Shown in pieces: positions 1-64,000 of a stretch of DNA of 64,000 bases; positions within the stretch are counted from its first letter, which is position 1; every line of letters starts with the position of its first letter. The notes beneath the pieces are model-generated. The model had not been told where the DNA came from and did not search any database. It saw nothing but the letters and a program-made list of their open reading frames with translations. Made by a program: the position numbers and the translations under genes. The DNA comes from Blastocatellia bacterium (lineage in GTDB: Bacteria; Acidobacteriota; Blastocatellia; UBA7656), in the NCBI GenBank assembly GCA_963765495.1, contig CAVXWP010000008.1, positions 879,534 through 943,533 of the forward strand. The letters are read 5' to 3'.

Positions 1-1
1 A

Positions 2-1897
2 CCCCCAGGTTTGTTGACGATGTGGGACATACATCTCCGGCAACAGGTCGCGCGAAAGTCCAGAATGGCGCACATCGCCGACTATGCCTACGATCTCCCA
101 GATAGCAGGCTCGTTATCGTCTACATTTACGCCCACGTTAGAGATTCGCTGGCCGATAGGGTTTTCATCCGGCCAGTAGCGACGGGCAAGCGTTTCATTG
201 AGGATGACAGCGCCGATTCCGCCTTTTCTGTCCGCATCGGTGAACTCGCGGCCCTTCAATAAAGGAATACGCATTGTTTTGAAGTAACCCGGTGTCACAC
301 CGCGAAGACCGGCTTCGGGTTCCTGTCCGGGCAATGAAGGCCGTCCCTCAATCGTAAAACCCGTGTAAACATTATTTCCGCTAAAAGGTGCGGGCGTCAC
401 AAGGTCGGCAGATTTTACGCCGGGGAGAGCCCTTATACGATCGAGCACCTGTTGAAAGAACTCTATCCGCTGCTGGTCTTCCGGGAACTTCGTGCGCGAG
501 GTCGAGATTCGCGCCATCAACACGTTCTCAGGATCGAAGCCGGGATTGACCTGTCTGAGCGTGAAGAAACTCTTTATCAATAATCCCGCGCCGATCAAGA
601 GCATGAAGGCCAGAGCCACCTCAGAAACTACAAGCAAGCCGCGAAGGCGATGGCGTCCGGGACCGGCGGTGCTGCTGCGGCTTCCATCCTTGAGCGATTC
701 ATTCATATCGGGGTGCGATGCCTTAAGCGCAGGCATCAGACCAAAGATGATGCCCGTCAAAATCGAGGCCGTAAACGTAAAGGCGAGGACGCGAATATCA
801 ATCCCGACCGCGTTTATTTGCGGCAGATTTGCCGGCGCGAAAGAGATCAGGAAATCTTTCCCCCACGCGCCGATAAGCAATCCGAGCGCGCCGCCCGCAA
901 GTCCAAGTATCAGGCTTTCCGTGAGCAGTTGCCGCACTATGCGCCATCGGCTCGCGCCCAGTGCCGTGCGGATGGCGATCTCTTTTTGACGTGACGAGGC
1001 TCTTGCAAGCAGCAGGTTCGCCACGTTCGAACAGGCGATCAGCAACACGAAGGCCACAGCGCCAAACAAGACCCACAGCGCGGGACGGACATCAGCGACA
1101 AGATCATCGTGTAATCCGACAAGCTCAATGCCGATGTCGGTATTTGTCTGGGGGTAGAGTTTTTCGAGGCTTGCGGCAAGATTGCGCATATCGGCCTGCG
1201 CCTGCTCGATTGTAACGCCGGGTTTCAAACGGGCTACTACCCGATTTGTCTTGGCTCCCCTCTCTTGCAGGTTGCCCCCTTCGAAGGCAATGGTTGTGAA
1301 CACCTTCGCGTCGTCAACAGAGACCGGAAATTTAAATTCTGCGGGCAGGACGCCAATGATCGTGTAGGGCTCATCGCTAAGCATGAGGGTACGGCCAGGT
1401 ACGGTTGTGTCCCCGGCAAACAATCGCTGCCATAGACCATAGCTCAAGACAACCAGCCGTTCTGAGCCGGGTTTGTCTTCGCCCGGAAGAAAGGTGCGGC
1501 CGAGTATCGGGCTTACCCGGAGAAGATCGAAAAAATTTGCCGATACGCTCCCGCTGTCGATCCGTTCGGCCTCTTTGAATCCTGTGAGAGTAAAACCGGT
1601 TGACCTGAAGGCCGCGACATCGTCAAAGACCTGGTTCTGCGCTCTCCAGTCTTCGTAATTCGGGAAAGAAGTCATGAAGCCGCCCTTGCCGATCTTTGTA
1701 TCGAACTCAGAAGCGAGCACGAGACGATCGGCTTCAGCAAGCGGGAGAGGGCGCAGCAGGATCGCGTTTATCACGCTGAAGATTGCCGTGTTGGCCCCAA
1801 TGCCTAAAGCCAGAGCGAGTACGGCGATCCCGGTGAATCCCGGTTTTTTCAGCAGAGTGCGAACAGCGTAGCGAATGTCTTGAATCAAACTCTCCAT
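2..1897 (-). CDS. ABC transporter permease, acidobacterial duplicated orphan permease (ADOP/MacB-FtsX type); 3' end runs off the window
   Basis: Manual minus-strand translation: MESLIQDIRYAVRTLLKKPGFT..ALALGIGANTAIFSVINA and LIACSNVANLLLARASSRQKEIAIRTALGASRWRIVRQLLTES. Absent from the ORF track because no stop lies in the window. Confidence 0.92.
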   Translation of the reverse strand, partial: MESLIQDIRYAVRTLLKKPGFTGIAVLALALGIGANTAIFSVINAILLRPLPLAEADRLVLASEFDTKIGKGGFMTSFPNYEDWRAQNQVFDDVAAFRSTGFTLTGFKEAERIDSGSVSANFFDLLRVSPILGRTFLPGEDKPGSERLVVLSYGLWQRLFAGDTTVPGRTLMLSDEPYTIIGVLPAEFKFPVSVDDAKVFTTIAFEGGNLQERGAKTNRVVARLKPGVTIEQAQADMRNLAASLEKLYPQTNTDIGIELVGLHDDLVADVRPALWVLFGAVAFVLLIACSNVANLLLARASSRQKEIAIRTALGASRWRIVRQLLTESLILGLAGGALGLLIGAWGKDFLISFAPANLPQINAVGIDIRVLAFTFTASILTGIIFGLMPALKASHPDMNESLKDGSRSSTAGPGRHRLRGLLVVSEVALAFMLLIGAGLLIKSFFTLRQVNPGFDPENVLMARISTSRTKFPEDQQRIEFFQQVLDRIRALPGVKSADLVTPAPFSGNNVYTGFTIEGRPSLPGQEPEAGLRGVTPGYFKTMRIPLLKGREFTDADRKGGIGAVILNETLARRYWPDENPIGQRISNVGVNVDDNEPAIWEIVGIVGDVRHSGLSRDLLPEMYVPHRQQTWG

Positions 1898-1999
1898 AGC
1901 CTTTTTCCCCTTAAATCTGTCAATGATGACTTCAATGATTGATTGACAGTGTTTCGATAATTGATCGCGAACGAAGGCGCTTTTCCCTGTGAAGGCTAA

Positions 2000-2015
2000 A
2001 CCAAGCGGCGTGCCA
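2000..2015 (-). promoter_or_regulatory. Possible sigma-54 (-24/-12) promoter for the permease
   Basis: Minus strand TGGCACGCCGCTTGGT versus consensus TGGCACG-N4-TTGC; the -12 GC is GG here. Confidence 0.4.
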
Positions 2016-2179
2016 TAGGTGTTGACTACTCTTAAGTGAATCAATAGCTCAAGTTGGCGGGGTTTAATAAATCACGGGCGAGCATAACGGTGTTCGTTTC
2101 CTGGAAAGCCATTCCCAAAAACGGGCACGAATCAGTTTTCCCAATATCTTCAAAGGGGCGAATAGAAATAGGCCGGGAC

Positions 2180-2264
2180 GGTCGCGGATGCGGCGGATCG
2201 ACGCGGATCAGACCATATTTGAGCTAATCCGCGCTAATCCGTCACATCCGTCGAATCCGCGACC
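2180..2264. repeat. Intergenic palindrome of ~9-bp tandem units (CGGAT / ATCCG cores)
   Basis: ggtcgcggatgcggcggatcgacgcggat ... atccgcgctaatccgtcacatccgtcgaatccgcgacc. Confidence 0.8.
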
Positions 2265-2280
2265 TAATCTCCACGATGCA

Positions 2281-3949
2281 TTAATTGTCGGTCAGTTCAG
2301 GCGGCAACTGCTTGTCTACGCGAGGGCGGGCCGAGGCGTTGGCCAGTTCCCAGGCGGTGGCAAAGATTGTGCGCGCAACTTTCTGCATATAGTTGTAGTC
2401 AATCTTTTCGACCGAATCCGAGGGCTGATGATAGTCCTCGTGATCTCCGTCCATGTAAAAGATTATTGGGATGCCTTTTCGCGCATAGTTGAAATGATCG
2501 CTCCTGAAGAAGAAGTGATTCGGGTCATTCGGGGCATCATATCTGTAATTGAACCCCAGATTGAGATATGACTTGTTGACTCGCTCGCTCAATTCTCCGA
2601 GGTCCGTGCTCATCTTTTTTGACCCGATCAGATAAACTTCATTCGGTCCCGGCAAATCCTTGTTCGCGGGATTATTGTCGCCTTCCATCTTTCTTCGACC
2701 GATCATGTCAATGTTTAGTTGAGTCACGATCTGGTTTAGGGGGATTGTCGGATATTCGGTGAAGTATTGCGATCCCCACAGTCCCTTCTCTTCCCCCGCG
2801 TGCCAGATGAAAAGTATCGAGCGCTTTGGGCGCGGGCCGTGAGCGAATGCCTCTGCCATCGCAAGGACGGATACCGTTCCCGAACCATCATCATCGGCTC
2901 CGTTGTATATCGCGTCTCCATTGACGGGCGGTCCGATCCCTACGTGATCGTAGTGCGCGCCTATGGCTACGTATTCGCTCTTGAGCGCAGGATCACTGCC
3001 TTCAAGAACCGCCAGCACATTTTGAGTGTCTACCTGTTCGGATTTGACCGCGACAGTAAAGCTCAATCTCTTGTTTGGATTCAATTGAAACGGGGGCAGA
3101 AGATCATCAGCCGCCATGTGGTTGAAGACATCAGAAGCCCTTTGCTTCTCACCTTGAAAGAGTGCGGCCAGCATTTTTGGCGAAACGATTATCGAAGGAA
3201 TAGTGGGCTGGGAATCGGTCTCAAATTTCTCGACCGACACCACGCCGTGTTCTATGCCCAACTTACGGGTCTGATTCCAGTTTGCGAGCAATTGAAAATC
3301 GGCGAGAATGATAGTTCCAACCGCGCCATGCTTCTGGGCATTCCTGCGAGGCGTTTCCCAGTCTTCGCCCTGTTTGCCCGTCAGGTCTTGAAATGTAACG
3401 CCTTTTGGGAACCCGTTACCGGCAATAATAACGATTTTGCCTTTCACATCTAAACCTTCAAAGGCATCCATTTTCTTCGACTTTATAAACCATCCGTGCC
3501 CGGCGTAAACGAGCGGCCCGCTGGCCGTCCCCGCGCCTGCCGCGCCAAAGGCTATCGAAGCCAGAAAGTCTTCGCCAAACGCAAAGCTCTGGTCTCCCAT
3601 CTCGGGCATGAGTTCCGACGGGATCAACCGAGGCGCGCCGCAACGCGATTTTCTGAAAGTAAGTACCGTTGTCTCCGGCGGGCTTGAGCCCCCAGCGGGC
3701 AAGGTTTAAGGCGATAAACTTGGCCGCCGTATCAAGCCCCCGCGAGGGGGTGTCGCGCCCTTCCATCTCGTCGGATGCGATGAAGTAGAGATAGTCCCTT
3801 AACTGATCCGAAGTGATGGCATCCACGTTTCCAAACCGAGACTCGGACCGGGCAACGCCGCCTTTCTTGCTGCCGGGATGCGCAAACGTTCCAGCCTGTG
3901 GCACAAGCATGCCTAAGGCCAGAACAAGTACAAAAAAGATCTTTTTCAT
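2281..3949 (-). CDS. Secreted M28 family peptidase with PA domain; split by a +1 frameshift at ~3605
   Basis: ORF 3458..3949 gives the signal peptide and LASDEMEGR-like motif (IASDEMEGRDT). ORF 2281..3702 gives GAHYDH, NGADDDGSG, GEEKGLWGS, RSDH. Removing one C from cat-gccc-gag joins them (..GTHAEMGDQ..). Confidence 0.88.
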
Positions 3950-4004
3950 TTCTCCTCCATTCAGAATTGCTTCTCAAATAATATTGCCGCTGTGGGGTTA
4001 GCTT

Positions 4005-5201
4005 TCAGGCAGCCTTTTTCTCAGATTTGCTGCCGATGACAATACGCGCAAAATCTGCGATGTATGCGCGCAAACCTTTCTTTAACCTGCGGCTCGCGTC
4101 GGTGTTGACCTGTATTGCTATCGAAACTCCGTACTCGGGGAAATACTCCATCTCTGAAAGGTAGCCGGGGAACCAGCCTCCGTGACCGTAGCTCGTACCC
4201 CACTCGCTTCGTCTGACCTGAACGCCGAGTCCGTACCTGTCGCCTGGTCCTGTCTTAGCCTCGACCGACGTGACCAGTTGCCCCAGATAATACTTATTGA
4301 AGAGTTTGCCTTCATAGAGAGCCTTTGACCACCTCGCAAGGTCTTCGGCCGTTGAAGCGAAACCGCCCCCGGTCCATTCCATCTGGGGGTTGATTATGAA
4401 CTTGCCGTCAATAATCGTCCGGCCTTCAAAGCCAAACGGGCTGTTTGGCATGGAATAACCGGGTATCAGCCCGGGTATCACCCGACTATCCGACGGCACG
4501 GTATGGTCAAGTTTTAGCGGCTTTAATATTCGCCTTGTAACTTCCGCGTAAAGCCTCTTTTTTGTGACCTTCTCAAAGATCACGCCTACCAGTATGTAAT
4601 TGGTATCGGCATAGGACCACCCCTGCCCGGCGGGAAACAAAGGTTTTGCATCGAGTATAAAGGCGATGAGATCTTCGGGCTTCCATATCTTGTCGGGGTT
4701 GTCTTTCAGAGCCTTGTCGAAAGGTTTTGAGAGAACGTGTTCCGGGATGCCGCTCGTGTGATTCATCAACATTCGCAAGGTGATGTCTCTGGCATTGGGC
4801 AGGCGGTCGAACCAGGGCTCGTCTCCAAGCCATCGCTCTATCCTGTCATCGAGTTTGATTCGGCCTTCCCCGGCAAGTTGCAATACGACCGCTGAGACAT
4901 AAGTCTTTCCTATGCTTCCGGCAAGCAACTTGTCGGTGGGCTTTAGCGGAATCTTGTTTTCGACATCGGCAAGCCCCGTCGATACTGAAAAGTGCCGTCC
5001 GTCCTTCAAGACTATCCCGACGGTCGCGCCCGGAAACTCGGCTCCGGCATGAAGTTCATCCAGCTTTTCCTGAACACTCCGGCGAAGTTGATCGAGCTTT
5101 TCGTCTCTGGGACGTGCGGGCCGTGCGACTGCTGAAGACAATAATAGAGCTATCGTCAGACCGGCAAGCCACGCTCGTTTGCCGGATAACAAGCTACGCA
5201 T
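4005..5201 (-). CDS. Serine hydrolase, beta-lactamase/D-Ala-D-Ala carboxypeptidase (S12) family, secreted
   Basis: SxxK (GSIGK), LMNHTSG, YxxxNY (YADTNY), GHGG motifs; signal peptide. Confidence 0.9.
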   Translation of the reverse strand: MRSLLSGKRAWLAGLTIALLLSSAVARPARPRDEKLDQLRRSVQEKLDELHAGAEFPGATVGIVLKDGRHFSVSTGLADVENKIPLKPTDKLLAGSIGKTYVSAVVLQLAGEGRIKLDDRIERWLGDEPWFDRLPNARDITLRMLMNHTSGIPEHVLSKPFDKALKDNPDKIWKPEDLIAFILDAKPLFPAGQGWSYADTNYILVGVIFEKVTKKRLYAEVTRRILKPLKLDHTVPSDSRVIPGLIPGYSMPNSPFGFEGRTIIDGKFIINPQMEWTGGGFASTAEDLARWSKALYEGKLFNKYYLGQLVTSVEAKTGPGDRYGLGVQVRRSEWGTSYGHGGWFPGYLSEMEYFPEYGVSIAIQVNTDASRRLKKGLRAYIADFARIVIGSKSEKKAA

Positions 5202-5576
5202 TTTCAATTTCTGATCTCCTCTCGATTGTTTCTTAAAGCTTTCTGTTGCATTCAAGTCGAAGAGCGTCTGCGGGCTCTTCCATCCGCGCGAAAACATCGG
5301 CTTTTCAGCATCTAACGTAAAGTCGCTGTGGTTTTCCGCAACTCTTTTTGCAAAAACTTGTAAAAAGCGTAAAAAAGTTGTCTCCCTCCATCCGTTGTGT
5401 TGCGGGATTTCGGTTCCTCATCGTGTTTGAACTCGTCCTACCCTCTTGCCGTTCGCGCTTCACCGAAATTTATCTCTAATACTATTGACGCCAAATTGTT
5501 GACGAGGATTCCTGCAAGGGGCTAGAATGATTCACCTCAGAGGCGCAATTGAAAGCCCGTTGAAATCGGTTCTCCG

Positions 5577-5664
5577 GGGGATGTGGCGGAACAGGCAGAC
5601 GCGAAGGTCTCAAAAACCTTTGGGATAATCTCCCGTGTGGGTTCGATTCCCACCATCCCCACCA
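5577..5664 (+). tRNA. tRNA-Leu(CAA)
   Basis: Acceptor stem GGGGATG/CATCCCC, anticodon arm AAGGT-CTCAAAA-ACCTT, long variable arm, GTTCGATTCC T-loop, 3' ACCA. Confidence 0.96.
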
Positions 5665-5700
5665 GCTTTTTTGCTTTACAAATCCTGCCCGCGGCCTCTT

Positions 5701-6585
5701 ATGAAGAAGCAAGAAATAGATTTCAGTTCGATTCCAGCCCCGGCCATCTCAGAGATCACCTTAAAGATTTGCCTCAAGTGCGCGTTCGATTTTTTCACAA
5801 AACAACTGGGGTTTACGCCTCACACGGCCTACTCGGAGTTGAAAAAACACACACCCGAAGAAGCCGATTTTACGGGTGCGGCAACTATCCGGCCTCACTT
5901 TTTCGATAAAGAGAAACTCGCTCGCTGCCCGTACTGCAACGGGGCAAAAAACTGGTTTGCCGGGTTTCACGCCACGCGAATAGATGCCAATCCCTCATTC
6001 GAAAAGCAGAGAAAAAGGCTCTGGACCGCGCTAAGGAAAGAACCCGACCGTGTCGCGCTCTGGAAGAGCGAACGGACTCAGATGGAAATATTTTCCGACT
6101 GGCTCGACCGACTCAAACGCAGGATCGATTTCGCCGACGATAGATGGCTCATCACGGTTGCACTCGATTACGTAAAACGGTATGCGCCTTCAGGCGAAGG
6201 CTATGAAATAACGGACGATCAGGTGCAACGCGTACAGCTATCCAGACAACTCGACGGCCTCTGGAAATATGAAAATCAATGGCTTTATGTCACTCCCTCG
6301 ATCTATGGCGATGCATTGATCGTGCAGCATTTGCTCTCGCGCTCACAGCAGGCGGGCGGGCGCACCTTCGAAGGGCGTCTGACGCTTCAGGAGTTGATAA
6401 ATCGGCTCAGACGCGTCGGATATTTTCAGGTCAGAGAGGTTGAACCGGGAAGCGCATTCGAAATATTGGAGCAAACTATAGCCTCGATAGTTGCTTCAGG
6501 CCCAAACGCCGTGTACTATGCCGTAGATCGTAGCGATTACCTGAAAAAACTCAAATCAGTTTACGAAAAGAAGCGTGGACGATAA
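5701..6585 (+). CDS. Hypothetical protein with two CxxC pairs (possible zinc-binding)
   Basis: Long ORF; CLKC and CPYC motifs. Confidence 0.7.
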   Translation: MKKQEIDFSSIPAPAISEITLKICLKCAFDFFTKQLGFTPHTAYSELKKHTPEEADFTGAATIRPHFFDKEKLARCPYCNGAKNWFAGFHATRIDANPSFEKQRKRLWTALRKEPDRVALWKSERTQMEIFSDWLDRLKRRIDFADDRWLITVALDYVKRYAPSGEGYEITDDQVQRVQLSRQLDGLWKYENQWLYVTPSIYGDALIVQHLLSRSQQAGGRTFEGRLTLQELINRLRRVGYFQVREVEPGSAFEILEQTIASIVASGPNAVYYAVDRSDYLKKLKSVYEKKRGR

Positions 6586-6995
6586 TGAAGATCAAGTTTT
6601 TTTGCGCAACTATTCTGTTTTTTATGCCGCTCGTCGGACTCACTCAAGCACAGGATGCGACCCCGCCCGGTTTCACCATCTCGCTAAAGAACGGTAGCAT
6701 GGTGCGAGGCCGCACGCTCACGCGTGATGAAGCGAGCGGGGCCTTGCGTCTGACTATGACGGAGACGGGAACGGGTGGACCAAAGAGCTACGCAATCATC
6801 GCCATGGACGACGCCGACAGCATTCGCGCCTCGACGACAGACGCGGATTCGATACTTGTAAAACTCTTTGGCGGAAGCGAGTTGCGATGCAAAGAGTTTG
6901 GCCTGAACGGCGATACGGTAACGGTCAAGCTTGGCACGGCGAGCCGCATAGATGTTCGATGGGACCAGATTCAATCAATCAGCTTCGCGCCCTAA
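6585..6995 (+). CDS. Secreted hypothetical protein
   Basis: Signal peptide; start overlaps the upstream stop (TAATG). Confidence 0.7.
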   Translation: MKIKFFCATILFFMPLVGLTQAQDATPPGFTISLKNGSMVRGRTLTRDEASGALRLTMTETGTGGPKSYAIIAMDDADSIRASTTDADSILVKLFGGSELRCKEFGLNGDTVTVKLGTASRIDVRWDQIQSISFAP

Positions 6996-8570
6996 AAGAC
7001 CCGAGACCACCGATCTCAGGCTATCCCAAGCAAGACGGACGTGTGCAGGCGTGGTCTTGATATTTCCAATCGCCAGCCGCAATGTGTATTTCCCGTTCAG
7101 TTTGGTGTGTGAAAGAAATACCTTGCCCTCTCGATTGACCTCTTCCATCAATCGTTCATTCAACCAGTCGAGACGAGTTTCGATCTCATCTTCGGATGCG
7201 CCGTTCAGGTCGTAGGGCCTGGCCCGGAAACAGACGAGGCTGAACGGCGTCGGAGCCATCCGCTCAAAATCCGGGCTCGCGTCTACCCACCCGGCAAATT
7301 CGCGGGCCATCTCTATGTGATTGCGGATGCGCTCGGCAATTCCATCCACGCCAAAATAGCGCAGCACAAACCAGAGCTTTATGGCGCGAAAGCGGCGACC
7401 GAGTTGCGGTCCATAATCCATATAATTCTTCACTTCGCTTGAGTCATTCGAGCGCAAATACTCGGGGATCAGACTGAAAGCCTGACCGAGCACATCCATT
7501 CTGCGGCAAAAGAGCGCGCTGATGTCTATGGGAACAAAGAGCCATTTATGCGGGTTCATAACCAGCGAGTCGGCTCGCTCGCACCCGGCAAGCACCCATT
7601 TCATCTCGGGCAGTATCGCCGCCGGTCCGCCATAGGCGGCATCTACGTGGAGCCATAAACCTTCAAGCTCGCAAATTTCGGCTATCTGAGGCACGGGGTC
7701 TATACTGGTAGTCGAAGTGGTGCCCACGGTAGCGACCACGCAGAAGGGCCGCCATCCGGCCTCTCTGTCCTCTTGAATCGCGCGAGCGAGCGCAGCCGGG
7801 TCCATACGAAACTCGGAATCAGTAGCGATCTGCCTGACGCCTTCCTGTCCTATGCCAAGCGTGATCGCGGCTTTTTCCACAGAAGAATGGGCGTGTTCGG
7901 ATGTATAAAGCCGCAGCCGTTGAAAGATCGGCTCAATGTCCGGGTCTTCGTTCTCGTCTTTATCTTCGGCATCGGCCCCCAGGAACGGGTAACCCGGAAA
8001 AGATTCGACATCTGCTTCAACCGGCGGCTGACTGATGGAGCCCAGCCCCTGCTCGCGCACCCGAAGCCCCGGCACGGCCTCGCGGGCCGCCGCGATGGCG
8101 CAAAGCGTAGAAATCGAAGCCGTGTCATAAATCACTCCCGAAAAATCCTCGGATAAACCTATCATCTGCCGCAGCCAGTTTAGCGTGACTTCTTCGAGTT
8201 CGGTCGCTGCCGGGGAGGTGCGCCACATCATGGCGTTTACGTTGAATGCGGCCGAGAACATCTCTCCCAGTATCCCCGGAGCCGATCCGCTTACGGCGAA
8301 ATAGGCGAAAAACCCCGGATGATTCCAGTGAGTTACACCGGGCGGAATCAGGCGGTCAAAGTCGGCAAGGATTTTCTCCATACTTTCGCCCGATGAGGGC
8401 GCGCTTTCGGGAAGGGCTCGCTTGAGCGCCCCCGGCTCGACCTGTGAAAGCACCGGGTAGCGGTCCGTATGCGAAAGATAATCGGCTATCCAATCAACGA
8501 CTTTGTGGCCAAAGTGACGAAACTCTTCCGAATCCATGTCACCCGGTGAGGCGGGTTTGTTTTCATTCAT
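6975..8570 (-). CDS. PLP-dependent aromatic-L-amino-acid decarboxylase (group II)
   Basis: GVTHWNHPGFFAYF, SPAATELE, WLHVDAAYGG, NPHKWL. Confidence 0.93.
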   Translation of the reverse strand: MNENKPASPGDMDSEEFRHFGHKVVDWIADYLSHTDRYPVLSQVEPGALKRALPESAPSSGESMEKILADFDRLIPPGVTHWNHPGFFAYFAVSGSAPGILGEMFSAAFNVNAMMWRTSPAATELEEVTLNWLRQMIGLSEDFSGVIYDTASISTLCAIAAAREAVPGLRVREQGLGSISQPPVEADVESFPGYPFLGADAEDKDENEDPDIEPIFQRLRLYTSEHAHSSVEKAAITLGIGQEGVRQIATDSEFRMDPAALARAIQEDREAGWRPFCVVATVGTTSTTSIDPVPQIAEICELEGLWLHVDAAYGGPAAILPEMKWVLAGCERADSLVMNPHKWLFVPIDISALFCRRMDVLGQAFSLIPEYLRSNDSSEVKNYMDYGPQLGRRFRAIKLWFVLRYFGVDGIAERIRNHIEMAREFAGWVDASPDFERMAPTPFSLVCFRARPYDLNGASEDEIETRLDWLNERLMEEVNREGKVFLSHTKLNGKYTLRLAIGNIKTTPAHVRLAWDSLRSVVSGLLGREAD

Positions 8571-8627
8571 GCGAATGGTCCTTTAGCAGGAAAACTGGGG
8601 CTGACAAATCAAACCAGAGAAGGGGAA

Positions 8628-8731
8628 GTGATACGTGATACGCTCGATGATTCGTGATTCGTGACCTTCAGGCAGATAATTGTAAACCGCAGGCTACCTG
8701 CCATCACGCATCACGCGTCACGCATCATCAC
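8628..8731. repeat. Palindromic 7-bp tandem-unit element (GTGATxC / GxATCAC)
   Basis: gtgatacgtgatacg..tgattcgtgattcgtga ... catcacgcatcacgcgtcacgcatca; the right arm overlaps the mqnC 3' end. Confidence 0.75.
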
Positions 8732-9820
8732 ATCCTGTCTCACTCTCACATAATCAGCCTTGCGCTTGCAGGGCGTAAAACCTTCAGAGATTATCGTTTC
8801 TCGGAGCATGGTCTCGGTGGCCTTATGATTTGCCCCCGCCGGAGAGATTACATTCTCTTCGATCATCGTGCTTCCGATGTCGTTGGCCCCAAAATGCAAA
8901 CCGAGACGGCCTATATCAAGCCCCTGCGTAAGCCATGAAACCTGCACATTCGGGATGTTATCCAGATAGAGCCTGCCGATTGCAAGCCATCTCAAGTATT
9001 CGCGCCCCTCAATACGATCTGGAAACACCTTGCCGATTGGCACATTATCGGGCTGAAGAGTCCAGGGAATAAAGGAGACAAAACCCGGGTTGCGGTCCTG
9101 AAGTTCGCGCAACTTTTCAAGGTGCATAAGGCGCTGATCGCGCGTCTCGCCCATCCCGAACATCATTGTCGCCGTCGTAGGTATTCCCATCGAATGGGCT
9201 ACGTCCATAACGTTTAGCCATTCCGCGCTATCGCAGTGCGTTCTGCGCTTGCGGCGAATCTCATCTACGAGTATCTCTCCGCCGCCGCCCGGGATCGAAT
9301 CTAGTCCCGCCTCTCGCAGCGCGGCGAGCACACCTTCGACGCCAAGCCCCGTAATCTTTGCGAAATGATCTATTTCAGGCGGAGAGAAACAATGCAGGTG
9401 AATGTTGTAACGCGACTTCAACTCGCGCAGCAAACCCGTGTAGTATTCGAGCGGCAAATCCGGGTGCAATCCGCCCTGCATCAAAACGCCGCTTCCACCC
9501 AGTTCGATCATCTCTTCGACCTTGCGGTAGATCGTCTCGTATTCGTGCACATAACCTTCGGGTGACCCGGGCTTTCGATAGAAGGCGCAAAAGGCGCAAA
9601 CCGAGACGCAGACGTTCGAATAATTCACATTGCGGTCAACCACATAAGTAACCACATCGTCCGGGTGCAGCCGCTTTCGCAACTGGTCTGCCAGCCGACC
9701 GAGTTCATCGGTGGGCGCGGAGTCTTCAACCGCTTTCCACTCTTCAAAAGAGAGCCGCTCGCCCTCTTCGATTCGACTCAGCAATCCGTCCACATCTACT
9801 CTCTCGATTGTCTTTTCCAT
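8711..9820 (-). CDS. mqnC: Radical SAM cyclic dehypoxanthinyl futalosine synthase (CofH/MqnC family)
   Basis: [46 protein letters not shown]. Confidence 0.85.
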
Positions 9821-10088
9821 AAAGAAGCCTCGCCTGAGGATTATAACTAAATCCGGCGGAGGCGCAAAATTCCCGCAGTGAGAGTCGAGATTTACGACCG
9901 CGCTTCGACCGCCGCTATAAAGGCGCGCCAAATTCAAAGCCGAGCCTCGCTTACTGTCAAAGAACGTGGGCTGGACTTGGCACCCCGCGTATGATAAAGA
10001 TTTCTATCGACATTGAGACCACGTTTTGCTCATCAGCCGGGCAACTTTTGGTTTTCGCCGATATTCGAATCTGTTACCAGAAGGCATA

Positions 10089-11006
10089 ATGGATTTATAC
10101 AGAAGCGTTCAAAATCTATCCCTGATAATACAGCCCGGCGACAGTTTCTTTCCTCTCGTTGATGCGATAGACAGCGCGACCCGCTCCATCAACATGACTA
10201 TCTTTCGGATGGACGATCCCATAGTGCGCGATGCTTTGAGCTTTGCCGTATCGCGCAGAGTAAAGGTGCGCGCCCTGATAGCTCCCACATCGAAAGGGTG
10301 GACAAAACGCAATAAAAAACTTACCGATGAACTCAGCGCCCTCGGCATCGAGGTCAGGATTCCAAAATCGCGTAAGGAAAAGCTCAGCCGTTATCATTAC
10401 AAAATGATGATGATCGACAATCATCAATCGCTGATACTGACTTTCAATCCTACGAAAAAGAATCTTCATTATGCCCGCGACTTTGGCCTCTTAATAAAAG
10501 ACCAGGTGATAACGACCGAGTTAAACCGTCTCTTTGAGGCCGATTGGTCAGGAAAACCGTTTAAGCCTGCGGACCTTCCTCTTATCATAAGCCCTTATAA
10601 CAGCCGGAAAAAATTACTCGCGCTTCTGAAGTCGGCCGAGCGCAGCATACGCATTATGGATGCAAAGCTACAGGATCAGGAGGTGATGGGCATGTTGCTG
10701 CGCAAGGCGGCCCTCGGGTGCGATGTCAAGATCATCAGCCGGGATTCGTACTTTGACGAGGTGGTCCCGAATTTCTATGTGAGACAGTTATCGCGTTACA
10801 AATTACATGCCAAGTGCATAGTCGTTGACGGGGTGCGTTTTTCCATAGGCAGTCAAAACCTGCGCAAAACGAGTCTGGACAGGCGCCGCGAGGTTGGCAT
10901 AGTAGTCGAGGACCCGGCGGTCGCCCGCAAAATAGAGCGCGTATTTGACGAAGATTGGATACATGCTACAGACCTGAACGCGATTCTTGAAACCAGGGTC
11001 GGGTGA
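10089..11006 (+). CDS. Phospholipase D superfamily protein (two HKD motifs)
   Basis: HYKMMMID and HAKCIVVD..GSQN. Confidence 0.88.
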   Translation: MDLYRSVQNLSLIIQPGDSFFPLVDAIDSATRSINMTIFRMDDPIVRDALSFAVSRRVKVRALIAPTSKGWTKRNKKLTDELSALGIEVRIPKSRKEKLSRYHYKMMMIDNHQSLILTFNPTKKNLHYARDFGLLIKDQVITTELNRLFEADWSGKPFKPADLPLIISPYNSRKKLLALLKSAERSIRIMDAKLQDQEVMGMLLRKAALGCDVKIISRDSYFDEVVPNFYVRQLSRYKLHAKCIVVDGVRFSIGSQNLRKTSLDRRREVGIVVEDPAVARKIERVFDEDWIHATDLNAILETRVG

Positions 11007-11178
11007 TACGGCCTCCTTTGTGGAGAGAGGGTTTGAATTGTCGCAGGTGCCGCATAAAGATGGTCGTGATGAAACGCAGCTATCACAAGCAGCGCAAATG
11101 GGTCTGTCCCAAATGTGGCCGAACGCGTATGCAGACACAGAAGCCGCGTCCGCCCAAAGCCAGGAAAGGTGATTGAAT

Positions 11179-11472
11179 ATGAACCAGCGGAGAATAACAG
11201 AATATCGAAAAGGAGATGAAATAAGTTACGGGATGCCATCCGGCATGCTATACGGCACGGTAGTCAGGGTTCTTGGAGAAGGCGACACCTCGGCGGTCGA
11301 AGTCGAGTTCGAAGACGGTCGCAAAGAGATAAAGAAAGTTCGGGACCGCGCCCTGAGTCTACTCAGACGCGCCAGCGGCAAGAGCGAGGAAGAGGAACGC
11401 CATTCCGACCGCGACCGCTTGCGCGATTATGACATAGAGCGAATCCGCCGCAGCGACCAGCGCAGACGTTGA
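11179..11472 (+). CDS. Small hypothetical protein (SH3-like beta N-terminus, charged tail)
   Basis: ORF with an upstream GGAAAGGTG SD-like sequence. Confidence 0.6.
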   Translation: MNQRRITEYRKGDEISYGMPSGMLYGTVVRVLGEGDTSAVEVEFEDGRKEIKKVRDRALSLLRRASGKSEEEERHSDRDRLRDYDIERIRRSDQRRR

Positions 11473-11493
11473 CAGGGTTTACAGGATTTCATT

Positions 11494-12012
11494 TCAAAAG
11501 AACCTGGCTAACAAATGAGACAACGGGCTGTTGTGAAAGCTCGCAGGGTTGTATAAGACTAGATAAAAGATTCGTGCCAATCCGAAAATCGCAAATGCAA
11601 TCGCAAACAGGCGAACGGCCCGGACCCTTGTTACCACCCGTTCAAATGCAAGCGCAGGCCCCCACCATTTAAGAACCACGCAAAGCGAACTCAGATATAA
11701 AAGCAAAGAGAATGCAAACAGCGGCGGCCCAATCAAATTGTAGGCGAAGGCCGCGCCAAGTTCCCCCTTCCCTATCGCGCAAAACGAATGCGTAAGACCG
11801 CAACCCGGACACGGAAGGCCCGTGAAATTCTTGAAACCGCAAAGAGTGAAATATTCGCCGTCAGCCGGTCGATAGATCAGGCTGATGATGTAGACAAGGC
11901 TGAGACCAACAAGCAAGACTATCGCAACTCGCCTTTTCTGACCCCAGATGGAGACATCAACCTGCCCTTCCGGGGCTAAATTCTGCTGATTTGTCCGGGC
12001 CGATGTGCTCAT
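11494..12012 (-). CDS. DUF2752 family membrane protein
   Basis: LCGFKNFTGLPCPGCGLTHS motif plus transmembrane segments. Confidence 0.88.
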   Translation of the reverse strand: MSTSARTNQQNLAPEGQVDVSIWGQKRRVAIVLLVGLSLVYIISLIYRPADGEYFTLCGFKNFTGLPCPGCGLTHSFCAIGKGELGAAFAYNLIGPPLFAFSLLLYLSSLCVVLKWWGPALAFERVVTRVRAVRLFAIAFAIFGLARIFYLVLYNPASFHNSPLSHLLARFF

Positions 12013-12848
12013 AACAATCTTCTGGCCAGCGCCTGACTGATCCCCCGATAAGCTCCTCCGGCAAAGCTGTCTATCAACTTTGCAAACTGCTCGGGATACT
12101 CCAACATAGGCAGGAAGCCCGAACCCGTTACAGTCGCAAGCTTCCCCGCCTGCATGCGTGAAAATATCTGGCGGGCAAGAACTGATCCGACTCTGTCTTT
12201 CTCTCCCGCCACTACCAGCATAGGAGAGTCGCTCTGCTCTATCAACTCTTCAAGCCGGGCGAAGGTAGCCGGGTCAGCCATAGAGAGCGCGGTTTCATAG
12301 GCCGCGCGCGGGCTGAGGTCTGCGAAATCATTAAACAGCCTGTCGCGCTCCGGTTGCGGTGCGCGGCGAAACCTCCAGCCAATTACGGTGCGGATAAAGG
12401 GAAATGCCGCGAGTTCGCGCAATGCAAGCGAGGCAGGCGTAAAAAGAGCCAGTTTTTTCACCTCTTTTTCGGAGATACCCGAACGCGGGCTGACCAGTAC
12501 AAGGGCGCGCATATCCTGCGGATGAAGGCTAGCCAGAGCGGCTGTGACAAGTCCTCCTAACTCGTGTCCGATCAACACCGAATCGAAAAAATCGGCGTGA
12601 GTCAGTATGGAGTGCAAATCTTCGGCGTGGTCTTCGATGTCAAACCTCGCGTGGACGGATGCGGGTTGCGAGCGCCCGACGCCACGCGGATCGAAGATCA
12701 GACACCTGTATTTGCGCTCAAGCAATCGGACCACCGGTCGCCAGCATTCGCAACTCATTGCCCAGCCGCTTGAAAAAACAATAGGCGGTCCCGCGCCTGT
12801 GACCTCGTAATAAAGCGGCCCGTCTTTTGTTTTCAGAATTATCGACAT
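12009..12848 (-). CDS. Alpha/beta-hydrolase fold protein with degenerate catalytic residues
   Basis: FDPRGVGRS; GHELGG in place of GHSxGG; GSGFLP in place of GxGHxP. Confidence 0.85.
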   Translation of the reverse strand: MSIILKTKDGPLYYEVTGAGPPIVFSSGWAMSCECWRPVVRLLERKYRCLIFDPRGVGRSQPASVHARFDIEDHAEDLHSILTHADFFDSVLIGHELGGLVTAALASLHPQDMRALVLVSPRSGISEKEVKKLALFTPASLALRELAAFPFIRTVIGWRFRRAPQPERDRLFNDFADLSPRAAYETALSMADPATFARLEELIEQSDSPMLVVAGEKDRVGSVLARQIFSRMQAGKLATVTGSGFLPMLEYPEQFAKLIDSFAGGAYRGISQALARRLL

Positions 12849-12950
12849 AAATTTCTTTATCGCACCGATTACCTTAATCTGCAATCCGAAGCCGGTCAAG
12901 AACGACCGCTCGCCGCGCTCAAGTAGTATCTGTTCAGAAACGGGATAATA

Positions 12951-13019
12951 GCCACAGAGACACAAAGACACAGAGATTTCTTTTATATTCTTCTCTCTGT
13001 GGTTCTGTGGCTCTGTGGC
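12951..13019. repeat. Palindrome of 9-bp units (CACAGAG / CTCTGTG)
   Basis: gccacagagacacaaagacacagag ... ctctgtggttctgtggctctgtggc. Confidence 0.8.
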
Positions 13020-13109
13020 TAATCTGAACTTCTCACCCCAGGAGAATTCTTGACACGCAGAGAGGCGACGGGTAAGATTCGCATTTCGCCTGTGAGGCGG
13101 AAAGCTGTC

Positions 13110-13573
13110 ATGCAGTCAGCCGATGAAGATTTCATGCGCGAGGCCCTGGCGGAAGCCGAGACCGCGTTGCTGGAAGGTGAGGTCCCGGTAGGAGCGGTCA
13201 TCACCCTCGAAGGCCGAATCATAGGCCGGGGTCATAACCGGGTTATAGGCAGAAATGACCCGACCGCTCACGCCGAAGTGATGGCGCTCAGAGATGCAGC
13301 GAGGCAGATCGGCAATTATCGGTTGACCGACGCTACGCTGTACTCGACTATCGAACCTTGCGCGATGTGCGCCGGAGCGATAGTCCACGCGCGAATTGCG
13401 CGGCTGGTATACGGGGCCCCGGACCCCAAGGCGGGAGCCGTAGAGACACATTTCGGCATCTGCACTGCGGATTTTTTGAACCATCGGGTGGGGGTAAAAG
13501 GGCGTGTCCTTGAGGACGAAAGCCGCTCGATGATACAATCTTTTTTTCGCCGGAAGCGGAAGGGCGACATTGC

Positions 13574-13595
<22 letters not shown>
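13110..13595 (+). CDS. tadA: tRNA adenosine(34) deaminase
   Basis: [26 protein letters not shown]+R C-terminus. Confidence 0.93.
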
Positions 13596-13663
<68 letters not shown>

Positions 13664-13666
13664 CCT

Positions 13667-13750
13667 GGATTTTAGATTTTAGATTTTAGATTTTGGATTC
13701 TTTGGGAAACTCGCTTTGAAATCCAAAATCTAAAATCCAAAATCTAAAAT
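13667..13750. repeat. Palindrome of 7-bp units (ATTTTAG / CTAAAAT) between the tRNAs
   Basis: ggattttagattttagattttagattttggatt ... aatccaaaatctaaaatccaaaatctaaaat. Confidence 0.85.
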
Positions 13751-13752
13751 AG

Positions 13753-13842
<90 letters not shown>

Positions 13843-13855
13843 CCACGCTTTGCTT

Positions 13856-13955
13856 GATCTCAGATTTGACATCTGAAATCTGAGAGATGGATTTCGAGAT
13901 ATTTGAAGAGTTTTGATTTGCCGGATCTCAAATGTCAGATGTCAAATCTGAGGTC
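13856..13955. repeat. Inverted repeat with 7-bp periodic arms between tRNA-Ser and ffs
   Basis: gatctcagatttgacatctgaaatctgag ... ctcaaatgtcagatgtcaaatctgaggtc. Confidence 0.75.
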
Positions 13956-13962
13956 CGTTTGA

Positions 13963-14064
13963 CAGGCTCCGGTCGTTGCGCAATTGCGCGGCTGCAAACC
14001 CCGCCAGGCCGGGAACGGAGCAACGGTAGCGGTACGCGGATGTGCGTGGCTTCACCGGAGCCTG
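13963..14064 (+). ncRNA. ffs: Signal recognition particle RNA (4.5S, small bacterial type)
   Basis: Terminal stem CAGGCTCCGGT/ACCGGAGCCTG; domain IV-like CCGCCAGGCCGGGAACGGAGCAACGG; canonical tadA-tRNASer-ffs-dnaX context. Confidence 0.88.
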
Positions 14065-14216
14065 ACCAGTCTTTCACCTTTGCAATGTCCACTTGCGACC
14101 TTCAAGCGGTAGTTCCTTTCATCTTGCAACTCGTGTGGCTACGGCTTAGACTGAATTGGAACGCGCCGCTCCGTGTCAGGGCGGCCCTTTAGTTTAATCC
14201 CGGAAACGGCTAGTCA

Positions 14217-16127
14217 ATGTCTGATTCACAGGTCATAGCAAGAAAATTCAGGCCGAAGACCTTCGATCAGGTGATCGGGCAAGAGGCCATTACGCGCACC
14301 CTGAGCAATGCGCTCACCTCCGGGCGCATCCACCACGCATACCTCTTTACCGGCGCTCGCGGAGTCGGAAAGACAACAACCGCGCGCATCCTGGCGAAGG
14401 CGCTAAATTGTGTAAAGGGAATCACTATCGACCCGTGCGGAGAGTGCGCCTCATGCCTTGAGATCGCCGGGTCCAGGTCCATAGATGTGCTCGAAATTGA
14501 TGCCGCATCGAATACGGGTGTAGATAACGTCCGCGAAGTTATTATCAATTCCATCCAGATCGCTCCGGCGCGCGACCGTTACAAGATTTTTATTATTGAC
14601 GAGGTCCATCAATTATCAACGCCCGCCTTCAACGCGCTGCTAAAGACGCTCGAAGAGCCGCCTCCAAATGTGGCCTTTATCATGGCTACGACCGAACTGC
14701 ACAAGGTACCGGAAACGATACTGTCGCGCTGTCAGGTATTTGAATTCCGTACGATTACGATAAAGAAGTTATTCGACCAGCTTCGACACATTGCCGATAA
14801 CCTCGGAGTAAAGATAAGCGACGCGGCATTGCTCGCAATCGCGCGAGCGGGCGAAGGCTCTATGCGCGATGCCGAATCTGCGCTGGATCAGGTTATAAGT
14901 TTTGCCGGACTGGTTGTGAGCGACGATGACGTATCGGCGGCGCTCGGTCTTGTCGATATAGAGACATTAAATACGACCCTTCGCGCAATCGGCGAGCAGG
15001 ACGCTTTGAGCGTCCTCAGAATCGTTGATGAAGTAGTCTCGCGCGGCTACGACTTGAGGAACTTCTGCCGCGAGATGATGACTCATATAAGGGCGCTGCT
15101 TGTCACAAAGATAGTTGGATTCGAACCCGAGCTGCTCCAACTGCCGCCGGGTGAAGGAGAGCAGATAGTCCGTCTCGCCGAGATGTTTTCCGAACAGGAC
15201 CTCTTGCGTTTTTTTTCGATACTTACCCGAACCGAACAGGACATCAGGGTCTCTTCACAGCCGCGTCTTCAATTGGAAGTGGGGTTGATAAAGCTCGTTC
15301 ATGCGGGCCGCCTGCATCTGCTGGAAGAGGCCCTCAATCAGATTCAGGAGCTAGGCTCTCGTCTTGGCGCTGGAGGGCAGATATCGGCGCGCGAGGTTCG
15401 TTCATCAGGGTACGCTCCGGCGCGGGAAAGCGCGAAGAGTTCCCCTCCACTTGCCCGCCCGGCTACGGGGCAGACCCCTACACCCGCAGACAAGATAAGC
15501 CTGCCGCCTTCGCGCCCTTCATCGAGCGCGGGTAAGCAAACCTCTGCAAGCGAGGCTCGACCGGCAGAAAGCTTGCCAACAGCGAGTCCGCGGAGGCGGG
15601 AACCACCTGCTCAAATGGAAGGGGCGCAACCGCCAAAGCCCGAGCCGCCTTCCGCGCCCCCGGGCTTTGATGAGCCGCCCGACATGTTTGAAGTCTCGTC
15701 ACGCGAGGTTGATGAGTCAATGAAGGGTGAACCCGCTTCGGTTGCGAGCGGAGATGAGGTTGAGAGAATTAAGAATGCCATTGAGGCCCGAGGGAAGATG
15801 ATGTTGTTTTCGATCCTCAATCAAGTCGAAAGCATGAAAGTGGATGGGGATATTCTTAGGATAGTATTTCCGGCGGTGGGGATTTTGTTTAAGAATAAGA
15901 TTCAGTCCCGCGAGAATCAGAAATTTATAGAGGAGGTCAGCCGGGAAGTCCTCGGCCGTCCTCTGTCATTATCGGTGACAATCAGCGGACAGGCCTCTGC
16001 CGGGGAATCAGCGAAGAAGACCAGCAAGACGACAGCCAACAGAAAACACGTCGAGGATGATCCTAAAATTCGCGCCCTGGCTGATAAATTCCACGGCAGT
16101 ATCGAGGTAGTAAAACCGGAAGGTTAA
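14217..16127 (+). CDS. dnaX: DNA polymerase III subunits gamma/tau
   Basis: [35 protein letters not shown]. Confidence 0.97.
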
Positions 16128-16224
16128 AACTCTACCCGCGATACTGTTTGCTTATTCGATTGTTACCGCGAGGAATTTGATAGAATACTTCAGCCAGGAA
16201 CAGACACAGGAGGGTGAATCAGAT

Positions 16225-16545
16225 ATGAAATTGCCAGGTGGATTCGACATCAACCAGATGATGAAGCAGGCACAGGAAATGCAGGAAGAGATGCAACGCG
16301 AAATGCAGCAATTGCGCGTAGACGCCACCGCAGGTGGCGGCATAATCCACGTTAAGATGAACGGGGCCAAAGAACTCGTCGAGATCGTAATAGACCCGGA
16401 GGCCGTCAAGAATGGCGATGTCGAGATGTTACAAGACCTGATCGTCGCCGCCGTAAACGAAGCGGGGCGAAAAGTGGATGAAGGAATGAAGGGCAAATTA
16501 GGCTCGAAACTCGGCGGAATGGGTCTTCCAGACGGGTTGCTGTAA
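16225..16545 (+). CDS. ybaB: YbaB/EbfC nucleoid-associated protein
   Basis: [29 protein letters not shown]; position between dnaX and recR. Confidence 0.95.
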
Positions 16546-16621
16546 ATTCGATTTCAGGGAGAGACATTCAGGCACCGCAAGCGGGTCGCAATCCGCCCGC
16601 GGTGCCTGAGCAGTAAAATAA

Positions 16622-17221
<600 letters not shown>

Positions 17222-17226
17222 GAGTG

Positions 17227-17350
17227 GGGGTCAGGGGTCGGGGGCCAGGGGCCGGGGTTAACGCTTATTTCCCCACGGCATATAAAAATTTTTCTGGGTT
17301 CAAAATCGGCGACATCTGGAACCGGCCCCTGGCCCCCGGCCCCCGGCCCC
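17227..17350. repeat. Palindrome of G-rich 7-bp units (GGGGYCR / YGRCCCC)
   Basis: ggggtcaggggtcggggcc-aggggccggggt ... ccggcccctggcccccggcccccggcccc, between convergent genes. Confidence 0.85.
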
Positions 17351-18930
17351 TAGTAAGTATTGTCGCCCTTCATCATCACAGGGACGGTCTTTATCATAAT
17401 CTTCAGGTCCAGCCACGGCGACCAGTTTTCGATATAAAAGACATCAAGGCGGACCATCTCTTCAAAGTGGAGACGATTTCTTCCGCTCACCTGCCACAGC
17501 CCGGTTATGCCCGGCTTGACGTGAAATCGCGCCCTGTGCCAGTCCTTGTAATGGCGCACTTCATAAGGGATGGGTGGGCGCGGGCCGACTATGCTCATCT
17601 GGCCTATCAGCACATTTAGCACCTGTGGCAACTCGTCTATCGAGTAGCGGCGCATCCAGCTACCTATCTTTGTCAGCCTCGGGTCATCTTTAACCTTGCC
17701 GTAGATGGGTTTTTCGGCAGAGCCTTGATTGACGTCTTCGCCCTTTATCATTCGCGCCATCAAATCACGATGCGCCCGGTCTTCTACACCGTCTTTCATC
17801 GAGCGAAACTTGATCATCAAAAACATCTTGCCGTCCATCCCCACGCGCTCCTGTCTGAGAAAGACCGGGCCGCGTGATTCGAGTCTTATCAGGATGGCAA
17901 GGGCCAGCCAGAATGGCCAGCTTACAAGGATGAGCAATATCGCCACGACGACATCCATCCCCCGCTTGAGCGCCTTTTGCGGTCCCCGCAGAGGCTCTTC
18001 AAACAGCTTTATCATCGGCAGCGTGCCGATGGTCGCTATCTCGGTCTTGCCCGGCAGACAATCGAAGAGGTTGGGAATCACTCTGTACTTGATGTGATGA
18101 TTGCGCCCGCATTCCATCAATATTTCGAACATCTTCCTCGGGTTGATGCGAGTGTCTGTGACAAGTATCTCTTCAATGCCAAATCTTTTAACGAGATCGG
18201 GCAGGTCATCAAACTTCCCGAGCATCCTCACGTTGTAGCCTTCGAGCGAGGTGGCCGATTCGCGTGAGCCCACCGCGACAACCCCCACAAGCTTGTAACC
18301 GAGTCGCGGCTTTTCGGAAATCTCGGATATACACAACTGGGCCATCTCTCCGCTTCCAACTATGATTGTGGGAATCAGGTTGCGCTCGTTCGCGCGATAG
18401 ATTATTTGAACGACGCGCACGACCGCTCTGATGGCCGTAAACACAAACAACGAGATCAGCCAGTCCAGAACAAAGACGAGACGTGAATAAGAAAAATCGA
18501 GATACTCGAGTTCACCATCCCGGTAAGAGAAGCCCTGCCGGAAAAGAAAGGCAAAAAGGACCAGCACCAGAAAGGCGAGGGTCGCGGCTTTGAAAATCAG
18601 GAAAAAATCTCCCGAAAACGAGAATTCCCCTCTCAGTCTGTAGAGGCCGTATCTCCGCAAGGCATAAATCTTTATCACCGGAGCAAGCAACAGGAGGCCG
18701 AAATAAGGCTCAAACTCCAGGGCGATGCCCAAAGGCAGAAACCCCGCATGAGACCATAGAAAGACGGGCGTTGAGTGGCGCAACTGGAATGACAGGATAA
18801 AAGCCAGAACTGAAAGGAAGAAATCCACCAGAACAAGCAAGGCTACGGGAATGACCGACCAGGCCAGACTGCGCGTCCGCGCAAGCGGATTTATTGAGTT
18901 GTCAGCTACTGTGGCTGCCGTATTAGACAT
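17350..18930 (-). CDS. Polyprenyl-phosphate sugar phosphotransferase (WcaJ/bacterial sugar transferase family)
   Basis: N-terminal TM helices; KFRSM, DDPRLT, SIDELPQ, GQMSIVGPRP, KPGITGLWQVSGR. Confidence 0.94.
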   Translation of the reverse strand: MSNTAATVADNSINPLARTRSLAWSVIPVALLVLVDFFLSVLAFILSFQLRHSTPVFLWSHAGFLPLGIALEFEPYFGLLLLAPVIKIYALRRYGLYRLRGEFSFSGDFFLIFKAATLAFLVLVLFAFLFRQGFSYRDGELEYLDFSYSRLVFVLDWLISLFVFTAIRAVVRVVQIIYRANERNLIPTIIVGSGEMAQLCISEISEKPRLGYKLVGVVAVGSRESATSLEGYNVRMLGKFDDLPDLVKRFGIEEILVTDTRINPRKMFEILMECGRNHHIKYRVIPNLFDCLPGKTEIATIGTLPMIKLFEEPLRGPQKALKRGMDVVVAILLILVSWPFWLALAILIRLESRGPVFLRQERVGMDGKMFLMIKFRSMKDGVEDRAHRDLMARMIKGEDVNQGSAEKPIYGKVKDDPRLTKIGSWMRRYSIDELPQVLNVLIGQMSIVGPRPPIPYEVRHYKDWHRARFHVKPGITGLWQVSGRNRLHFEEMVRLDVFYIENWSPWLDLKIMIKTVPVMMKGDNTY

Positions 18931-20146
18931 CTGTATTTATTGAACCTCGCGAAAGGTAGAGACTCAAGGCATAAAGCATCCACGCTTGCGCCCATCTCAT
19001 ATAGGGAACCCTGATCGTATAAAAGCGGTGACGTTGAAAGTAGAAGAATCCGGCCTCATCTTGCAGGTTCGCGATGGCCCATCTGAGAGCCTGGCCGGCA
19101 AATTCTTCCGTCTGTGGCATCAGGTCGATCATCTCAACAAAAGTTATTATACTCTGCGCCGCGCTATGCGCGTCTATCGGATAAAGCTTGTCATGATAAT
19201 ATTTGGGGGTGTAGTCCGCAAGAAAGAAACTATCGCGGTAAAATTTATAGCCCCGCTCAAGGTTTTCACGCCAGCGGCTCTCTCCGAGGTATTCTATGAT
19301 ATGTCTTAGAGACACAAGGACAAATCCTGTGTGGAAACCATCAATCCAGGTTTGATTTCTGTCTTCGCCATAAGGCCACGATCCATCGGAAGCCTGTCTT
19401 GCGAGCGTATAGGAGACGGCCCGCCTCGCAGCGTCACGGTATTCCTCTTTTCCATTCCTGCTTGCGACGCGAGCAAGCAACTCAGCCGCAAGCAGGTTCA
19501 CATTATGCACGCGGGACCTGTCAAGCGGCGTATAGCTAAAACAGTGCGCGTCCGCGTCCATAGCGCGATTGAGGCGGTCGAGTATAAATCTGCAACTGCT
19601 TTCGGCCACTTCTAGCGCCTCAGGGTTCCCGCTCATTTCAAACCAGTCGAGATAGGCTTTCGCGGCAAAGACCGTGCACACGACATTGGGCGTGCCTCGC
19701 GGGGCAAAGAATGCTCGCGATTGCCAGTCGAAATTATAGCCCCAGCAAGCTTCTTCATAATCCGCGCTTCGCAGCCTGTCGAGCGAATTGATCAAAAACT
19801 TAAGATCATCTTGCAGGTGGGCGGCGATTTCATTTGAGTGGTTGGAACCCGGAGTCCTGCCGTAGTGCCTTAGAAGGCGAAGGACGGCCCGCGATGAAAG
19901 GGCCACGCCTTTTGGGTTTAGTTCTTTTCTGATACCGAGGATCGGGCGAAGGTTTACGGGGCTTCGTTTTATCATCTGAATCAAGACGGTTCTGCCCAAT
20001 TTGCTCCCGGCAGAGAGAGCGCCCGCGCCAAACGCATTCAACCCGTCATAGGGGTCATAACCCGCCCAGCCTTGCGCGCGGCAATACCGAATGAGTTTGC
20101 CAAGCGCCCGCTCGCACAGATTATCTGTATCGACCTCGGTGTACAT
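18923..20146 (-). CDS. (alpha/alpha)-barrel-like protein of polysaccharide gene clusters, function unknown
   Basis: GYDPYDGLN, WGYNFDWQSR, WIDGFHTG, YMRWAQAW motifs; coupled to the sugar transferase. Confidence 0.7.
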   Translation of the reverse strand: MYTEVDTDNLCERALGKLIRYCRAQGWAGYDPYDGLNAFGAGALSAGSKLGRTVLIQMIKRSPVNLRPILGIRKELNPKGVALSSRAVLRLLRHYGRTPGSNHSNEIAAHLQDDLKFLINSLDRLRSADYEEACWGYNFDWQSRAFFAPRGTPNVVCTVFAAKAYLDWFEMSGNPEALEVAESSCRFILDRLNRAMDADAHCFSYTPLDRSRVHNVNLLAAELLARVASRNGKEEYRDAARRAVSYTLARQASDGSWPYGEDRNQTWIDGFHTGFVLVSLRHIIEYLGESRWRENLERGYKFYRDSFFLADYTPKYYHDKLYPIDAHSAAQSIITFVEMIDLMPQTEEFAGQALRWAIANLQDEAGFFYFQRHRFYTIRVPYMRWAQAWMLYALSLYLSRGSINTDV

Positions 20147-20257
20147 TGATACGTGATGCGTGATACGTGATGCGTGATGCGTGATGCGTGATTTATGAAG
20201 TTTGTTGTGAGCTTATCGACAGGCAATTGCCTGAAAGTCACGCTTCACGTATCACGC
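20147..20257. repeat. Palindrome of 7-bp units (TGATRCG)n
   Basis: Six tandem tgatacg/tgatgcg units, then tcacgcttcacgtatcacgc. Confidence 0.85.
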
Positions 20258-20265
20258 TTAACGTT

Positions 20266-20748
20266 TCACATCACCTCGATGGGAATATCTATATTGATCG
20301 TTTGCGGACGTAAACATGCCTGATCATTGCACGCCTGCACGGTGAGCTTTGCCTTTAGCGTCTTTTGGCCTGTAGCCATGGAAGGCAGTGCGCGGGCAGT
20401 GAATTTTACTATTGTCTTGCCCTCGAAAACCGACATTGGCACATTTGAGAATTCGAATTTTTGCGATTTTGCTTTCGGGTAAATGATTTTGGAGATGGTA
20501 AATCCCGGCAGGCTTTCGAATTTTAATGCGGTTGGTATCAGGAATTTTTCAGCCGGGCGGTTGGAATTTATGTGATACCCATCTTCTATGTTGATCACGA
20601 CCGCAAGCCCTGCCGAGGAGCCTTTCTTTATCTTATAAACCGATTCGGCGGGGCTGGCCTTTACAACTTTCGAAGATGTTTGCGCCAGCGCCGGGGCGCT
20701 CAAACAACCAAACAAGAGAAAAAATAATAGCCTGCTTAACTTCATCAT
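20266..20748 (-). CDS. Secreted DsbD N-terminal-domain protein
   Basis: GYHINSN, VQACNDQACLRP. Confidence 0.85.
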   Translation of the reverse strand: MMKLSRLLFFLLFGCLSAPALAQTSSKVVKASPAESVYKIKKGSSAGLAVVINIEDGYHINSNRPAEKFLIPTALKFESLPGFTISKIIYPKAKSQKFEFSNVPMSVFEGKTIVKFTARALPSMATGQKTLKAKLTVQACNDQACLRPQTINIDIPIEVM

Positions 20749-20870
20749 ACCTCCTTTAAATCAAATCTTTTGTAACCATAAGAAAAAGAGCATCCGAGCA
20801 TCCGGTCTCTGCTACTTTGATATGATAAACGATTGAGCCGACAAGTTGCACGCTCGATTCAGGTCAACCG

Positions 20871-21263
20871 TCAGTGCAGATATATCTCGATGACGCGATT
20901 CTGAAGTTCGGGATCATAAATTACCGAGAGCAGATCGCCGTTGTTGACTTCCGCCGCTGTTATGGTCTCTTCGTCACGGGCCTCATCGGTAAGCAGGCCG
21001 AACAGATCTGTGCCGGAAGCACTCGCCGGAGCATTGCCTACGAGATCATTCTCTCGCGCCAGCACCGTCACTTCCGCAAAGTCTCTTGCGGGCCTGATCG
21101 TAATGAGCAATCTCTCTTTTCCGAGTCTCTCAATTTTGACTACTTCCCCACGGACGGCCAGGAGTTGTTTTGGAGCGGTTGCTTTTTGACTTTGAAGCGC
21201 AGATGTCTTTGTGGATAAAAGTAAGACCGCGAAAAGAAATAAAAGAGCCTTGAAGGTCTGCAT
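20871..21263 (-). CDS. Secreted hypothetical protein
   Basis: Signal peptide; OB-like beta pattern. Confidence 0.65.
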   Translation of the reverse strand: MQTFKALLFLFAVLLLSTKTSALQSQKATAPKQLLAVRGEVVKIERLGKERLLITIRPARDFAEVTVLARENDLVGNAPASASGTDLFGLLTDEARDEETITAAEVNNGDLLSVIYDPELQNRVIEIYLH

Positions 21264-21468
21264 GGTGGTTCGCTTCCCCGAGTTGATTTTGTTTTGAATC
21301 GCTAATAATCAAAACGGGGAGATCAGCGACTACGGTGTTTATACTACTACGCTATGACCCGGTCATCAAGCATCAGGAAGTAAGAAATGGGTGGGTGGAG
21401 GCTTACACATAGAGCTTTTGATTTGTTAGACTGTCGGCATTCAAATGCAATCTTGAGGAGGCTCATTT

Positions 21469-22365
21469 ATGCCACGAATAGTCAGATGCGGGTTGATACA
21501 GGCGGCCAATGAAGTTTCTGCCGACAGCCCCGTTGAGCGCATTAAACAGGCGATGATTGACAAGCACATTCGCATGATCGGGGAGGCGGCCAGAGGCGGC
21601 GTGCAGATCATCTGTTTGCAGGAACTTTTTTATGGGCCTTACTTCCCTGCCGAACAGAATCCGCACTGGTACGAGATGGTCGAACGCATACCCGATGGTC
21701 CAACCACTCAACTGATGTGCGAGGTAGCGCGTCAACATCAGATGGTCATCGTTGTGCCTGTTTACGAAGAGGAGATGACGGGGGTCTACTATAACACGGC
21801 GGCTGTAATCGATGCGGACGGGAGGTATCTGGGCAAGTATCGCAAGACTCACATCCCGCACTGTCTGCCCGGTTTCTGGGAAAAATTCTATTTCACGCCC
21901 GGCAATCTGGGCTTTCCCGTCTTTGATACCCGGTATGCCCGCATAGGCGTTTACATTTGCTACGACCGTCACTTTCCCGAAGGCGCACGCGCGCTCGGGC
22001 TAAACGGCGCAGAGATAGTCTTCATCCCCTCGGCCACAACCAAAGGGCACGCCGATTACCTGTGGGAGTTGGAACAGAGAGCGCACGCCGTTGCAAACGG
22101 ATACTTCGTAGGCACTATCAACCGAGTGGGAACGGAAGCGCCCTGGAACGTAGGCGAGTTTTTTGGTTCATCTTATTTTGCAAACCCGGACGGGCAGATA
22201 CTGGCCAAAGGCAGCGAAGACAAAGACGAGACTGTAATAGCAGACCTCGACCTTGAAGAGATTCGCGCGGTGCGAACTCACTGGCAATTCTATCGCGACC
22301 GCCGTCCTGAAATGTATGGGCCGCTTTGCGGCGGGGGCCAGGGGCCGGGGGTCGGGGGCCGGTAA
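21469..22365 (+). CDS. Nitrilase-superfamily carbon-nitrogen hydrolase (beta-ureidopropionase-like)
   Basis: CLQELF, KYRKTHIP, FWEKFYF, ICYDRHFPEG (E-K-C triad). Confidence 0.9.
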   Translation: MPRIVRCGLIQAANEVSADSPVERIKQAMIDKHIRMIGEAARGGVQIICLQELFYGPYFPAEQNPHWYEMVERIPDGPTTQLMCEVARQHQMVIVVPVYEEEMTGVYYNTAAVIDADGRYLGKYRKTHIPHCLPGFWEKFYFTPGNLGFPVFDTRYARIGVYICYDRHFPEGARALGLNGAEIVFIPSATTKGHADYLWELEQRAHAVANGYFVGTINRVGTEAPWNVGEFFGSSYFANPDGQILAKGSEDKDETVIADLDLEEIRAVRTHWQFYRDRRPEMYGPLCGGGQGPGVGGR

Positions 22366-22475
22366 AATTTCAATGGACAAAAGGTTTTGCATAGATGAAT
22401 GACGGATAGCCCCGCGATACCGCGTTATTTTCGGGGCTCGATCACTGGCCCCCGGCCCCCGGCCCCTGGCCCCTG
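22333..22475. repeat. G-rich 7-bp palindromic element overlapping the 3' ends of two convergent genes
   Basis: gggggccaggggccgggggtcgggggccgg ... ctggcccccggcccccggcccctggccccc. Confidence 0.85.
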
Positions 22476-23464
22476 ATGCCGAAGGTATCTATCATTGCTC
22501 GGACGTCATCTCCGAGAGGGTAAAGCACGGGGCAGGTGCAGCCTGCGTCGATGTATTCCTGAACTTTGGCGCGGCATTCATCCGCCGTGCCCGAGGCCGT
22601 GATGAGTTGGACTACATCGTCCGGGACCAGCCGCATGGCCTCGCGTATCTGATGCTCCTGGGCGGGCCAGGAGAGCACGCGGTTTATCTCGTCCAGCAGG
22701 TCCTGGCTCACGCCGCTTGCTTTCATGATATGTGGTTGCTGGCCTAAATACTGAGTAACCAGTTGGCGTGCAGCGTCGAGCGCGCGTGCCCGGTCACAGT
22801 CAAGTGAGCAGACGATCAGTTGCGGGCGGTCAATATCAACCAGTGAGCGACCGGCTCGCTCGGCCCCCGATTGCAGATGCGTTATCGCTTCACGGTTGTA
22901 AGCAGGAGAGACGAGATAATTCAGCAGAACTCCATCCGCGATTTCGCCCGTCAATTCCATCATCTTCATGCCGGTAGCGCCTATGTAAATAGGCACTTCC
23001 TTTGGCGAGCGCGTACCGTGCACTATGTCTATCTCGACCTCTTCGACCTGAACGAATTCGCCCTTAAAAGTCACTTTTTCCATAGCGAGCAGGCGGCGAA
23101 CAACATCTACGGTTTCGCGCATCGCCTGCATTGGCTTGCGGCGATTGACCCCGACCTTAGAGGCAAGAGGCTCCCACCAGACGCCAAGCCCGCAGAGTAT
23201 ACGGCCCGGCGCAAGATCATCGAGCGTAGAAAATGTCGCGGCAATCAGCGCAGCATTCCGCGTCCAGTTGTTTATCACGCCCGAACCAATTTTTATGCGC
23301 TCGGTCGTAGCGGCAAAGGCAGCCATGGGCACGATGGCATCACGCACAAGGCGCGATTCCGCCTGCCAGACCGCTTCAAACCCGCGCGATTCGGCGTACT
23401 GAACGTATTCGATTGCGTCACGGAGGGAATGCTTGTCCTGGAGGTAGAGAGCGACTCTGTTCAT
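22442..23464 (-). CDS. LLM class flavin-dependent oxidoreductase
   Basis: [41 protein letters not shown]. Confidence 0.9.
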
Positions 23465-23644
23465 GCAGGCTCCTTTATAATTGTTTTTTTGCGAAACCTG
23501 AGTTTAGCGCATTTACATGATTATGAGAATGGAGCCCGATATAAGGAACGGCCCGTACAGGCTGGTTACAAACTCAGGGCGGGTCTATAATTCCTGTAAA
23601 CACCGGCTCTTCCGGTGATCTTTTATTGGAAAAGAGAGGCTGAT

Positions 23645-24016
23645 ATGCTACCAATTCGTGGCCTGTATGAGATCGCAATTCGTGTCAAAGAACTTCAAAG
23701 AGCTGAGCCTTTTTACAGGGAAGTGCTCGGATTGGAAGAGGGGCTGAGGGACGAGAAAAGGAACTGGCTATTTTTGAGAGCCGGGGGGCAGGCAGGCATG
23801 GTCGTGCTACAGGAGGACAAGGGGGAGTGGCCCCTGCAACACCTCGCATTCACCGTTGATGCAGCCGATATCGAACGCGCCGCGTCAATGCTCAGAGAGC
23901 GTGGCGTAGACGTAGAGGGGCCGGTATATCACGAGTGGATGCCCGCGCTATCGCTCTACTTCAATGACCCGGACGGCCACGCGCTTGAACTCTGCGCACC
24001 CGCAAATAAAACATAA
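23645..24016 (+). CDS. VOC/glyoxalase family protein
   Basis: FYREVLGL, HLAF, LYFNDPDGHALEL. Confidence 0.9.
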   Translation: MLPIRGLYEIAIRVKELQRAEPFYREVLGLEEGLRDEKRNWLFLRAGGQAGMVVLQEDKGEWPLQHLAFTVDAADIERAASMLRERGVDVEGPVYHEWMPALSLYFNDPDGHALELCAPANKT

Positions 24017-24036
24017 TTGAGTGACAACGAGAGAAT

Positions 24037-25662
24037 ATGAAGACCCCTACACTTGTCCTTAAAAGAGGGCTGATCGTAGACGGCACGGGCAGACCCGGCA
24101 TTATCGGCGATGTGGCGATTCGTGACCGCTACATCGTTGCGATAGACGCGCCGGGGGCGCTTGTCGGCGCTTACGAGATTGATTGCAAGAGCCTTGTCAT
24201 CGCGCCCGGTTTTATTGACACCCACAGCCATTCGGATTTGCGTGTGTTGATCGAGCCGCAACTCCCAATGAAAGCGCGACAGGGCATCACGCTAGAAGTA
24301 TTCGGACAGGACGGCATCTCGGTCGCGCCGATACTTGCGAAGGATAGAGAGCAGGTTTCGCGGCAGCTTGCGGGTCTGTTGGGGAGATTGGGGCGAGAGT
24401 GGAACTGGGAATCTACGGCTGAGTATCTGAAGGCAATCGAGGCGGCTTCTCCCGGGGTGGACTGCGCCTACCTGATCCCGCACGGGGCGATCAGGTTGCA
24501 AGCCTGCGGGATGGAAGACAGGCTTGCAACGCCCGACGAAATAGCGCTAATGCAATCGCTTATTCGTCAGGCGATGAGCGAAGGCGCTGTGGGTCTTTCC
24601 ACGGGATTGATCTACCCGCCCTGTTGCTATGCCGATACGGCGGAGCTGGTCGAATTGTGCCGGACGGTGGCAGAGTTGGACGGGATATTCGTAGCCCACA
24701 TGCGAAGCGAAAGCGATTATCTGGAAGACGCCGTGGCCGAAATGATCGAGATAGGCAAAGAGTCGGGCGTGCGGGTTCATATCTCTCATTTCAAGGCGGC
24801 CGGGCGCGAGAACTGGTCAAGAATCGGACGAGTGATCGAGATGATTCACGAAGCTCGTGGCGAGGGCATCAGGCTGACAGCCGATCAATATCCCTATATC
24901 GCAGGCTCTACGATGCTGGGCGCGATACTTCCCCCGTGGGCGCACGCGGGCGGCGTGGACGATACGATTGAACGGCTGGGAAGCGGGGCCGAGCGAGACC
25001 GCCTGAGAGCGGCACTGCTCGGCTCTGATCGTTCGGATTGGGACAATTTCTGGAAATGGTCGGGACCGGAAGGCATCATAATTTCCGACATACCATCCGG
25101 CAGGCATACTGATTATGTGGGAAAGAATCTGGCTCAGGCCGCGAGCTTACGTCAAAGGGCTGATCGGGTTAGCGAAGAAGAGGTGATTGAATTTGCCTTC
25201 AATCTGCTTGCCGAGGAACGGATGGGCGTAGCTATGATCTCCTTCAGTCAATCCGAAGAGATAGTCCGGCAGATAATGCGCGAGCCTTATGTCAACGTCT
25301 GCACGGATGGGTTGCTCGGAGGCAAGCCGCACCCTCGCGCATACGGGACCTACCCGCGCATTCTGGGCCGGTACTCGCGAGACGAGAGCGTGCTATCGCT
25401 TGAAGAGGCTGTGCGAAAGATGTCGGGTCTGGCGGCCGAAACTTTTCAGTTCAGACACTACGGCCGGGTTGCCGACGATGCTCGCGCAAACCTTGTGGTG
25501 TTCGACCCGGAACGCATTTCGGATCAAGCGACTTTTGACGATCCCAGGCAATACCCGTTAGGGATCAAACATGTAATAGTTGAAGGTCAGCCAAGTTTCT
25601 TTGATGAACCACCCGACGCGGGGAGAAGTGGCATCGTGGTGAGATCGAAATTGGCCGACTGA
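24037..25662 (+). CDS. N-acyl-D-amino-acid deacylase (amidohydrolase)
   Basis: PGFIDTHSHSD, GLSTGLIYPP, HPRAYGTYPR. Confidence 0.92.
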   Translation: MKTPTLVLKRGLIVDGTGRPGIIGDVAIRDRYIVAIDAPGALVGAYEIDCKSLVIAPGFIDTHSHSDLRVLIEPQLPMKARQGITLEVFGQDGISVAPILAKDREQVSRQLAGLLGRLGREWNWESTAEYLKAIEAASPGVDCAYLIPHGAIRLQACGMEDRLATPDEIALMQSLIRQAMSEGAVGLSTGLIYPPCCYADTAELVELCRTVAELDGIFVAHMRSESDYLEDAVAEMIEIGKESGVRVHISHFKAAGRENWSRIGRVIEMIHEARGEGIRLTADQYPYIAGSTMLGAILPPWAHAGGVDDTIERLGSGAERDRLRAALLGSDRSDWDNFWKWSGPEGIIISDIPSGRHTDYVGKNLAQAASLRQRADRVSEEEVIEFAFNLLAEERMGVAMISFSQSEEIVRQIMREPYVNVCTDGLLGGKPHPRAYGTYPRILGRYSRDESVLSLEEAVRKMSGLAAETFQFRHYGRVADDARANLVVFDPERISDQATFDDPRQYPLGIKHVIVEGQPSFFDEPPDAGRSGIVVRSKLAD

Positions 25663-25880
25663 TGAAGTGAATTAATCGTTCTCTTTCAGCTTTTCCAAGA
25701 GGGTCGATTTGAATGCTCGAACTTGCCTTGTCAATTCTGCATATGATGACGCGTATTTAGAAGTCTCACAAGGTGTTGCAAGCGATCGCGTTAAACCCCT
25801 GAAAGCATACAGCCCCGCAAGGACTTATAAGGAAATCATACAACCCGAACTGTTTTGTGAAGTTTTTCTCTTCGGAAAGA

Positions 25881-26381
25881 TTACATAATGAGGTTGGTCT
25901 CTTCAAAATTGCTCTCTCCCAACCCCGTAAGGTCAAGGAGTACCTCGCGTTCCTTTTCGCGCGCCAGAATCTCGAAGGGTATCTCTAAATAGGCTTCCTC
26001 ACTGGTCAGACCCAAACGTCTGTTTTGAAGGAAGTACTTCAGGTACTTGACGGCAAAGGTCCAGTTACCCTCTTGGCGGTATTGCCTACTGTGAGTGATC
26101 TCGTGCGCGAGCAGCGCGATGCCTTTCGCCGAGTGTATATCGTAATGTCCGGGCGCAAAGTAAAGGTTTTTGCCGAGCGTAAAGGCAGAGGGCTTGATTA
26201 CGGCAAACCTGTTTACATACCAGGGCAGATGCTCGTGAATGCGAAGGCTTGTCAGGTCAAAATCAGGGAAGTGCGGGGCGATGAGTTTGGTGATTCGTCC
26301 CGGGAGCGGAAATGATGCGCAGGAATCGAACAATCGAATTACCTTTTGCCTTATATCCTTTGTATTTCGCGCCCGGCGCAA
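25881..26381 (-). CDS. DUF4157 (eCIS core-like) zincin-motif protein
   Basis: AFTLGKNLYF..G.YD..S.KG.ALLAHEITHSRQ. Confidence 0.8.
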   Translation of the reverse strand: MRRARNTKDIRQKVIRLFDSCASFPLPGRITKLIAPHFPDFDLTSLRIHEHLPWYVNRFAVIKPSAFTLGKNLYFAPGHYDIHSAKGIALLAHEITHSRQYRQEGNWTFAVKYLKYFLQNRRLGLTSEEAYLEIPFEILAREKEREVLLDLTGLGESNFEETNLIM

Positions 26382-26538
26382 CCCGAACGCGCTCGAATAT
26401 TTGATTATCCTCTATTTGAAAAATTACAGCGTCTTTCCGATGAGCGCAAACATAGAACAACCACAGAGGCTGGAGAGGGATCAGCCCGACGCTTGCCAAT
26501 CCTCTTCCGCCTCTGCGGTTGATTTCAATCTCTACCAT

Positions 26539-27594
26539 CTATCTGAGAGATTCCACATCTATACCGAAACGAAGGATCTTCATATTGAGAGTAGTCGGCT
26601 TTATCTTGAGAAGTTGGGCCGCCTTGTATTGCACGCCCCCACACTGCTTCAAAGCAGCGCATATCAACGACACTTCAAACTCCTTGACCTCCTCCGCGAG
26701 ATCGATTTCACCGGCGGGCAAACACGTCTGCTTGATATCTGCCGATTCAAGCATTCGCGAAGGCAAAAGCGACCGGTCAAGATAAAGCGGGCGCGACTGC
26801 TTGACCATGTTGTGGATCACCTTCTTAAGCTCACCGATATTGCCCGGCCAGTTGTATTTGCGAAAGAAAGACAAGGTTTCAAAAGAGAGTTCTCTAATCT
26901 CTTTTCCCAGTTGTTGACAGGTCTGTTGAACAAAGTATTTGCATAGCGGCTCGATATCAACCAGTCTCTGGCGGAGTGCCGGTATCGTTATCGAATCACT
27001 GACCGAGATGGATACCGATTCAGAGGCCGGGCCTGACTCCGAGCCAGGCTGGGAATTTTGAGAAGAGCCAAGGATTATGCGGATGTCAGCCGGTTCGAAT
27101 CGCTCATCGCCCAGGCGATGAAACTCTCTATACTCGATCAACCGCGCAATCTTGGATTGCAGGGAGGGCGAGAAGGAAGAGAGACCATTGAGGAAAAGCG
27201 TTCCCCCTTGGGCCGATTCGACTACGCCCTTCTGCGTATAACTGCAACCTGACGAGAGAGTGCGGATAGAGCCGAACAGGGTCGCTTCAATCGAATCGGT
27301 GGGAACAGAATAAAACGACATTGCCACAAAAGGGCCGTCGCGGCGGGCGCTGCAACGATGCACCAGTCGGGCAATATATTCTTTGCCCGTTCCCTGCTCG
27401 CCTTCGAAGATGATCGGGTCATCGGTTGCAGCGTGTACCTCTATTGCTGCTCGCGTATCCTCAGCCCAGCGACTGATTCCTATCAACCGCTCCTTTATAA
27501 ACGAAGCCGCATCTTCTCTGGTAAGGCGAAAAGGCTGCGATTCATTGCTCAAGAGAGTGCGCTTATAAACTTGCATTTGCGAAATCCCTCTCAT
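26539..27594 (-). CDS. Sigma-54-interaction-domain/Fis-HTH regulator, degenerate
   Basis: GEQGTGKE, GGTLFL, YNWPGNIGEL, C-terminal Fis HTH; GAFTGA and Walker B DE are missing. Confidence 0.85.
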   Translation of the reverse strand: MRGISQMQVYKRTLLSNESQPFRLTREDAASFIKERLIGISRWAEDTRAAIEVHAATDDPIIFEGEQGTGKEYIARLVHRCSARRDGPFVAMSFYSVPTDSIEATLFGSIRTLSSGCSYTQKGVVESAQGGTLFLNGLSSFSPSLQSKIARLIEYREFHRLGDERFEPADIRIILGSSQNSQPGSESGPASESVSISVSDSITIPALRQRLVDIEPLCKYFVQQTCQQLGKEIRELSFETLSFFRKYNWPGNIGELKKVIHNMVKQSRPLYLDRSLLPSRMLESADIKQTCLPAGEIDLAEEVKEFEVSLICAALKQCGGVQYKAAQLLKIKPTTLNMKILRFGIDVESLR

Positions 27595-27757
27595 TTTGAT
27601 TTTTTTTGCCGACGGTCTGAGCCACCTGCACGAACGGGGGCTCCGACCATTACGATTATAGGCGGACTAATTTATTGGGCGAAGTTCAATGGGATGAGTG
27701 TGCAGGAATTTGTGGCGAATCGGCCTGCTCCGGGTATGAGTCTTGACTCGCAGGAGT

Positions 27758-27783
27758 AAAAAAGGGCGGCCCGAAGGCCGCCC
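27758..27783 (-). terminator. Rho-independent terminator after TBDR 1
   Basis: GGGCGGCC-TTCG-GGCCGCCC followed by T6 on the minus strand. Confidence 0.88.
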
Positions 27784-27816
27784 ATGCAACAAATTGAATT
27801 ACCGGATCGACGATTT

Positions 27817-30800
27817 TCAGAAGCCGTAGCGGAGTTGAATCCGCCCGTAACGGCCTACCGGATTGCCGGTCGGGCCGATTATTCCGCCGTCGTTTAGCCC
27901 CGGGTTGTTAAAGAACGGGTTCAACACATCGCCATTGCTGTTGTCTGAGCCGATGGCGGGGTTGGCCCACGTGTAGTTCGGGTGATTGAAGACGTTGAAG
28001 AAATCAAAGCGCACTTCAAGTTTATGCCCTTCAAACGGCATCTTGAATGCTTTGTTCAGGCTCAGATCGAGCCGGTTGACTCTGGGAGCACGCAGCGTAT
28101 TTCGACCCACAAGTCCCGTGCGGATAGAAGGATCGACCACGTAGCGTGCGCTGTTGAGGCTGATCGGATTTCCGTTGGCGTCAACGTAACCCGTAGGCGA
28201 TGTGATTCCAAACTCACTATCGAGAATCGCCACGGAGTTTGCCGGAGCAGCCGGATTGCTGATGGCAGGGCGATCATTGAAGGCGTTCAAGTCACCGTTC
28301 AAATCGATTCCCTGTACGGAAACTATATCCACAGCGCCCGACTGTATCCTGTAGATGCCAGATACCGTCCAGAAGCCCGCGATCTGTCCGAGCAGACCCG
28401 TTTTCGGACCGGGAACGTCCCAGACCATTGATAGAACCGCTCGGTGAGGAACATCGAATGCGGATACGCTGCGGTCCACATCTCGATTAAACGGGTTTGA
28501 TACGCGACTGCTTCCGCCCGTGGTGACAAAGACTTCGCTGAGGTTGTCTATTGATTTCGACCACGTGTAAGCAAACCGCGCAAGCAGACCTTTACTCAAC
28601 CCGCGCTCGACCCTTGTTTGCAGCGAGTGATAATTTGAATCCCCGCCGTTTGTGCGAGCGACCACCGACCCGCGCGAAGAATTGGCGCGAACTCCGTTTG
28701 TCGCTATATTCAATTGCTCATTGATGAATTCCCTCGTAGCCCGCGTTCCTACGTAAGCCAGATCGAGAATCGTATTCCCGGGCAACTGGCGCTGGATTCC
28801 GAAATTCCACGTATGAATCTGCGGATTGACCAGATCAGGTACGATGGTGGTTATAGCGGCTCTCGGGTTGAGTACAGCCGTTGTCGGGAGCGAATTCACA
28901 CCGGCACCCGCAAATCCACGGCCTCCGACACTGCCTCCGAGCGTCGATACGGCTGCCACATTCGGAGATGCCGACGCCGTATTGCTCAGGACGTTGTTGA
29001 AAAAGACATCATAGCTGATGCCGTACCCGCCACGGATGACAGTCTCATCATTGCCAAAGAGTTTACTGATAAAACCATCTCCGCCAAAGCGGGGAGTGTA
29101 GGCAAAGCTGAAGCGCGGAGCAAAGTTATTGTTATCGCGTTTCTGTTTGGCTACCGTGGTTATCGGCACGTCGAAACCGGCAAAGGCCGGGAAAGAAACT
29201 ACATTGAAAGGCGTGCCGTAGTTTTCATACCGCAGCCCCAGCGTCAAAGTCAGATTGGGCCGGACGCGCCAGCTGTCGTTTATGAAGTAGGACTGCTGGA
29301 ACGCGTCAGGATAGACAACAGGGCTGCCAAAGGACTCGGCTGCAAACGTGCCCTGAGTGCCTGAGAATGCATCGACAAAATTACCGAAGGTCGGGAACCC
29401 GCCGCCCGCAGAGTACGTGAGCGTGCCCTGCGCATTGAAGGGCACGAACTGTTTGGCAATCTGCCGCACGAGGTCCGCGCCTGCCCGTATCGTATGGGTT
29501 CCAAAGGTCTTGGTAATCGTGTCCTGGAACTGATAGTTGTTAAAGATGCGCCCCTGCGGGAAGGTGGAGGAGATGCCTCCCAGCGCACCGATTCCTGTGA
29601 CCGGGATGCCGCCGAAAAGAAATTCCGGGCCGAAAGCCAGAGTGGCCGGGTCGGTAGCTCCAAACAGCACGTTGAACCGCCCGTAAGAGAACCGGAATTC
29701 ATTTGTCGTGGATGTGGATAAGACTCTGGTGTAGTTGAGATAGAAATTTTGAGTCTTTCCCGTCACATCAACCCCAAACCCCGGGAACACGGTCGGGAAT
29801 TGATTGCTGAAGGTCTGGTCTTGAAGCAGGTAGCGGAACGCAAAATTGTTGTCTGCGTTCGGTGCCCAATCAACACGACCCAGCACGTCATACGTATTTA
29901 CGGGTTGAGCGGAAAATGTCGTCACCGTCCCGAATTCGATATCGGGGCGCCCGCCGCCAAGAGAGACATTCACCGGGTTGGTCGTTCCGCGCAGATCACC
30001 GATTACACTCAGATAACGATCCAGATTTGCGCTTGAACCCTGCGGGAAGAGGGCGCGAAGCTGGTTGAATCCGCTTGAGGTCGGGATGACAGCCGAGGCG
30101 GATACGCCGCCCGAACGGGTCAGCGTAGGCTGAAAGGTTCCAAAGAAAAAGAGCTTGTCTTTCATGATCGGGCCCCCGAGAGAGAACCCGAAACTGTTCT
30201 GCGTGTAAACAGGCACGGAGGTCAATCCTTCGTTGACCTTCTGCCCGGGACTCAGTGAAGCAAGCGAGCTCGTGTCAATCACATCGTAGGCCGATCCGTG
30301 AAACTCGTTGGTCCCACTTCTGGTGACTACGTTTACGACCGCGCCGCCCGCTCGACCGTATTCAGCAGAGTTGTCTCCGCCCAGGACTGCAACTTCTTTG
30401 TAACCGTCGCGAAGTATCGGCTGAATCTGCTGCCCGGTGATCGAGTTATCGTTGTTGTCGGTCCCGTCAATCAACTGATTATTTGAGCGAGCGCGTAAAC
30501 CGTTGATGTTGAACTCTGTGCCCTGCACAAATCCTCCCGCGAGGACTCCGGGGTCGGTAACGCCCGGCAGTGTAAAGACAAGGTTAACCGGGTTTAGCCC
30601 GGCCACGGGAAGATCAACAAGCTGTCGCTGCTCAAGCGTGTTGTTGCGCGCTCCGTCCTGCTGTTGGAGGATGACGGTCGAATCCGCCGTCACGTTTACG
30701 ACCTCCCCCTGCGCGCCTATCTGTAGGGGAAAATCACTTGTAGTAGCCTGCGTAGCTACGATTGTCACGTTTTCGCGCGTGAGGGTCTTGAACCCGGTCG

Positions 30801-31080
30801 CGCTGACCTCGACCGAATATGATCCGGGGTCAATTGCGTCAATACGGTAGCTGCCGTCTTCTTTAGAAGTCGTCTCTCGTACGACTCCGGTTGCCTGATT
30901 TTTAATCCTAACCGTTGCCTGCCCGACCACCGCACCGGCAGGGTCGGTCACTGTGCCAACCAGTATGCCTTTGCTCGATTGAGCGTAGGCGGTTCCCCCA
31001 ATCACAGGCAATAGCGATGCCGCGAGCATCACAAATAAGGTAGCCAGTGTGAGGGATCTTATTTTACGAAGGTGCCTCAT
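27817..31080 (-). CDS. TonB-dependent receptor (Oar-like) with carboxypeptidase regulatory-like N-domain
   Basis: GTVTDPAGAVV, SAEYGRAGG..VTRSGTNEFHG, NNFAPRF, C-terminal RYGF; SD GAAGGAG before ATG 31080. Confidence 0.93.
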   Translation of the reverse strand: MRHLRKIRSLTLATLFVMLAASLLPVIGGTAYAQSSKGILVGTVTDPAGAVVGQATVRIKNQATGVVRETTSKEDGSYRIDAIDPGSYSVEVSATGFKTLTRENVTIVATQATTSDFPLQIGAQGEVVNVTADSTVILQQQDGARNNTLEQRQLVDLPVAGLNPVNLVFTLPGVTDPGVLAGGFVQGTEFNINGLRARSNNQLIDGTDNNDNSITGQQIQPILRDGYKEVAVLGGDNSAEYGRAGGAVVNVVTRSGTNEFHGSAYDVIDTSSLASLSPGQKVNEGLTSVPVYTQNSFGFSLGGPIMKDKLFFFGTFQPTLTRSGGVSASAVIPTSSGFNQLRALFPQGSSANLDRYLSVIGDLRGTTNPVNVSLGGGRPDIEFGTVTTFSAQPVNTYDVLGRVDWAPNADNNFAFRYLLQDQTFSNQFPTVFPGFGVDVTGKTQNFYLNYTRVLSTSTTNEFRFSYGRFNVLFGATDPATLAFGPEFLFGGIPVTGIGALGGISSTFPQGRIFNNYQFQDTITKTFGTHTIRAGADLVRQIAKQFVPFNAQGTLTYSAGGGFPTFGNFVDAFSGTQGTFAAESFGSPVVYPDAFQQSYFINDSWRVRPNLTLTLGLRYENYGTPFNVVSFPAFAGFDVPITTVAKQKRDNNNFAPRFSFAYTPRFGGDGFISKLFGNDETVIRGGYGISYDVFFNNVLSNTASASPNVAAVSTLGGSVGGRGFAGAGVNSLPTTAVLNPRAAITTIVPDLVNPQIHTWNFGIQRQLPGNTILDLAYVGTRATREFINEQLNIATNGVRANSSRGSVVARTNGGDSNYHSLQTRVERGLSKGLLARFAYTWSKSIDNLSEVFVTTGGSSRVSNPFNRDVDRSVSAFDVPHRAVLSMVWDVPGPKTGLLGQIAGFWTVSGIYRIQSGAVDIVSVQGIDLNGDLNAFNDRPAISNPAAPANSVAILDSEFGITSPTGYVDANGNPISLNSARYVVDPSIRTGLVGRNTLRAPRVNRLDLSLNKAFKMPFEGHKLEVRFDFFNVFNHPNYTWANPAIGSDNSNGDVLNPFFNNPGLNDGGIIGPTGNPVGRYGRIQLRYGF

Positions 31081-31360
31081 ATTTCTTACTCCTTCCGAAC
31101 TCCTTGTACGTGCTCTTTGTTTAGAGACAGGAATGGTGTTCCTTGACATACATTTACTTAGCCAAAGCGTTAGCCTCTGTTTGATCAGTATCCCCTGACG
31201 CTTCTATGAAGAGACTGCGTAGTAGATATCCTTGATACGGCAGGAGCCACGGGCTTTTACACGGGTTTTTAACATACAGATGCAAGTTTAGATTGCATCT
31301 CTGCATGTGGGAATGCTTATGGGACGAGCGCGCAAAATTCAGGGATGAAGAGGCCATTAA

Positions 31361-31460
31361 GCGTGATACGTGATGCGTGAGATCGGACATTTCCTCATTA
31401 AAGGAAGACCGTCTTTAATATCACGCATCACGCTTCACTTATCACTCCATCACGCATCAC
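31361..31460. repeat. 7-bp palindromic element between TBDR genes
   Basis: gcgtgatacgtgatgcgtga ... tcacgcatcacgcttcacttatcactccatcacgcatcac. Confidence 0.8.
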
Positions 31461-31469
31461 TTGTGTGGA

Positions 31470-34400
31470 TCAGAAACTGTACCTCAACACAAGCTGGATT
31501 ACGCGAGGGTTAGAATTCAATATTGATCCGACAGGATCATTTGTCGGATCGGCGTAACGCGGAGTTCCGCTAAACAATCGCGCGTCCTGAAAGCGGTTGC
31601 TTGTGACGTTCACATAATCGAGAGAAAAAGGATCGTCTATGATGAACTGCGGATGGTTGAACGCGTTATAGAATTCAGCCCTGAATTCCAGTTGTTTCTT
31701 TTCCGAAATCGGAAATCTCTTAAATATAGAGATGTCCCAGTTATTGAGCCCGGGTGCCCTGAGCAGATTGCGCCCGGCGTTGGCCTTCGCACCTGTGTCT
31801 GCGAAGACGAATTGAGCATTGGGGTCTGCGGCGACATAGCCCACGACCTGGCTCGGGTCTGCGGAATCTCGCGGGACCACCTGGCCGTTTCTGAGCACCC
31901 AGTTTACATCTGTGCCCCGTCGCGGATCGCCGTTGAGATTTAATACGGTGCGGTCGCCCGCGTTGTCGAAATCTCCGTTGGCATCGTTGAAACTCAGAGC
32001 ATCAACCGGCTGTCCGCTCTCGGCCTGATATACGCCGCTGATCTGCCAGTTGCCAAGTGCTTGCCCGCGAAAACCTCGCTCGTTTCGATAGAAGGGCAAT
32101 TCATAAATCCACCCTACTACAAGCCTGTGCGGGCGAGAGAGTGTCGATTCGCCGCGTTCCGACCTCAGATCGAAATGGTTCTGTGGTCTTCGCGGATTGA
32201 CGAAGCTCGTAAACAATTCGTTGGTGATGTTGTCAATCGTCCTGCTGTAGGTATAGGACGCATCGAGAGTTAATCCGCTGGCAAACCTGCGTTTCACGCT
32301 GAGCGAGCCTCCGTGATAGATCGAAGTGCCCTGCGCGGGAAAGACCGTGAAGTTTTGCAGGAACCCCAGATCGCTCAGCACACGTTTCTGAGCGTCAATA
32401 AAGTCCTGCTGCGAAGGCAGATTTCTGAGTGCCGCAGCCGCAGGTATTTCGGACTGGCTCAGGAAGGTCGGCAGGTTGAAAGAGGGCGGGAACCCGCTAT
32501 TCAATCTCTGCTGCATAAACAGGTGCAATCCGCGTGTGCCGAGATAGCGGGCCTCGATTGACCAGTTGCGAAGGAACTCTCGCTGGAGGGAAAGCGACCA
32601 GGAAAGAGTGTAGGGCGTTTGAGTATCGAAGATCATCCCCTGAGTGAAAGCCCGCGCAAGGTCACGATCGGTGAAGAACTCCGGCGGGACCGTACCCGAC
32701 GGGATGCCCCCATTTTGAAGGAAGTTTGTATCGCTTCCAAAGACTCCGCCGCTGCCGGTAGAGGCATCTATCTCCTGCTGGAATTGAGGCGGCAACTGCA
32801 ACAGAACCAGATTCTGAAACAGCACATCATAGCCCATCGAGAACCCGCCCCGAATCGAGGACTGACCCGCATCCCCAAAAGCGCGCTTTAGCCATCCGCT
32901 GTGAAATTCGGGAGCCCAGGCAAAACCTATGCGGGGAGCAAAGTTATTCTTGTCCGTTTTTGGAACCCTGAAGTTTATCCCGTCGGGGAACAGTCCCGTG
33001 AGCCCGGTTCGCTGGCGAATCTGCTCAAGCACAGGGTCATCGGCGCTGACATTTGCGATGCTGTTGAGCGCCTGCAACCCGGCATCCCTCGCGTTTGATG
33101 TGTACTCGTAGCGCAACCCGAGGTTTATTGTCAGGTTGGGCCTCCACTTGAAATCATCCTGGAAGAAACCATAGATGGCCCACTGATTTCCGGCAAACGC
33201 GCCCGACCCTACGCCGCGCAGACCGCCGTTTGAGCCTGTAGGTTTGATGTCGCGCAGAAAGTCTTCAAGCGTGCGGTAAGAGTATTCGCCTCGTCCGCGC
33301 GGAAGAAATACCTGCGGCGCGATTGCGTTTCTAAAATCCGCGCCGAATTTTGTCTGGTGACGGCCTTTTATCCAGCTCATGGTGTCTACGTACTGATAGA
33401 CATTGGTCGTGCCGCCCTGAGGCGAATTCTCTTCCGGCCCTATGATGAGACCAAGTTCATCAATATTCAGACCGGGGAAATCTGCAAACGCATCGGGGAC
33501 TGTGAAATCCTGAACCTGCCGCCTGTATCCGAATCGAAATTCGTTAAGAAGATCGGTGTTGAACTCGTGAATCTCTGTGAGGGAAACCAGCCTGTTATCA
33601 TTTGCAAGCGAGCCTGTAAATTCAGGTCCCGGAGTGCCGAGATTGGGCTGACGGAAGCGATCATAGAAGAATCGTCCGTAGAGCCGGTCGCTTTGCGAGA
33701 TGTTGTAATCAATGTTGGCGTGCCATTGATACAGGTTATAAAAACTCGGCACAAGAACAAGCAATTGCCCGGTAGGCACCTGTCTGCCAAGTACGTTGAT
33801 CGTCCCATCCGAGACGGCAGCCGGAGAGACGTGTGACCTCAAGAGATCGAGCGTGAAGGGGCTGATCCCCGGTATGCTTTCAAGGATTGAAAACCCCTGA
33901 GAGGTAGGCGCGCCAAAGGTTTGTGTGGACCCCGCCTGCCCCCGGGTTTGATACTGGAATGCCCCGAAAAAGAATAGTTTGTCCTTGAATATGGGACCGC
34001 CGAAGTCGCCGCCTACCCGGTTGAAATCGTCTCGCGGGCGGCTATCGGGTTGAGCGCCTGCGGCTATCTGCTCTTTGAACCTGTGATCGAGCGAGCGAAG
34101 ATATTTGTTGATGTTGTACCACCATAGATCGCCGTGAAAATCGTTTGTGCCGCTCTTTGTAATAGTATTGAACTGCCCGGCTGAAGAGTGGCCGAATTCG
34201 GCTGAAAACTGATTGGTCAGGACGGTGAATTCTTTTACCGCGTCCTGGATCGGGGCTATCTGAGGGCCGGTCAAGGTGATGTCGTTGTTGTCTATGCCGT
34301 CGAGCGTAAAAGAGTTGTTTCGCGGGCGGTTGCCTCCGACAGAGCCGCCTACCCCGTCAACGCCTGAGCCCTGATTTGTGACGTTGGGCGAAAGCAGCGC

Positions 34401-34892
34401 CAGTTGATTTACATCCTGAAATATCGGAAGCTGGATGACCTTTCGATCATCAAAACTCTTGCCCAGTTGAGAAGTGGTCTTCTCGACAAGTTCGGCTGCG
34501 CCGCCTGCGGTGACGGTCACAACTTCGGAGACTGAGCCGGGCTCTAGCGTTGCCGTGAGGTCGGTCACGCGGTTGAGTTGGACCTGCACTTCGGCATTGG
34601 AGTAGGTCTTGAAACTGTCTGCTTCAATCGTGACAGTATAGATTCCGACAGGGACATTGTTAATTCTGAATGAACCGTTATCGGCGGCCTCAACGGTCCA
34701 GGTTCTTCCGGTCGCGTTATTTTTTGCAATGACCTTCGCAGAGGCTATGACTGCCCCTTGCGCATCCTGAACCGTACCTGCGATTGTGCCGTCGGTAGTA
34801 CCCTGAGCGTGAGCGAGGGCCTGTGCAGCCAGGACAAGCGTCAATATCAGGCTCAGGAAAGAGTGAGCGGATATTCTTGATCTTGCTCTCAT
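31470..34892 (-). CDS. TonB-dependent receptor (Oar-like)
   Basis: GTVQDAQGAVI, FSAEFGHSSAG..TKSGTNDFHG, NNFAPRIGFAW, C-terminal RYSF. Confidence 0.93.
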   Translation of the reverse strand: MRARSRISAHSFLSLILTLVLAAQALAHAQGTTDGTIAGTVQDAQGAVIASAKVIAKNNATGRTWTVEAADNGSFRINNVPVGIYTVTIEADSFKTYSNAEVQVQLNRVTDLTATLEPGSVSEVVTVTAGGAAELVEKTTSQLGKSFDDRKVIQLPIFQDVNQLALLSPNVTNQGSGVDGVGGSVGGNRPRNNSFTLDGIDNNDITLTGPQIAPIQDAVKEFTVLTNQFSAEFGHSSAGQFNTITKSGTNDFHGDLWWYNINKYLRSLDHRFKEQIAAGAQPDSRPRDDFNRVGGDFGGPIFKDKLFFFGAFQYQTRGQAGSTQTFGAPTSQGFSILESIPGISPFTLDLLRSHVSPAAVSDGTINVLGRQVPTGQLLVLVPSFYNLYQWHANIDYNISQSDRLYGRFFYDRFRQPNLGTPGPEFTGSLANDNRLVSLTEIHEFNTDLLNEFRFGYRRQVQDFTVPDAFADFPGLNIDELGLIIGPEENSPQGGTTNVYQYVDTMSWIKGRHQTKFGADFRNAIAPQVFLPRGRGEYSYRTLEDFLRDIKPTGSNGGLRGVGSGAFAGNQWAIYGFFQDDFKWRPNLTINLGLRYEYTSNARDAGLQALNSIANVSADDPVLEQIRQRTGLTGLFPDGINFRVPKTDKNNFAPRIGFAWAPEFHSGWLKRAFGDAGQSSIRGGFSMGYDVLFQNLVLLQLPPQFQQEIDASTGSGGVFGSDTNFLQNGGIPSGTVPPEFFTDRDLARAFTQGMIFDTQTPYTLSWSLSLQREFLRNWSIEARYLGTRGLHLFMQQRLNSGFPPSFNLPTFLSQSEIPAAAALRNLPSQQDFIDAQKRVLSDLGFLQNFTVFPAQGTSIYHGGSLSVKRRFASGLTLDASYTYSRTIDNITNELFTSFVNPRRPQNHFDLRSERGESTLSRPHRLVVGWIYELPFYRNERGFRGQALGNWQISGVYQAESGQPVDALSFNDANGDFDNAGDRTVLNLNGDPRRGTDVNWVLRNGQVVPRDSADPSQVVGYVAADPNAQFVFADTGAKANAGRNLLRAPGLNNWDISIFKRFPISEKKQLEFRAEFYNAFNHPQFIIDDPFSLDYVNVTSNRFQDARLFSGTPRYADPTNDPVGSILNSNPRVIQLVLRYSF

Positions 34893-35254
34893 TTTAGTGC
34901 CTCCTGATTCTATGTTCCGCCTGTGGCAGGTGATGCTCGGAACCTCTACACAACTCCGGCACCACTTATTTGCAACGGGCTTTGCCACGGCGGTCAAGCG
35001 ATGAAAAAGTTTAGGATGCGCGGCTCGCAGATAGAACACCTTTGGGACAGAGGCGGTTTAATTTGGGATGGGAGTGTAAAATGTTGAGATAATGTCTGTG
35101 GATATCGAGCCTGAATCTGGCCGGTTTCAAGAATTTGTTCTTATCTCAATTTCTTGAATAAATATGATTACAAAAATGAAGGTTGAAATGGCGTTGATAA
35201 ACTCGTCGGAATCGGTCTGCGGTACAGAGCGGATGCCGATAGCCTGCCGAGCGG

Positions 35255-36034
35255 CTACAGCGGGCGTCCGAGGAATTCATTCAGTTTTTCACGATAGCTT
35301 CGTGAAAGAGTCAATTCCACACCGTCTTGAAGCACTATGCGATATTCTCCGTGAAACCACGGCTGTAACTCTTGTATGCGGTCAATATTGACTATGGCCG
35401 AGCGATGGACTCGCAAGAAGCTCCTCGGGTCAAGCTGGCTCTCCATAGAGCTTATAGTTTCGCGCAGCAAATAGCTCTCTTTTCCCACATGCAATCTGAC
35501 ATAGTTGCCTTCGGCCTCGATCCAGTCGATCTCTTCGGCCTTGATAAAAAATATATGCCCGTTTGTCTTTATAACGAGCCTGTCCGTATGCACCGGACGC
35601 GATTTGATCTCTTCGAGCGCCGACAGGATTCTGGTGTTGAGGTTTCCGCTTGTCTTGTTGAGTATTTGAGATTTGGCTCGACGAACGGCCGTTTCAAAGC
35701 GCTCCCGGTCAAATGGCTTCAGCAGATAATCGAGCGCGTAGACCTCAAAAGCTCTCACCGCATACTGATCATAGGCGGTGACAAATATGACTGCGGGCAT
35801 GGCGTCTGAGTTCACACATTGCAGGACGCCAAAACCATCTCTCTCCGGCATCTGCACATCGAGAAAGATCAAATCTGGTGAAAGCCGACAGACCGCCTCC
35901 ACCGCCTCGGTTCCATTGGCGCATTCTCCGACGACCTCGATATCGGAATCGTTCTCAAGCATGTCGCGAATCCTCTCGCGAGCAAGCTGTTCGTCATCGA
36001 CGATCAATACTCGTATATCCTTCTCCCCGACCAT
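35255..36034 (-). CDS. LytTR family response regulator
   Basis: IVDDE, FLDVQMP, DYLLKPF, FLRVHRSAIVN, SRSY. Confidence 0.95.
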   Translation of the reverse strand: MVGEKDIRVLIVDDEQLARERIRDMLENDSDIEVVGECANGTEAVEAVCRLSPDLIFLDVQMPERDGFGVLQCVNSDAMPAVIFVTAYDQYAVRAFEVYALDYLLKPFDRERFETAVRRAKSQILNKTSGNLNTRILSALEEIKSRPVHTDRLVIKTNGHIFFIKAEEIDWIEAEGNYVRLHVGKESYLLRETISSMESQLDPRSFLRVHRSAIVNIDRIQELQPWFHGEYRIVLQDGVELTLSRSYREKLNEFLGRPL

Positions 36035-36097
36035 ATGGACGCTCCTTTACGCCTATTAACGCACAAAGGTTCGGGTTGGTTCGATTTTGCGTGAATT

Positions 36098-37192
36098 TTA
36101 TTTAAAAGGGATCTCGAGCGTAACGGTTAGTCCGCCCGTTGGGGCGTTTTCCAGATCGAGGCGGTGAGCATTGCCGTAGATCTGCTGTAATCTGGCCTGG
36201 GTATTCCCAAGACCTACACCCTCTTTGATGATACTGCTGGAACTCCCGTTTGTCGGGATTCCGGGACCGTTGTCGAGCACCTGCACCTGCAGAAAGCCAT
36301 CAAGCCGTCGGGCTTCAATACCTATGCGTCCAGGACAGGACCTCGGCGCAATGCCATGCCGTATCGCATTTTCGACTATCGGCTGGAGGATCAGATTTGG
36401 CAGCCTTGCATTGAGCGTCTCAGGTTCGATATCGAGGCTCACCATAAGCCGGTCTTGAAATCTGATTCGCTCGATCTCGAGATAGCTCTTGAGAAATTCC
36501 AGTTCCTGCTGAAGCGATACTTCCTGAGTCCCGGAGTTTTCCAGCGTCATACGCAGAAAATCACCGAGACGGGCAATCATCTTGTCGGCTGCGTTGATGT
36601 CCTTATAAAGAAGCGCGGAAATGGAATGTAGAGTGTTGAACAGGAAATGAGGATGAAGTTGCATCTTTAGCGCGCGGAGTTCGGCCTGCGCCAACTGGGC
36701 TTCGAGCGTCGAAGCCTTCGTTTCGCCTTCTCGATAACGATGATAATAGCCAAAAGCGTAGCTTATAAGCAGGATCAGCCAGTAAATCAGCACGCCGTAA
36801 TCAAATATCAGGTAAACATTCAAGAGCAGTTTCGTCACCGACAGCGGGCGTTCGCGCGCCAGTATCAGATAATAAAATAGAAGGTCGTGTAGTATTCTGG
36901 TCGAAAACCCTATGATGAGACTCGCAAAGACATGAACGGTGAGATTGCGAAACCAGGAGCCGCGCTCAATGCGAAAACGATGTCCAAGCCATAAAATCAA
37001 CGGGGTCAAAGCGGCCCAGACATAGGCATGCGTTATCTCAAGAAAGACAAGGCGGAACCACTGTATGGGCATGTCGGAGCGGGAGTATGCAATAAACAAT
37101 TGACTGGCTACGAACCCGCCAAAGAGGGTCCAGACGCCGAGTATTACAACCCCTCGGAACCAGCGACGCTGCCATAGTCTCTCTATTTCCAT
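36098..37192 (-). CDS. LytS/YehU-type sensor histidine kinase
   Basis: TM region; LKMQLHPHFLFNTL, LQPIVENAIRHG, DNGPG, GVGLGN. Confidence 0.94.
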   Translation of the reverse strand: MEIERLWQRRWFRGVVILGVWTLFGGFVASQLFIAYSRSDMPIQWFRLVFLEITHAYVWAALTPLILWLGHRFRIERGSWFRNLTVHVFASLIIGFSTRILHDLLFYYLILARERPLSVTKLLLNVYLIFDYGVLIYWLILLISYAFGYYHRYREGETKASTLEAQLAQAELRALKMQLHPHFLFNTLHSISALLYKDINAADKMIARLGDFLRMTLENSGTQEVSLQQELEFLKSYLEIERIRFQDRLMVSLDIEPETLNARLPNLILQPIVENAIRHGIAPRSCPGRIGIEARRLDGFLQVQVLDNGPGIPTNGSSSSIIKEGVGLGNTQARLQQIYGNAHRLDLENAPTGGLTVTLEIPFK

Positions 37193-37994
37193 CTGTTTAT
37201 CAGCAGAATATATCACATCCCCGGCGCAAGCCCTCGTGACGAGGGCGAAACCATCCGGCCTTTTCCCTTCAAAGAATTCAACGCCGAAAAGGGTAATTAG
37301 TTGAGAAATGCCTGGTCTCAAACGGGTGGATCGAAGCAGTCCTTGCTATTGAACAACTCCTCCGATTTATGGCCGCAAGTCTCATTTTCTCTGCTGAAAA
37401 AGAATGAGCCTCGCACTTTCAAATCTGTAAACCGACTTCATGATGATGAATTCTCATTCTAATGCCTTGCGACCTGACCGGCAAACAAACATGGGACGAA
37501 ACGGCTCAATGATGTGATAAGCCGGTTCCGACAAAAGCTCAGAGGCGGATGTGTCTCTTGATGATCAGATCGCCTTTGCCTCAACGCGAGCGTCAATCAC
37601 CCGGTCTCATTTATAAGTATCCGTAACCCTCGCTCAGAAATATTCTCAAATTGACTATGCCGGCAAGTCGTCTCGTTGACCCCTTGAACCACCGCCTCAT
37701 CCGGGATTTGAGATTTGAGATTTGTGAGATCAAAGATTGATCGCAAGATTACGAAATAAATTTCCAATCTGCTCAATCTCTTGTGCCCTATCCTCGATCC
37801 AATAGATTGGCTTTGATTCAATAATTTGTTATGTATTTTTAACCATTAGCCATTAAAGTTAGATAAAACGTCCGAAAATATGAATAAAAATCCATGCTTC
37901 TGGATGAATAGAGAATTCAGATGGAAGTAGAGGCGGAAAGTTAAACACTCTACATACAGCAAGATAGAGAGGATTGTGGCAGTTTTTTTTGGTC

Positions 37995-38010
37995 GGGCAT
38001 AGTTGTTGCA
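37995..38010 (+). promoter_or_regulatory. Probable sigma-54 promoter upstream of TBDR 3
   Basis: GGGCATAGTTGTTGCA: GG-N10-GC spacing with TTGCA, preceded by an AT-rich region. Confidence 0.55.
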
Positions 38011-38198
38011 CCATTTTGAAGAGAGACTACTATTTCCATTTCAACGAATACCGTTCAGGTCAGGCCTCTGCCGGTTTTCCGTCCGAGCGCCATTTTGTTG
38101 GATGAGTTTGTTTATCGAAAGAAGGGCGGTTCCGCAAGCCTCTCAAGTATTCAATTTTGTGATCGAATGCGGGACTTTCCTACAATGGAGGAGCTTCA

Positions 38199-41100
38199 AT
38201 GAAAAAAATGAAAGCAATAGGCAGTATCGCCTTGCTGCTTCTTCTCTTGCTCGGTCCCGAGGCCTCTGCTTTTGCAGCGGCGACGGCTCGCGCGCAGGAG
38301 GTATTTGGAAACATCGAAGGAACTGTAAAGGACTCTAGCGGCGCGGTTATTCCCGATGTAGCTGTTGTCGCAAAGAGTACGCAACGCAGCTACTCTGTGA
38401 CCACAGACGATGCAGGTGCTTACAGATTCAACAACCTGCTGCCTGGCCTCTACACGGTCACTGTGAGCGGAACCGGATTTGGCGCAGTGAAGAGAGACGC
38501 TATAAGCGTCGAGATAGGCCGCACACTGCAAGTCAATTTCGAAATGAATCCCGTAGCTGCCGGGGAGAGCGTCACCATAACGGCTTCCGATCAGCCGATT
38601 GTTGACGTAACCTCTACCAAAACGGCTACCAACATCACCGAGCAAAAGATTGATGTACTGCCAAAGAATCTGAATTTCACATCTGTTCTTGAGGTTGCTC
38701 CCGGCACTCGCAAAGAGGACCGGACAGGTGGATTTCAGGTAGACGGCGCGTCGGCTTCGGAAAACGTCTTTATCATTGATGGCGTTGAAGTGACCAATAT
38801 TCTGGGCGGCACGCTTGGCGGCAAGGATTCGGAAGCCAGCAAGAACATACCGCTCGACTTTGTAAAAGAAGTGCAGGTAAAGAGCGCAGGTTACGAGGCC
38901 GAGTTTGGCGGCGCGACAGGCGGCGTCTTTAACGTAGTCACAAAGAGCGGAACAAATGATTACCACGGCGAATTCAGGCTGGAATACGAATCATCGAGAT
39001 TTCGGGGAGACGACGCCCCCACCTTGAGATTTGACCCGCTCGACTTGAGCCAGCAGACGATAGAGTACTTTGATAATCCCAGGGGCAAGGACAAGAGGCG
39101 TCTTCTGAATCCGGTCGTAAGCATTGGCGGCCCGATTGTCAAAGACAAACTCTGGTTCTTTACAAGCTACGCGCCCCAGTTCTTCCGCCAGCGGCGCTTC
39201 ATCGATCTGATCCAGGACCCCAACATTACCGTAGCAAATGGCGGCAACAGTGTTGTGACCCTCGATGCAAACGAAGTGACCTACAAGCAGAAGTCAGACT
39301 ATTTCATAGGCAGGCTCGATTATTCACCGACTTCGAAACTGTCTTTGTACGGCAGTTTTATCAACAGCCCTGTAAAAACGGAAGGGCCTTCTGATGTAGA
39401 TTTAGGCGGCATCTCTTTATTGCAGCGGCAGACCAGCAGCATAAACGAGTTCAGGGGCAATATCGCTGGCGAGCCTTCGCTTTATCCGCTTCAGGGCGGT
39501 TATACGCCTTCGTGGCAGGCCGCGGGCGGGGCTATCTGGAACATCACCGACAAGATAATTTTCAGCTTCAGGGGCGGGCACACCTACCTCAACGATAAGG
39601 CTGGAAGTTACGGTTTGCCGACCGACAGGGCGCTCTTTATTATCAACGCAGGCCGCGCTTGCAGCAGCACGGTCACAGTGCCTGCCGGATTGTCTTGCAA
39701 TCCCAACACGACCTCGGCAGGATTCCCGACCGGTCTTACAGTTCAGACCATAGCGACAAAAGACATCACAACCCGCACGAATCTGAATTTCGACGGTACC
39801 TTCATAGCTCGCTTCCTTGGACAGCAGCATATATTCAAGGGCGGCTATCAGGTGAACCGTCTGGCCAACGACGTGGACCGCTCTTTCCTTGGCGGCGCGA
39901 GATTGACATTCCTCTTCGGCGCATCGAGACCGGATCAGTTTACGGGCGAGAATCGCAGAGGAAGCTATGGTTATTACATCGTTGATGACGTGCAGACCAG
40001 AGGCAAAGTCAACAGCACAAACCAGGGGCTCTTTATTCAGGATTCCTGGCAGGTACATCCGCGTTTGACTTTGAATCTTGGTCTTCGCTCCGAAAAAGAG
40101 TTTCTGCCTGCGTTCCCGCTTATCCCCGAGTTCCATCCCGGCCTCTCGGCGGAGCAACTCGCGGGGGCTTCGACAAAACCGATTGACTTCGGTTGGGGCG
40201 ACAAGCTCGCGCCGCGTTTCGGTGGAGCATGGGACGTATTTGGCAACGGCAAACTGAAGATTTCAGGCAGCTTTAGCCTCTTCTATGACACGATGAAATA
40301 CGAGATTGCGCGCGGTTCATTCGGCGGCGAAAAGTTTATTCGCACCCGCCGAGAATTGAACACGTCCGACATCTTCGGTTTCAACGTCAACAACACACCG
40401 GGCGCTATCATCACAGGCCCGTCAGACCTCCGATTCCCCTCGAATCTGGCAGGCGAAGACAACGGGATAGACCCGGACCTCAAACCTTACCGCGAGCGTG
40501 AATACACGGGAAGCGTAGACTATGCGCTAAACAACAACCTGGTGCTGAGCGCCCGCCTTACCCGGAAGAAACTTGACCGCGCGATTGAAGACATCGGCTT
40601 CTCGGATTCGACCGGAACCGAATTCTTCACAATCGGCAATCCCGGTTTTGGCCTTACGGCCTCAAACGTTCCCCCGACGCCGAAAGCGACGAGGAAATAC
40701 ACGGGTCTGGAGATTCGCCTCGACAAGCGGTTCTCAAACAACTGGTATGCAAACCTCTCTTATGTTTACAGCAAACTGAGGGGCAACTACTCAGGTTTGT
40801 CGAACTCGGATGAAGTGAGCACAGTGACAGGTCTTGGCCGCACGGACCCGAACGTGAGCAGGAATTTCGACCTGCCGTTCCTGAACTTCGATACGTTTGG
40901 CAACATCGTCGAAGGAGTGCTGCCCACGGACCGCCCAAGCACCTTCAAGGCTTTTGCGGCATATCGCTTCAACTACACCGGGTTGGGCAAGGGGATGAGC
41001 ACAGAGATCGGCGGGTCTCAGTTTATCTATCAGGGAACGCCGGTTACGACCTCCGTAAACGCTTTTGTTGACGGAAGCAGCGCCAACGCATTCGTTCTTG

Positions 41101-41420
41101 GTCGCGGTGATGCCGGTCGTCTGAATGTGTTCACACAGACAGATTTGATCGTGACTCACTACATCAATGTCTCTGAGCGCGTCAGGCTCAGATTCTCGGC
41201 GAATGTGCTGAATCTGTTCAACGAGCGGAACGAAACCGACAGGTGGACGACTCTTACCGCTCCGGGTGTGACAATAGCCTACAATGACTTGCAGGACTAT
41301 CTGACCTCACAGGGCGACTTCCGGTCTCGCCCCGGGTTTGCCGAAGATCCGCGATTCAATAAATCGAGCTTCTTCCAGACCCCTATTCGAGCGCGATTTG
41401 CCTTTGGCGTTCAGTTCTAA
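38199..41420 (+). CDS. TonB-dependent receptor (Oar-like)
   Basis: GTVKDSSGAVI, AEFGGATGGV..TKSGTNDYHG, APRFGGAWD, C-terminal VQF. Confidence 0.93.
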   Translation: MKKMKAIGSIALLLLLLLGPEASAFAAATARAQEVFGNIEGTVKDSSGAVIPDVAVVAKSTQRSYSVTTDDAGAYRFNNLLPGLYTVTVSGTGFGAVKRDAISVEIGRTLQVNFEMNPVAAGESVTITASDQPIVDVTSTKTATNITEQKIDVLPKNLNFTSVLEVAPGTRKEDRTGGFQVDGASASENVFIIDGVEVTNILGGTLGGKDSEASKNIPLDFVKEVQVKSAGYEAEFGGATGGVFNVVTKSGTNDYHGEFRLEYESSRFRGDDAPTLRFDPLDLSQQTIEYFDNPRGKDKRRLLNPVVSIGGPIVKDKLWFFTSYAPQFFRQRRFIDLIQDPNITVANGGNSVVTLDANEVTYKQKSDYFIGRLDYSPTSKLSLYGSFINSPVKTEGPSDVDLGGISLLQRQTSSINEFRGNIAGEPSLYPLQGGYTPSWQAAGGAIWNITDKIIFSFRGGHTYLNDKAGSYGLPTDRALFIINAGRACSSTVTVPAGLSCNPNTTSAGFPTGLTVQTIATKDITTRTNLNFDGTFIARFLGQQHIFKGGYQVNRLANDVDRSFLGGARLTFLFGASRPDQFTGENRRGSYGYYIVDDVQTRGKVNSTNQGLFIQDSWQVHPRLTLNLGLRSEKEFLPAFPLIPEFHPGLSAEQLAGASTKPIDFGWGDKLAPRFGGAWDVFGNGKLKISGSFSLFYDTMKYEIARGSFGGEKFIRTRRELNTSDIFGFNVNNTPGAIITGPSDLRFPSNLAGEDNGIDPDLKPYREREYTGSVDYALNNNLVLSARLTRKKLDRAIEDIGFSDSTGTEFFTIGNPGFGLTASNVPPTPKATRKYTGLEIRLDKRFSNNWYANLSYVYSKLRGNYSGLSNSDEVSTVTGLGRTDPNVSRNFDLPFLNFDTFGNIVEGVLPTDRPSTFKAFAAYRFNYTGLGKGMSTEIGGSQFIYQGTPVTTSVNAFVDGSSANAFVLGRGDAGRLNVFTQTDLIVTHYINVSERVRLRFSANVLNLFNERNETDRWTTLTAPGVTIAYNDLQDYLTSQGDFRSRPGFAEDPRFNKSSFFQTPIRARFAFGVQF

Positions 41421-41449
41421 GCTCGGGCCATCTGGCTGATGCTTGAACC

Positions 41450-41487
41450 TCTGCCCGCTCTCTAGCGTGAGGGCGGGCAGATTTTTT
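41450..41487 (+). terminator. Rho-independent terminator after TBDR 3
   Basis: TCTGCCCGCTCTC..GAGGGCGGGCAGA followed by T6. Confidence 0.8.
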
Positions 41488-41514
41488 GTATCTATCGAGA
41501 GCAGTGAGGATCTT

Positions 41515-41583
41515 GCCACAGAGGCACCGCAGACACGGAGATTATTTACGATCTTTTCTCTGTGTCTGCGGTGCCTCTGTGGC
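41515..41583. repeat. Palindrome of 9-bp units (same family as 12951)
   Basis: gccacagaggcaccgcagacacggaga ... tctctgtgtctgcggtgcctctgtggc. Confidence 0.8.
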
Positions 41584-41629
41584 TATTATTTACTCGTACG
41601 AGTTTTGCTGTTTTCAGAATCGAGGCGAG

Positions 41630-42655
41630 TTATGATTTGGCTCTTTGTCGCAACCGCGCTACAAGTGCCTCGTATTTCTTGCGCTGTTCGGCGTACTCAT
41701 CGGTCTTCGGGATGGCCTTTACATAGTTTTCCAGCGCGTCGGCCGCCTTTGTGAACTGGTTGTCTTTGCTGTAGAGGGCCGCAAGGTGAAGATAGACGGC
41801 GGGGATTTGATGATCGGCAAGCCGCGAAGCGTTCTCGAATACCTGTATGGCTTCGGCTCGCGTCTCGTCACTTTTGGCCAGTTCCATCCCCAGCCTCATA
41901 TTCGTGTTGACGGAGTTCGGGTTCAATTGGAGCGAATGACGCAGGCTTTTGATTCCTTCGGCTTCCTGTTTCAACTCGATCTGGCTCACGCCAAGCACAT
42001 AAAAACTTCGCCACGCGCCTTTGTTTACTTCGGTCGCGTGCACGAGGACGGGCAGCGCCGATTCATACTGATGACGCTCCGCATAGTGATTGCCCAACAA
42101 TTCGAGCGCGTCGAAATAATCCGGGAAGATTTTGATCGCGCGATTAAGGGCCTCGATAGCCATGTCGGAATCCTTATCTTCGAGGCTCTTGACCCCGCGA
42201 ATATATTCCTGTCGCGCTTCGGGCGGAATCTCCTGAGAAAAGACCGTACCGGCGGGCGCAGTAGGAAGCTTGCTCGACGCGTCCTCAATTCGCTTAAGAA
42301 CGAAATCTACGCGAAAAATCTCGCCCCCTGTCGCCTGCCCGTTTGGTGCTCTCCGCGCGTTGAAGGGATTCGCATCGACGCGCTGAGTCTGCCTCTCGTA
42401 TCCTTTTCCGACAGGGTCCACCTCGACATAGTAGATACCGCTTGAAACGTTTTGAAATTGATAACGCCCCGACCCGTCCGTGTAGCCTTGCGCGACCGGC
42501 GAGTAGGTATCACTTTGAAGAAAGACTCGTACATTGTCGAGCGGTCTGCGGTTGTCGGCCCTGACAAATCCTTCGATTGTGTTTCGGGTCTGGGCAGCAG
42601 AGGCCGGAGGCAATCCAAGAAGTAGAATGGCACTGGCGCAGAAGGCTAAAAACAT
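41630..42655 (-). CDS. Secreted carboxypeptidase-regulatory-like domain + TPR protein
   Basis: TDGSGRYQF..GIYYVEV followed by TPR helices; SD AGGAGG. Confidence 0.85.
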   Translation of the reverse strand: MFLAFCASAILLLGLPPASAAQTRNTIEGFVRADNRRPLDNVRVFLQSDTYSPVAQGYTDGSGRYQFQNVSSGIYYVEVDPVGKGYERQTQRVDANPFNARRAPNGQATGGEIFRVDFVLKRIEDASSKLPTAPAGTVFSQEIPPEARQEYIRGVKSLEDKDSDMAIEALNRAIKIFPDYFDALELLGNHYAERHQYESALPVLVHATEVNKGAWRSFYVLGVSQIELKQEAEGIKSLRHSLQLNPNSVNTNMRLGMELAKSDETRAEAIQVFENASRLADHQIPAVYLHLAALYSKDNQFTKAADALENYVKAIPKTDEYAEQRKKYEALVARLRQRAKS

Positions 42656-42742
42656 GACCACACCTCCTATTTCACGCATTAAAATCTCAGGTCTGAAATT
42701 CCAAATTCTAAATCTCAAGTCTCGAGTCTCAGGTTGGCTCGA

Positions 42743-43840
42743 TCAATCCGCTTCCCCGGCAAACGAGATACCGAGATCACGTGACACTCCGATCAGATAG
42801 TGGTTCGCGGGGACGACCTTTAGTGAGGCTATACATTCATCCAGAGGTCTTGTGACCAGATCTCCGCAATGCAGGGCTACCATGTGCCCAAACTTGCCAT
42901 GCTCGATGGCTCGCACGGCAGCAGACCCGTAACACGACGCCAGCACCCGGTCAAAAGATGTAGGGCTCCCGCCCCTCTGCAAGTGGCCGAGCACAACCAC
43001 ACGGCTTTCCTTGTTTGTCAGACGTGTGATGTCTTGAGCCACCTGTTCCGCGATTCCTCCCAGACGTGGAAGACGGTCCGTTGCCCCCGTTTCCTGATAA
43101 ACGTTCTGCCCGCCCGCTGGTTTCGCGCCTTCGGCCACGACGATGATAGAAAAATGGCGTCCCACGCTTTCGCGTTCCAGAACCTTGGCGGCTACCTTCT
43201 CGGCATAGAAAGGGATTTCGGGGATAAGTATAACATCAGCCCCCCCGGCTACGCCCGATTGCAGGGCGATCCATCCCACGTGACGGCCCATGACTTCGAC
43301 AAGAATAACGCGGTCGTGGCTTTCGGCTGTCGTGTGTAGGCGATCAATGGCATCGGTAGAAATATCGAGCGCCGTGTCGAAGCCAAAGGTCATATCGGTC
43401 CCGGCCAGATCGTTGTCGATAGTCTTTGGCACCCCAATGACCGGCAGGCCGAGTTTTGAAAATTCGTAGGCGATCATCTGTGACCCTTCCCCTCCAATGA
43501 CGATCAGGGCATTCAGACCCATGCGCTCGAAATTGTTTGCGGCCTCCTGATATGCCATTTCATCCTTGACCAGATGTCCGTCAATTATTCGCGTAGCGAA
43601 ATGGCCGCGATTGACGCTTCCAAGTATCGTCCCGCCGCGAGGCAACAGCCCTCTGACATCATCAGAGATGAGCGGGCGGACTCGCTTCTCAAGCAATCCC
43701 TCAAACCCGTCTTCGATGCCTATTACTTTCCAGCCATACACTCTGGTCGCGGTCTTGACCACCGCCCGGATGACCGCATTCAGACCGGGAGCATCCCCTC
43801 CTCCAGTCAAGATTCCGATTCTTTTTATCTCTTTTGCCAT
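42743..43840 (-). CDS. pfkA: 6-phosphofructokinase (PfkA family, mixed-substrate group)
   Basis: LTGGGDAPGLN, GGTILGS, PKTIDND, EVMGRHVGW, GHLQRGG. Confidence 0.95.
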   Translation of the reverse strand: MAKEIKRIGILTGGGDAPGLNAVIRAVVKTATRVYGWKVIGIEDGFEGLLEKRVRPLISDDVRGLLPRGGTILGSVNRGHFATRIIDGHLVKDEMAYQEAANNFERMGLNALIVIGGEGSQMIAYEFSKLGLPVIGVPKTIDNDLAGTDMTFGFDTALDISTDAIDRLHTTAESHDRVILVEVMGRHVGWIALQSGVAGGADVILIPEIPFYAEKVAAKVLERESVGRHFSIIVVAEGAKPAGGQNVYQETGATDRLPRLGGIAEQVAQDITRLTNKESRVVVLGHLQRGGSPTSFDRVLASCYGSAAVRAIEHGKFGHMVALHCGDLVTRPLDECIASLKVVPANHYLIGVSRDLGISFAGEAD

Positions 43841-44000
43841 CGAACCCTTTCCAATCTAAAACCCCGAGTTTCAGATTGTACCACACCCGATTTCCCTTGC
43901 GAGATGGAGAGGCTTACATCAAATTGCGGATATGCGTTCGCCCGGCTATTATGGCTCAAGATAAGTTCAGAAGCGGTTGATCAAATAAATAGGAGCATTG

Positions 44001-44372
44001 ATGCAACACTCGGAAGGTTTTTTAAATATCGTAAACGACGCTAAGAGCCGCGTGCGCGAGACAACTCCCGAAGAAGTGCGAAGGAGACAGGATGGAGGCG
44101 AAAAATTCCACCTCGTCGATGTACGCGAAGACAACGAATGGGAGAAAGGCCGCGCCAAAGGCGCTATCCATCTGGGCAAGGGCATTATCGAACGCGACAT
44201 CGAAAATGCCATTCCCACCCGCTCGGATGAAATCATTCTCTACTGCGGCGGCGGATACAGGTCTGCGCTCGCTGCCGATGCTCTTCAGAAGATGGGCTAT
44301 ACAAACGTTATCTCTATGGACGGTGGCTGGAAGCGATGGCGCGAACTCGGCTATCCCATAGAATCCGACTGA
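44001..44372 (+). CDS. Single-domain rhodanese/sulfurtransferase
   Basis: VDVRE..EW, LYCGGGYRSA, MDGGW. Confidence 0.92.
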   Translation: MQHSEGFLNIVNDAKSRVRETTPEEVRRRQDGGEKFHLVDVREDNEWEKGRAKGAIHLGKGIIERDIENAIPTRSDEIILYCGGGYRSALAADALQKMGYTNVISMDGGWKRWRELGYPIESD

Positions 44373-44380
44373 TTGTCATA

Positions 44381-46039
44381 ATGGAAACTATCGAAGCACC
44401 TCGCAAAGAAGAGACCCTCATCGACCGCCCCCACGTGATTCTCTCAAAGAAGAGAAGATGGGCGGTGACGGCAGGAGTGATGCTGGGAATGTTCCTGGCC
44501 GCGCTCGAAGCCACCGTCGTGAGCACAGCCATGCCTACGGTCATAGCCTCGCTTGGCGGGCTCGACCGCTATAGCTGGGTCTTTTCCGCCTATCTTCTCA
44601 CTTCGACCGTGACCGTTCCCGTCTGGGGAAGGCTTTCGGACCTTTACGGAAGGCGGCCTCTCTACTTCTCAGGCATTATTTTGTTCCTTATTGGTTCGGC
44701 CCTTTCAGGCGCATCGGGTACGATAAACCAGTTGATCTTTTTTCGAGCGGTGCAGGGGCTCGGCGCAGGCGCGCTGATACCTCTGAGCATGACGATCAAT
44801 GCCGACATCTACACTTTGCGCGAGCGGGCGCGCATACAGGGGCTCTTCAGCGGCGTGTTTGGACTTGCTTCGATACTCGGGCCCCTCGTAGGCGGATTTA
44901 TCACCGACAATCTTTCGTGGCGCTGGGTCTTTTATATCAACATTCCTTTCGGCCTGGCGGCGGCTCTGGTTGTGGGCGCTGCCCTTGTCGAGCCAAAGCG
45001 AACGACGAAACCTGTTATTGATTACGCGGGGGCACTCTGGCTGACTATTGCCATTACTCTGCTCCTGCTCGCGCTGGTCGAAAGCGGCGACCCTCATATG
45101 TGGACAAGCCCTCTGATGATTTCAGCCGTCACGGGCACGATTTTTTTTGCGATTCTCTTTGTCTGGACCGAAAGGCGCACGCCGGAGCCTATCGTCCCGT
45201 TTTCGATGTTTCGCAACCGAATAGTAACAGTCAGTTCGATCACTTCATTTTTGATAGGCACGGCGATGTTCGGCGCGATCTCGTTTATACCCCTGTTTGT
45301 TCAGGGGGCGCTCGGCGGCACGGCGACCGAAGCAGGTTCGGCGCTCACACCGCTTCTGATGGGATGGGTGATTATGGCGGTCGTGAGCGGCAGGATGATG
45401 TTGAGAATCGGTTATCGCCCTACGGTCATCGCCGGGCTTGTAGTTATGGCGCTCGGATTCGTCTTCCTGGCCATGCTTGGAAGGGAGACCCCGCGACAAC
45501 TGCTCCTCGCCGATCTTGCGTTGATCGGTTCAGGGATGGGGCTGGTTCTGACAGCTCTAATAATCACCGTTCAGAACGCGGTTAATCGCGATCAACTAGG
45601 CATAGCTACATCCGTCAATCAGTTTGCCCGCTCAATCGGAGGAGCGGTCGGAGTGGCGATGATGGGTTCTGTTCTGACCTTAAGCATCGGCTCTCATCTG
45701 GCCGAGATTCAAGCAGAGAGCGGGTTGCCGGAAGAACAGGTCGCCCACATAGCTCATAATCCGAGCGCTTTGATAGAACCTGCATCGCGTGCGGCGCTCC
45801 CCGAAGCCCTGCTCCAACCGATGGAATCGGCGCTTGCGGCGTCGCTTCACAACGTCTTTTTGATGGGGGTCGCGTTCGCCGCGCTCGCCCTTATAAGCGG
45901 ATTCTGGCTCCCTTCCCGCTATGATGTCGAAGGCAAGCCCGGGGCTGAACCGGATAAGGAATCCTGCTCGCCTTCGGAATGCGAACGATTGCTGATGGGA
46001 GAGATGACAACGATTGACCCTGAGCACGAACGAGGATAA
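44381..46039 (+). CDS. MFS multidrug transporter, DHA2 (EmrB/QacA-like)
   Basis: ALEATVVSTAMP, GRLSDLYGRR, 14-TM pattern. Confidence 0.93.
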   Translation: METIEAPRKEETLIDRPHVILSKKRRWAVTAGVMLGMFLAALEATVVSTAMPTVIASLGGLDRYSWVFSAYLLTSTVTVPVWGRLSDLYGRRPLYFSGIILFLIGSALSGASGTINQLIFFRAVQGLGAGALIPLSMTINADIYTLRERARIQGLFSGVFGLASILGPLVGGFITDNLSWRWVFYINIPFGLAAALVVGAALVEPKRTTKPVIDYAGALWLTIAITLLLLALVESGDPHMWTSPLMISAVTGTIFFAILFVWTERRTPEPIVPFSMFRNRIVTVSSITSFLIGTAMFGAISFIPLFVQGALGGTATEAGSALTPLLMGWVIMAVVSGRMMLRIGYRPTVIAGLVVMALGFVFLAMLGRETPRQLLLADLALIGSGMGLVLTALIITVQNAVNRDQLGIATSVNQFARSIGGAVGVAMMGSVLTLSIGSHLAEIQAESGLPEEQVAHIAHNPSALIEPASRAALPEALLQPMESALAASLHNVFLMGVAFAALALISGFWLPSRYDVEGKPGAEPDKESCSPSECERLLMGEMTTIDPEHERG

Positions 46040-46058
46040 GGCAAAGGATGCGGGATTA

Positions 46059-46147
46059 GTGATGCGTGAAGAGTGATGCGTGACTATCAGGTAAACCGCC
46101 TGTTAAAAAAATAGTGCTAGACAGGCAAATCACGAATCACGAAACAC
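46059..46147. repeat. Degenerate 7-bp palindromic element between convergent genes
   Basis: gtgatgcgtgaagagtgatgcgtga ... tcacgaatcacgaaacac. Confidence 0.65.
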
Positions 46148-46156
46148 TCGCTTGTC

Positions 46157-47047
46157 TCAATGACGATTCCTGAGCAGATCGAGCATCATTTTGGGGCTGT
46201 CTGTCTTGATCGCATCTACTCCAAGCGACGACATCGCTACCGCAATCTGAGGATCATCCACCGTCCAGACCCACACTTCGACACCGGCTTTATGTGCAAG
46301 GTCAACTATTTCCCAGGACAGTTTTTTATAAGAGACAGAGATCGAATGAGGCTTGAATTTCAAGACCTTTTCAAGCGATTCCTGATACGGGACAGTAACA
46401 TCATAGCCCGGATTTATGTGCAATTTGATTCGCGGGCCAAGCTCGTCGCGGATGCGTTCGGCGGTCTTCAAATCGGGTGTTTCGAGGACCACGCGATCAA
46501 GAGCAGGAGAGGTCTTTAACGTAGCGATGGTCTTTTTAACGAGGTCATCGTATCTGGCATCGCGTTTGATTTCGATATTGAAGAGCCCGGACCTGACATC
46601 GGAGAGCAACTCATCGAGCGTAGGCACGCGGCGGCCTCCCGTGTCTTCACCCACCGGGATCAAGGTTTGCGCGGTCAATTCAGCGTAACTCATATCCGAA
46701 ATCAGGCGGGTCCGTTGCAGGGGCGGCAATCCCTCGACCCGGCCAAACCTGTCATCGTGATAGATTACGATAACGCCGTCGCGGGTCAGGTGGATGTCCG
46801 TCTCGATGCCGTCAGCGCCGATCTTGCCTGCTCGCTGAAATGCCCCGATTGTATTTTCGGTTGACTCCATCGCTCCGCCACGATGGGCTATGATCAAGGT
46901 GTGGTTCCCTCTCAGGGTCTGTTGAACGGTTGCTTTGATTCTTAGCGTGTGGCTCTCGGCGTTGACGAGTGTCGCCAGGAAAAGAGCGATCAATGCAAAG
47001 GCGGCGATGCGCCTCGCAGTCGGAGTTATCGTAGGATTATCTCTCAT
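46157..47047 (-). CDS. Glycerophosphodiester phosphodiesterase
   Basis: IAHRGG..ENT, ETDIHLTRDG..YHD, NIEIK, WTVD, GVDAIKTD. Confidence 0.92.
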   Translation of the reverse strand: MRDNPTITPTARRIAAFALIALFLATLVNAESHTLRIKATVQQTLRGNHTLIIAHRGGAMESTENTIGAFQRAGKIGADGIETDIHLTRDGVIVIYHDDRFGRVEGLPPLQRTRLISDMSYAELTAQTLIPVGEDTGGRRVPTLDELLSDVRSGLFNIEIKRDARYDDLVKKTIATLKTSPALDRVVLETPDLKTAERIRDELGPRIKLHINPGYDVTVPYQESLEKVLKFKPHSISVSYKKLSWEIVDLAHKAGVEVWVWTVDDPQIAVAMSSLGVDAIKTDSPKMMLDLLRNRH

Positions 47048-47064
47048 AACAGACCTTCATCGGG

Positions 47065-47550
47065 TCAATCCCCTTCGTCGAAATGTTTCTTCAGCTTATC
47101 GTAAGTGGTTTGCAGGTCTTCGGGCAGGACGCGGGTCTCGCCTATGATGGAGACGAAGTTGGCATCGCCCGTCCAGCGCGGGACTACGTGGAGATGAAGA
47201 TGATCTGCCACACCGGCCCCCGCCGACTGACCGAGATTCATGCCTATGTTGAACCCGTCGGGGTTGTATTCAGCCTCAAGCGCGGTCTGAGCGCGTTTGG
47301 TCAGCTCGATCATTTCTGTAGTGATTGCTTCGCTCAAGGAGGGGAAAGATGCAGTATGTTCGTAGGGCACGATCATCAAATGGCCGCTCGTGTAAGGAAA
47401 GAGGTTGAGGATAATGAAATTGAGTTTTGCGCGATGGACTATAAGGTAGTGACGATCTTCGCCCTGTTGAGCGCGACAGAAAACGCAGCCAGGTTCGCGT
47501 CCGGCCGAAGCGATATATTTGTAGCGCCAGGGGCTCCAGATATGTTCCAT
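47065..47550 (-). CDS. HIT domain protein (Ap4A hydrolase/Fhit-like)
   Basis: CVFC, NLFPYTSGH, HLHLHVVPRW. Confidence 0.92.
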   Translation of the reverse strand: MEHIWSPWRYKYIASAGREPGCVFCRAQQGEDRHYLIVHRAKLNFIILNLFPYTSGHLMIVPYEHTASFPSLSEAITTEMIELTKRAQTALEAEYNPDGFNIGMNLGQSAGAGVADHLHLHVVPRWTGDANFVSIIGETRVLPEDLQTTYDKLKKHFDEGD

Positions 47551-47578
47551 CTCTTCTTACGATAAACAGTCGCCCAAA

Positions 47579-47622
47579 ATGCCTAAGAGTGATGAGCTTG
47601 TCTGCTCATCACTCTTAGGCAT
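47579..47622. terminator. Perfect 19-bp-stem hairpin downstream of rpsA (probable terminator)
   Basis: atgcctaagagtgatgagc-ttgtct-gctcatcactcttaggcat, followed by TTT on the minus strand. Confidence 0.65.
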
Positions 47623-47725
47623 CATTTTGAAACTATAGACCTACTCAAATCACTAGAGGAGCATGATTTAGGAAGAAAGAATTAGATGCAAATCAGCAAG
47701 TCATTCATCCTTCATCCTTCAAAAG

Positions 47726-49663
<1,938 letters not shown>

Positions 49664-50227
49664 CAATGGATACTCCTCCTCAACTGCCGTATTAGGTCTC
49701 ATTCAACCTCTGTCCCGGTTAGATGGAACTTGTGTACCCTACAGTATGCTCCATCAGGCTTGTATGGTTCAAGCCTACAAAGCGCATATGAAAAATCCCG
49801 ACAGTTATGCTGTCGTCAAAAGCGTGCGCAAGCCACGGGATGCGAAACTTCCATAATGAGGCCGCGCCTGCGCGCCCGCTCAAAATCAGTGAGCGAGCAC
49901 GACAACTTCAGCTTATGATTTCGCTGTTGCTACAGAACTCCCTCTGGTGCAAGAGAGTTTGGCAGGATTGTGATTGCACGGACCTGTTCATATGTCGCTT
50001 CTATACCTCAAGAGGCAAGGCACAACTCTACACATTGAAGCAACCCCTGTCAAGGATGCAACATAATCTCACTATTGATGATGCGAGGAATTTTCACGCT
50101 CAATCTGGTGGCATCGATCAGACAAAACCACCCCTTTCGGTTTCGCCTCCGAATGGATAAAAATGGTTGGGAACAAACCGCATAGATGCTGTGGATTGAC
50201 GAGCGGCCTGAGCGCCAGGGTTCTCAC

Positions 50228-52315
50228 TTATTTCTGCGCTCTCAACACGCGATATTCAAACCCCTTGAGCGTGATTGTTTCGGGTGCCTGAACGCCCGCA
50301 AGCATATCGAGATACCCGCTGCCGGGCGTAATCGTCACGTCTTCGGCCGAGTGGTTGAGGATAAAATAATAATCCGAGCCTCTCTTTGTCCTTCGCGTGA
50401 CCTCGACCTCTTTTGGAAAGCCGGTAAAGAGCGGCTTGAGATGTTGTTCCGCCGCGTAACGGCCTAAGAGAAGGCGCGCAGATTCGAGGTTGAAGAAAGA
50501 GCCGTAATAAACGGCTTTGCCTTTCCCCGCTCTGTTTTCCGAGCAGGCGGCTGCGCCTTTCATAAAATCGCGGTCCCAGGTTGCGATGACGGTCGCCGTT
50601 TTTGGCTTCAGGATATCGGCAAAGACATTGACCGGGGCCATTGCTTCTTCGCCGAATTTGATCGAGTTCTTCTCGCGCGAAGGCTGTTGATAACATTGAA
50701 AGGATTCGATCTCTACTCCAAAAAGATCGTCCAGCATTATCGGAATAGTCTTGTCGGTCATGGCGTTGTCACGCGTCTTCACGGCGCTATGAGCCGACAT
50801 CACAAAGATGCCGCCGCTTTCAACAAATTCCTTTATCTTCCGCGCAAGCTCGTCATCCATCAATATCAGGTGAGGCGCGAAGATGATCTTGTACTGCCTG
50901 AAATCGCCCGAAGGGCTTATGAAATCGATGTTGTGCTTCAACTCGGAAGCCGCCTGGAAAAAGTTCACAAACTCATTTCCGATATTCACTTCGCTTGTGA
51001 AGTACTGATGGTCGAATACCCATTCATCGTCGTAGTCCTTTATTACGGCGATGTCGGATACGATCTTTGATCCAACCAGTTCCTCGCCGATTTTTTTGAT
51101 TTCGAGACCCTCTTTCTTGAATTCCTGAAATCTTGCGCGCGGTACATTGTCGTGATCGAGGACGCCGTACCAGTACTCTTCCGCGCCGCGCCGCGCCGTT
51201 CGCCAGCGAAAATGGAGTATGCCTTCGGCCCCGTGAGCGATTGCCTGAAACGTCCAGAGGTTCATCTCACCCGGTCTTGGGACCCTGAGCAGGTAGGTCT
51301 GGCCCGCCGGGCCGGTCTGTTCTTCCATAACCATGATTCGCCCGTTAAAACCGCGTATCATCGTCTGGCTGGCTCCGTTGCCGTATTGCGGCTGTTCGGA
51401 AAAAGTCGGGTAACTGTCCATCGAATAGATGTCGAGGTCGCGGCTGAAATCATAGTAATTGATATTTCGAAATACGCCGTTATGAGTGACGAAATCGTTT
51501 GGGCGATATTTGCGGATGATCTCCAGCTGGTCGTGCATATAAGAGTTGACCGAATCTGAAATAAACCGTTTGTAATCGAGCGCGAGCGCCGGGTTGTGAA
51601 AGCTTGGAGCGTGCTTTGGCAAATCTATTTGATCCCAATCCGAGTAGGTCTGGCTCCAGAATTTTGTCCCCCATCTTTCATTCAAGGAATCGAGGGTTCC
51701 ATACTTCGACTTCAAGAATCGGCGGAAGGCGATGCTGCAACTGTTGCTGTAACATTCCGGGTTTTCACAATTGAACTCGTTATCAATCTGCCAGCCGATG
51801 ATATTCGAGTTATCTTTGAAATGACGCACCATCGCTTCCACTATCTTCTTTGAAAACTCCCGATAGACCGGACTGTTATAGCAATAGTGGCGGCGCGTTT
51901 GATCATTGGCGGGCATTCCGTTGGCAAAGACGTGAAGGACTTCCGGGTATTTATGAGTCAGCCATTTCGGGGGCGTGGCTGTAGGGGTGCCGAGTATGGT
52001 CTTGATTCCATGCTTTGATAAGACGGCGATGGCGCGATCAAAGAGAGCGAAATCATAATGCCCCTGTTCGGATTCCATAATCGACCACGCGAATTCTCCC
52101 ATCCGAACGGCGTTGACACCGCACTCCTGCATCCGCCGGGCATCCTGCTCCCAATACTCTTCGGGCCAGTGCTCCGGGTAGTAATCGGCCCCGAACAAAA
52201 AGGCAGGAAATCTGTCCGCTCGTTGCGCGGCGTGGACGGGGGGCAAAAGGTTGAACGTGATAGCCAGAAGCAGAAGGAGCGTGAAATTCTTTGCTTGTCT
52301 CATAAAATTTCTCAT
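50228..52315 (-). CDS. Beta-galactosidase, GH42 family, with signal peptide
   Basis: GADYYPEHW, GEFAWS, GTPTATPPKWL, WQIDNE, FRWRTARRGAEE. Confidence 0.93.
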   Translation of the reverse strand: MRNFMRQAKNFTLLLLLAITFNLLPPVHAAQRADRFPAFLFGADYYPEHWPEEYWEQDARRMQECGVNAVRMGEFAWSIMESEQGHYDFALFDRAIAVLSKHGIKTILGTPTATPPKWLTHKYPEVLHVFANGMPANDQTRRHYCYNSPVYREFSKKIVEAMVRHFKDNSNIIGWQIDNEFNCENPECYSNSCSIAFRRFLKSKYGTLDSLNERWGTKFWSQTYSDWDQIDLPKHAPSFHNPALALDYKRFISDSVNSYMHDQLEIIRKYRPNDFVTHNGVFRNINYYDFSRDLDIYSMDSYPTFSEQPQYGNGASQTMIRGFNGRIMVMEEQTGPAGQTYLLRVPRPGEMNLWTFQAIAHGAEGILHFRWRTARRGAEEYWYGVLDHDNVPRARFQEFKKEGLEIKKIGEELVGSKIVSDIAVIKDYDDEWVFDHQYFTSEVNIGNEFVNFFQAASELKHNIDFISPSGDFRQYKIIFAPHLILMDDELARKIKEFVESGGIFVMSAHSAVKTRDNAMTDKTIPIMLDDLFGVEIESFQCYQQPSREKNSIKFGEEAMAPVNVFADILKPKTATVIATWDRDFMKGAAACSENRAGKGKAVYYGSFFNLESARLLLGRYAAEQHLKPLFTGFPKEVEVTRRTKRGSDYYFILNHSAEDVTITPGSGYLDMLAGVQAPETITLKGFEYRVLRAQK

Positions 52316-52514
52316 CGCGGAAGAGATTTAGAAGTTATCACTGATATGACAACTCTTCAATTGCATCAAAGGCGGCAGAGTGTTAAGTTCCCCTTTCGCC
52401 CGTATTTTCTTAACGGCAGATGCTCAGATGAAAAGAGACGAATGTTGCGTTTTGACCGGCGCAGCCTGTTTACATTAATGACATTCGGCGGCTCATCCGC
52501 CAGGGAGCTTCGAT

Positions 52515-54140
52515 ATGAAATCATCAAACCCTAGCATCCTCGTCACCCTTGTTATCTTATTCGCTACGGCTCTGGCCGGGAACGCCCTCGGTCAGGTGCG
52601 TGTCAGGACTGCCAACGGCGTTGTCGAAGGAACAACAGAAAAGAGCACCGGGATACGAACATTCAAAGGCATACCTTTCGCCGCGCCGCCGGTCGGCGAC
52701 CTGCGATGGCAGTCACCGCAGCCGGTCAAAGACTGGAAGGGCACGCGCAAGGCCCACCAGTTCGGCCCGCGCTGTATGCAGAAACCCATCTTTGGAGATA
52801 TGGGATTCAGGTCTAATGGTATGAGCGAGGACTGTCTCTACCTGAATGTCTGGACGCCCGCAAAATCGGGCAAAGAGCGACTGCCGGTGCTGGTCTATTT
52901 TTACGGTGGCGGATTCGTCGCAGGCGATGGCTCGGAGGCGCGCTACCAGGGCGAAAGCATGGCACGCAAGGGAGTTGTAGCCCTTACGGTGAATTATCGT
53001 CTGGGTGTATTTGGCTTCTTTGCCCATCCCGAATTGACAAAGGAGTCGCCCCATCATGCCTCTGGCAATTACGGCCTTCTCGATCAGACCGCCGCGCTGC
53101 GCTGGGTACAGAAGAACATCGCGGCCTTTGGCGGCGACCCGAAGCGAGTCACTATCGCAGGCGAATCGGCCGGCTCGGTTTCAGTCAGCGCGCAGATGGC
53201 TTCGCCTTTATCAAAAGATATGATCGCAGGCGCGATTGGAGAGAGCGGGTCAATCATCGGCGCGCTCTCGGCCGTGCCGCTTGAAGAAGGCGAACAGAAG
53301 GGCGTCAAACTCGCGGAAAGCATCGGGGCAACGACACTTCCGGCATTGCGCGCAATGCCCGCCGAGCAGCTTCTTGATGCCGTCTCCAAACCGGGCGCGC
53401 CGTTTCCTTCTCCGACCGTGGACGGGTACCTCTTCCCGAAACCACCCGCAGAAATCTATGCCGCCGGGGAACAGGCTCATGTCCCCTTGCTGGTCGGGTC
53501 AAATTCGGAAGAACTCGGGTACTATGTAATCCTAGGTCGAGAACAGCCTACCGTTGAGAATTACCGCAAGGCGCTCACAAGGCTTTACAATGATAATGCC
53601 GACGAGGTCTTCAAGCTCTACCCGGCAACGACGGAAACCGAGGTGATGGATGCGGCGCAGGATCTGGCCAGCGACCGTTTTATCAGCTACAGCACGTGGA
53701 AGTGGCTGGACCTGGCAACAAAAACCGGCGGCAAGCCCACCTACTATTATCTCTACTCCCGCCCGCGTCCGGCGATGCGCGCTGAGATGGGAAACGCTAC
53801 AGCGGGGCTTGCGGGCGGAGTTGTGAAGGGTTCTCAAGCGGCAAATCAGGCGCCCCGGCCTCGCGGCGCGGTCCATTCGGCCGAGATCGAGTACGCAATG
53901 GGCAACCTGGACTCGAACGAGGTCTATGCCTGGACGCCGGATGACTACAAGGTGTCGAACATCATGCAGGAATATTTCGCCAACTTCATAAAGACGGGCG
54001 ACCCAAACGGCCCGGGGCTTCCGAAGTGGCCGACCTTTGATACAGGCCAACGCATGACGATTGATGTAAACACCCGCGCCGAGCCTGATAAGGTTCGGGC
54101 GCGTTATCAATTTATGGATCGGCTAAATCAGAAGAAATAG
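52515..54140 (+). CDS. Type-B carboxylesterase, secreted
   Basis: SEDCLYLNVW, YGGGF, GESAG, HSAEI. Confidence 0.94.
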   Translation: MKSSNPSILVTLVILFATALAGNALGQVRVRTANGVVEGTTEKSTGIRTFKGIPFAAPPVGDLRWQSPQPVKDWKGTRKAHQFGPRCMQKPIFGDMGFRSNGMSEDCLYLNVWTPAKSGKERLPVLVYFYGGGFVAGDGSEARYQGESMARKGVVALTVNYRLGVFGFFAHPELTKESPHHASGNYGLLDQTAALRWVQKNIAAFGGDPKRVTIAGESAGSVSVSAQMASPLSKDMIAGAIGESGSIIGALSAVPLEEGEQKGVKLAESIGATTLPALRAMPAEQLLDAVSKPGAPFPSPTVDGYLFPKPPAEIYAAGEQAHVPLLVGSNSEELGYYVILGREQPTVENYRKALTRLYNDNADEVFKLYPATTETEVMDAAQDLASDRFISYSTWKWLDLATKTGGKPTYYYLYSRPRPAMRAEMGNATAGLAGGVVKGSQAANQAPRPRGAVHSAEIEYAMGNLDSNEVYAWTPDDYKVSNIMQEYFANFIKTGDPNGPGLPKWPTFDTGQRMTIDVNTRAEPDKVRARYQFMDRLNQKK

Positions 54141-54181
54141 AACGATTTCGAGATTGGATAGAGGGCAAAATATATAAGAAA

Positions 54182-54229
54182 TGGAGGCGGCGATCGGAAT
54201 CGAACCGATGGATAAAGGTTTTGCAGACC
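54182..54229 (-). other. 3' half of tRNA-Cys(GCA): att site (duplicated core) of an integrated element
   Basis: Minus strand GGTCTGCAAAACC-TTTATC-CATCGGTTCGATTCCGATCGCCGCCTCCA gives anticodon loop, T-arm and acceptor 3' strand with CCA; no D-arm or 5' strand upstream. Confidence 0.85.
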
Positions 54230-54336
54230 GAGAAAGCCCATTTGTACTGGATGGCATAGAGTTGTATGTGAGTAGTAAAATCAGCAATTTAGCATCTGAG
54301 CCTTACTAACCCATATCACTCCATCTATGCAGGTAC

Positions 54337-54358
54337 CCGCTACATTATCCGCTACATT
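54337..54358 (+). repeat. Tandem direct repeat CCGCTACATT x2 (candidate integrase arm-type sites)
   Basis: ccgctacatt-at-ccgctacatt about 110 bp inside the att core. Confidence 0.55.
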
Positions 54359-54420
54359 CTTTCAATGAACGTCTCGCGTTATTGTCGGAATGCGCGACCC
54401 TCCATCTAGCCCTTGCCTCT

Positions 54421-54681
54421 CTACTTCTCCCTAAACTTCCTGACCAGAATGCGTAGATAATCCTCCTTTAGATCAGAATAGAAGCTTCCCAACCTGATTA
54501 CTTCATCTATTGCCGATTGGATCAACACAAACAACTGTGTAGTGTCTCCGCTTACTTCCTTGATACCCTCAAGTAGCAAAATCAGGCTGTCTGGATCGCC
54601 TTCTTGTGCGCGATAGGCTAACTCTGCCGCTTCCTTGTGGGTTAGATTGATTTGCTTTCTCTCATCATCGGCTGTATACAT
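54421..54681 (-). CDS. Small helical hypothetical protein
   Basis: SD GGAGG before ATG 54681. Confidence 0.6.
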   Translation of the reverse strand: MYTADDERKQINLTHKEAAELAYRAQEGDPDSLILLLEGIKEVSGDTTQLFVLIQSAIDEVIRLGSFYSDLKEDYLRILVRKFREK

Positions 54682-54786
54682 GGATTGTCCTCCATTCGTG
54701 GATGGATGAGAGAGGCAAGATTTAGATTTCACCGTCTTGGCTTGCCTCTCTGTTTTAGGTTTGGACTGTGAGCCATCACACTCCCT

Positions 54787-55561
54787 TTAGTTTTCCCTTC
54801 CTGCCTTCAAGATTCTGTCTGCTGCGCCGAATATCTTCATTGCTGATTTCTCAGGTACACAATCACCTTTTAGCCAATGCTGGATATATCCTCTAGCGTA
54901 TTCACTGCCCGGTAGTTGTAGAGATTCAAGCACTAGCATTGCTGTGGCTTCTGCTTCTACTTCTCTGAGGTTTCTAGGCGTATGCTCGGTATCGTTAAAG
55001 TCTGCCTCTGCGGTGTGGCCTAGTTCTATATGGGCCAGTTCGTGAAAGAGAGTCTTATGAGGCATAGCGGCCACTGGTGATATTGCTATCTCTCTTTTTT
55101 GAGCGTAGCCTTGCACATTGCCATCTGTTAGGTGTGAATTCAACTTGCTGGATGTTGAGAGCAGCAAGGGCTTTCTCTTTATCCCAAGATGGTATCTCAG
55201 GCATAGCTACTGGCTCGCCATCAGTCTGACTCAAGACAAACCAATTAGGCTTCCAGACAAAGTTAGTTATTACTCTCTGATCTTCGCTACTATCTTTATC
55301 TTTGATCTTTCGAGTAAGAGGCATACATAGCCATATAGCCTTCTCGCCTTTCCTGACCTGTCGGTTTAGTTTCTTCCAACCTGGATAAGTGTTGATTGGT
55401 CCTGGCTCTATGCTTCTTAGATGACATTGAACCATAGCGGCTATTTGATTGCTCAAGCTATATCCATGAAATGCGCTATAGGCTCTCATAATCAATCCGG
55501 GCTGGTTTATCGCCTGTCGTAGTAACTCACTCCATTTGTTTGTCCATAAATCCTCCATCAA
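54787..55561 (-). CDS. ArdC-like antirestriction protein (DUF1738 ssDNA-binding + zincin metallopeptidase), frameshifted at ~55131
   Basis: FHGYSLSNQ, TYPGWKKLNRQVRKGEKAI, FVLSQTDG in one frame; TLFHELAHIELGH, REVEAE, YIQHWL in the next. Confidence 0.85.
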
Positions 55562-55614
55562 AAATCTGATTAGAAATTGGAGGGATGAGCCTTAACCCAT
55601 CCCTTCTCCATTTT

Positions 55615-56001
55615 TCAGTGAGCGTAAAGAGCCAAGTAGTATTGGCGGTCAAAGTCATAGGCAGGATGAGAGCGAACATTCTTTAGATTGAATGCCCATG
55701 CTCTTGTCTCTGCACTACGCTTGCCCCATTCGCTGAAATCGCCTTGCTTGCTGTGGAATTCGACATGGCAAGTTTCGTGAGCGGGTTCAACTTGGGTTCC
55801 GCCATTGCTCTTGTAGATAGGGTGATGGAGGTTTAAGTTTTCATCTGGCTGGATTTCGTCTTTGCAGAAATAGCAGGCCAATGGCTTATGGTCGTTTGAT
55901 TCTGCTAATTCTCTGCTTTGTTCTTGCCGTAGATAGCCAGCATGGATTTGCTGACCTATTAGAGTCTTGATGTCGTTTGCTTCGTGGGTGTATTCTCTCA
56001 T
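55615..56001 (-). CDS. HNH-type endonuclease-like protein
   Basis: CYFC..LHHPIYKSNGG..AHETCHVEFH. Confidence 0.75.
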   Translation of the reverse strand: MREYTHEANDIKTLIGQQIHAGYLRQEQSRELAESNDHKPLACYFCKDEIQPDENLNLHHPIYKSNGGTQVEPAHETCHVEFHSKQGDFSEWGKRSAETRAWAFNLKNVRSHPAYDFDRQYYLALYAH

Positions 56002-56187
56002 TGGATTTCACTATCCTTTCTGACCCGTCGCAAGCGGGTTGGATATTCAAGGGTTGAGTGTTACTAGCACTCAGCCCTTTACCTTTTAGTGTCTTGCCTT
56101 CTGGCTAACCTCAGAGTTAAAGCTACCTAATGGATTTCATAGCCTCTGGCCTGCTTTACGATGTCAAAGAACTGATCTATGAGTAAA

Positions 56188-56216
56188 ACTATACGCTTAA
56201 ACAGAGAGTTTGTCAA
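56188..56216 (-). promoter_or_regulatory. Sigma-70 promoter for the HNH-ArdC operon
   Basis: Minus strand TTGACA-17nt-TATAGT. Confidence 0.8.
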
Positions 56217-56230
56217 TAAAAATCTACGTC

Positions 56231-56259
56231 TTGACAGAGAATAATTTTGGATGTATAAA
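56231..56259 (+). promoter_or_regulatory. Sigma-70 promoter for the HTH gene (likely leaderless mRNA)
   Basis: TTGACA-17nt-TATAAA; ATG 7 nt downstream. Confidence 0.8.
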
Positions 56260-56266
56260 CAGTCTT

Positions 56267-56494
56267 ATGAAGCAACTAACGACACCACAGGCAGCAGCCA
56301 AGCTTGGCCTTAGCATTTACCGCATTCAGCAATTTATTCGTGAAGGTCGTTTACCTGCTGAGAAGGTAGGAAGAGATTGGCTGATCCGTGAAGAAGATTT
56401 GAAATTAGTTGAGAACCGCAAGCCAGGAAGACCATCAAAGAAACTAAAGGCTACAAAGAAACCTAAATCCACGAAGGAAGTTAAATCGAAGTAA
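56267..56494 (+). CDS. Excisionase-family (HTH_17) DNA-binding protein
   Basis: LTTPQAAAKLGLS..RIQQFIREGRLPAEKVGRDWLI, followed by a basic RKPGRP tail. Confidence 0.88.
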   Translation: MKQLTTPQAAAKLGLSIYRIQQFIREGRLPAEKVGRDWLIREEDLKLVENRKPGRPSKKLKATKKPKSTKEVKSK

Positions 56495-56689
56495 GCAGCA
56501 ATATTGCTGCCTGCTAACCGCATGTGGGATTTCAGGTAGCAAAGCTTTTAGACAATACCCGCGAGAATCTCGACGCGAAATTTCAATTTTCCCATACAGG
56601 CAACTTCCATTCTATCTGCCTGATTTGCGGCACCTTCTACAGATGCCTATTGAGTACAATTTGGCTGTCTATATTTGTGGACCTTTGGC

Positions 56690-56720
56690 AATGCGCGTCC
56701 GTTGGAATGAGCAGTTAGGC
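56690..56720 (-). repeat. Truncated attC (R''/L'' half)
   Basis: 30/31 identical to the corresponding end of the 85-bp attC copies. Confidence 0.75.
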
Positions 56721-56935
56721 CGCTCCCTGCTCAATTTACATATCTTACAAAACTCTGTTGAGATAACTGATTGATGGGCATCGAAAGCGCCATGCTTGAT
56801 GTCAGTCATTGGTGTTCCTACTTCTGGTAGATGATCTTTAGTAATTCCAAGCTACCATACAGGAGCGTCTTTCAATATAGCGTTTTGTCCCTTCATTTGT
56901 AACAGACTATGATCCCTTACATGAGATGATACGTA

Positions 56936-57808
56936 TCAGTAGCGAATCGAATACACATGACAGTTCGGTAATGCATTCTTTAACTTACCCTCAATCTCAT
57001 CTTGGTTATCCTTCTCAGCACCCCAACCGACCATAATACTGTTTAGCTTGGGCAAGCCTTGAAGATGAACCAACCCAGTGGAACTGATTTGTTTAGGACC
57101 AAGTCTAAGGGATTGGATTTCAGGCAATGCCTGTAGATGTGCTAAGCCAGCATCAGTTACACCTGTTCCATCCACACCTAGTTCACGGAGATTAGTTAAT
57201 CGCCGAATATACACTAGCCCTGCATCTGTGACTTTGGCACCTCGGAGTGATAGGCACTCTAAGTTCGTTAATTCCGATATGGATTCCATCCCGGCATCAG
57301 TTACTTTTGTACCCATCAGATTCAATTCCTTTAAGCCGGTCAATCGTTGAATATTCGCCAATGCAGCGTCACCTATCATAGTACAAGTCAAATCCAATTC
57401 TTTTAGCCCGCTCAACCCTTTAATGTAGCTCATGCCAGCCTCGACGACAGGAGTTACGAGCATTGGCAGTTGCAGTCCCTGCAAATCATCTGGGTTGAGT
57501 ACCGCGAGAAATGAGAGATCGGATGATATTGGATCGAAATCAGCCTCAACCGAAAGCTTCACCTCTTTGCCGGGAGGCACGATAATTCTTCCGCTAGCCT
57601 GTTTAAACTCTTCCCAGAAAGAGTTATCACTTGGGTCTTTGATAAACAGCATTCCTACCGCCCTATTTGCTGGAAAGGAAACGCTGCGGGACTGCATTGA
57701 AAGAGCGAACTCCAAGCCCCTCTTTACCAAGCTAGATGGTTTCTCTTGAAGCTTAGTATTAGTAGGAATGAGAGAATGGGCTTTATCAGTGTTGGCATCA
57801 TCGTTCAT
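56936..57808 (-). CDS. Leucine-rich repeat protein
   Basis: 24-aa repeats LTxLKELxLxGTKVTDAGLxxI. Confidence 0.9.
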   Translation of the reverse strand: MNDDANTDKAHSLIPTNTKLQEKPSSLVKRGLEFALSMQSRSVSFPANRAVGMLFIKDPSDNSFWEEFKQASGRIIVPPGKEVKLSVEADFDPISSDLSFLAVLNPDDLQGLQLPMLVTPVVEAGMSYIKGLSGLKELDLTCTMIGDAALANIQRLTGLKELNLMGTKVTDAGMESISELTNLECLSLRGAKVTDAGLVYIRRLTNLRELGVDGTGVTDAGLAHLQALPEIQSLRLGPKQISSTGLVHLQGLPKLNSIMVGWGAEKDNQDEIEGKLKNALPNCHVYSIRY

Positions 57809-58587
57809 ATACGTTCCTTCCTTTGGATACTAGCCAATTGGCTGCGAGCCTCTGCAATTTGTCTATCTATCTGCGCAATCAATTCTCCTAGTAGATTTCG
57901 TCCCTTGGTTTCTGCATCTTCCACTTTAGCCTTCATTTGGTAAAGATCGGATGCAATTAAAAGAGTATGTTCCACCTCAATCAGTTGCAAACGATCTTCG
58001 ACTATGGCTATCCGACGTATGGCACGTATCAAGTCGGCTCCAATGCCCTGTCCTTTAAAAGACTCAGGACTAATCGGCCATTCTTTGAGAATCTTCTCTA
58101 ACATAGGTTCATTGGCTTCTTTATATGCCCGATTTGCCTCTGCCATAATCTTATGGCGCCGAACGCGTTCCTGTTCATCAGTAGCATAGTCAGGATGAAT
58201 AAGTTTGGCGACCTGATAAAAGAGTTTCTTCAACTTCTCTGAAGGCTTGAAGCAGAATTGGTCATCCAATTGTTCGCTTGCCTTGACGATGCAAGAGGTG
58301 TCTTGTGCTTGGTTTCGCAACTGTTTGGCCTTTTGTTTAGCCAGTTGATCATCTGGGTCCAAACTCGCCTGTGCTTCCGCACATTGCGCTTCAATCTCAT
58401 CAAGTTCTGCATAGCGAGTTCCTACTGTGCAGACATAGTGCGCTTCAAATGCACGTAATTCAAACTGAAGGGTCGCCAATTCTAGTTCCCGCTCTGCGAG
58501 TAGCTCTTCTAAAGCAGCCAGTTCGAGACGCTTCTTGTTTAACTCACGTTCTTCTGGTGTTTCTTGATTAATGATATTCGTCCTCAT
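57805..58587 (-). CDS. Coiled-coil protein with internal J-domain (HPD)
   Basis: LKKLFYQVAKLIHPDY..RHKIMAEANRAY flanked by coiled coils; ATGA overlap with the LRR gene. Confidence 0.88.
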   Translation of the reverse strand: MRTNIINQETPEERELNKKRLELAALEELLAERELELATLQFELRAFEAHYVCTVGTRYAELDEIEAQCAEAQASLDPDDQLAKQKAKQLRNQAQDTSCIVKASEQLDDQFCFKPSEKLKKLFYQVAKLIHPDYATDEQERVRRHKIMAEANRAYKEANEPMLEKILKEWPISPESFKGQGIGADLIRAIRRIAIVEDRLQLIEVEHTLLIASDLYQMKAKVEDAETKGRNLLGELIAQIDRQIAEARSQLASIQRKERI

Positions 58588-58656
58588 TCTAATAGCGGTT
58601 CAATAATACTCTATTTTGCAATCGGAGGCCCCACCTTTTTTGTCTTGCACGAAAGG

Positions 58657-58741
58657 GTCTAACGACGAGTTCAGCGGCGCGCCGGTAGCAACGGGATAAT
58701 GATAAGGTGGAATGCGCGTCCGCTGGAATGAGCAGTTAGGC
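58657..58741 (-). repeat. attC recombination site (85 bp)
   Basis: Minus: GCCTAAC-tgctc-ATTCCAGCGGACGCGC...GCGCGCCGCTGAACT-cgtc-GTTAGAC (RYYYAAC...GTTRRRY, imperfect palindrome). Confidence 0.88.
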
Positions 58742-58771
58742 TTGACTCTCGATGGCTGATATTATTCTTTT

Positions 58772-59411
58772 TCATATTCTAATCCATCCGTGTTTACGGA
58801 TCATTGCACCAAAGCTTGCCTGCAATCCCGCGTAATCTGCTCGTGATGTATCATTCAACTCAGAATGGTATGTGGTGATCGCGTTGTTAAACATATTTCG
58901 AAGAATTTTAACATCTATCACATAGACATCACTACCATCGCTTTGAAGTAGCGAGCTAGCCCCTTGTGTAAGGACGAACTTAAAAACCCTCCTCACGTTG
59001 CCACGCCGATCTCTTGTTTCTGAGTAGAGACCAAATGAGTGAAGCAGTGAGTTTCTGAGTTGGTAGAGTATTTCTGCGTCATTAGCCGAAGCACCAAAGT
59101 ATCTGTTTAGAAAATTGATGAATCTACCGCCAACCCCGTCAAGCTCTGATCCTCCAGATGTATCCTTCCCCGCCAAAAATTTTCCTAGCAGATCAATTCC
59201 TGCCAAAATGCCCAATTACACCAGGCCAAAGTGCTTTACAGGATGCTGATTCACCTGTTACCGAATCAACGCAGTTGACTAAATTACCGTTGTTTGGGTT
59301 GATACCAAAACAAGTATTGATATCTCGCCTCAATAAATACAACTGACTGTAAATGTCTCGACCGCTAGGTGCGTTTGTAGGCTCGCGGAAGAATCGTTCA
59401 ATGTCACTCAT
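58772..59411 (-). CDS. HEPN-motif protein, frameshifted at ~59215
   Basis: ORFs 59193..59411 and 58772..59215 join (WPGVMGILAGIDLLGK) if one T is removed; RNSLLH matches Rx4H; SD AAGGAG. Confidence 0.7.
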
Positions 59412-59597
59412 TTTCTTACTCCTTTCGAAGCTAAATTGTTCTGCGCGTATCTCGTAAACCTAACAGGCAAATGGACCTTCGTGAGTGCAAGGATTCTACG
59501 TAAAATAGTCGAGATAAGCCAATGAGTTTGGTCAACCTGACTGAAGGTATTAATTTCCTTTGGTTTCCAAACCCGTGTTTTGGTTGTAAACGCGAGA

Positions 59598-59682
59598 GCC
59601 TAACGCCGAGTTCAGCGGCGCGCCGGTAGCAACGGGATAATGATAAGGTGGAATGCGCGTCCGCTGGAATGAGCAGTTAGGC
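59598..59682 (-). repeat. attC recombination site (85 bp)
   Basis: 83/85 identical to 58657..58741; ends GTTAGGC. Confidence 0.88.
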
Positions 59683-59712
59683 CTGACGTGAGCTTTCATA
59701 CAAGCCAATCTT

Positions 59713-60566
59713 TTACCAACTTCTAAATGGAATATCAGATAGTCCTACTCTGACACCATCAAGCCCTTGTCTACTGATTAACATTGAAACTGAATTCAAG
59801 GCTAATTCCCTGTGAGGTGTCGGCCCAACGATCACTTCAAACAGAGGAAAGCCTTTCCCTTCCTTCTCTAATTGGATTACGATATAGGGGGTCAGCATTG
59901 AGAGTCCTTCACGAAAGGTTATTTTAGGATTAGTGTTGGCGATTAATAGCGATATCATTCTCCACTCCCGCTCTTCACAAAACTTCGGGTGTTTGATTAA
60001 GGCGGCCTGAAAGACAAAGCGGGAGAAGAAGTCCTCGCAAGCTCTGTTAATCTTTTCTGGGATATTATCATGCCCTCAGCTAGAAAATCCTGGAAGGACT
60101 CGATAGTGGTAGCTATTAACTCACTTACAATCTCTTTTTGAGTTTCTACCTCATAAACGCATGGTGCCATTGTAAATCCTTGCTCCACCATTAATGGAAG
60201 TAATCTGTTAAAGTCGAATCCTAATGAGAAGCCATTCCCATGTGGACAGTAGCCACGCCATTGGCTAAGCAAGTCAGCATTTTCGGAAAACGAACTTACA
60301 AAAACATTCTCTTTGTTATACATAAAAAGTCGCTTTGTTAGCTCATTGAGCATTTGCTGTGTATAAATGCCTGTGCTGACGATGTACTGAATTTCATTGC
60401 GAGCTATCTCGATAGCATACGAGAATTCTAAGGAATCATTTAGGTATTCAATATTGGTGGCCCATATATATCGATTATTGACTATTCCAAGTAGGCCAGA
60501 TTGTGATGTGTAATGATATATTGGTTTGTCAGGTGTCCTGCTCATTAGTTTATCCATAATTCCCAT
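59713..60566 (-). CDS. DUF2971 family protein, frameshifted at ~60073
   Basis: IYHYTS..GLLGI, YLNDSLE, VSSFSE..DLLSQWRGY; after a -1 shift, IKHPKFCEEREWR..VIVGP. Confidence 0.85.
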
Positions 60567-61010
60567 AGCAACTCCCTCACATTAGTAGCGTCTAAGGCGC
60601 TGTAGAATTTTAGCTCGAATGTCTCCGGGTCAACCAGAGCGATTTCTTATAAGGCTCAAACTTAAAAGGTAACGAGGTTACAGTATTACTGGGCCTAACT
60701 GCTAGGTAGCTGTACTAAAATAATCAGGTTAAGCCTTAATTAGGATGTCCAGATGATGTGAATGAAATAAAAGCCCTTACATCCACATCCATTAGTACAT
60801 ATATTCACCAAAGAGAGCAGGTTCTTTCTATATGAGATAACAAATTATCCACCCTATCGATCTACATAGTAAATTTATGCCCCCAATATCGTTGATGTAA
60901 GAAGTCAGCGGGCCGATCAGTATTCTGATCTTCCCCATTGCTGATACGCTTCTTCTCGCCTAAAATCACGATAGGGATTGAAAACTAGACTTATAGCTAA
61001 TGAGTAGGAT

Positions 61011-61565
61011 ATGGGAAGTCTCACAAAAGAAATTCAGAAGGCGAGAATTGATTGCTTTCTATTCTTCTTCATCGTCCAGTTCGGTTGGGGCAAGACGGTT
61101 GTTCTGCCGAGTGGGGCTAAAGTCGCCGTAGATGCTCCCGCATCCGGTATGCGGAGGCTCGGTTATCCAAATAGATACCGCCTCTGGACAGCTTCTAAAC
61201 GGGTACGCGAAACTTGCCCGATGGAGGCAGCCCAATACAAACAATCCTGGAAGGAATGGCAGGAGGCTCGCAGGCGCTATCTGGCTACAGATAACGAATC
61301 TTCATGGCAGTGGTATGTATGTGGGAAGGGTAATAGTAACTCTGTCTCTTATCGCACCAAAGTTGATCTCTGCCACAATGGAGGCGAGCAACACTTTAGA
61401 ACTCGCAGAGGGTTCAAATACATGGCTAATGAACTCTTGCCGAGACAAGAAGAGCGGCAGCGAGCATTGCGGGAGATGCGGTCTACGGCAGTCCTGATGC
61501 AAGGGTTGAGAGAGCGTATTTTTGATCTGATGGGTGTGCCGGAAGAGTATCGCTCGCTGGCTTGA
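61011..61565 (+). CDS. Hypothetical protein
   Basis: 184-aa ORF, no recognised motif. Confidence 0.45.
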   Translation: MGSLTKEIQKARIDCFLFFFIVQFGWGKTVVLPSGAKVAVDAPASGMRRLGYPNRYRLWTASKRVRETCPMEAAQYKQSWKEWQEARRRYLATDNESSWQWYVCGKGNSNSVSYRTKVDLCHNGGEQHFRTRRGFKYMANELLPRQEERQRALREMRSTAVLMQGLRERIFDLMGVPEEYRSLA

Positions 61566-61776
61566 TGTCTCGTAGCCTTCCTTCGATAGAGCTTTGTTCA
61601 ATCCGTGTAACATGCCGATAAAACCTTAAAATAGAAGAAATAATGGCTGTATAATAGCCCTTAAACCACTTTTTGCAGAAAATGTTGCTCTATTCTGAAT
61701 CGCTTTGGTTCGTTTGTCCCTGCTGAGTGAAATTTGGAGGGTACAGGTAGAATAAAGATAGAAGCATGTTTGTACG

Positions 61777-62345
61777 ATGGAGGAGCCTATGGAGCAATTT
61801 GGCCAGAGCAATGAAGAAGGCTTGATCCTGAGAGAGAATGCAACCTTAATCGAGCAGCGAGGGCATGCAATGATGCTTTCTAGGCTTGCAGGTGATAGCA
61901 ATGAGCGGATCGCCCTTCGTTATGGAGTCTCGCCCGATGCTGTGAATGACCTTATCAGAGCCGCGATAGAGGATTGTCTTGCCACAAGGCAGCATATAGG
62001 GATTCAGACCGGGTTAGTGATGAAGCTATTAATAGGGACTCTGATCTGGCAGAGTTATACAAAGCCCTTCCCAATTTTGGAGAGAGAGAATTTCAACGGC
62101 TGACTTATGCGGGAGAAATCAAAACTCTCAGAGAAGGTGTTTGCAATATACCGGAAAAGAGAAAGCTCATCGCTGAACGTCGCCTGCATTCACTTGCATT
62201 GCTGACATTGATCGCCACTGATACGGGGGAGTTGTCAGATGCGGAAAGACAGGATCACATCAACGAAATCCTGGCGACTTTGGCTAGCGTGGCACGAGAG
62301 ATTTTCTGTGAAGCCCCTAAACAGCTATCAACTGAGTCGAGATAG
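61777..62345 (+). CDS. Hypothetical protein with N-terminal HTH-like motif, possibly frameshifted near 62000
   Basis: GDSNERIALRYGVSPDAV; overlapping ORFs 61777..62103 and 61974..62345. Confidence 0.45.
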
Positions 62346-62407
62346 GATACTCTGAGACCAAATGCATAGGGCCATTGAAGCAGAAATACTGACAAAAGAC
62401 GCGCAAT

Positions 62408-62791
62408 TCAAGCGGCTTCTGCCTTTGACATTGCCAGTTCGATGGCCAGATTCTCAGCCCGCTCGCAGTTTTGACAAAGGAATTTACTGATATGAATCGG
62501 ATCGCCACAACTCAGGCATTCATCTGGTCCCGGCTCGACAGCTTCTCTGGCCACAAGAAGAGGAATTTGCCCTTCATTTGGTATCTGCGGAAGCATTGCC
62601 TGAACCCGCCAAGCTATTTCTGAATTGTGTGTCTTGAGGAATGCAATTATTTCGGCTTTACTTTGAATTAGAGTGTCACGTAATTCTGATGTCAATACAC
62701 CCTTTGGCGCAGATACCTTTAGGTTGTAGCCATTGACGTGAAGTTGTACGCCACACTCGCGCAAGTGAACAAGAAGATCGGTAGTCCTCAT
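62408..62791 (-). CDS. TubC N-terminal docking-domain-like protein with C-terminal CxxC pairs
   Basis: LRECGVQLHVNGYNLKVSAPKGVLTSELRDTL..KAEII; CLSC..CQNC. Confidence 0.7.
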   Translation of the reverse strand: MRTTDLLVHLRECGVQLHVNGYNLKVSAPKGVLTSELRDTLIQSKAEIIAFLKTHNSEIAWRVQAMLPQIPNEGQIPLLVAREAVEPGPDECLSCGDPIHISKFLCQNCERAENLAIELAMSKAEAA

Positions 62792-62858
62792 AGGTCAATC
62801 ACTTCCAATTCATCGGACTCAGGTATTGGCTCAATCAGGAAGGTCTCCTTTTGGTCTC

Positions 62859-62969
62859 GAAGATTATCATGTACAGGAAGATGATCATCTTCGACTAACC
62901 TTCTGTCGCTAAACCCTTTATCGGAAATATTTGGCCGAAGATGATCATCTTTTTTTCATGATACTCTTC
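62859..62969. repeat. Iteron-like GAAGATGATCAT repeats/palindromes
   Basis: gaagattatcat 62859; gaagatgatcatcttc 62877; gaagatgatcatctt 62937; inverted gaagagtatcat 62958. Confidence 0.7.
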
Positions 62970-64000
62970 GGGGTTATTCTGGAAAGCCTTTGGTAGGTTC
63001 CAAAACCATCCTTGTCCCTGTGTACCGGGCTGCCCACGTTTAACTGGTTTGATCTTTAATGCCTTCTTCGCTCTGTTTAATGTAGCATCTGAGATGCCAG
63101 CCTCGTGTGCTTCTTTTCGAATTTCTTTCTCTGGACGTTCGCCGTCAGCCAAAACTTCTCGAAGAAAATCCTGAGCATCGAGCAAGGCTGTGCGTTTCTC
63201 TTCGCTGGTTCTTGCAGCGAATATCTGTTCAGACGTTAGGCTGCTTATTCCTGTCCAATAGAAAACTCCCCCGCGTATCTCGTAGCCAATAGACTCACCC
63301 ATCTCTGCTAGATTACTCTTAATATGAACGATTGCACGCTTATCTGGATCATTGGGATCGCAGCCAGCCAATAACACAGACCGGCAGGCTGCCGTAAGGT
63401 CTATCGAGCCTATTCCGCGATAAATTGCGCGGTCCTTTCCAGCTTTTGTAAGATGCCGGATGCCAACAATCGCACAGCAATATTTCTCGGCTAATCGAGC
63501 AAGTTTTTTCATTACGGCTCGTGTCTCGTTTGCCCGATACAGATCAACACCCGCGCCAAGATATGCAACCAAAGGATCAATAACAACGAGAACAGGCTCA
63601 TGCTCAAGGATTGCAGCCTCGACCTGTAGCAGCCCTGCCTCATCGAAAGCGATTGCTCCATCTAGGGCAAAGATGCGCGAAACGTCAGCGTGCATGGAAT
63701 CTAGGCGTGGGCGAATAGTATCAGCCAGCCATCTTCGGCACTCAGTAAGAGTACGTTTCGCGGAGCAGTGGGATCACTGTCCGGTAGCCCTCGTCCGGCA
63801 GCAACGCCAGCAGCAATTGCAAAGGCGAGATAAGATTTCCCCGACCAGGATCGCCTTCAAGCAGTGTGAGCTTGCCCAGAGGTATGCGTGGAAACCAGAG
63901 CCATTTAACCTCCTCGGCCTGCACATCTCCCAAGCATATCACTCTGACAGGCAGATCATCTGAATTGCCACTAGACGCTTGTGAGGTTAGGCTTGGCTGA
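62895..64000 (-). CDS. RepA-like AAA_25 helicase/primase-associated ATPase, two frameshifts; 5' end likely beyond the window
   Basis: WLWFPRIPLGKLTLLEGDPG(x)GKS, VLLLSAEDG(L)ADTIRPRL, VVIDPL, RHLTK, GSIDLTAACR, KSNL. Confidence 0.85.

What the first reader, a model, noticed from the sequence alone, without database searches (positions are those of the whole stretch)
56936..58587. Coupled J-domain + LRR two-gene cassette: candidate undescribed chaperone-linked immune/sensor module
Seen: a coiled-coil protein with an internal HPD J-domain is translationally coupled (ATGA overlap) to a cytoplasmic LRR protein, and both sit in one attC-bounded unit. The LRR protein has a short non-repeat N-terminal leader (..HSLIP..PSSLVKRGLEFAL..). 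Established: J-domains recruit DnaK, LRRs are ligand-recognition scaffolds, and integron cassettes include anti-phage genes. Inference: the LRR senses a foreign protein and the J-protein couples it to or hijacks DnaK. The SLVKRGL leader may be a docking motif shared by interchangeable repeat-domain partners. I cannot assign this pair to a named system.
Basis: partly seen in the sequence, partly recalled or inferred. Interest (0 to 1): 0.8.

Follow-up and report, generated by a model that had tools for sequence, protein, structure and literature searches.

The report
Split J-domain co-chaperone with swappable partners
An integron cassette carries a widespread, apparently undescribed gene pair: a conserved DnaJ-like protein followed by a partner that always starts with the same 40-residue leader but ends in a different binding domain from genome to genome, here leucine-rich repeats.

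Summary
On the minus strand a 260-aa helical protein with an HPD J-domain (57805-58587) overlaps by ATGA a 290-aa LRR protein (56936-57808). An intact attC site lies upstream and a half attC site downstream.

In the 80 loci kept from 309 relatives in other genomes, 79 had a readable downstream gene. In 72 of these 79, its product starts with the same roughly 40-aa leader (..LVP..L..S..L..RGL..). Control ORFs carried the motif in 17 of 785. After the leader the domains differ: TPR, WD40, LRR, ankyrin, Sel1, FGE-sulfatase, WG repeats, REC, GAF-GGDEF and a sigma-70 fragment.

In six genomes, every leader match at E 0.01 or below lies directly after a J gene. Natural fusions join the J scaffold straight to the same domains and omit the leader.

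Best reading (0.55): a two-part class C J-domain co-chaperone. The leader docks an exchangeable receptor subunit onto the J scaffold, which recruits DnaK/Hsp70. Docking and DnaK stimulation are inferred, not shown.

The immune-sensor reading is possible (about 0.2) but has no direct support. There is no PADLOC hit and no effector domain, and some lineages carry the pair at a conserved chromosomal position.

My searches found no published description. I rate it a new variant of a known kind, interest about 0.65.

The parts
57805..58587 (-). J-scaffold gene: 260-aa all-helical protein. It has an N-terminal helical hairpin (helices 11-76 and 81-105), a central J-domain, and C-terminal helices (182-259).
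   Evidence: ORF. AF2 model with pLDDT 85. Family alignment A1 with 30 invariant columns. More than 400 relatives at 50-57% identity.
58078..58251 (-). J-domain core, about residues 113-170: helix II, the HPD loop, then helices III and IV.
   Evidence: hhalign of A4 against 8 canonical J-domains of the same genome gives probability 96.7%, E 3.3e-10, over 41 columns. Pfam DnaJ matches 27 of 30 family members at E 0.01 or below. The PDB profile's best hits are J-domains.
58189..58197 (-). HPD tripeptide (residues 131-133).
   Evidence: Read from the sequence. Invariant in 30 of 30 sequences and 42 of 42.
56936..57808 (-). Partner gene: 290-aa protein made of leader, a cap region and LRRs. Its start overlaps the J gene's stop (ATGA).
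   Evidence: Full-length homologues with the same leader and cap appear.
57689..57808 (-). Conserved N-terminal leader of the partner (residues 1-40, containing ..HSLIP.. and ..SSLVKRGLEF..).
   Evidence: Alignment A3 of 70 leaders, with R30, G31 and L32 at least 90% conserved. It is the only leader match in the own genome (E 4.1e-10).
56969..57427 (-). LRR region (residues 128-280). The preceding cap (residues 41-127) begins with the motif RxVxFPxxRxVG.
   Evidence: Pfam LRR_14, LRR_6, LRR_4 and LRR_8. Residues 41-258 align to the C-terminal half of the natural J-LRR fusion P0327.
58657..58741 (.). Intact attC-type site upstream of the pair. It belongs to the preceding cassette; its inner end box marks the start of the J-LRR cassette.
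   Evidence: At least 40 copies in the genome.
56693..56720 (.). Conserved arm of the cassette's own attC site. The partner arm further left (about 56600-56650) is degenerate.
   Evidence: No hairpin better than shuffles (z 0.70 and -0.32).

Best explanation
The pair is one member of a widespread two-gene module that works as a split class C J-domain co-chaperone. Gene 1 encodes a conserved helical scaffold with a functional-looking J-domain (HPD). Gene 2 is translationally coupled to it and encodes a receptor subunit. Its roughly 40-residue N-terminal leader docks it onto the scaffold, and its C-terminal domain (LRR here) binds a specific protein or ligand. The assembled pair would bring DnaK/Hsp70, encoded elsewhere in the genome, to whatever the receptor holds. 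The logic resembles eukaryotic F-box proteins, where a constant docking motif is joined to a variable substrate receptor. In this genome the module arrived as a mobile integron cassette. What is shown: gene coupling, conservation of the scaffold and leader, exchange of the receptor domain, exclusive adjacency of leader and J gene, and leader-less fusions. What is inferred: leader-to-scaffold binding, Hsp70 stimulation, and the nature of the target.
For: 1. The family is real and conserved. More than 400 relatives share 50-57% identity across phyla, and 376 cluster representatives score E<1e-30. HPD and 27 other columns are invariant.
2. The J-domain is supported at family level. Pfam DnaJ matches 27 of 30 members. 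hhalign against the genome's own canonical J-domains gives probability 96.7%. The best PDB profile hits are J-domains.
3. The genes are coupled. In 79 loci with a readable downstream gene, 34 start at -4 (ATGA) and 63 start between -11 and +12 of the J stop.
4. The leader is conserved. The strict motif is present in 67 of 79 downstream products. Adding 4 relaxed variants read by eye and 1 frameshifted case gives 72 of 79. Control ORFs from the same loci carry it in 17 of 785.
5. The receptor domain varies. Among 70 partners, TPR occurs in 19, WD40 in 15 and LRR in 12. Others carry FGE-sulfatase, WG repeats, ankyrin, Sel1, REC, GAF-GGDEF or sigma-70 r1.2/r2.
6. The receptor is exchanged while the scaffold stays. 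Among J pairs at 60-70% identity, 23 of 56 have partners with unrelated bodies; at 50-60% identity it is 452 of 577.
7. Pairing is one to one. The own genome has one leader match, next to the one J gene. In 5 other genomes, all 6 leader matches lie directly after a J gene.
8. Natural fusions omit the leader. Of 8 J proteins with C-terminal extensions, 0 carry the leader motif. In P0327 the J scaffold is followed by a short linker and then a region that aligns to the window's LRR protein from residue 41, exactly where the leader ends (37% identity, E 2e-37).
9. No third gene is conserved around the pair.
10. Hsp70 genes exist elsewhere in the genome.
Against: No binding was demonstrated. Fold searches with the J-domain-only model did not retrieve J-domains above generic three-helix bundles, and helix I of the canonical J-domain is not aligned. 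The window's own protein scores below Pfam's DnaJ cut-off. Some partners (REC, GAF-GGDEF, sigma-70 fragment) are signalling parts rather than obvious client receptors. This fits a model in which the partner itself is the thing being controlled. The 80 loci were the best of 309 and so are biased towards close relatives of the query. More distant J homologues (about 35% identity) in related families have no leader-bearing neighbour.
Confidence: 0.55

Rival explanations
1. Immune or conflict sensor. The variable domain recognises an invader's protein. The J scaffold then turns DnaK on that protein, or diverts or exhausts DnaK so that the infection fails.
For: The pair sits in an integron cassette array. 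It is patchy in the organism's own family, found in 1 of 36 other genomes. The partner domain set (TPR, WD40, LRR, ankyrin, Sel1, FGE-sulfatase) matches the repeat and sensor domains listed for bacterial conflict systems (passages of PMC7159879; domain hits). The receptor domain is exchanged quickly. Rare fusions join the scaffold to an SF1 helicase, a Ser/Thr kinase and a possible nuclease-like tail. A neighbouring cassette protein (59997-60566, DUF2971) weakly matches the PADLOC candidate PDC-S31 (E 5e-5).
Against: Neither protein hits PADLOC. Neither gene carries a recognisable effector or NTPase domain. Partners also include REC, GAF-GGDEF and sigma-70 pieces. Twelve acidobacterial loci keep the pair beside the same conserved downstream ORF, which I read by eye as a TsaD-like housekeeping gene. 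That looks vertically inherited rather than like island cargo. No relative was found in the viral contig collection. This shows only that phages in that set do not carry it.
Confidence: 0.2
2. The partner is the client, not the receptor. The leader is a handle by which the J scaffold loads DnaK onto the partner itself. DnaK would then hold the partner inactive or help it assemble, as DnaJ/DnaK control sigma-32. Alternatively the partner masks the J-domain, as CbpM does for CbpA.
For: The partners include enzymes and regulators whose activity could be gated: GAF-GGDEF, REC and sigma-70 r1.2/r2. The leader has a hydrophobic core flanked by basic residues, which resembles the recalled DnaK-binding peptide pattern. 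Strict 1:1 pairing and translational coupling suggest equal stoichiometry. CbpA-CbpM is a known operon in which the downstream product binds the J-protein (PDB 3ucs title).
Against: Leader-less covalent fusions are easier to explain if the leader only tethers the partner. A pure client handle should still be needed after fusion. Most partners are repeat scaffolds with no activity to gate.
Confidence: 0.2
3. The adjacency is an accident of cassette packing, and the two proteins act independently.
For: Nothing specific. Cassettes can hold unrelated genes.
Against: The same arrangement recurs in 72 of 79 loci from many phyla, and most of these show no sign of the window's attC type. Fusions exist.
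Confidence: 0.02

Closest known systems
Class C (type III) J-domain proteins with a built-in client-binding domain, for example DnaJ-TPR architectures, HscB and DjlA
   Same: They have a J-domain with HPD plus a specific protein-interaction module and lack the DnaJ C-terminal client-binding domains. The review passages on class C JDPs (PMC8215388) and the DnaJ-TPR class (PMC10410713) describe this logic.
   Different: Here the interaction module sits on a separate, translationally coupled polypeptide joined through a conserved leader. It is exchanged among at least ten domain types. The J-domain lies in the middle of a long helical scaffold and mostly scores below Pfam's cut-off, so architecture-based censuses would largely miss it.
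CbpA-CbpM operon of E. coli
   Same: The gene downstream of a J-protein gene encodes a protein that binds the J-protein (title of PDB 3ucs).
   Different: CbpM is a single conserved modulator that inhibits CbpA, not a family of variable receptors. Pfam gave no CbpM-type match for the partner.
F-box proteins with Skp1 (SCF ubiquitin ligases)
   Same: The working logic is the same: a constant motif of about 40 residues at the N-terminus docks onto a constant scaffold, followed by variable LRR, WD40 or similar substrate receptors.
   Different: There is no sequence relation. The output would be Hsp70 action, not ubiquitylation. This is an analogy from recalled knowledge, not a claim of membership.
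GAP1-N2 GTPase conflict systems with HSP70, GrpE and FNIII proteins fused to DnaJ or TPR (Kaur et al. 2020, PMC7159879)
   Same: A J-domain and TPR repeats appear in a proposed bacterial conflict system (passage read).
   Different: Those systems centre on a GTPase and carry their own HSP70 and GrpE. None of these is conserved next to the pair studied here.
Integron cassettes that carry anti-phage genes
   Same: The pair is an attC-flanked unit in a genome rich in cassettes.
   Different: That such cassettes often hold defence genes is recalled, not checked here. Neither protein matches a PADLOC model.

Membership tests
J-domain protein (Hsp40 co-chaperone) | Invariant His-Pro-Asp loop between helices II and III | tested here: met
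   HPD at residues 131-133. Invariant in 30 of 30 sequences and 42 of 42.
J-domain protein (Hsp40 co-chaperone) | Sequence homology to the DnaJ domain profile | tested here: met
   The window protein alone is below the cut-off (E 0.04, 14.5 against 27.8 bits). At family level it is met: Pfam DnaJ matches 27 of 30 members at E 0.01 or below, hhalign against 8 canonical J-domains gives probability 96.7% and E 3.3e-10 over 41 columns, and the best PDB profile hit is a J-domain at E 0.0016.
J-domain protein (Hsp40 co-chaperone) | Four-helix J fold | tested here: inconclusive
   The model has three helices around HPD. Foldseek gave no hit at E<0.9, with J-domains scattered among weak rows. In VIA-align wide, the top rows are generic helical bundles with Z below 8. 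Helix I is not aligned.
J-domain protein (Hsp40 co-chaperone) | Stimulates Hsp70 ATPase | not testable with these tools
   This needs a biochemical assay. Hsp70 genes are present in the genome.
Leucine-rich repeat protein | Tandem LRR units matching the LRR profiles | tested here: met
   LRR_6 scores 37.6, LRR_4 37.1 and LRR_8 34.2 bits, all over their cut-offs, and LRR_14 scores 40.0, equal to its cut-off.
Integron gene cassette | attC site: imperfect palindrome with RYYYAAC and GTTRRRY end boxes and unpaired bases on one arm | tested here: met
   The sites at 58657-58741 and 59598-59682 have the boxes and a bulged hairpin. The consensus boxes themselves are recalled. The cassette's own downstream site (56693-56720) keeps only one arm.
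Integron gene cassette | Array of similar attC sites, with an integron integrase nearby | tested here: inconclusive
   At least 40 copies lie in arrays on other contigs, two of them near tyrosine recombinase genes. The only PF00589 match on the window's contig lies outside the window. The window's three sites therefore form a cluster without an integrase, and the contig ends at window base 64000.
Known anti-phage defence systems (PADLOC-DB 2.0) | Match to a defence protein model | tested here: not met
   The J protein has only a chance-level match (E 0.015, 12 bits). The LRR protein has none.
STAND / NLR-type sensors | Central NTPase (NACHT or NB-ARC) joined to the repeats | tested here: not met
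   Pfam finds no NTPase domain in either protein, and no NTPase gene is conserved nearby.
Tat signal peptide (considered for the RRGL-type leader) | Twin arginine followed by an uncharged hydrophobic stretch | tested here: not met
   Only the second basic position is conserved, and the residues after RGL are charged (alignment). The Tat consensus itself is recalled.

The most novel reading that the evidence does not exclude
Bacteria have a plug-in receptor system for Hsp70. One constant J scaffold accepts interchangeable receptor subunits through a 40-residue leader, much as Skp1 accepts F-box proteins. When carried on mobile elements such as this integron cassette, the module serves as an invader sensor that aims or diverts DnaK.
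Probability: 0.2. Interest if true: 0.85.

Novelty: new variant of a known kind. Interest (0 to 1): 0.65.

Why it matters
How Hsp70 is aimed at particular targets in bacteria is known for only a handful of specialised J-proteins. This family offers a natural, modular solution with a clear and testable docking element. It is found across many phyla, and most members score below the Pfam DnaJ cut-off, so architecture-based surveys probably overlook it. If the leader really is a docking tag, it gives a simple handle for finding the targets of dozens of different receptor domains. It might also allow DnaK to be re-aimed in the laboratory. If the immune reading is right, it would be a defence principle without a classical effector.

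Tried and rejected
Complex prediction of the J protein with the leader gave no verdict. The score was 0.49, but one control scored 0.39. I draw nothing from it.

Fold searches did not settle the J fold. The full-length model returned only coiled-coil rows with none at E<=0.001. The J-domain-only model returned generic helical bundles.

Scans with little or no yield:
- A single-sequence scan of genome contigs found nothing. The alignment-based repeat found 309 relatives.
- The viral contig scan found none.
- For sequencing runs, none was listed and no RNA holder was listed.
- The promoter and terminator scan found no more sites than shuffles did.

Scripts of my own that failed:
- My regex classifier of partner domains was poor.
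- Single-linkage clustering merged the TPR and LRR groups. I therefore rely on the Pfam tallies, and 50 of the 70 partners have no individual Pfam table.
- My generic attC scanner failed on the window's own sites. I cannot say whether the pair is a cassette in other genomes. BLAST with the window's attC found it only in the own genome's loci.

Readings considered and rejected:
- The Tat-signal reading of the leader was rejected on its sequence.
- Membership in STAND sensors or known defence systems was rejected.

Literature. Six searches found no paper describing a J-protein coupled to leader-tagged variable partners. I read only matched passages of PMC7159879, PMC8195603, PMC10410713 and PMC8215388. 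Barriot et al. 2020 on bacterial J-domain proteins is cited there but is not held, so I did not see it.
Full report
**What is in the window.** Two minus-strand ORFs lie at 57805-58587 (260 aa) and 56936-57808 (290 aa). The stop of the first and the start of the second share ATGA. The first protein is predicted to be all-helical (AlphaFold2 with a 30-sequence alignment, mean pLDDT 85). It has a long N-terminal hairpin (helices 11-76 and 81-105), a central block of helices 117-130, 138-156 and 160-169 around His-Pro-Asp at 131-133, and C-terminal helices 182-259. The second protein scores over Pfam's cut-offs for three LRR families and equals the cut-off for LRR_14. It begins with 40 hydrophilic, non-repeat residues that include SLVKRGL.

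**Is the first protein a J-domain protein?** On its own it matches Pfam DnaJ only weakly (E 0.04, below the cut-off). NCBIfam and PADLOC give nothing meaningful. At family level the case is good:
- HPD is invariant in 30 of 30 and 42 of 42 aligned relatives.
- 27 of 30 relatives match Pfam DnaJ at E 0.01 or below.
- A profile of the family finds J-domains as its best PDB hits (best E 0.0016).
- A profile-profile comparison with eight canonical J-domains from the same genome gives probability 96.7% and E 3.3e-10 over helix II, HPD and helix III.

Fold searches did not help. The full model matches only coiled coils. A J-domain-only model (pLDDT 75.6) matches generic helical bundles. I therefore call it a J-domain by sequence, with the fold test inconclusive.

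**Integron context.** An 85-nt imperfect palindrome with GTCTAAC...GTTAGGC end boxes lies at 58657-58741, and a near-copy lies at 59598-59682. One arm recurs at 56693-56720. The arm with the extra unpaired bases is at the higher coordinate, so the cassettes read on the minus strand, like the genes. The pair is thus one cassette. It starts at the inner box of the 58657-58741 site and ends in a site whose second arm has decayed. The same repeat occurs at least 40 times (191 candidates) in arrays on four other contigs, and two of those arrays are near tyrosine recombinase genes. The window holds no integrase and ends at a contig end. To the left of the cluster lie an excisionase-type HTH gene, an HNH gene and a split ArdC-like gene. 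G+C falls from 0.50-0.59 to 0.40-0.46 across this region.

**The family and its neighbour.** The J protein has more than 400 relatives of similar length at 50-57% identity, from Acidobacteriota, Chloroflexota, Planctomycetota, Nitrospirota, Bacillota, Cyanobacteria and others. A scan of one genome per species found 309 relatives, and the best 80 loci were kept. I looked at the gene that follows the J gene in each. One locus had no room downstream. Among the other 79:
- 34 downstream genes start at -4 (ATGA).
- 63 start between -11 and +12 of the J stop.
- 67 products carry the strict motif [LIVMFA][LIVAFT]x[RK]G[LIMF] near residue 27.
- Four more have relaxed forms by eye, and one has the leader in a frameshifted reading, giving 72 of 79.
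- The remaining seven have only short ORFs or a cut locus.

Among 785 other ORFs of 100 aa or more from the same loci, 17 have the motif in their first 75 residues. The aligned leaders share M-(about 10 polar)-[LI]V[PR]-(6)-L-(3)-S-x-x-L-x-x-RGL.

**What follows the leader.** Pfam on 70 partners gives TPR in 19, WD40 in 15 and LRR in 12. Twenty were scanned one by one:

| Partner domain | Number of 20 |
|---|---|
| TPR | 5 |
| FGE-sulfatase | 3 |
| Ankyrin | 2 |
| Receiver (REC) | 2 |
| GAF-GGDEF | 2 |
| Ankyrin plus Sel1 | 1 |
| WG repeats | 1 |
| Sigma-70 regions 1.2 and 2 | 1 |
| WD40 | 1 |
| No Pfam family | 2 |

No Pfam family covers the leader itself in any of the individual tables I saw. 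The LRR type forms a recurring subfamily. Five full-length homologues of the window's LRR protein all have the leader and the cap motif RxVxFPxDxSxG. LRR proteins that match only in the repeats have signal or membrane N-termini instead.

**Exchange, exclusivity and fusions.**
- Partner bodies are always related when the J proteins are at least 70% identical (36 of 36 pairs). They are unrelated in 23 of 56 pairs at 60-70% identity and in 452 of 577 pairs at 50-60%. The receptor is therefore swapped while scaffold and leader persist.
- A leader profile finds one place in the own genome, the LRR gene, beside the single J gene. In five other genomes, all six leader matches lie directly after a J gene. 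Three further partial J-like matches have none.
- No third gene is conserved around the pair. The largest shared neighbour family is a TsaD-like ORF (my reading of its sequence) in 12 acidobacterial loci, which points to stable chromosomal inheritance there.
- J proteins with C-terminal extensions exist. Of eight examined, none has the leader motif after the scaffold. Their tails look by eye like LRR, Sel1, receiver, TPR and other domains; I ran no domain scan on them.
- In P0327 the scaffold is followed by a short linker and then a region aligning to the window's LRR protein from residue 41 to 258 (37% identity, E 2e-37). The leader is precisely what is dropped on fusion.
- Rarer N-terminal fusions join the scaffold to a Ser/Thr kinase or an SF1 helicase, and one C-terminal fusion adds a PEGA domain.

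**Distribution near home.** In the organism's own family, only 1 of 36 other genomes has a relative. That copy has three in-frame TGA codons in the J gene and an intact leader-LRR partner. Other families of the same class hold more distant J homologues (about 35% identity) with no leader-bearing neighbour. The genome has 11 canonical J-domain genes and at least two full-length Hsp70 genes, none of them in the window.

**Interpretation.** The simplest model that fits all this is a split class C J-domain co-chaperone. It has a constant scaffold with a J-domain and a receptor subunit tethered by its leader, so that Hsp70 is brought to the receptor's ligand. Tethering by the leader is inferred from four observations: its conservation, its restriction to J-adjacent genes, the translational coupling, and its loss in covalent fusions. 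It is not shown. I give this model 0.55. Two rivals remain open at about 0.2 each:
- An invader sensor that uses DnaK. This is favoured by the cassette context, the patchy distribution, fast receptor exchange and a sensor-like domain repertoire. It is weakened by the lack of any defence-model hit or effector, and by the signalling-type partners and the conserved chromosomal position.
- A model in which the partner is itself the regulated client, or a modulator like CbpM.

**Novelty.** Six literature searches and passages from four papers gave no description of this arrangement. One relevant review is not held, and supplements were closed. I rate it a new variant of a known kind.

Noticed in passing
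window 56693-59682; own genome contigs C2, C3, C6, C9: The genome carries at least 40 scored copies (191 candidates) of one 85-nt attC-type repeat in several arrays. Two arrays are near tyrosine recombinase genes (C3:315816, C6:263612). The window's three sites form a small cluster without an integrase at a contig end.
   Followed up: partly
window 59997-60566 (-): A neighbouring cassette gene encodes a 189-aa DUF2971 protein with weak matches to the PADLOC candidate defence family PDC-S31 (E 5e-5).
   Followed up: partly
window 58772-59215 (-) and 59713-59958 (-): Two further small cassette ORFs (147 aa and 81 aa) have no Pfam or PADLOC match.
   Followed up: partly
window 54787-56494: Possible mobile-element remnants lie next to the attC cluster. 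An ArdC-like gene is split into two overlapping ORFs (ArdC N-terminal domain 55055-55561; metallopeptidase part 54787-55167). There is also an HNH-like ORF (55615-56001) and an excisionase-type HTH_17 gene (56210-56494). G+C drops from 0.59 to 0.42-0.46 here.
   Followed up: partly
proteins P0387, P0390, P0388, P0389, P0391, P0392; P0358: Rare relatives fuse the J scaffold to an SF1 helicase, a Ser/Thr kinase, a PEGA domain or a tail that looks nuclease-like by eye. Whether these still have a leader-bearing neighbour is unknown.
   Followed up: no
L088 (relative G013, contig C23): The only relative in the organism's own family has three in-frame TGA codons in its J gene, but an intact 418-aa leader-LRR partner follows it. 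The J gene may be decaying, or these may be sequencing errors.
   Followed up: no
L089-L095 (relatives in other families of the same class): A more distant branch of the J family (about 35% identity) is present in all sampled genomes of two families and has no leader-bearing downstream gene. This may be a stand-alone ancestral form.
   Followed up: partly
L013:2077-2811 and protein P0320: One partner is a leader joined to sigma-70 regions 1.2 and 2 only. One fusion carries a sigma-70 N-terminal-like stretch before Sel1 repeats. This hints that some modules touch the transcription machinery.
   Followed up: no
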